Assembly (NCBI RefSeq): GCF_009649955.1
Contig: NZ_CP045875.1
Location: 595,059 to 619,058, forward strand
DNA: 24,000 nt
From: Heliorestis convoluta
GTDB taxonomy: Bacteria > Bacillota > Desulfitobacteriia > Heliobacteriales > Heliobacteriaceae
Direction of reading: 5' to 3'
A program made the translations under genes and the position numbers. Each line of letters starts with the position of its first letter. Within the stretch, counting starts at the first letter, position 1. This document shows positions 1 to 24,000 of the stretch, piece after piece. The notes under the pieces are model-generated. The model had not been told where the DNA came from, did no database searches, and was given only the letters and a program-made list of their open reading frames with translations.

Positions 1-294
1 ATCGGGAAGATGAATGAGTCGAATGTCTTCCGTTAAGGTCTTTCTCTTTATCCATTTGCTATACGCTCTGAGTGCATAAAAGTGCTTGTGAATGGTTGCA
101 GGTGCTTTCCCTTCCCCTTCCATTGCATCCAGATAGTCTTGGACATCTTGCTTGGTAAAGTTATCCAGAACAAGCTTTCTTGTTCTTAAAAAAAGTTCAA
201 AATGTAATAGTGCTGCTTTGTAAGTTTCTCTTGTTACAGTAGACCTTCTTTTTAATCCATACGTGATAAAGTTATCTAAATGATTGTTATCCAT
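1..294 (-). CDS. tyrosine recombinase/integrase, N-terminal part only (gene runs off the left edge)
   Basis: Absent from the ORF track because it has no in-window stop. Hand translation of the reverse strand from ATG (294-292) stays open to position 1: MDNNHLDNFITYGLKRRSTVTRETYKAALLHFELFLRTRKLVLDNFTKQDVQDYLDAMEGEGKAPATIHKHFYALRAYSKWIKRKTLTEDIRLIHLPD. The pattern (T..Y...L..F..FL, DV.DYL, TI..HFYALRAY) resembles the SAM-like N-terminal core-binding domain of phage-type tyrosine recombinases. The catalytic domain is not visible. Confidence 0.55.
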   Translation of the reverse strand, partial: MDNNHLDNFITYGLKRRSTVTRETYKAALLHFELFLRTRKLVLDNFTKQDVQDYLDAMEGEGKAPATIHKHFYALRAYSKWIKRKTLTEDIRLIHLPD

Positions 295-378
295 AGCAAT
301 CCAGCAACCTTTCCGGGAGGACTTTTTTTCTTGGCTTTCTCTCTTACAATGAGGTAATGATTTTATCGTTCTCATAAT

Positions 379-412
379 CTTATTGCATGGAATTATAATT
401 CTACGCAATAAG
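379..412. promoter_or_regulatory. nested palindrome overlapping a TATAAT, upstream of the recombinase gene (candidate promoter/operator)
   Basis: cttattgc-atg-GAATTATAATTC-tac-gcaataag. The outer 8-nt arms (379-386, 405-412) are perfect inverted repeats. The inner 12-mer (390-401) is self-complementary and reads TATAAT on both strands. It lies about 85-120 nt upstream of the ATG at 294. Confidence 0.35.
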
Positions 413-470
413 ATAGATTTCCTTCTCTTTTCAAACAGTTTTTTTGGTGCAAATCAATTAAAATGATTAA

Positions 471-500
471 AGGCAGTCTTCCTTTATAGGAAGTCTGCCT
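471..500 (-). terminator. hairpin downstream of spoVK-like gene
   Basis: aggcagtcttcc-tttata-ggaagtctgcct gives 12-nt arms with one mismatch, 10 nt after the stop at 510. On the minus strand it is followed by tttaatcatttt, a weak U-tract. Confidence 0.5.
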
Positions 501-509
501 CACCTGCCC

Positions 510-1532
510 TCATTTTTTCTCATCGTAACATTGTTTACAACCTTCTGTTATATCCTGTGCTTCTAACACCATAAGTTCTTGACGCGAAAACTTCTTTTCA
601 TTATTTGTACTTAACAATCGCACTGCATGTCTGCGAATCGATTTTTCTATGATATTACGAACCAATCTTGCATTGCCTCGATGAGGATGGCCGTTTCGTT
701 CTTGTTCATTCAAATGTTTTTCTAAGGCCAACTTGCCTTCACCTGATAAATAGTACTCTCTTTCTTTAACCATGGAGTCGGCAATTTCTAATAATTCTTT
801 TGTGGCATAATCAGGAAATTCTAATTGAATTGGAAATCTAGATCGAATGCCTGGATTTGTTTTTAAGAATATGTTCATTTCATCTTTATATCCCGATAAA
901 ATAACAATAAGGTTGTCGCGAAAGTCTTCAACACTTTTGACCAAACAATCGACACATTCTTTACCAAAGTCTTTGTCACCACCACGAGCCAGTGAATAGG
1001 CTTCATCAATAAAAAGTACACCACCGAGGGCCTTCTTCACTTGTTCTCTCGCTCGAATTGCTGTATGTCCAATATACTCACCTACGAGGTCCGCTCTTTC
1101 TACCTCAATTACATGGCCTTTTGGAAGGACACCTAACTCCTTAAACAGTCTTCCTACTATTCGAGATACTGTCGTTTTTCCTGTGCCTGGATTGCCTTTG
1201 AATATCATGTGTAGCGCCATAGCCTCATTCGTTAAGCCTTGTTCTATTCTCATATTGCGAACTTCAACAAAAGACCTGAGTTCATGAATTAATGTTTTTA
1301 CTTCTTGAAGGCCTACCAGACTGTTTAATTCTTTGAGAATCTCTTCTATTGCTTCGTTGTTGATTTCCCTTACATTGTTATCCATTGCCTTGGATGTTTT
1401 TTTTTCTTTGGCTTTATCGTTCCTTAATGTTTTAACAGTTTTGATTGATTCCGGTAGCTTAGAAGGCAACCAGGTACTATTTTTTAGGTTGGCCAATTGA
1501 GCCTCTGGATTTATGTTCAACCTTATTTTCAT
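510..1532 (-). CDS. spoVK: AAA+ ATPase, SpoVK/CbbX family (stage V sporulation protein K-like)
   Basis: 340 aa. Walker A is GNPGTGKTTV and Walker B is VLFIDEAYSL. The LVGLQEVK...I lead-in and the C-terminal GNARLVRN sensor region are typical of SpoVK-type ATPases. RBS aagaggtg sits 6 nt upstream of the ATG. Confidence 0.8.
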   Translation of the reverse strand: MKIRLNINPEAQLANLKNSTWLPSKLPESIKTVKTLRNDKAKEKKTSKAMDNNVREINNEAIEEILKELNSLVGLQEVKTLIHELRSFVEVRNMRIEQGLTNEAMALHMIFKGNPGTGKTTVSRIVGRLFKELGVLPKGHVIEVERADLVGEYIGHTAIRAREQVKKALGGVLFIDEAYSLARGGDKDFGKECVDCLVKSVEDFRDNLIVILSGYKDEMNIFLKTNPGIRSRFPIQLEFPDYATKELLEIADSMVKEREYYLSGEGKLALEKHLNEQERNGHPHRGNARLVRNIIEKSIRRHAVRLLSTNNEKKFSRQELMVLEAQDITEGCKQCYDEKK

Positions 1533-1601
1533 AATAGCACCTCTTTACGCGCATTTTCTCAATTATATGTGAGTAAACATTTGATCTGACCAGTAAAAAT
1601 T

Positions 1602-1634
1602 AAAAAACCTCAGTCTTGTAGTGCCTGAGGTTTC
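1602..1634. terminator. isolated stem-loop between divergent spoVK and cbiM-like genes
   Basis: aaaaaACCTCAG-tcttgtagtgc-CTGAGGTttcat. On the minus strand the stem is followed by ttttttaattttt; on the plus strand only by ttt. It does not follow any gene on either strand, so its role is unclear. Confidence 0.3.
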
Positions 1635-1658
1635 ATAGATAATGACTAGTAAATAATG

Positions 1659-1688
1659 TTTACTTTCTGATAACTAATATGATAATAT
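1659..1688 (+). promoter_or_regulatory. sigma-A-like promoter for the ECF transporter operon
   Basis: TTTACT (1659-1664), an 18-nt spacer, then extended -10 TG-a-TAATAT (1680-1688), about 38 nt upstream of the GTG at 1726. Confidence 0.45.
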
Positions 1689-1725
1689 TTATCAATGGGC
1701 TAATCCATCCTAAGGAGGTTTCTTT

Positions 1726-2505
1726 GTGACCCATCTACATTTTCCCGATGGCATATTACCACTATGGTTCGTAGCACTGGGATTTATTCTTACAGCTATC
1801 ATTCTAGTTCCTGCATTACAGAGACTTAAAGCAGAAGAGCACTTTGCCAGAAAAGTCTCAATGATTGCTCTTTTTTCAGCATTAATGATCATTGCTATGT
1901 CGATTCCTTTAGGCTTTATCCACTATCATATGAATCTTGCCGTGCTTGTAAGTTTGCTACTAGGACCTTGGTATGCTTTTATTTCCATCTTTGTCGTTAA
2001 TACTTTTCTTAGCTTAATTGGTCATGGTGGTATCACTGTAGTCGGACTGAATACAATCATCTTGGGGTTTGAAGCATTTCTAGCTTATTATATTTTTTCA
2101 GTTTTACGAAAGCTTTTACAGCCTTACATAGCTCTTTTTTCAACAGTTTTGCTTTCTCTATTAAGTACAACAGCTTTTATGCTTTTTGTAGTCTTTTTTG
2201 CCACTTTAACAACGGAGCCACTTCTTTTAGCAGAATACTTGGAAAAAGGACAGCAACTCGCTGGTGGCGTTATGCTCTGGTCTATACAGATCATTTTGCC
2301 TATCGCTTTCATCGGTGCACTCATAGAAGGAACTGTTACTCTCGTCATTGCCAAGTATTTATGCAGACTCAAACCTGAACTGATGCAGCACCTAGACTTG
2401 AGAACAGACGTTGTAAGCTTGCCAACAAAAAAGCATAGAAAAAATCCTCTCAAAGTAATTGTGAACAATCAAAGTCAAGAAGAAGATAAAAAAGAAAGAA
2501 AGTAA
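1726..2505 (+). CDS. cbiM: ECF transporter substrate-capture (S) component, CbiM/NikM-like with atypical N-terminus
   Basis: 259 aa, GTG start with RBS aaggagg 7 nt upstream, multi-pass hydrophobic protein. The N-terminus MTHLHFPDGILP resembles the MHIPDG signature of CbiM/NikM. It is followed by cbiQ- and cbiO-like genes. It has a hydrophilic Lys/Glu-rich C-terminal tail. Confidence 0.7.
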   Translation: MTHLHFPDGILPLWFVALGFILTAIILVPALQRLKAEEHFARKVSMIALFSALMIIAMSIPLGFIHYHMNLAVLVSLLLGPWYAFISIFVVNTFLSLIGHGGITVVGLNTIILGFEAFLAYYIFSVLRKLLQPYIALFSTVLLSLLSTTAFMLFVVFFATLTTEPLLLAEYLEKGQQLAGGVMLWSIQIILPIAFIGALIEGTVTLVIAKYLCRLKPELMQHLDLRTDVVSLPTKKHRKNPLKVIVNNQSQEEDKKERK

Positions 2506-2614
2506 ACCGAGTCGTCATAATCTATCTATCTATCAATTCTTTATAAGTAAGGGTCAACTGGAAGTAACCTGATCAAGCCCCTGGGATACTTAAAAGCAAG
2601 GGTGCCGTGAAAAA

Positions 2615-3319
2615 ATGAGTTTACAAACTGTTGATATTCTGGCCGTCTCAGGAAGTAGCTATCTCCATCGAGTGACGGCTACATGTAAGCTTCTAACCTT
2701 GTTATTCATGATAATTTCTGTACTAATAACGAAGAATATTTATCTGTTAAGTGTCCTAGCTGCATCTCTTCTACTTTTTCTGCATTTTAACCTTAATTTT
2801 TCATTACTTAAGCAGCTTACAATCTATATCTATCCCCTTTTCTTCAGCCTTATCTATGGCTTCTTTTTTCTTAGTTTTACTGGTGAAGCCCTTTTGGTTG
2901 TTGTGTTACGAGCTCTTACTGCGGTCATACTTTTGCTAACTTTGATCGTAACAACACCTTATGTAAAAATTTTTTCAACCCTTAACAGAGTAGCTCCTTC
3001 GGTACTACTCGATATCTTCTTCCTCACCTATCGAGCTTTCTTTCTTTTGCTATCGAAAGTTTTAGAAATCCTTGCTCTTTTACGGTTGCGAGGGGCTATG
3101 GAAGGATTATCCTTACGGCGCCGACTGACCAATATGGGTTCCTTTTTCGGTTTAGCCTTTGTAAAAGCCATCGATTTAAACGAAAAAAACTATTGGATGA
3201 TGACAGTTCGAGGCTATGAAGGTGCAATGTACAGCAAAGGCGAAAGATCTTTTCAAGGAAGAGATCTTCTTATCTATATCACGTCTGTTCTTTACTTTGC
3301 TTTGGCGGTGTTGTTATGA
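2615..3319 (+). CDS. cbiQ: ECF transporter transmembrane (T) component, CbiQ family
   Basis: 234 aa polytopic membrane protein. Its position between the S component and the ATPase fits CbiQ. Its stop overlaps the cbiO start (ATGA at 3316-3319), which implies translational coupling. Confidence 0.7.
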   Translation: MSLQTVDILAVSGSSYLHRVTATCKLLTLLFMIISVLITKNIYLLSVLAASLLLFLHFNLNFSLLKQLTIYIYPLFFSLIYGFFFLSFTGEALLVVVLRALTAVILLLTLIVTTPYVKIFSTLNRVAPSVLLDIFFLTYRAFFLLLSKVLEILALLRLRGAMEGLSLRRRLTNMGSFFGLAFVKAIDLNEKNYWMMTVRGYEGAMYSKGERSFQGRDLLIYITSVLYFALAVLL

Positions 3320-4167
3320 GATCACTCGTAGAAATTGAGTCATTGGTTCATCGATATCCTGATAAGACAACCATCGAATTTGGTGGGATTGATTTTCACA
3401 TTGCGCCGGGTGAAATAGTAGCCTTGCTCGGTAGCAACGGTTCTGGAAAAAGTACGCTCCTCAATCATATGATCGGTCAGCTTGTACCTCATTCGGGAAA
3501 GATTAAAGTTTTTGGCGCCAACCCTCGTAAAGAAATCAAGAAAATCCGTCATTCGCTCGGTATGGTGTTACAATCACCAGAAGAGCAGCTCATTGGGCCT
3601 ACTGTTTGGGATGACATTGCTTTTGCTCTTTATAACGCTACGTGGCCAGAAGAAGAAATTATTTCTCAAGTCGACACAATCATGAAAGAGCTATCGATTG
3701 TTCACCTTGCTGAAAAACTTCCACACTACCTCAGCGGTGGAGAACAGCAAAAAGTAGCTTTAGCCGGTGCGATCGTTATGAATCCTAAATTGCTGATTCT
3801 TGATGAGCCCTTTTCACGCCTTGATCTCAAAAGCAAAGAAGCTCTCGTACAGTTACTGCGCAAAATCAATGAAAAATACGGCACAGCCATTTTACTTACT
3901 TCCCATGATCTTTCCATGCTGCCAGAACTGGTTCATAAAGTCTACATTTTGAAGAAGGGTTCTTTTATTGGTGCTGGAAAGCCTGAAGAAGTCCTTCTTG
4001 ATGTGCCTCTATTGACCCAGGCAGATCTAGAGCCACCACCGTTGCTCGAATTGGTGAAACGATTGCGCCAGCAAGGCATCAACCTCCCCTATACCTCCAA
4101 TGTCAAAGAGGTGACGGATGCACTTTTGCCTTATCTATCCTTTCCTCCACGAGCTATATCTCGCTAA
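3316..4167 (+). CDS. cbiO: ECF transporter ATP-binding component, CbiO/EcfA family
   Basis: 283 aa. Walker A GSNGSGKST, signature LSGGEQQK, Walker B LILDEPFSRLD, H-loop TSHD. Confidence 0.85.
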   Translation: MRSLVEIESLVHRYPDKTTIEFGGIDFHIAPGEIVALLGSNGSGKSTLLNHMIGQLVPHSGKIKVFGANPRKEIKKIRHSLGMVLQSPEEQLIGPTVWDDIAFALYNATWPEEEIISQVDTIMKELSIVHLAEKLPHYLSGGEQQKVALAGAIVMNPKLLILDEPFSRLDLKSKEALVQLLRKINEKYGTAILLTSHDLSMLPELVHKVYILKKGSFIGAGKPEEVLLDVPLLTQADLEPPPLLELVKRLRQQGINLPYTSNVKEVTDALLPYLSFPPRAISR

Positions 4168-4171
4168 AATA

Positions 4172-4217
4172 AAAGAAAGCGCAGTAAACCGACCGATTGG
4201 TTTATTGCGCTTTCTTT
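4172..4217. terminator. bidirectional terminator shared by convergent cbiO and the histidine kinase gene
   Basis: aaagaaagcgca-gtaaacc-gaccgatt-ggtttat-tgcgctttcttt forms a stem of about 18 bp. It is flanked by an A-run on the left and a T-run on the right. The right arm encodes the last codons of the kinase. Confidence 0.7.
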
Positions 4218-5740
4218 TCTTGAAAAGTCATTCGAATTGTCGTTCCCATACCGATTCCTTCACTTTCTGCCTCAATTGTTCCCTTCATTTGTTCGATCAA
4301 GGCTTTGCTAATAGGCAAGCCAAGGCCTGTTCCTCCATATTTTCTACTAACAGAACCATCAAGCTGAATAAATTTTTCAAATATCAGATGCAGTTTTGAT
4401 GAATCTATACCAATTCCTGTATCTTTAATAAGACATTCTACTTTACCCTTTTGTTTTTGATAAGTGATTGTAATAGAGCCTTTTTCGGTAAATTTAAGAG
4501 CGTTATCTATGATTCTGTGTAAAACTTCTTGTAATTTCATAAAGTCAGCCATAATTATGAGGTCAGATGGTGGAAGCTGGACTTGAAACTCAATACCTTT
4601 ATTTTTAATTTTGGATCGATAAGCTTCTTCAACTTCTGAAAAAAGATCATTCAAGGCAACAGGTACAATCTCTTCAATAACAGATGCTTCTGTTTCAATC
4701 ATAGATAATTCAAAGACATCGTTCAATATCCGTAAAAGCTGTAAACCACTTTTGAAAATGGTGTCGGTAAAGATAATTCTTTCATTTTTCGTCAATTCTT
4801 CTGCTTGTTGTAATAAATCAGCGTACCCGATAATCGCATTCAGAGGTGTCCTTAATTCATGAGATACATTAGCAAGAAATTCTGATTTTAGTTGGTTGGC
4901 CAAAGTAAGTTGTTCATTAATTTTTTCTAAAGTACGGCTGTAGGATAAGATTTTTTCATTTTTTCTTTTGATCTCTTCTTCTTGCTTTTTCCTTTCTGAT
5001 ATATCTCGAATAATACTAAGCAAAAGAGGCTGTTGATCGACCATAGTACTAATAGAACTTACTTCTACCGGAAAAAACATTCCGTCTTTTCTTTGATGAA
5101 GCGTCTCAAAGATAATGCCATTTGTGCTATCTGCTTGCTTCATTTGACGTTCTACTACATGAAGTGATGAAGGGGCTCTAAGATCGCGAATGTTTAAGCT
5201 TAATAAGGCTTCTCGTTCATAACCATAAGCGATTTCTGCCGCTCGATTGGCTTCTACAATATGCCCTTCTGTAGAAACAAATAAGATGATATCTCTAGCA
5301 TTTTCAAAGAGTAATTGATATTTTTTCAGCACCCTCGCTGATTTTTTCTGCTCCGTTATATCTTCAAAGATCAAGATATAATATTGTGGTACTTCATCAA
5401 TGTCTTTAACCATAGATGCCGTTACGTTGGTCCAGACAACCTCCCCCTTTTTGGTTTTTAATTGTCTTTCTACAACATAACGATCTAAGGTACCATCTAC
5501 GAGGCGAGATAATCGATTCGCTACATCTTTCCAATCTTCTTGAAAGTTAATCTCTTCAATATGCATGTTTATCAGTTCTTTTGGATCATAGCCCAGAATA
5601 TAAGCAAAACGTTGATTCACTAGAATGATGCGCCCGTCAATGGTAGCATGGGCTATGCCTACAGCAGCTTGTTCAAAAGATGCTAAAAAATGTTGCTCAT
5701 GTTCCTTGATCTTTTTTTCAATTGAATGGATAGAATGCAA
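4202..5740 (-). CDS. cytoplasmic sensor histidine kinase with tandem PAS domains
   Basis: 512 aa with no hydrophobic segments. There are two PAS-like blocks (e.g. FEQAAVGIAH...ILVNQRFAYILGY and LFENARDIILFV...IVEANRAAEIAYGY). H-box SHELRTPLNAIIGY, N-box DNALKFT, G1 DTGIGI, G2 GGTGLGL. TTG start with RBS aggaggtg 5 nt upstream. Confidence 0.85.
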   Translation of the reverse strand: MHSIHSIEKKIKEHEQHFLASFEQAAVGIAHATIDGRIILVNQRFAYILGYDPKELINMHIEEINFQEDWKDVANRLSRLVDGTLDRYVVERQLKTKKGEVVWTNVTASMVKDIDEVPQYYILIFEDITEQKKSARVLKKYQLLFENARDIILFVSTEGHIVEANRAAEIAYGYEREALLSLNIRDLRAPSSLHVVERQMKQADSTNGIIFETLHQRKDGMFFPVEVSSISTMVDQQPLLLSIIRDISERKKQEEEIKRKNEKILSYSRTLEKINEQLTLANQLKSEFLANVSHELRTPLNAIIGYADLLQQAEELTKNERIIFTDTIFKSGLQLLRILNDVFELSMIETEASVIEEIVPVALNDLFSEVEEAYRSKIKNKGIEFQVQLPPSDLIIMADFMKLQEVLHRIIDNALKFTEKGSITITYQKQKGKVECLIKDTGIGIDSSKLHLIFEKFIQLDGSVSRKYGGTGLGLPISKALIEQMKGTIEAESEGIGMGTTIRMTFQEKKAQ

Positions 5741-5836
5741 ATTTTCACCTCCTCGTTTTAAGGTAGTATACCTTATCTTTTTGTTATTTCGATATTTTTC
5801 GATTAATTCCTTTTGTATTTTTATGCCTTTTTTGAT

Positions 5837-7003
5837 TCATGCTTTTCTTTTCCAAATCGCCATTTCTCCTATCGGTAGATAAAGATAAACTTGCGCTCCT
5901 TCTTGGTAGATTTCTTCAACCAATGGATCTATTCCTTTAGAAGTTTGTACTTGTAAGTCATAATTATTGGAAGACACTTTACCTGAAGGAGAATGGTCTC
6001 TCACCAGACCTGCAAAAGGATAAGAATCGTTACAGCAGTTTTGAATCTTTAAAAATAGAGTTTGACCATCAGGACCTAAGATATTTTGAAGAACTGTCGC
6101 TCCAAAAGCATTGTCCCACTCTTTTTCTTGATACTCTCTTTTTGTAAGCAAGCGCACTTTGGAAGGGCGAATGCCAATGGAAACATGATTGCTTGTAAAG
6201 TCTGGCTTGGGAATTTTCAAGTTACAATGATAAGCAGGGATGTAGGCAATGGCATGGTCATCCTTTCGCTCTAAAATTTGTCCATCGAAAATGTTCTTTG
6301 TCCCTACAAAGCGAGCTACAGTACGATTTATCGGGCCATGAACGATTTGATCACGACTTCCAAATTGTAAGATTCGACCATTCTCCATGACTGCGATATG
6401 ACTACAAAGGCGATAGACTTCTTCTAAACTATGTGACACCAGTATCATGGTTCCGGAAAAAGCGTTTTTTACTTCGAGCACTTCTTGTTCTAGCTTGTTT
6501 TTCACTTGACTATCGAGGGCGGAGAAAGGCTCATCTAGTAACAACAAGGCTGGATCGGTCACTAAGGTGCGAGCTAAGGCCACGCGCTGTTGTTGTCCCC
6601 CAGACAACTGAGAAGGGTAGCGTTTTTCTAAGCCTTGTAGGCGCATTCGCTCTAACATATACTGGGCTTTTTTCTTCTGTTCTTGAGCCGGTAAATGCTT
6701 GAGGCCAAAAGTTATGTTTTTTTCTACTGTAAGATGAGGAAAAAGAGCATAGTTTTGAAATAGAAAGCCTACTTTTCTCTTCCGAGCAGCGATAGAAATC
6801 TTCTTATTGCTATCGAAGTAAACTTGATCATCCATTGTAATAGAACCTTCATCGGGTTCAACAAGACCGGCTAGACAACGCAAGGTAATACTTTTTCCAC
6901 AACCGGATGGTCCAAAAAGACCGAGTACAGCGCCCTGGGGTATTTGAAATTGCAGTTGCAATGAAAAAGAAGGCAGCCTTTTCTTTAGATGGGCCTGTAT
7001 CAT
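5837..7003 (-). CDS. modC: molybdate-type ABC transporter ATP-binding protein with a long C-terminal TOBE-like region
   Basis: 388 aa. Walker A GPSGCGKS, signature LSGGQQQR, Walker B LLLLDEPFSALD. It overlaps modB by 4 nt (7000-7003). Confidence 0.75.
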   Translation of the reverse strand: MIQAHLKKRLPSFSLQLQFQIPQGAVLGLFGPSGCGKSITLRCLAGLVEPDEGSITMDDQVYFDSNKKISIAARKRKVGFLFQNYALFPHLTVEKNITFGLKHLPAQEQKKKAQYMLERMRLQGLEKRYPSQLSGGQQQRVALARTLVTDPALLLLDEPFSALDSQVKNKLEQEVLEVKNAFSGTMILVSHSLEEVYRLCSHIAVMENGRILQFGSRDQIVHGPINRTVARFVGTKNIFDGQILERKDDHAIAYIPAYHCNLKIPKPDFTSNHVSIGIRPSKVRLLTKREYQEKEWDNAFGATVLQNILGPDGQTLFLKIQNCCNDSYPFAGLVRDHSPSGKVSSNNYDLQVQTSKGIDPLVEEIYQEGAQVYLYLPIGEMAIWKRKA

Positions 7004-7674
7004 GAAGAATCCCTCCAGTCTTTTCGATGTAATAGGTTGATGACAATCAGAACCATAAATGCTGTTGCAGTCATAATCAAGACAAGCAAGTTGGCTTTTT
7101 CTTGTTCTCCTGCTAGCATAGAGTTATAGATAGCGATGGGCATGGTCATGGTGACACCAGGAATGCTACCGGCTACCATCAAAGTAGTTCCAAAGTCACC
7201 AAGAGCTCTAGCAAACATGAGGACAAGTCCAGCCACGATGCCGCGCCAGGCATTGGGGATAATCACATAGAAAAAAATTTCAAATTCATTGCGACCAAGT
7301 ACGCGAGCTGCATCGAGTAAATCCTTCGATACACCTTCTATAGCCGCTCGCGATGTTTTTATGAAAAATGGAATGGAAACAAGGGTCGCTGCAATAATCA
7401 CACCGCGAATGGTAAAGACCAGGGGCAAGCCTAAGGATTCAAAAAATTGACCGATCACACTGTTGCGACCGACGAGTACGAGTAGATAATAACCCAGCAC
7501 GGTAGGTGGTAAAATCATCGGTAGCGTGAGCAGGGAGTCGAACACTTCGACCCAGCGCCTTTTTGACTGGCCAAGCCACCAGGCAATCGGTAAGCCTACA
7601 ACAAAGCCAATGACAGTAGCAATAAAGGCGACTTGAAAAGAAAGAATGAGTGGAAATAAATCGATATGTTCCAT
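7000..7674 (-). CDS. modB: molybdate ABC transporter permease
   Basis: 224 aa, the typical ModB size, with a MalFG-type EAA loop (AARVLGRNEFEIFFYVIIP). It is flanked by modA and modC. Confidence 0.8.
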   Translation of the reverse strand: MEHIDLFPLILSFQVAFIATVIGFVVGLPIAWWLGQSKRRWVEVFDSLLTLPMILPPTVLGYYLLVLVGRNSVIGQFFESLGLPLVFTIRGVIIAATLVSIPFFIKTSRAAIEGVSKDLLDAARVLGRNEFEIFFYVIIPNAWRGIVAGLVLMFARALGDFGTTLMVAGSIPGVTMTMPIAIYNSMLAGEQEKANLLVLIMTATAFMVLIVINLLHRKDWRDSS

Positions 7675-7726
7675 TTTCTATCCTCTCCTTTCTCCAGCCC
7701 GCTTGCACTATTTTTCTTAGCTTTTA

Positions 7727-8575
7727 TTAATCTTCAGGTAGAACAAAGCCGTACTTGTTCATAATTTGCTGTCCTTTTTCACTTAACAGGTAGTCAACAA
7801 AAGCCCGTGCCTTCTCTTCTTGCTTTGTTGACTTGACCACCGTTATGGCCTGGTTGAGGGGGTTGTGCCAGTTATCGTCGATGAGGGTAAAGTTTAGCTG
7901 TTCTGAATCATGGATAGAAAGAGCAATAATAGCAGCGTCTACGTTGCCTGTTTGTAACAAGACGAGTGTATCTTGAATGTTTCTACCGTAGACAAGCTTG
8001 CCTTGCAGGTCCTCCCAAAGGCCACGATGTTGCAATGCTTCTTGAGCAGCCGTCCCATAAGGCGCATGGGATGGGTCAGCGATAGCTACTTTGTGAATTC
8101 GTTGATCCTCTATGAGCTCTTCTAGGCTCTCGATTGTTACCCCCTGCTTTTTCATTGTGGCGATACCAATACGTCCTTGGGCATAAAGTTTTTGGGTATC
8201 TTCTATGGTGAGACCTTGTTGTCGTAAACGCTCGACAAAGGCCACATTGGCAGCGGCAAAAACATCATAGTGAGCACCATTTTCTATCTGCATGGCATAG
8301 GTACCTGTAGAGCCAAAGGACAACTCTGCGACAATACCTTGTTCTTCTTCAAATTGTTGGGTCAATTCTTGAAAAGCTCTCGTTAGATCAGCAGCTGCTG
8401 CAATATGAAGTTTTTCTCTTTGATGTACAGAAGCCATTGTTGTTTCTACTGAACTTGCCTCTTTAGAAGCTCCACAGCCCGTTAGAAGCGTTGCTGCGAC
8501 AATAAGTAAAGCCAACCAAAGTAGGAGATTCTGATCGTTCCTATTGTTCCACTCTTTTTTTCTAGATCTTTTCAT
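7727..8575 (-). CDS. modA: molybdate (or tungstate) ABC transporter substrate-binding lipoprotein
   Basis: The ORF track extends to a TTG at 8617, but ATG 8575 (MKRSRKK...) has RBS agagaggaaaagg upstream. It gives a signal peptide ending in the lipobox LLTGC. ModA-like blocks are present: AAAADLTRAF, FGSTG, QIENGAHYDVFAAAN. Confidence 0.8.
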   Translation of the reverse strand: MKRSRKKEWNNRNDQNLLLWLALLIVAATLLTGCGASKEASSVETTMASVHQREKLHIAAAADLTRAFQELTQQFEEEQGIVAELSFGSTGTYAMQIENGAHYDVFAAANVAFVERLRQQGLTIEDTQKLYAQGRIGIATMKKQGVTIESLEELIEDQRIHKVAIADPSHAPYGTAAQEALQHRGLWEDLQGKLVYGRNIQDTLVLLQTGNVDAAIIALSIHDSEQLNFTLIDDNWHNPLNQAITVVKSTKQEEKARAFVDYLLSEKGQQIMNKYGFVLPED

Positions 8576-8608
8576 ATCCTTTTCCTCTCTTTCCCTATAA
8601 ATGCTTTG

Positions 8609-8661
8609 AAAAAACAAAAAGACGGCAACACAAAAGGAAAGTTTCCCTTTGTGTAACCGTC
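8609..8661 (-). terminator. strong intrinsic terminator in the arsR-modA spacer (ars terminator and/or modA leader attenuator)
   Basis: The minus-strand RNA reads GACGGUUACACAAAGGG-AAACUUU-CCUUUUGUGUUGCCGUC followed by UUUUUGUUUUUU. On the minus strand 16 of 17 positions pair, including two G-U wobbles, against 14 of 17 on the plus strand. That indicates function in the minus transcript. Confidence 0.7.
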
Positions 8662-8713
8662 TTTGGTTCGAGCAGTCGCCAGTGACTGCAAATCAATCAT
8701 CATCTTACATGCA

Positions 8714-8742
8714 ATTATAGTATTTATTCTCTACTTCTACAA
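8714..8742 (-). promoter_or_regulatory. sigma-A-like promoter upstream of the modA leader
   Basis: Minus strand: TTGTAG (8742-8737), 17-nt spacer, TATAAT (8719-8714). It lies upstream of the terminator at 8609-8661 and of the modA start at 8575. Confidence 0.5.
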
Positions 8743-8811
8743 GATCTAATTTTTGATTTCCCAATAATACTTTTTGAAGCCAGGGGATAATAGCCTTTGA
8801 TGATCAAGTTC

Positions 8812-9120
8812 TTAACACTCTCTGGTGCATAAAGGCTTTTCTTCTATTTGAGCTGAAACGTACTGAAGTAGAGAAGGTCCGAGCTGCTCAAGTGTGCTGT
8901 GATTTAATTGATAGTAATTCCATTTCCCTTCTTTTCGCACTGTGATCAAATGAGCTTCTGCTAAAATTTTAAGGTGATGAGATACTGTCGATTGGCGAAG
9001 CGAAAAAACATCGGTAATTTCACAGTTGCATAGTTCTCGCTTCTCTAGAGTCCGAAGTATTTTTAAGCGGCTTTCATCGGCTACTGCTCGTAAGATTTGC
9101 AACAACTCTTGGTCTTTCAT
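8812..9120 (-). CDS. arsR: ArsR/SmtB-family metalloregulator
   Basis: 102 aa with a winged HTH (LRQSTVSHHLKILAEAHLI). ELCNCEI lies at the position of the ELCVCDL As(III)-binding site of classical ArsR. It is 9 nt downstream of acr3. Confidence 0.85.
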   Translation of the reverse strand: MKDQELLQILRAVADESRLKILRTLEKRELCNCEITDVFSLRQSTVSHHLKILAEAHLITVRKEGKWNYYQLNHSTLEQLGPSLLQYVSAQIEEKPLCTREC

Positions 9121-9129
9121 TGTATCAAT

Positions 9130-10218
9130 TTACGCCCTTTCTACAGCCCAGTTCGACTCTCCGTCAGGTTTGAAATATTTGTTTTTCATTTTCAAAGCCA
9201 CGTTAACGAGAAGAATGAGCACAGGTACTTCAATCAATGGTCCTATCACGGCCGCAAAAGCCATGCCTGAATCGATGCCGAAGACAGCAATGGCTACGGC
9301 AATGGCCAATTCAAAGTTGTTGCTCGCTGCTGTAAAAGATAAGCTTGTTGTCTGTCTGTAGTTCACACCAGCACGCATGCTGATGAAGAAAGAGACAAAG
9401 AACATGATTACAAAGTAAATTAATAAAGGAATGCCGATTTTGACGACATCTAGAGGCAATTGAACGATATAGCTGCCTTTATAGGAGAACATGACGACAA
9501 TGGTAAAGAGCAAGGCCATAAGGGCTAGTGGGCTAATGGTAGGGATAAACTTTTTCTCATACCATTCTGATCCTTTGGCTGGTTCTAAGATGTAGCGACT
9601 GAAAAAGCCAGCAGCAAAAGGAATGCCTAGGTAGATAAGAACACTTTGCGCTACATCAGCCATGGAAATACTGATCTGCATGCTTTCAAAGCCAAGCCAG
9701 CCTGGTAGTAAGGTGATAAAGACGTACGCGTAGGCCGAGTAGAAAAGAATTTGGAAGATGGAGTTAAAGGCAACAAGAGCCGCTGCATATTCTGTATCAC
9801 CCTTGGCCAGCGCATTCCAGATAATAACCATAGCAATACAACGCGCAATACCGATTAAAATGAGACCTATCATGTACTCAGGGTGGTTGTGTAAAAATAT
9901 TATGGCTAAGGCAAACATCAAGATGGGACCAATAATCCAGTTTTGAAGCAGTGATAATCCTAAGACTTTGCGATTTTTAAACACGCCACCGATTTTTTTG
10001 TAGTTGACTTTGGCTAGAGGTGGATACATCATCACAATCAAACCAATGGCAATTGGAATGGAAATGGTAGTCCCTTCTATGGTGAGGCTATCTAAGAAAG
10101 CGGGTAGCCCTGGAAAGATGTTGCCTGCTCCGACACCAATGGCCATGGCTATAAATATCCACAAGGTTAGGTAACGATCCAGCAAAGAAAGGCCTGAAGA
10201 CGCTTTTTCTGTGCTCAT
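9130..10218 (-). CDS. acr3: arsenite efflux permease, ACR3 family
   Basis: The start is moved from 10290 to ATG 10218 ([22 protein letters not shown]...), which has RBS aaaggagg 7 nt upstream. The longer ORF would read through the promoter/operator. It is a polytopic membrane protein with the ACR3-typical [12 protein letters not shown]-terminus. Confidence 0.85.
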
Positions 10219-10239
10219 GATAAAACCTCCTTTTGATAC

Positions 10240-10290
10240 ATCGATAGATATCGATGCGTTAATGCTAACAAGATACTTCTTATGCGTCAA
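10240..10290 (-). promoter_or_regulatory. acr3-arsR promoter with 16-bp palindromic operator
   Basis: Minus strand: GGTTGACGCATAA carries -35 TTGACG (10290-10285), then a 17-nt spacer and TAGCAT (10267-10262). The perfect palindrome ATCGATA-TC-TATCGAT follows at 10240-10255, just downstream of the -10. Confidence 0.55.
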
Positions 10291-10353
10291 CCTCTCTTGT
10301 TGTTACTCTTACAATAAAGAGGTCTTCACAATGGATAGTTTCTTTTTTGGCTG

Positions 10354-10776
10354 CTACTGTGCTGCTATAGTCTTATTTGTAATTTTTTTAGCAAGAATCT
10401 TTATATTTTCTTCTACCTTTTTAATAATAATTCTGAATTCATCATCACTTTTTCCGGATGGATCATCTAAGCCCCAATCTTCTTCATATTGACTCGGGAG
10501 AAATGGACAAGTCACATTGCAACCCATTTTAATAACGATATCGACTTTTGGAATTTCTGTTAACAATTTAGGGCGCTGTGATTCTTCCATATCAATGGCA
10601 TAAATTTCTTTCATCAATCGAAGGGCATCTTGATTGATCTGTGCTTTCATTTCTGTACCGGCAGAATAACTTTCGAATACATGGCCAGCCAAATGCTTGC
10701 CCAAGGCTTCTGCGATTTGACTTCGGCAGGAATTATGAACACAGATAAATGCTACTTTAGGCTTTTGACTGCTCAT
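10354..10776 (-). CDS. arsC: arsenate reductase, thioredoxin-coupled LMW-PTPase type
   Basis: The start is moved to ATG 10776 (MSSQKPKVAFICVHNSCRSQIAEA), which has RBS gggagg 7 nt upstream. It carries the CX5R P-loop (CVHNSCRS) and downstream Cys residues (MGCNVTCP). Confidence 0.85.
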   Translation of the reverse strand: MSSQKPKVAFICVHNSCRSQIAEALGKHLAGHVFESYSAGTEMKAQINQDALRLMKEIYAIDMEESQRPKLLTEIPKVDIVIKMGCNVTCPFLPSQYEEDWGLDDPSGKSDDEFRIIIKKVEENIKILAKKITNKTIAAQ

Positions 10777-10839
10777 CCTTATACCTCCCAATTTTAATAT
10801 CGATGATGTCGGTTATATGGGATCGCTACCTCAATATAT

Positions 10840-10891
10840 ATCGAAGCTTATCGATGTGAGTATCATATCAAGATTATGGGTTATGCGTCAA
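10840..10891 (-). promoter_or_regulatory. arsC promoter with a degenerate copy of the same operator
   Basis: Minus strand: the same 13-mer GGTTGACGCATAA with -35 TTGACG (10891-10886), an 18-nt spacer, then TATGAT (10867-10862). ATCGATA-AG-CTTCGAT follows at 10840-10855 and matches 5 of 7 positions of the second arm of the palindrome. An extra ATCGAT half-site lies near 10798-10803. Confidence 0.5.
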
Positions 10892-10950
10892 CCTTTTTTA
10901 TTCACAAAGTAAAATATATCATAATTTAGTTTTATTTGGTTTTTCTAAAT

Positions 10951-10995
10951 AAGCCACGAGTAAAATATAGTTATTAGATATTTTACTCGTGGCTT
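10951..10995. terminator. perfect 18-bp stem-loop after the small hypothetical gene
   Basis: aagccacgagtaaaatat-agttattag-atattttactcgtggctt, 13 nt after the stop at 11009. The U-tract on the minus strand is poor (atttag). It may insulate the ars promoter from read-through. Confidence 0.45.
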
Positions 10996-11008
10996 AAGCT
11001 GCAATATT

Positions 11009-11314
11009 TTACAATCTAATTGTAGGGAAAGTAAATATTTCCTGCTCGGAGATGCCTTTTTCAAGCTGCTTGTCAGGAGCCTCCTTTTCTTTTAAAATGA
11101 TCAATTGTCGGTATACTTTTTCTTCTATGAGTGCAAGTCGACTGCTAAGTATGTTCAGATCTTGAGATATGGCAATAATTTCTGCATCTGTAATGCCCAT
11201 GTTTTCTGCTTCTTTTTCTGCTTTTTTAGCCAAAAGATAGGTCTGATCAGCCATAAGTGAAAGCACACCTGTTTGTTTTCCTACGTTGCGGTATAGTGGT
11301 AACAAGTTCCCCAT
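11009..11314 (-). CDS. hypothetical protein (predicted helical/coiled-coil, no recognised family)
   Basis: The ORF track starts at GTG 11326, which abuts the RBS. ATG 11314 (MGNLLPLYRN...) lies 11 nt after gggag. No motifs were recognised. Confidence 0.4.
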   Translation of the reverse strand: MGNLLPLYRNVGKQTGVLSLMADQTYLLAKKAEKEAENMGITDAEIIAISQDLNILSSRLALIEEKVYRQLIILKEKEAPDKQLEKGISEQEIFTFPTIRL

Positions 11315-11560
11315 TGAACATGTCACTCCCTTATCTTTTATTCAATTATAGTATATCTCTTTTTACTTAAGAAGATTAGTAAGAAAGGCAAACCTTTACA
11401 ATGACTTTGCAGTCTCTATGAATTAAGTCTAACTTTCTTAAAAAACATGAGATTGCGAAGACATACACATATGGTTGATTTCAATTATTTCTTGTATTAT
11501 CGAGTTTCTACCTGATTCTAACCATGTGTAAACAAAAAAAGCTCCAGAGCTATACTTTCA

Positions 11561-12061
11561 CTATGCTTCTGGTGGCTTTTTTCTTCGAAAAACCATTTTA
11601 CAGTAACTATCTCCCGCACCGATACGTTTTTCGGGGATAAATTCAATGTCTGGAAAAGCAGACATAAGTCCATAGTCACCTTGTACAGCCCAGTTACAAA
11701 GTTTGTCTGTCTCTTCGATGGTTGCACCATGCCGTTCTTGCCAGGCCTTAACGAGTGGACAGTGGTGAAATTCTACGATCAGTTGCTTCTCTGTCATTTC
11801 GGTCACCGACATCTTGAAGACTTGCCTCGTTACTGGTGTGGCGAATTGAGCTAAAAATTCATTCAAGTCATCGGTTGAAGTAAGCTTTTTTCCTTTGTCG
11901 ACACCGTATTTGTAAATTGCACTTCTGGCCATCGCTTCAGCATTGTAACCTCGTTCTTTGGCTTCTTCTAGGAGAAGGTAGAACCAGCTAGCTCGATCTT
12001 CGAAAGCTTGGCGTAGCGTTTCTAGGGAGATGGTTCCTTCATTTTTTTGAATTGAAGACAT
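11561..12061 (-). CDS. ATC-hydrolase-like (L-2-amino-thiazoline-4-carboxylic acid hydrolase family) small Cys-containing protein
   Basis: The start is moved to ATG 12061 (MSSIQKNEG), with RBS aaaggagtg upstream. The C-terminal pattern HHCPLVKAW...LCNWAVQGD...RIGAGDSYCKMVF fits my recollection of the ATC_hydrolase family signature (C..W, C...D, G.G...C.f.F). This is recognition-level only. Confidence 0.5.
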   Translation of the reverse strand: MSSIQKNEGTISLETLRQAFEDRASWFYLLLEEAKERGYNAEAMARSAIYKYGVDKGKKLTSTDDLNEFLAQFATPVTRQVFKMSVTEMTEKQLIVEFHHCPLVKAWQERHGATIEETDKLCNWAVQGDYGLMSAFPDIEFIPEKRIGAGDSYCKMVFRRKKPPEA

Positions 12062-12120
12062 CGTAGTCACTCCTTTTTTATATTTTTCTCCATTTTCTAG
12101 GGTCCGCACTGTCTCTCTAG

Positions 12121-12504
12121 TTATTTTTGCGCTACTACATAGAAAACCACAGAAAAAAGAAAAAGTGAGCCAAAAAGTGAAAGGCTTATATATTGCAGAA
12201 AAAGCCTATACAACTTCCGCTCCAACAAATCGAGGGCTTCTACTGAGAAAGTTGAATAGGTTGTGAAAGCGCCAAAAAAACCGACAGCAACTGCGAGATA
12301 GAGCCCATCCTGATAGATTGTCAAAGGGTAATCGGTATAATAAAGGGAAAGAAAAAGAGCTAGACCGACTGAGCCAATTACGTTGATGATAACCATAGGC
12401 AGAGGGATGGCATCTTTTTTTTGAAATTGTAATAGATAGATCCCCAATGCGTATCTTGAGGCAGCGCCTAGGGCGCCTCCTAAGCTGAGCAAAAGTAAAT
12501 TCAT
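12121..12504 (-). CDS. crcB: fluoride channel Fluc/CrcB, second paralog
   Basis: 127 aa with 4 TM segments. GGALGAASRY and GFFGAFTTYSTF motifs are present. Confidence 0.85.
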   Translation of the reverse strand: MNLLLLSLGGALGAASRYALGIYLLQFQKKDAIPLPMVIINVIGSVGLALFLSLYYTDYPLTIYQDGLYLAVAVGFFGAFTTYSTFSVEALDLLERKLYRLFLQYISLSLFGSLFLFSVVFYVVAQK

Positions 12505-12577
12505 AAGTTTGCTTCTCTTTCAAGTTTTTTGTTCGATTCTACAGATCAAGCTTTTTCCCTATCCTTGTATGTGTACG

Positions 12578-12991
12578 TTATTCCTGTGAGAATTCCATGC
12601 TTTTTTTGTCATTCTTTTTCTCAAGCCCTGTACGGACAATATAAAACCCTGCAAAAGCGCTGCCCAAACCACCGACTACTGTGACGATACCATAGAGTAG
12701 GGCTAGAAAGGGCTGATTGATTACAAGCAGGAGATAGGTATCGGCAGCGAAAGTAGACATGGTTGTAAAGCCACCGCAAAAACCAACGCCAGCACTTAAG
12801 CGCAGCCATTCTCGTTTCCCATACAAAATAAATAGGGCTGATAATAGACCCAGCAAGAAGCTTCCTATAATATTCTCTATTAGAGTGCCGATGGGATAGC
12901 CTGTCGGAAGGGCCAAAAGATTGACAGTGTAACGAAGTAAGGTCCCGAGGGCGCCTCCGATTGCTACAAGCAGTAGGTTTGTTACTATCAT
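12578..12991 (-). CDS. crcB: fluoride channel Fluc/CrcB, first paralog
   Basis: 137 aa. GGALGTLLRY and GFCGGFTTMSTF motifs are present. Tandem crcB pairs are the classical heterodimeric Fluc arrangement. Confidence 0.85.
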   Translation of the reverse strand: MIVTNLLLVAIGGALGTLLRYTVNLLALPTGYPIGTLIENIIGSFLLGLLSALFILYGKREWLRLSAGVGFCGGFTTMSTFAADTYLLLVINQPFLALLYGIVTVVGGLGSAFAGFYIVRTGLEKKNDKKSMEFSQE

Positions 12992-13033
12992 TGTGTGCGC
13001 CTTTCTTCTTGATAAGAAAAAGAATTCCCTTCG

Positions 13034-13042
13034 TGGTATAAT
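13034..13042 (+). promoter_or_regulatory. extended -10 element for the ABC-F gene
   Basis: TG-g-TATAAT matches the TGnTATAAT consensus perfectly, 68 nt upstream of ATG 13110. No good -35 is present. Confidence 0.5.
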
Positions 13043-13109
13043 TGAAAAAAGATTGGGATGGATTGAAAAAAGCGTACCAAGTCCCTACAGCAAAGGAATT
13101 GAAAAAAAG

Positions 13110-15053
13110 ATGCATATCCTATCAATGGAAGATATCTCAAAGACCTATGGCGAAAAGGTTTTGTTCGACAGCGTTTCCTTAGGTATTAACGGTGGCGAAA
13201 AAATTGGCCTTATTGGCGTCAATGGTACGGGCAAATCTACTTTTCTTAAGATTATGGCTCGTCTTGAACAACCCGATCAAGGAAAGATTACGATTGGCAA
13301 TGGCCTTACCATTGAATACTTGCCCCAAGATCCTCTTTTTGATGAAAAAGTGACTGTCTTAGAACAAGTCTTCAAAGGCACGAGCCCTATTATGGCCTTG
13401 TTACGACAATATGAAAAAACCTTAGAAAAAGCCAATCAACCAACGTACGATGAAAAAGTAAACGAAGAGCTTTTGGGCCTTCAAGCGAAGATGGATGAAC
13501 TGGGCGCTTGGCAAGTAGAAAGCGATGCCAAAGCCATCTTGAATAAGCTAGGAATCACACAGTACGACGTCCCGATTAAGACCTTATCAGGTGGTCAAAG
13601 AAAGCGTGTTGCCTTGGCCAGTGCCTTAATCAGCCCAGCTGATTTATTGATTCTTGATGAACCGACGAACCACATTGACAATGAAACAGTAGCCTGGTTA
13701 GAGCAATACCTGAACAAACGCAAAGGCGCTCTTGTGATGATTACGCACGATCGTTATTTTCTCGATCGCGTCGTTAACCGTATTGTAGAAGTTCACAATG
13801 GAAAATTGTACGCCTACAAGGGCAATTATAGCACTTTTTTAGAACTGAAAGCAGCGCGAGAAGAGCAAGAAATAGCTTCTGAGAAGAAGCGTCAAAATCT
13901 CTACCGTCAAGAATTGGCCTGGATACGCCGTGGCGCCAAAGCGAGAACGACAAAGCAAAAAGCGCGCATCGATCGCTTTCAAATCTTACAAGAGGCAAAG
14001 CAAGACATTGTTTCCGAAAAGATCGATATATCTGTAGGCTCAACACGACTCGGCAAAAAAGTGATCGAAATCAAGGATCTATGCAAAGCCTATGGTGATC
14101 GCAAGCTCATCGATCACTTTTCATACCTTATCGGGCGAGATGATCGCATTGGTATTATTGGCGCCAATGGCACAGGCAAATCGACGCTCCTCAATATGAT
14201 TGCTGGGCGAACTTCCCCCGATCAAGGCACCATAGAAGTTGGTGAAACCGTAAAGATCGGCTATTTTTCTCAAGAAAACAGTCATATGAAAGATTCCATG
14301 CGAGTGATTGAATATATCAAAGAAGAAGCCGAGTTTTTGCCAACCGCTGATGGCACTTTACTTAGCGCCAGTAAAATGCTCGAACGCTTTTTGTTTTCTT
14401 CAACAGCGCAGTGGACGCCCATTGCTAAACTTTCAGGTGGTGAAAAAAGGCGCCTCTATTTGCTTCGTGTGCTAATGAGTGCGCCCAATGTGTTGCTTTT
14501 TGATGAGCCTACCAACGATTTAGATATTCAAACACTGACCATCTTAGAAGATTATCTTGACGACTTCCCTGGCGCCGTCATCACGGTATCTCACGACCGC
14601 TACTTTCTCGATCGAGTGGCTGAGAAAATCTTCTCTTTTGAAGGTAAAGGTAAAATCAAGTATTTTGTAGGCAACTATTCAGAATATCAGGAAAGACAAA
14701 AAGTAGAGGAAAAAAAGGAAACACAAGAACAAAGTCAAAAGGAAAGTACGCATAGTGCCTCTCGCAGTGCCGAACAAAAGTCTGACCATAAGAAGGGATA
14801 TCAGAAAAAAGAAAAGCCCCTTAAGCTAACGCTAAAAGAGCAAATGGAATATGAGCAAATGGATGAGCGCATCGCGGAAAAAGAAGCAGAAATCGAAAAA
14901 GTATCGAGTGAAATAAACGAAGCGGGAAGCAATTATGTACTTCTGCAAGAGCTGACAGCGAAGCAAGAAAGTCTCGAGCAGGAATTGGAAAGCTTAATGG
15001 AGCGATGGATGTATCTTGCTGAGATTGCAGAAGCCATGAAAAAAGGGAGATAA
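13110..15053 (+). CDS. ABC-F family ATPase, Uup/YfmR-like, with C-terminal coiled-coil
   Basis: The start is moved to ATG 13110 (MHILSMEDISKTYGEK), since the upstream part of the ORF is promoter DNA. There are two cassettes and no TM segments. Cassette one has GVNGTGKST, LSGGQRKR and LILDEPTNHID. Cassette two has GANGTGKST, LSGGEKRR and LLFDEPTNDLD. It ends in a Lys/Glu-rich linker and coiled-coil tail. Confidence 0.85.
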   Translation: MHILSMEDISKTYGEKVLFDSVSLGINGGEKIGLIGVNGTGKSTFLKIMARLEQPDQGKITIGNGLTIEYLPQDPLFDEKVTVLEQVFKGTSPIMALLRQYEKTLEKANQPTYDEKVNEELLGLQAKMDELGAWQVESDAKAILNKLGITQYDVPIKTLSGGQRKRVALASALISPADLLILDEPTNHIDNETVAWLEQYLNKRKGALVMITHDRYFLDRVVNRIVEVHNGKLYAYKGNYSTFLELKAAREEQEIASEKKRQNLYRQELAWIRRGAKARTTKQKARIDRFQILQEAKQDIVSEKIDISVGSTRLGKKVIEIKDLCKAYGDRKLIDHFSYLIGRDDRIGIIGANGTGKSTLLNMIAGRTSPDQGTIEVGETVKIGYFSQENSHMKDSMRVIEYIKEEAEFLPTADGTLLSASKMLERFLFSSTAQWTPIAKLSGGEKRRLYLLRVLMSAPNVLLFDEPTNDLDIQTLTILEDYLDDFPGAVITVSHDRYFLDRVAEKIFSFEGKGKIKYFVGNYSEYQERQKVEEKKETQEQSQKESTHSASRSAEQKSDHKKGYQKKEKPLKLTLKEQMEYEQMDERIAEKEAEIEKVSSEINEAGSNYVLLQELTAKQESLEQELESLMERWMYLAEIAEAMKKGR

Positions 15054-15185
15054 GTAGAAGTCAAGGTAGGCTTTATTCACAACAGCTATGAAAAAGTTCT
15101 TGTTTTAAATGTTGCCGAGTGGGATTTTGCCTGCTGAACCTGCAAAGACAAAAAGTATCACCTATATGCTATCACTGTAACGATG

Positions 15186-15214
15186 ATGCCTGTGACCACA
15201 GGCATTTTTTTTTT
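15186..15214 (+). terminator. intrinsic terminator of the ABC-F gene
   Basis: atgcctgt-gacc-acaggcat followed by nine T residues. Confidence 0.75.
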
Positions 15215-15368
15215 CATAAACGATAGATTTTGTGCTCTTTTAATACCAACAATTACATGTGATTTATTTAAAAAAAATCACAACTTTTTAACATAATTAT
15301 GATAACATTTTAAGGTATCCACTATGTGTTTCATTATTTATTATTTTTATTGCAAAGGAGTTTTGTGA

Positions 15369-15905
15369 ATGTTGCAACGATTGCTTTCTGATCCAAGGCT
15401 TGTACCACTTTGGACAGTGCTTCGTTTCTGGCTTGGATATCAATGGTTGACAAGTGGTTGGGGTAAATTATTTAATCCTGCTTGGACAGGTGAAAATGCA
15501 CCTGTCGCTATTATGGGCTTTTTTAATGGTGTATTAGAAAAAGCTCAAACAGGTGCTAAGCCTGAAGTCAAGGGTTGGTATGCTGATTTTGTCCAAGGAT
15601 TTGCAATGCCGAATGCAGAACTTTTCTCTTATCTCATTCCGATCGCTGAAGTATTAGCGGGTCTAGGATTAATTGTAGGTGGTCTAACCACCATTGCATT
15701 GCTTGGTGGTTTTACAATGAATCTTAACTTCCTCTGGGCGGGCACATCTTCATCCAATCCAGAGATGTTAATTGTTACATTAATCTTGTTGTTTGCTGGT
15801 GCTCACGCTTATCGATATGGTATCGACCATTATCTCTTCCAGTGGATTCATAAATTACGTGGTACAGCTACATCTTCAACAACGTCCTCTTCTACCAAGG
15901 CTTAA
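15369..15905 (+). CDS. DoxX-like small integral membrane protein
   Basis: 178 aa with about 4 hydrophobic segments. The N-terminal RFWLGYQWLTSGWGKL and overall size resemble DoxX/DoxD-type proteins. It has a Ser/Thr-rich tail. Family assignment is tentative. Confidence 0.45.
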   Translation: MLQRLLSDPRLVPLWTVLRFWLGYQWLTSGWGKLFNPAWTGENAPVAIMGFFNGVLEKAQTGAKPEVKGWYADFVQGFAMPNAELFSYLIPIAEVLAGLGLIVGGLTTIALLGGFTMNLNFLWAGTSSSNPEMLIVTLILLFAGAHAYRYGIDHYLFQWIHKLRGTATSSTTSSSTKA

Positions 15906-15908
15906 GGT

Positions 15909-15960
15909 AAAGTCCTCTTAGACAAGCAAAACTTGTCTAAGAGGACTTTTTATGTTTTTT
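15909..15960 (+). terminator. intrinsic terminator of the DoxX-like gene
   Basis: aaagtcctcttagacaag-caaaa-cttgtctaagaggacttt is a perfect 18-bp stem, followed by ttatgtttttt. Confidence 0.8.
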
Positions 15961-16086
15961 CCGTTCATTTTTGCCCTGCCCTTTGTAAAAAATAGATGAT
16001 AGAAAGCATAAGTCATAAAGAAGAAGTTCTATGCTTTTTTGTGGGCCCTAGGGATTTTTTAGACATCAAGCCGAACGAGGTGACTT

Positions 16087-16866
16087 ATGTTAAACGCTTG
16101 TGTAGCCCATCGGGGTTGGTCCGGATTGGCTCCCGAAAATACATTGGCTGCCATCAAATTGGCTGTAGAAGATGGGCTGATCGAGATGATTGAGATCGAC
16201 GTTCAACTGTCAAAAGACGGCATCCCTGTTGTTATTCATGATTTTACTTTAGATAGAACAACGAATGGAACAGGACACGTAAAAGATACAATGCTATGCG
16301 AACTGGTCACATACGATGCAGGAAGCTGGTTTGCACCTGCATTTGCCGGTGAGAAGATTCCTACATTGGAAGAAGTATTGTGCTTGGTAAAAGGGAGAAA
16401 GAAACTAAATATTGAGCTAAAGCAAGTGGGCGAGCTCTATCCCTTTATGGAAATGAAGGTCTTACAATTGATTCAAGAATTTGATCTTCAAGACGAGGTG
16501 GTAGTAACCTCTTTTGATCAACAGTGTCTTCAAAAAGTAAAAGCCACCGCGCCTGAGATAGCGGTGGGTCTTATCGTTGGGAGACCGCCTGTAACGATTG
16601 AACAATTACAGGCATTGGGTGCCAAATTCCTCGCAATTGACTATTCTTATATCACAAAGTCAATGGTTCAAGAGTTTTTTGATCAAGGCATAGATATCAT
16701 GGCATGGACTATCAATGATAAAGAGTCTATGAAAAAAATTATGAATTTACATCCATTTATCCGAATTTGCACGAATCATCCCGAGGTATGGAAGTGTGCG
16801 ATCAAAGAGGGTGGCATGGAAGGTGGCATGGGGACGTTTCGTTTGGCATCTCAAACTCAGAAATAG
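16087..16866 (+). CDS. glycerophosphodiester phosphodiesterase (GDPD family)
   Basis: 259 aa. HRG...APENT, EIDVQLSKDGIPVVIHDFTLDRTTNG and a C-terminal ICTNHPE are typical of GlpQ/UgpQ-type enzymes. RBS gaggtga sits upstream of ATG 16087. Confidence 0.8.
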   Translation: MLNACVAHRGWSGLAPENTLAAIKLAVEDGLIEMIEIDVQLSKDGIPVVIHDFTLDRTTNGTGHVKDTMLCELVTYDAGSWFAPAFAGEKIPTLEEVLCLVKGRKKLNIELKQVGELYPFMEMKVLQLIQEFDLQDEVVVTSFDQQCLQKVKATAPEIAVGLIVGRPPVTIEQLQALGAKFLAIDYSYITKSMVQEFFDQGIDIMAWTINDKESMKKIMNLHPFIRICTNHPEVWKCAIKEGGMEGGMGTFRLASQTQK

Positions 16867-16885
16867 AGCCCATGGCACTAACGTG

Positions 16886-17028
16886 GGATCGTCTAAGCCC
16901 CAATCTTCTTCATATTGACTGGGAAGATTGGGGCAAATTACATTGCAACCCATTTTAATTACGATATCGAATTTGGGGATTTCTGTTAACAGTTTAGGAT
17001 GCTGCGTTTCTTCCATATCGAATTGCAT
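16886..17028 (-). pseudogene. arsC: internal fragment (fossil) of a second arsC gene
   Basis: Positions 16886-17019 align without gaps to the intact arsC at 10460-10593, with 18 mismatches in 134 nt by hand count. The translation DMEETQHPKLLTEIPKFDIVIKMGCNVICPNLPSQYEEDWGLDDP matches arsC residues of about 62-106. The CX5R N-terminus and the C-terminus are missing. Confidence 0.8.
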
Positions 17029-17051
17029 ACTATGAGGCTCAGCAAGGGATA

Positions 17052-17080
17052 TTGACTTTTGTTAATTCTTATCCTAAGAT
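17052..17080 (+). promoter_or_regulatory. sigma-A-like promoter upstream of the four-gene module
   Basis: TTGACT (17052-17057), 17-nt spacer, TAAGAT (17075-17080). Confidence 0.5.
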
Positions 17081-17130
17081 TGAATTAATCAATACGAGGT
17101 TAGAAGATCACGGTGATGCTATAGGCTCGA

Positions 17131-17176
17131 AGGCGAGTAAAGTTCTTTGATAAGGACTTTTCTCGCCTATTTTTTT
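17131..17176 (+). terminator. terminator-like hairpin between that promoter and the first gene of the module
   Basis: aggcgag-t-aaagt-tctttgataagg-acttt-t-ctcgcct gives 7+5 bp with a T/T mismatch, followed by attttttt. It lies 70 nt upstream of the TTG start at 17246. Confidence 0.5.
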
Positions 17177-17245
17177 AAGAGGTATGGTGATAAGAGTAGG
17201 CTCTTTCTTTCCATGTTACTGCAAAAATATGAGAGGTGAGTTGTT

Positions 17246-18241
17246 TTGTTAGATTTTGATGGGAATTATGGACAATTAAATCTGCTGGCATTATTGCCTT
17301 GTCCAGTTAAGGTGCCCTTTGAACGGATTTTTAACGAACCTGCAACGAGCTGGAGCGATCGGGTAGGAATGCCCTTGCGATATGAACTAGTTAGTAATGC
17401 CAATCAGTATCAGGAGTTATACACTTACTTAGATAGCTGTCACAGGAAGGAAGATTTTCCTGATATGCTACTATCGTCTGGTTTTAATAGATTTTATCGT
17501 CGCTCTTTTATTGAGAAGTTTAAGTATGCTGGAATATGGTCAGCCATAGAGCGTCCTAAAGTAAATCGGAGCATGGAAGCAGCAGTTGTGTTTGATCCTG
17601 ATCAGCAGTACACGTTACTGGCAATCAACCCAGCCGTACTGGTGGTAGACTTGCAGCGCTGGGGAGACAATGCTTTGCCTCGCAACTTTGGAGACGTCCT
17701 GGCTCCCCGTTGCCGTGGTCGGGTAGTGTTTCGAGGTCACAAAGACGACTATTGTGAAGGCGTGCTATTGCGAATATACAAAGAGTATGGCATAAATGGC
17801 ATTAAGCTTCTGGCCCAAGCCACACCCAAGGGCATGCATCCAGCAGAAATGGCTAAGATTATGGGCAATGGTCAAGCAGAGGGACCTGTTGTAGCAATTA
17901 TGCCCCTGTTCTTTGCCAAAATGATTCCTAAGCAGGACCGGGTGGCGATTATTTGGCCCGACGATGGAGCCTTGGCCAACCCTGTTACGATATTGATTAA
18001 AAAGGAAGCTCAGATTGATCATCAAGAGATAGTGGATTTTTTTGCAGGGCAAGAATTGTCTCAGCTCTTGGCATCTGTGCAAATGATACCTGGTTTTGCT
18101 CAGAGTCAAGCTACTGGAGAAGATAGGAAACTTTATTGGATCGGCTGGGATTTTATAAATTCCCATGATTTAGGGCAGGTAGTACCCTGGTTAACCGATG
18201 CTTTTATCAAAACCCAGCGGGAGCAGTTCCTATGCAGTTGA
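17246..18241 (+). CDS. cytoplasmic periplasmic-binding-protein-fold (type II SBP-like) protein without signal peptide
   Basis: 331 aa, TTG start with RBS aggtga 6 nt upstream. There is no N-terminal hydrophobic segment or lipobox, unlike ModA in this window. The C-terminal block IWPDDGALANPVTILIKKEAQ...IVDFFAGQELSQLLAS resembles the conserved end of Fe3+/molybdate-type solute-binding proteins. This is recognition-level only. Confidence 0.5.
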   Translation: MLDFDGNYGQLNLLALLPCPVKVPFERIFNEPATSWSDRVGMPLRYELVSNANQYQELYTYLDSCHRKEDFPDMLLSSGFNRFYRRSFIEKFKYAGIWSAIERPKVNRSMEAAVVFDPDQQYTLLAINPAVLVVDLQRWGDNALPRNFGDVLAPRCRGRVVFRGHKDDYCEGVLLRIYKEYGINGIKLLAQATPKGMHPAEMAKIMGNGQAEGPVVAIMPLFFAKMIPKQDRVAIIWPDDGALANPVTILIKKEAQIDHQEIVDFFAGQELSQLLASVQMIPGFAQSQATGEDRKLYWIGWDFINSHDLGQVVPWLTDAFIKTQREQFLCS

Positions 18242-18918
18242 TCACAGTGGCTGGCCCTCCCTCTTCCGGCAAGACGGCAGTAATAATCAATGTGATTGCT
18301 GCTCTACATAGAAAAGGTCGTAAGGTTGGCGTAATTAAGATGGACTGTCTGCAAGCCCAAGATCAGGAAGAATATAAAAAGCGAAGTATTCCAGTTCAAG
18401 TAGGCCTATCAGGCAATCTCTGTCCTGATCATTTTTTCGTCAGCAATATTCAGGCCTGTGTCGATTGGGGTATAGAGCAAAAGCTAGACATGCTGATTAG
18501 TGAAAGTGCGGGACTCTGTAATCGGTGCTCTCCCCACATCAAGGGCATCACGGCTCTATGCGTAATTGACAATTTAATGGGAGTAAATACGCCCAAAAAA
18601 ATTGGACCCATGCTTAAGCTGGCCGATTATGTGATTGTCACCAAAGGTGATGTAGTATCCCAAGCAGAGAGAGAAATATTTGCCTTTCGTATCCGTCAAG
18701 CGAATCCCAAAGCAATCATTATGTTTGTCAATGGGATAACAGGACAAGGTGCTCCTGAGCTAGCAAGTTTATTGCAAAAAGCTGAGCCCATCTCAAGCTT
18801 GGATCAACGTCGGCTGCGTTTTTCCATGCCGGCAGCATTATGCTCCTACTGCTTGGGAGAAACTCGAATCGGTAAGGATTATCAAATGGGCAATAATCGG
18901 CTGATGAAGTTTGAGTAG
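18232..18918 (+). CDS. G3E-family P-loop GTPase, HypB/UreG-like metallochaperone
   Basis: 228 aa. Walker A GPPSSGKT. IKMDCLQAQDQEEY is comparable to the UreG ..NDI.T.ED.. block. A CPDH motif sits at the position of the UreG CPH / HypB CH metal site. Further matches are ESAGLCNRCSP (like E..GNL.CP), a P.K.GP.L..AD block, and TKGD in place of NKxD. The start overlaps the upstream stop by 10 nt. Confidence 0.7.
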   Translation: MQLITVAGPPSSGKTAVIINVIAALHRKGRKVGVIKMDCLQAQDQEEYKKRSIPVQVGLSGNLCPDHFFVSNIQACVDWGIEQKLDMLISESAGLCNRCSPHIKGITALCVIDNLMGVNTPKKIGPMLKLADYVIVTKGDVVSQAEREIFAFRIRQANPKAIIMFVNGITGQGAPELASLLQKAEPISSLDQRRLRFSMPAALCSYCLGETRIGKDYQMGNNRLMKFE

Positions 18919-18935
18919 AGGAAAGGATTATTGAT

Positions 18936-19946
18936 ATGGACAGCCAACATAAGCAATGGTTAAATATGCCCTATAACCAGCTGCGACAGCAATATCCTTA
19001 CGCTGATCAGTTTTTTCAAACAATGGGCCTTTCCATACTGGAAGGTAGCCACTGTGTAGAGGACTATGTAAGTAAACTAGCACCCCAGGTGTTAGAGGAC
19101 ATTGGCATAGAGCGAAGCCAGTTGGGTCATGCTTTTATATCTTTTCTTGAGAATATGAATCAATTACAACAAGAGGATAAGCAAATTATTGAAAGTGTTA
19201 CCATTTTGGGTGGTACAGATAAAGAAGGACGCAAAGAGAATTTACATTTAACCTTACGTCCTGGAGACATTGTTGCCATCGTTGGACCTACTGGTTCGGG
19301 AAAAAGCAGGCTATTGGCAGATATTGAGTGGATGGCCCAGGGTGATACGCCAACGGGCCGTCAAGTCTTGATTAACGGAAAAGCACCTGAACCAGAAAAG
19401 CGTTTTGCTGTGGAGAGCAAATTGGTTGCTCAACTATCGCAAAACATGAATTTTGTGATGGATCTATCAGTAGCAGAATTCATTTCTTTACATGCAGAAA
19501 GCAGGCTTAACAGACGAGATGATATCATAGAAAAAGTGTTAGAACAGGCGAACAAATTGGCAGGGGAACCTTTTACTGCAGATACCCCGCTCACTTCTTT
19601 GAGCGGGGGACAGTCTAGAGCCCTCATGATAGCAGATACAGCTTTGTTAAGTCGTTCCCCCATTGTTTTAATTGATGAAATTGAAAATGCAGGCGTTGAT
19701 CGACAAGAGGCATTGCAGGTTTTAGTAGGTCAAGACAAAATAGTACTCATGGCGACCCACGATCCGATACTAGCTTTAATGGCCCAGCGGCGGCTGATCA
19801 TTGAAAAGGGTTCTGTTAAACAGGTGATAGAAACAACTGATGAAGAGCAAAAAACTCTCCAAGAGCTGCTTCATTGGGATCAAAAACTGATGGCCTATCG
19901 CAACCATCTGCGCAAGGGCAAGAAATTGCTTGCATTCCATGATTAA
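18936..19946 (+). CDS. soluble ABC-type ATPase with an extra N-terminal domain of about 100 aa and no cognate permease
   Basis: 336 aa. Walker A GPTGSGKS, signature LSGGQSRA, Walker B VLIDEIENAGVD, H-loop ATHD. No TM segments. It starts 17 nt after the GTPase gene. Confidence 0.75.
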   Translation: MDSQHKQWLNMPYNQLRQQYPYADQFFQTMGLSILEGSHCVEDYVSKLAPQVLEDIGIERSQLGHAFISFLENMNQLQQEDKQIIESVTILGGTDKEGRKENLHLTLRPGDIVAIVGPTGSGKSRLLADIEWMAQGDTPTGRQVLINGKAPEPEKRFAVESKLVAQLSQNMNFVMDLSVAEFISLHAESRLNRRDDIIEKVLEQANKLAGEPFTADTPLTSLSGGQSRALMIADTALLSRSPIVLIDEIENAGVDRQEALQVLVGQDKIVLMATHDPILALMAQRRLIIEKGSVKQVIETTDEEQKTLQELLHWDQKLMAYRNHLRKGKKLLAFHD

Positions 19947-20031
19947 TTTAATGGGCTATGAACATTTGCTATCCTAGTAGGGTATAATGGAATTTATCAT
20001 AGTATAGGAAAGCAGATGAGGGGAAAATGCC

Positions 20032-21297
20032 ATGGCACACCTAACAGTCCGCTCGGGATACAAAAAACTGGAAGAAAGACTGAATCTTTTCCCCCAGGGT
20101 GCACCGCCTTCGGAAAGTCTTTATAAGATTTTATCTCTTCTTTTTCGAGAAAATGAAGCCAATCTCGTGTCACAATTGCCCATCCGACCTTTTACCGTGA
20201 AAAAAGCCGCTTCCATCTGGAAAAAGAGTGAAGCAGAAGCGCACAAGATTTTAGATGATTTGGCCAGTCGGGCTCTGCTGCTTGATATAGAACAAGAAGG
20301 TAGGCAACACTATGTCTTGCCACCACCCATGGCAGGCTTTTTTGAATTTGCTTTTATGCGAATACGGGGCGATCTGGATCAAAAGCTTTTAAGCGAGCTT
20401 TTTCATCAATATATCAATGTGGAAGAGGACTTTATTAAGGATCTTTTTCTCGGCAGCGAGACACGACTGGGTCGTGTTTTTGTGCAAGAAGCGGTCTTAA
20501 GCAATGACAATGCTCTTCATATTCTTGATTATGAACGCGCCAGCCATGTGATCGAGTCTGCAAAAACCATTGCTGTCGGTCTATGCTACTGTCGCCACAA
20601 AATGGAGCATTTAGGGCAGAATTGTTCTGCGCCTATGAACAATTGTATGACCTTTGGCAATACTGCTTCTTCTCTGATTAAGCATGGACATGCTAGAGCT
20701 ATCTATTCATCGGAAGGATTGGAACTTCTTGCGGAAGCTTATGCGCACAATCTTGTGCAATGTGGGGAAAATGTACGAGAAGATGTAAGTTTTCTTTGCA
20801 ATTGTTGTGGTTGTTGCTGTGAAGGCTTAATTGCTGTGCGTAAGTTTGGCCTGCTTCAACCAATACATACGACAAATTATCTTCCTACTGTTAATGAAAA
20901 GGCTTGCAACGGTTGTGGCCGCTGTGCAAAAGCTTGTCCCATTGAAGCGATTCAAATGACCTCTCACCCATCAGAGAAAGTTAAAAAAGCAAAAATCGAT
21001 GAGACCCTTTGTCTTGGTTGTGCTGTTTGTATTCGTCTTTGTCCTCTAAAGTGCCTTTCTCTGAAAGAGCGACCTCAGCGGATTATTACGCCCGTTAACT
21101 CAGCCCATCGGATCGTATTAGCCGCTCTTGAACGAGGTAGATTGCAGAATCTGATCTTCGATAACCAGGCTTTACAAAGTCACCGGGCAATGGCCGCTAT
21201 TTTGTCAGCCATTTTGCAGCTTCCTCCTGTAAAGCGCTTGATGGCCAAGGAGCAGTTGCGATCTCGTTATTTGGAACGGTTGCTTAAAGGAACTTAA
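20032..21297 (+). CDS. Cys-rich Fe-S protein: two ferredoxin-type 4Fe-4S motifs plus additional Cys clusters
   Basis: 421 aa. It contains CNGCGRCAKACP and CLGCAVCIRLCP (CxxCxxCxxxCP twice). Upstream are CYCRHKMEHLGQNCSAPMNNC and CNCCGCCCEG. The N-terminal region of about 170 aa is soluble. RBS gagggga sits upstream of the ATG. Confidence 0.7.
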   Translation: MAHLTVRSGYKKLEERLNLFPQGAPPSESLYKILSLLFRENEANLVSQLPIRPFTVKKAASIWKKSEAEAHKILDDLASRALLLDIEQEGRQHYVLPPPMAGFFEFAFMRIRGDLDQKLLSELFHQYINVEEDFIKDLFLGSETRLGRVFVQEAVLSNDNALHILDYERASHVIESAKTIAVGLCYCRHKMEHLGQNCSAPMNNCMTFGNTASSLIKHGHARAIYSSEGLELLAEAYAHNLVQCGENVREDVSFLCNCCGCCCEGLIAVRKFGLLQPIHTTNYLPTVNEKACNGCGRCAKACPIEAIQMTSHPSEKVKKAKIDETLCLGCAVCIRLCPLKCLSLKERPQRIITPVNSAHRIVLAALERGRLQNLIFDNQALQSHRAMAAILSAILQLPPVKRLMAKEQLRSRYLERLLKGT

Positions 21298-21429
21298 AGT
21301 AATCAAACCAGCCATCAGGTTGAATCAGTCTAACCCAGATCCGCTTTCAACGTACTTCGTCAATTTAGAAAGAGCTCTAACGGCTGGCGCACCGTCAATA
21401 ACATGCTTGCCCCCTTTTTCTTCCGAACC

Positions 21430-22292
21430 TTAATAAACCTCCGCCTTGTTATATTCTATCTCTTCTACTTCAAGCAAGTACCAGGTGTAGTCTCCTGCAT
21501 CAAGTTTCCAGGTGATTTCCGCTTGAAGGGGTACTTTGAATCGATCCATCCATTGATGTTCTTTCATGCGAATGGACCAGGGTTGCATAATGAATTCTCC
21601 ATCAAAGTCACCGTAACGGTCAGCTAGAAAATGTATTGCATTCCCTTCATCATCAAAAGTAAAGACACCGGATGCAGACACGCTTGATAGGTCATCGTTG
21701 CCAAAGCAGAATTCTCATCGATTTCTTGCCAAGCAATGTATTCTTCCAACGCAGCCGTTGGCACCCAGACAATTTCTGCTAAGTAGCGAACCAAGGAACC
21801 TTGATCCATTTCATAACCTTTTGCATCGGCTATATTGAAGAAAGATTGGAATTTAATCAACATATGACCTTTTCCTTCATGGTATCTATCTCTACCGACA
21901 ATATGTATAAAAGGGGCAACCTTAAACTTGGCGGTCCAAAGAAAGCCTGGCTTATCAATGGTAAAGTATTGTTGCGCTTCTAAGGGCATCCAGTTATCCT
22001 TGTCTTGATCAAGCCGAACAAGAGCACTTTGTCGGGAACGAGCTGTATGAACTGGCTCAGTATTGATCACACCGGTTGTTCTTAACCATTTTTTCACAGG
22101 TTCAGGCAAGTGTTCTACCTCTTCGGCTTGAATTGTAGTTGCTTCGCTATGTTTTTGGGTCTCTAAAAATTCAACAATTTCCTTATGAACCTTTTGGTTG
22201 AAAGTTGCATTTGCGATGGCTGAAAAAGCGAGTACAATCACAAAAATGCCCATGATTACGCCAAAGCCGATGATTCCTATTCTTTTCATCAT
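21430..22292 (-). pseudogene. membrane-anchored protein of unknown function, apparently split by a frameshift
   Basis: Two same-strand ORFs (22292-21624 and 21681-21430) overlap by 58 nt. The downstream one begins at a GTG with no RBS. The upstream one has an N-terminal TM anchor (IGIIGFGVIMGIFVIVLAF). Joined, they would give a single protein of about 290 aa. Confidence 0.5.
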
Positions 22293-22319
22293 TTCATCTC
22301 TCTTTCAAAGGATTTATTG

Positions 22320-22566
22320 ATCGAGCTTTTCTTGTTTTTTAAAAAAGACAAACCAGCCATGGGGTTGCTAGGAACAACCTTGAGCTGGTTTTTTCGTTAC
22401 CTTGCAAATCTTGGGGGAACTCTTTTTCTTGAAAACATTGCTCCTTCTAACTAAATTCCTTGTTGCTACCCCTGTCCTTCGAATGGAAGTATTGTATCGC
22501 AATCCTCTATAAATCGAGGCACCATTTCTACCCCGCTCTTCTGAAACCCTTGCTACATAAGGCTTT
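22320..22566. repeat. direct repeat copy A (about 247 nt), between the rpn-like stop and the start of the frameshifted gene
   Basis: It aligns to 23692-23940. The core 22424-22566 versus 23799-23940 shows 6 mismatches in about 143 nt by hand count. The left part contains a decayed version of the copy-B hairpin. Confidence 0.85.
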
Positions 22567-22597
22567 CTGTAACTCCAATTCGGAAATTGAAAAGCTA

Positions 22598-23539
22598 TTA
22601 AACGATAAGCTTCTTGGCCTCTTTAACTGTTCCTACTCTATATATGCTGTCTAAAATTTTATTCAATTTCTCTAGATCCGTTATACCTCTTACTTCTTTT
22701 TGGAGATCTATAGATCCTGTCCCAAACCTAGCTTCAAGATATTTGCATATAGACTCCTGCAAACCTTCTGACTTACCTTCTACTCGGCCTTCTACGCGAC
22801 CTTCTGCCCGGCCTTCTTCTCGGCCCTCTTCTCTGATCCATTGTTCGATTTTCGTCATTTTGAGCACCTCCAGTATGCGCTTTTTTACTTCATCAGGTAG
22901 AATTCGATCGGTTATGGCCACGATACAGGCTACTGTGAAAGCTTGTAATACTTCGCTTTCAATTTGTTTGGCCAATTCTACGGCTTCTACAGCGAGTGCT
23001 GCTTCATCTTTCTTCTGGCTAAACATCATTGGTAAAAAGATCAGTTTCTGCATATCTAAATCGTCTAGCTTCTCACCACGTTCTATTTTTTCCTTTAATA
23101 TCCTTAGTTCTTCGTCACCGTTAAAATCACTCATAAATACGTTAGAGACTTGATAGTTAAGGGATCCCATAACAAGCCTTTCCGGTGCTCTGTTAATCTT
23201 TCCTGCGTAGACCACAGCTGTATGAACTGGCAAGGCATGTCGTTCTACAATGCGAGCTCCGTAGTAAGCAAATCTTCTCAGCTCATCATCCGGTATGGTT
23301 GTCTGAAATTCCAGGTGTAACAGTGTATTGTCTGCAAGCTTGAAAACAAAATCTATACGCTTTTCTTTGGCTTCTACGACAGGCAAGGCTGTTGGCAGCA
23401 TTTCTACGACTGGTGCTACATCTATCCCTAATACTTCTAGGCTTTTTCCTTTGAATGTCTCGGCTACGGCTTTAAGAACTATGTCTTTAGACTGCCAGGC
23501 TATCTCTGTTTCTTGTGTTGAATTCTCAATCTTCGTCAT
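22598..23539 (-). mobile_element. Rpn/YhgA-family PD-(D/E)XK nuclease ('putative transposase')
   Basis: RIDFVFKLADNTLLHLEFQT is the hallmark D...(E)FQ core of the Rpn family. The C-terminal EQWIREEGREEGRAEGRVEGRVEGKSEG repeat tail is typical of the family. The start is chosen at ATG 23539 because a candidate promoter lies inside the longer ORF. The alternative start is 23605. Confidence 0.7.
22764..22835 (-). repeat. in-frame tandem repeat, six 12-nt units, inside the rpn-like gene
   Basis: ccttctgactta / ccttctactcgg / ccttctacgcga / ccttctgcccgg / ccttcttctcgg / ccctcttctctg encode REEG-REEG-RAEG-RVEG-RVEG-KSEG on the minus strand. Confidence 0.85.
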
Positions 23540-23566
23540 GATCGGAGGAATCAATCCCTTTCTTTC

Positions 23567-23595
23567 ATTGTAGCATATCCTATTTTCCTTTGCAG
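23567..23595 (-). promoter_or_regulatory. candidate promoter of the rpn-like gene
   Basis: Minus strand: CTGCAA (23595-23590), 17-nt spacer, extended -10 TG-c-TACAAT (23575-23567). Confidence 0.4.
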
Positions 23596-23691
23596 GGCTC
23601 CACATTTTGTTCTTTTATTCTAGTTTATTTCAACTGTTTCCTTCAATTTTTGATGATTTTTTACAGTTACTTTTCTGTGATAATACCGATG

Positions 23692-23940
23692 ATAGAGCTT
23701 TTCTTGCTTCTTTTTAAAATAAGACAAACCAGCCACAGGTTGCTAGGAACAACCTGTGGCTGGTTTTTTGTTGCTTTAAAAATATTGGAAGACCTCTTTT
23801 TCTTGAAAACATTGCTCTTTCTAACTGAATTCCTTGTTGCTACCCCTGTCCTTCGAATGGAAGTATTGTGTCGCAATCCTCTATAAATCGAGGCACCATT
23901 TCTACCCCGGTCTTCTGCAACCCTAGCTACATAAGGCTTC
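23692..23940. repeat. direct repeat copy B (about 249 nt), upstream of the rpn-like gene
   Basis: Same element as 22320-22566. It contains a perfect 16-bp hairpin, aaccagccacaggttg-ctaggaa-caacctgtggctggtt (23727-23765). The hairpin is flanked by an A-run and a T-run, so it is bidirectional-terminator-like. Confidence 0.85.
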
Positions 23941-24000
23941 CCAGAGTCATTTTGCCGAACCTCTTAACGGTTCGAGTAAAAATGGATGTTTTTGCGTTAT

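What the first reader, a model, noticed from the sequence alone, without database searches (positions are those of the whole stretch)
17246..21297. Fully soluble four-gene module: signal-less SBP-fold protein, HypB/UreG-like GTPase, permease-less ABC ATPase and Cys-rich polyferredoxin (candidate undescribed system)
All four genes are co-oriented and tightly packed. The first two overlap by 10 nt (18232-18241), the next gap is 17 nt and the last is 85 nt. The parts look like a transporter and a metallochaperone, but the module has no membrane component. None of the four proteins has a hydrophobic segment, and the binding-protein homolog lacks a signal peptide or lipobox. ModA in the same window has a clear one. 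G3E GTPases normally sit beside their client enzymes (urease, hydrogenase, nitrile hydratase, methylmalonyl-CoA mutase), and none is present here. The neighbours are instead an ABC-type ATPase and a protein with at least two 4Fe-4S sites plus a CNCCGCCC cluster. One reading is a cytoplasmic machine that binds a metal, oxyanion or cofactor precursor on the SBP fold. It would then use GTP and ATP hydrolysis to load or remodel a redox-active centre on the Fe-S protein. This is inference, and I do not recognise the combination as any characterised pathway. The module is flanked by an arsC fossil on one side. On the other side are repeats, a frameshifted gene and an Rpn nuclease, which suggests accessory, horizontally moved DNA.
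Basis: partly seen in the sequence, partly recalled or inferred. Interest (0 to 1): 0.8.

Follow-up and report, generated by a model that had tools for sequence, protein, structure and literature searches.

The report
Molybdenum-linked cytoplasmic GTPase/ATPase/binding-protein trio
Three of the four genes form a widely conserved, membrane-free, uncharacterised module (binding-protein fold, UreG/HypB-like GTPase, soluble ABC ATPase) that other genomes place beside and under the control of molybdenum systems, so it is probably a new energy-driven molybdenum/tungsten handling system; the fourth gene, the iron-sulfur protein, is only a chance neighbour.

Summary
The four ORFs exist exactly as described in this Heliorestis convoluta window. 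All lack membrane segments and signal peptides. The unit is three genes, not four.

- **Conserved triad.** SBP_bac_6-fold protein, G3E GTPase and ABC ATPase recur together in 77 of 83 loci. These span Desulfobacterota, Bacillota, Planctomycetota, Dehalococcoidia, Fusobacteriota and Methanospirillum. In Clostridium the GTPase and ATPase are fused.
- **Gene 4 is separate.** The 421-aa Fe-S protein is next to the triad in none of the other loci. It stands alone in the sister species H. acidaminivorans. It also has the best promoter-like site of the region in front of it.
- **The context is molybdenum.** 39 of 83 loci carry modABC, modE, modD, a TunR-like regulator, moeA, AOR or nif/anf genes within 9 kb. 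A Syntrophomonas MAG has Moco riboswitches before both of its triads. ModE-box palindromes (CGTTAT-N12-ATAACG) precede triad operons in nine Desulfuromonadales-type loci.
- **The proteins are distinctive.** The GTPase keeps the UreG Cys-Pro-His site (as CPDH) plus six more invariant Cys, and fails the HypB, UreG and MeaB cut-offs. The binding protein has an FbpA-like fold but lacks the iron-binding tyrosines and has invariant Cys19, Cys170 and His198.
- **No description found.** Ten literature searches found nothing on it.

Best reading: an NTP-driven cytoplasmic Mo/W allocation system. All evidence is computational.

The parts
17246..18241 (+). Cytoplasmic binding-protein-fold protein (331 aa, SBP_bac_6; short form without the N-terminal DUF1858 domain that many orthologs carry)
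   Evidence: Pfam PF13343, E 3e-60, with no NCBIfam model. AF2 model has pLDDT 89; the best folds are FutA/FbpA, TM 0.6-0.67 at 11-15% identity. FbpA Tyr195/Tyr196 align to L221/F222. Invariant residues are C19, N51, R163, G164, C170, H198, P199, W298 and W301. No signal peptide. The family has 275 representative clusters at E<=1e-30.
18232..18918 (+). G3E P-loop GTPase of a distinct, very conserved subfamily (228 aa); overlaps the upstream gene by 10 nt
   Evidence: PF02492 at 43.6 bits (cut-off 20.7). HypB 42 bits against 121, UreG 30 against 204, MeaB 20 against 241. hhalign to UreG gives 97% probability: Walker A G8-T15, C64-P65-D66-H67 on UreG Cys-Pro-His, E91-x-x-G94, T137-K-G-D140. Foldseek top hits are UreG 4hi0 and HypB 2hf8. 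Orthologs are 65-73% identical across phyla. Seven Cys are invariant: C64, C76, C96, C99, C110, C204, C207.
18936..19946 (+). Soluble ABC ATPase (336 aa): DUF1858-like N-terminal domain (about 18936-19220) followed by a complete nucleotide-binding domain; no permease partner
   Evidence: PF00005 on residues 101-248, with no specific NCBIfam or PDB subfamily. Walker A, Q-loop block VAQLSQNMNFVMDL, LSGGQ, Walker B and the H-loop are conserved in 61 orthologs. The N-domain against the DUF1858 domains of long SBP orthologs gives hhalign 89.6%, E 1.9e-6. Fused to the GTPase in Clostridium.
20032..21297 (+). Neighbouring 421-aa Fe-S protein; NOT part of the module (independent, widely conserved orphan gene)
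   Evidence: More than 8000 homologs at 62-68% identity in Clostridia. Not next to the triad in 82 other loci. Stands alone in Desulfotomaculum defluvii, Heliorestis acidaminivorans and Clostridium sp. CX1.
19959..19988 (+). Promoter-like site (TGAACA-18-TATAAT, 10/12) in the 85-nt gap, consistent with separate transcription of the Fe-S gene
   Evidence: Best match in 16800-21700. The number of such sites in the region is not above chance, so this is weak evidence.
17131..17177 (+). Strong hairpin plus U-run about 70 nt upstream of the triad start: terminator of the upstream unit or a leader attenuator
   Evidence: Fold of 17085-17250 gives -44.9 kcal/mol, z -2.7. No Rfam family matches here.
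5837..8617 (-). modCBA molybdate importer, 8.6 kb from the triad (context, not part of the operon)
   Evidence: modA TIGR01256 at 186 bits (cut-off 62.5); modB TIGR02141 at 232 bits (cut-off 183).

Best explanation
Genes 1-3 are one conserved cytoplasmic machine that handles molybdenum (or tungsten) when it is scarce.

Shown:
- The three genes travel together, often with overlapping reading frames, across bacteria and one archaeal genus. The GTPase and ATPase can be one polypeptide.
- The module sits beside, and in some lineages under the same regulators as, molybdate uptake, Moco synthesis and nitrogenase genes.

Inferred mechanism:
- The binding-protein fold captures the metal species in its cleft. 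The cleft carries an invariant Arg/Asn/His set suited to an oxyanion, plus two invariant thiols.
- The ABC ATPase dimer, docking through its DUF1858-like domain, uses ATP-driven closure to open or close that clamshell. This is what transporter ATPases do through their permeases.
- The cargo passes to the Cys-Pro-x-His and poly-Cys sites of the G3E GTPase dimer. GTP hydrolysis then releases it to clients such as MoeA/Moco synthesis or FeMo-cofactor assembly.

Functionally it would be to molybdenum what Zur-regulated COG0523 GTPases are to zinc. The Fe-S gene downstream is unrelated.
For: Conservation:
- The complete triad is in 77 of 83 loci; 5 of the 6 exceptions are cut by contig ends. There are 7 GTPase-ATPase fusions.
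- It was seen again in Alkaliphilus, Propionivibrio and Fusobacterium.

Context:
- An unbiased clustering of neighbours ranks ModC, ModA, ModB and ModE first.
- 39 of 83 loci hold modABC, modE, modD, a TunR-like regulator, moeA, AOR or nif/anf genes within 9 kb. Chance expectation is of the order of 1%.
- The triad lies directly upstream of modE-modD-modABC in Trichlorobacter and Geobacter. In Clostridium it lies between modABC and a TunR-like regulator plus anfO-nifH.

Regulation:
- Two P3-containing Moco riboswitches (85 and 78 bits) precede both triads of a Syntrophomonas MAG (P3 rule from PMC2408646).
- CGTTAT-N12-ATAACG gives 59 hits against 15 in shuffles. It lies before modE, modD, modA and nifH, and before triad operons in 9 loci.

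Chemistry:
- The G3E motifs are intact, with the UreG metal site and seven invariant Cys.
- The SBP has lost the FbpA tyrosines and gained invariant Cys/Cys/His.
- The ABC catalytic motifs are intact.
- H. convoluta is a diazotroph with a separate hypABCDEF (PMC7143216).
Against: - No ligand is known, and nothing here shows Mo or W binding.
- Cys/His ligands are unlike ModA, WtpA or TupA oxyanion sites.
- The fold is closest to ferric-binding proteins.
- About half of the loci show no Mo gene within 9 kb.
- In Fusobacterium vincentii the neighbour is a ZnuA-type cation importer.
- In several Bacillota a FecCD/Peripla_BP_2 importer is co-operonic. Similar riboswitch-controlled operons in Eubacterium limosum were read as iron transporters (PMC11725836).
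- In the Heliorestis window no riboswitch or ModE box is found, and modABC is 8.6 kb away, not adjacent.
- The roles assigned to ATP and GTP are inference only.
Confidence: 0.55

Rival explanations
1. The triad traffics iron (Fe2+ or a nascent Fe-S unit), not Mo. It would be co-regulated with Mo/W status because nitrogenase, MoaA and tungsto-/molybdoenzymes are iron-hungry. The FbpA-like protein would hold iron. The poly-Cys GTPase and a SufC-like ATPase would hand it on.
For: Best structural matches are FutA/FbpA ferric-binding proteins. DUF1858 appears in papers on Fe-S maturation. FecCD/Peripla_BP_2 importers and a ZnuA-type importer are neighbours. Tuco-riboswitch-controlled 'Fe ABC-type' operons in E. 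limosum are interpreted as iron uptake (PMC11725836). SufC is a precedent for a soluble ABC ATPase in Fe-S assembly (PMC9164220).
Against: The FbpA iron-binding tyrosines are replaced by Leu/Phe. No Fur, Feo or ferritin family appears among recurrent neighbours, while Mod genes dominate. ModE boxes and Moco riboswitches are molybdenum-specific signals. In Desulfuromonadales the triad is embedded beside modE-modABC.
Confidence: 0.2
2. The triad is the cytoplasmic accessory of a chelate importer (FecCD, ATPase, Peripla_BP_2 lipoproteins). It would receive the imported complex at the inner face and strip or process it. The Heliorestis copy would be an orphaned remnant.
For: FecCD, an ABC ATPase, Peripla_BP_2 and a methyltransferase are adjacent in about 10 loci. 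They are co-operonic behind one riboswitch in L017. The Peripla_BP_2 proteins are true lipoproteins. DUF364 and radical-SAM genes recur nearby.
Against: Most loci (about 70 of 83), including whole clades, have the triad without any FecCD system. The three proteins are under strong purifying selection in those genomes too. This does not conflict with a Mo role and may be a sub-case of it.
Confidence: 0.1
3. The GTPase is simply a divergent HypB, UreG or CobW nickel/cobalt/zinc chaperone serving hydrogenase, urease, B12 or zinc enzymes. The Mo neighbourhood would be incidental.
For: Sources label it 'Ni2+-binding GTPase involved in maturation of urease and hydrogenase'. The UreG-type Cys-Pro-His site is retained. 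CbiMQO lies in the same window. A cobalamin riboswitch follows the triad in L080.
Against: Scores are far below the HypB, UreG and MeaB cut-offs. There is no CxCC motif or CobW_C domain. H. convoluta has a separate hypABCDEF, and its genome paper does not mention urease. No hydrogenase, urease or cob genes are among recurrent neighbours.
Confidence: 0.07
4. One reading: a four-gene machine in which the SBP, GTPase and ATPase load or remodel a redox centre on the adjacent Cys-rich Fe-S protein.
For: The genes are co-oriented and only 85 nt apart in this genome. No terminator was detected between them.
Against: The Fe-S gene is never adjacent in 82 other triad loci. The Fe-S family is far larger than the triad family and stands alone in 3 of 3 genomes checked, including the sister species at 87% identity. 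The best promoter-like site of the region lies in the gap.
Confidence: 0.03

Closest known systems
UreG / HypB (G3E GTPases that insert Ni into urease and [NiFe]-hydrogenase)
   Same: Same fold (Foldseek TM 0.6-0.69). Walker A, ExxG and (N/T)KxD motifs are present. The Cys-Pro-(x)-His metal site lies between Walker A and B. It presumably dimerises and switches on GTP.
   Different: Only 18-21% identity, and far below the curated cut-offs. It has six further invariant Cys and a unique C-terminal CxxC tail. Its partners are an SBP-fold protein and an ABC ATPase instead of UreEFD or HypA. The context is Mo, not Ni.
Zur-regulated COG0523 GTPases (ZigA, ZagA, YeiR; CobW)
   Same: A G3E GTPase placed under the regulator of one metal's scarcity response, thought to allocate that metal. 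This is the best functional analogy (family knowledge from PMC11672702).
   Different: No CxCC motif and no CobW_C domain. The regulators are ModE and the Moco riboswitch rather than Zur. It always comes with two obligatory partner proteins.
FbpA / FutA ferric-binding proteins of ABC importers (SBP_bac_6)
   Same: Same class II clamshell fold and the same Pfam family.
   Different: It is cytoplasmic. The Tyr-Tyr iron ligands are lost. It has invariant Cys19/Cys170/His198. It often carries an N-terminal DUF1858 domain. It has no cognate permease.
SufC of SufBC2D (soluble ABC ATPase in Fe-S cluster assembly)
   Same: A transporter-type nucleotide-binding domain working without a membrane permease in metallocofactor biogenesis (PMC9164220).
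   Different: No specific sequence relationship was detected among the best 25 NCBIfam matches shown. It carries a DUF1858-like N-domain. It partners a GTPase and an SBP fold rather than SufB/SufD.
Known molybdenum handling proteins: ModA/ModE-Mop molbindins, MosAB storage protein, NifQ
   Same: Same cellular problem, and the same neighbourhoods and regulators.
   Different: No sequence relationship. ModA is SBP_bac_11 and exported, Mop is a TOBE fold, MosAB is an amino-acid-kinase fold, and NifQ is a Cys-rich Mo-Fe-S protein. None uses a GTPase or an ABC ATPase partner (own knowledge for the last three).

Membership tests
G3E P-loop GTPase superfamily (PF02492) | Walker A GxxxxGK[ST] | tested here: met
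   G8-PPSSGK-T15; G8, G13, K14 and T15 are invariant.
G3E P-loop GTPase superfamily (PF02492) | Glu in the Walker B/G3 motif (ExxG) | tested here: met
   E91-S-A-G94 is invariant and aligns with UreG ESGG.
G3E P-loop GTPase superfamily (PF02492) | NKxD guanine-specificity motif | tested here: met
   Present as the variant T137-K138-G139-D140, aligned to UreG NKID. K138 and D140 are invariant.
G3E P-loop GTPase superfamily (PF02492) | Cys/His metal site between Walker A and B | tested here: met
   C64-P65-D66-H67 aligns with UreG C66-P67-H68.
HypB (TIGR00073) | Score above the curated cut-off; sits with hyp genes | tested here: not met
   42.2 bits against 121.2. hypABCDEF is elsewhere in the genome (PMC7143216).
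UreG (TIGR00101) | Score above the curated cut-off; sits with ureDEF | tested here: not met
   29.6 bits against 204.2. No ure genes were seen in any locus.
COG0523 / CobW | CxCC motif and C-terminal CobW_C domain | tested here: not met
   No CobW_C hit. The sequence has CPDH and CNRC, not CxCC.
ABC-importer substrate-binding protein (SBP_bac_6 / FbpA type) | Class II clamshell fold | tested here: met
   PF13343 at 204 bits; Foldseek FutA/FbpA.
ABC-importer substrate-binding protein (SBP_bac_6 / FbpA type) | Export signal (signal peptide or lipobox) | tested here: not met
   Maximum hydropathy 1.25. The protein starts 12 aa before strand 1. Long orthologs carry a DUF1858 domain instead.
ABC-importer substrate-binding protein (SBP_bac_6 / FbpA type) | FbpA iron ligands (His, Glu, Tyr-Tyr) | tested here: not met
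   Tyr195/Tyr196 align to L221/F222.
ABC-importer substrate-binding protein (SBP_bac_6 / FbpA type) | Cognate permease in the operon | tested here: not met
   None in the window. FecCD neighbours elsewhere have their own ATPase and lipoprotein SBPs.
ABC ATPase (PF00005) | Walker A, Q-loop, LSGGQ signature, Walker B-Glu, H-loop | tested here: met
   GPTGSGKS, VAQLSQ, LSGGQ, LIDEIE and ATHD are all conserved in 61 orthologs.
ABC transporter (membrane transport system) | Transmembrane domain partner | tested here: not met
   No hydrophobic segment in any triad protein. The triad occurs without a permease in most loci.
Molybdate-binding proteins (ModA, TIGR01256 / SBP_bac_11) | Family HMM match | tested here: not met
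   Gene 1 matches only SBP_bac_6 and has no NCBIfam hit. The true ModA is at 7727-8617.
Mo-responsive regulon (ModE / Moco riboswitch) | Operator or riboswitch upstream of the operon | tested here: inconclusive
   Met in relatives: Moco riboswitches in L017 and ModE boxes in 9 Desulfuromonadales-type loci. Not found in the Heliorestis window.
Mo/W-binding function | Direct binding of molybdate, tungstate or a thio-derivative | not testable with these tools
   Needs protein biochemistry.
Polyferredoxin (gene 4) | Many tandem 2x[4Fe-4S] domains | tested here: not met
   One dicluster domain (residues 285-345) plus two non-canonical Cys motifs.

The most novel reading that the evidence does not exclude
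This would be the first nucleotide-driven molybdenum/tungsten metallochaperone system. It would comprise a fifth G3E GTPase family, working with a cytoplasmic clamshell protein and a permease-less ABC ATPase, induced by Mo/Moco scarcity. It would deliver Mo to Moco and FeMo-cofactor synthesis in anaerobes, many of which may lack NifQ or MosAB.
Probability: 0.45. Interest if true: 0.85.

Novelty: new variant of a known kind. Interest (0 to 1): 0.72.

Why it matters
How molybdate travels from the ModABC importer to MoeA (Moco) or to the nitrogenase cofactor assembly line is an open gap. Ni, Zn, Co and Fe have NTPase chaperones; Mo has none known.

Recent reviews list only UreG, HypB, MeaB and COG0523 as G3E families (PMC11672702). 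A conserved, strongly constrained triad with Mo-specific regulation gives that question a concrete, testable candidate.

It would also show a second way to use ABC ATPase and binding-protein parts without a membrane. It may matter for Mo-limited nitrogen fixation in anoxic, sulfidic habitats and for engineering nitrogenase.

Tried and rejected
- **Four-gene module:** rejected on neighbourhood data.
- **HypB, UreG, MeaB or CobW membership:** rejected on curated cut-offs and motifs.
- **Ferric-binding function of the SBP:** made unlikely by loss of the Tyr ligands.
- **First ModE-box searches:** a loose TATAT palindrome and a de novo palindrome count were uninformative. The motif only emerged from the ABC-to-modE intergenic regions.
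- **Riboswitch in the Heliorestis window:** none at gathering score or at E<=1. Of 36 relatives' loci scanned, only L017 (two) and L075 (opposite strand) have Moco riboswitches.
- **Shared operator between the window's modA leader and the triad leader:** none found.
- **Plasmid carriage:** one hit only, a 2.1-Mb Fusobacterium replicon.
- **Literature:** ten full-text searches found no description (DUF1858, CobW/modABC/nitrogenase, G3E/molybdenum, TunR, MJ0120/MJ0121, COG1840/COG0378, Moco riboswitch). The ABC ATPase classification paper (PMC7544218) was not available.
- **Structure prediction of the ABC ATPase or of complexes:** not possible, because there are no admissible homolog ids and the tool is single-chain. 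Model coordinates are not exposed, so clustering of the invariant residues in the cleft is inferred from alignment to FbpA, not measured.

Full report
**What is in the window.**
The window is Heliorestis convoluta chromosome: all three proteins queried have 100% matches to that species. The four ORFs lie at the stated coordinates, with a 10-nt overlap and then 17-nt and 85-nt gaps.

Pfam gives the following:
- Gene 1: SBP_bac_6.
- Gene 2: the cobW/HypB/UreG P-loop.
- Gene 3: an ABC nucleotide-binding domain on residues 101-248.
- Gene 4: a single 4Fe-4S dicluster domain.

NCBIfam has no model for gene 1. It gives only sub-threshold HypB, UreG and MeaB matches for gene 2. None of the four proteins has a membrane-like segment, whereas ModA of the same window has a clear signal peptide. 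The descriptive part of the finding is therefore correct.

**The unit is three genes.**
The Fe-S protein belongs to a very large family: more than 8000 homologs, 62-68% identical across Clostridia. In three other genomes it is flanked by unrelated genes. These are Desulfotomaculum defluvii, Clostridium sp. CX1 and the sister species H. acidaminivorans, where the protein is 87% identical.

A pattern scan of one genome per species with an alignment of gene-1 homologs confirmed 136 relatives, and the best 80 loci were fetched. I searched their ORFs with reference proteins taken from the window and from annotated loci.
- The order SBP, GTPase, ATPase (or a rotation of it) is complete in 77 of 83 loci.
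- Five of the six incomplete loci are cut by contig ends.
- In seven Clostridium-type loci the GTPase and ATPase are one roughly 510-aa protein.
- The 421-aa Fe-S protein is adjacent in none of them.

In the window, the best sigma-70-like site of the region lies in the 85-nt gap before the Fe-S gene. This is weak evidence, because the number of such sites is not above chance.

**Distribution.**
The triad occurs in these groups:
- Desulfuromonadales/Geobacterales, Desulfobacterales and Desulfobulbales.
- Many Bacillota: Clostridium, Sporomusa, Acetobacterium, Syntrophomonas, Paenibacillus, Alkaliphilus.
- Dehalococcoidales, a Sedimentisphaerales planctomycete, Propionivibrio and Fusobacterium.
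- The archaeon Methanospirillum.

An exhaustive profile search finds 275 representative clusters at E<=1e-30 for the binding protein. Only 667 hits reach E<=0.001, so it is a small family, sharply separated from ordinary periplasmic SBPs. The GTPase is the most constrained part, at 65-73% identity across phyla. Sources give it only generic names, one of which is 'putative protein MJ0120'.

**The neighbourhood points to molybdenum.**
Clustering all neighbouring ORFs without prior labels puts ModC, ModA, ModB and ModE at the top. They are followed by FecCD/Peripla_BP_2, nitrogenase, a small methyltransferase, ModD and a TunR-like HTH+PBP regulator. Further recurrent families are MoaA, tungsten-type aldehyde:ferredoxin oxidoreductase, NifX-like proteins and NifA-like activators.

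In all, 39 of 83 loci have at least one Mo, W or nitrogenase gene within 9 kb. Chance would give about 1%. Specific arrangements:
- In Trichlorobacter and Geobacter the triad sits directly upstream of modE-modD-modA-modB-modC.
- In Clostridium it lies between modABC and the TunR-like regulator plus anfO-nifH-PII-PII-nifDK.
- In Methanospirillum, Alkaliphilus and Geopsychrobacteraceae it sits beside moeA.
- In the Heliorestis window a genuine modABC is 8.6 kb away.

**Two independent regulatory links.**
First, a Syntrophomonas MAG (L017) has two Moco riboswitches scoring 85 and 78 bits against a gathering score of 36.
- One precedes a divergent second triad plus a methyltransferase.
- The other precedes an operon of ABC ATPase, Peripla_BP_2 lipoprotein, FecCD and the canonical triad.
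- Both contain the short hairpin between P2 and P4, which I take to be the P3 stem. Regulski et al. associate P3 with Moco-sensing rather than Tuco-sensing (PMC2408646).

Second, the intergenic DNA between the triad and modE in Desulfuromonadales revealed the palindrome CGTTAT-N12-ATAACG.
- A scan of all 1.41 Mb held gives 59 hits at up to one mismatch, against 15 in shuffles.
- The N12 hits lie 25-70 nt upstream of modE, modD, modA and nifH.
- They also lie before the triad operon in nine loci. In four the box is directly before the SBP gene. In five it is before a short co-oriented first gene (methyltransferase or ArsC/Spx-family) that runs into it.

I found neither signal in the Heliorestis window. 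There a strong hairpin plus U-run sits about 70 nt upstream of the start.

**The three proteins.**
*GTPase.* It aligns to UreG at 97% hhalign probability. It has Walker A, ExxG and T-K-G-D in place of NKxD. C64-P65-D66-H67 lies on the UreG Cys-Pro-His nickel site.

Its predicted fold is closest to UreG and HypB. It differs by seven invariant cysteines and a unique C-terminal tail carrying an invariant CxxC. H. convoluta has a separate hypABCDEF (PMC7143216), so this is an additional G3E protein.

*Binding protein.* It models confidently (pLDDT 89) as a class II clamshell closest to FutA/FbpA. In the profile alignment, however, the FbpA tyrosines fall on L221/F222. The family's invariant residues are C19, N51, R163, C170 and H198. 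By alignment to FbpA they lie at cleft and anion-site positions. This is inferred, because model coordinates are not exposed. Many orthologs carry an N-terminal DUF1858 domain.

*ATPase.* It has all catalytic motifs and an unusually conserved Q-loop and helical-subdomain block. In transporters that surface meets the permease coupling helix. Its poorly conserved N-terminal 95 residues resemble those same DUF1858 domains (hhalign 89.6%, E 1.9e-6).

**Interpretation.**
The shown facts are a co-inherited, sometimes fused, membrane-free SBP-GTPase-ATPase set, whose genomic and regulatory company is molybdenum uptake, Moco synthesis and nitrogenase. From family knowledge of G3E chaperones and ABC mechanics I infer an NTP-driven relay:
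- capture of the Mo/W species in the clamshell;
- ATP-driven opening or closing by the ABC dimer;
- transfer to the thiolate-rich GTPase;
- GTP-gated delivery to clients.

The closest functional analogy is the Zur-regulated COG0523 zinc chaperones.

**Rivals and counter-evidence.**
The main rival is iron trafficking. Its support is the FbpA-like fold, the FecCD and ZnuA-type neighbours, and the iron reading given to Tuco-riboswitch-controlled 'Fe ABC' operons in E. limosum (PMC11725836). I rank it lower for two reasons: Mod genes dominate the neighbourhood, and the two regulators are molybdenum-specific.

The Peripla_BP_2 neighbours are true lipoproteins with their own permease and ATPase.

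**Novelty.**
No curated model names these proteins. Two recent reviews list only UreG, HypB, MeaB and COG0523 as G3E chaperones. Ten full-text searches found no description. I therefore rate it a new variant of a known kind: an NTPase metallochaperone system with a new GTPase subfamily, new partner types and probably a new metal.

All evidence is computational, and the ligand is unknown.

Noticed in passing
window 20032-21297: The 421-aa Fe-S protein has CYCRHK..C..C at aa 185-205, CNCCGCCC at aa 256-263 and one dicluster domain. It belongs to a very large orphan family (more than 8000 hits, 62-68% identity across Clostridia) with no specific curated model. It is monocistronic in three other genomes.
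   Followed up: partly
window 16747-17028 (-): An arsC remnant, 85% identical over 47 aa to residues 66-112 of the intact arsC at 10354-10791. It is a partial duplicate.
   Followed up: yes
window 17131-17177 (+): A strong 17-bp hairpin with a U-run lies between the GDPD gene and the triad. It is either a terminator or a leader attenuator. The modA leader (about 8617-8700, - strand) shows a similar hairpin plus U-run. No Rfam family matches either.
   Followed up: partly
window 21430-22292 (-): A DUF6544/DUF6920 gene is split into two overlapping ORFs (222 aa and 83 aa), which indicates a frameshift or pseudogene.
   Followed up: no
window 22598-23605 (-): A 335-aa ORF with only a sub-threshold Rpn-family nuclease match (TIGR01784, 29 bits against 52) and a repetitive EGR(A/V)EGR stretch.
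   Followed up: no
L017 2396-5900 and L024 2575-5610: A second, divergent triad (GTPase', ABC' without the N-domain, 297-aa SBP_bac_6') plus a Methyltransf_11 gene. In L017 it is behind its own Moco riboswitch.
   Followed up: partly
L017 5949-8973; also L012, L021, L024, L051, L054, L082, L084, L086, L087: A FecCD, ABC ATPase and Peripla_BP_2-lipoprotein importer often sits next to the triad, frequently with a small methyltransferase, DUF364 and a radical-SAM gene. In L017 it is under a Moco riboswitch. It may be an unrecognised Mo/W-related uptake route. Similar operons in E. limosum were read as iron transporters.
   Followed up: partly
L091 7823-15236 (Fusobacterium vincentii): The triad is followed by DUF6162, two ZnuA-type binding proteins, an ABC ATPase and an ABC-3 permease. 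This is a context without any Mo gene. The record is labelled a plasmid but is 2.1 Mb.
   Followed up: partly
L003, L031, L067 (about 50 nt upstream of the SBP start): A conserved CRP/FNR-like palindrome, TTGTGTTATGCACCTTTCACAA, lies before Trichlorobacter triads.
   Followed up: no
L080 5120-5303; L075 686-812 (-): A cobalamin riboswitch lies immediately downstream of one triad. A Moco riboswitch lies on the opposite strand about 360 nt upstream of another.
   Followed up: no
window 12121-12991; L088 9244-10725: Fluoride-resistance genes lie near the triad in two unrelated genomes: crcB x2 in the window, and a fluoride riboswitch with a CLC gene in Propionivibrio. This is probably coincidence.
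   Followed up: no
L006, L008, L014 (145-aa ORF just upstream of the SBP): An ArsC/Spx-family (PF03960) small protein is the first gene of the triad operon in several Geobacter MAGs, downstream of the ModE box.
   Followed up: partly
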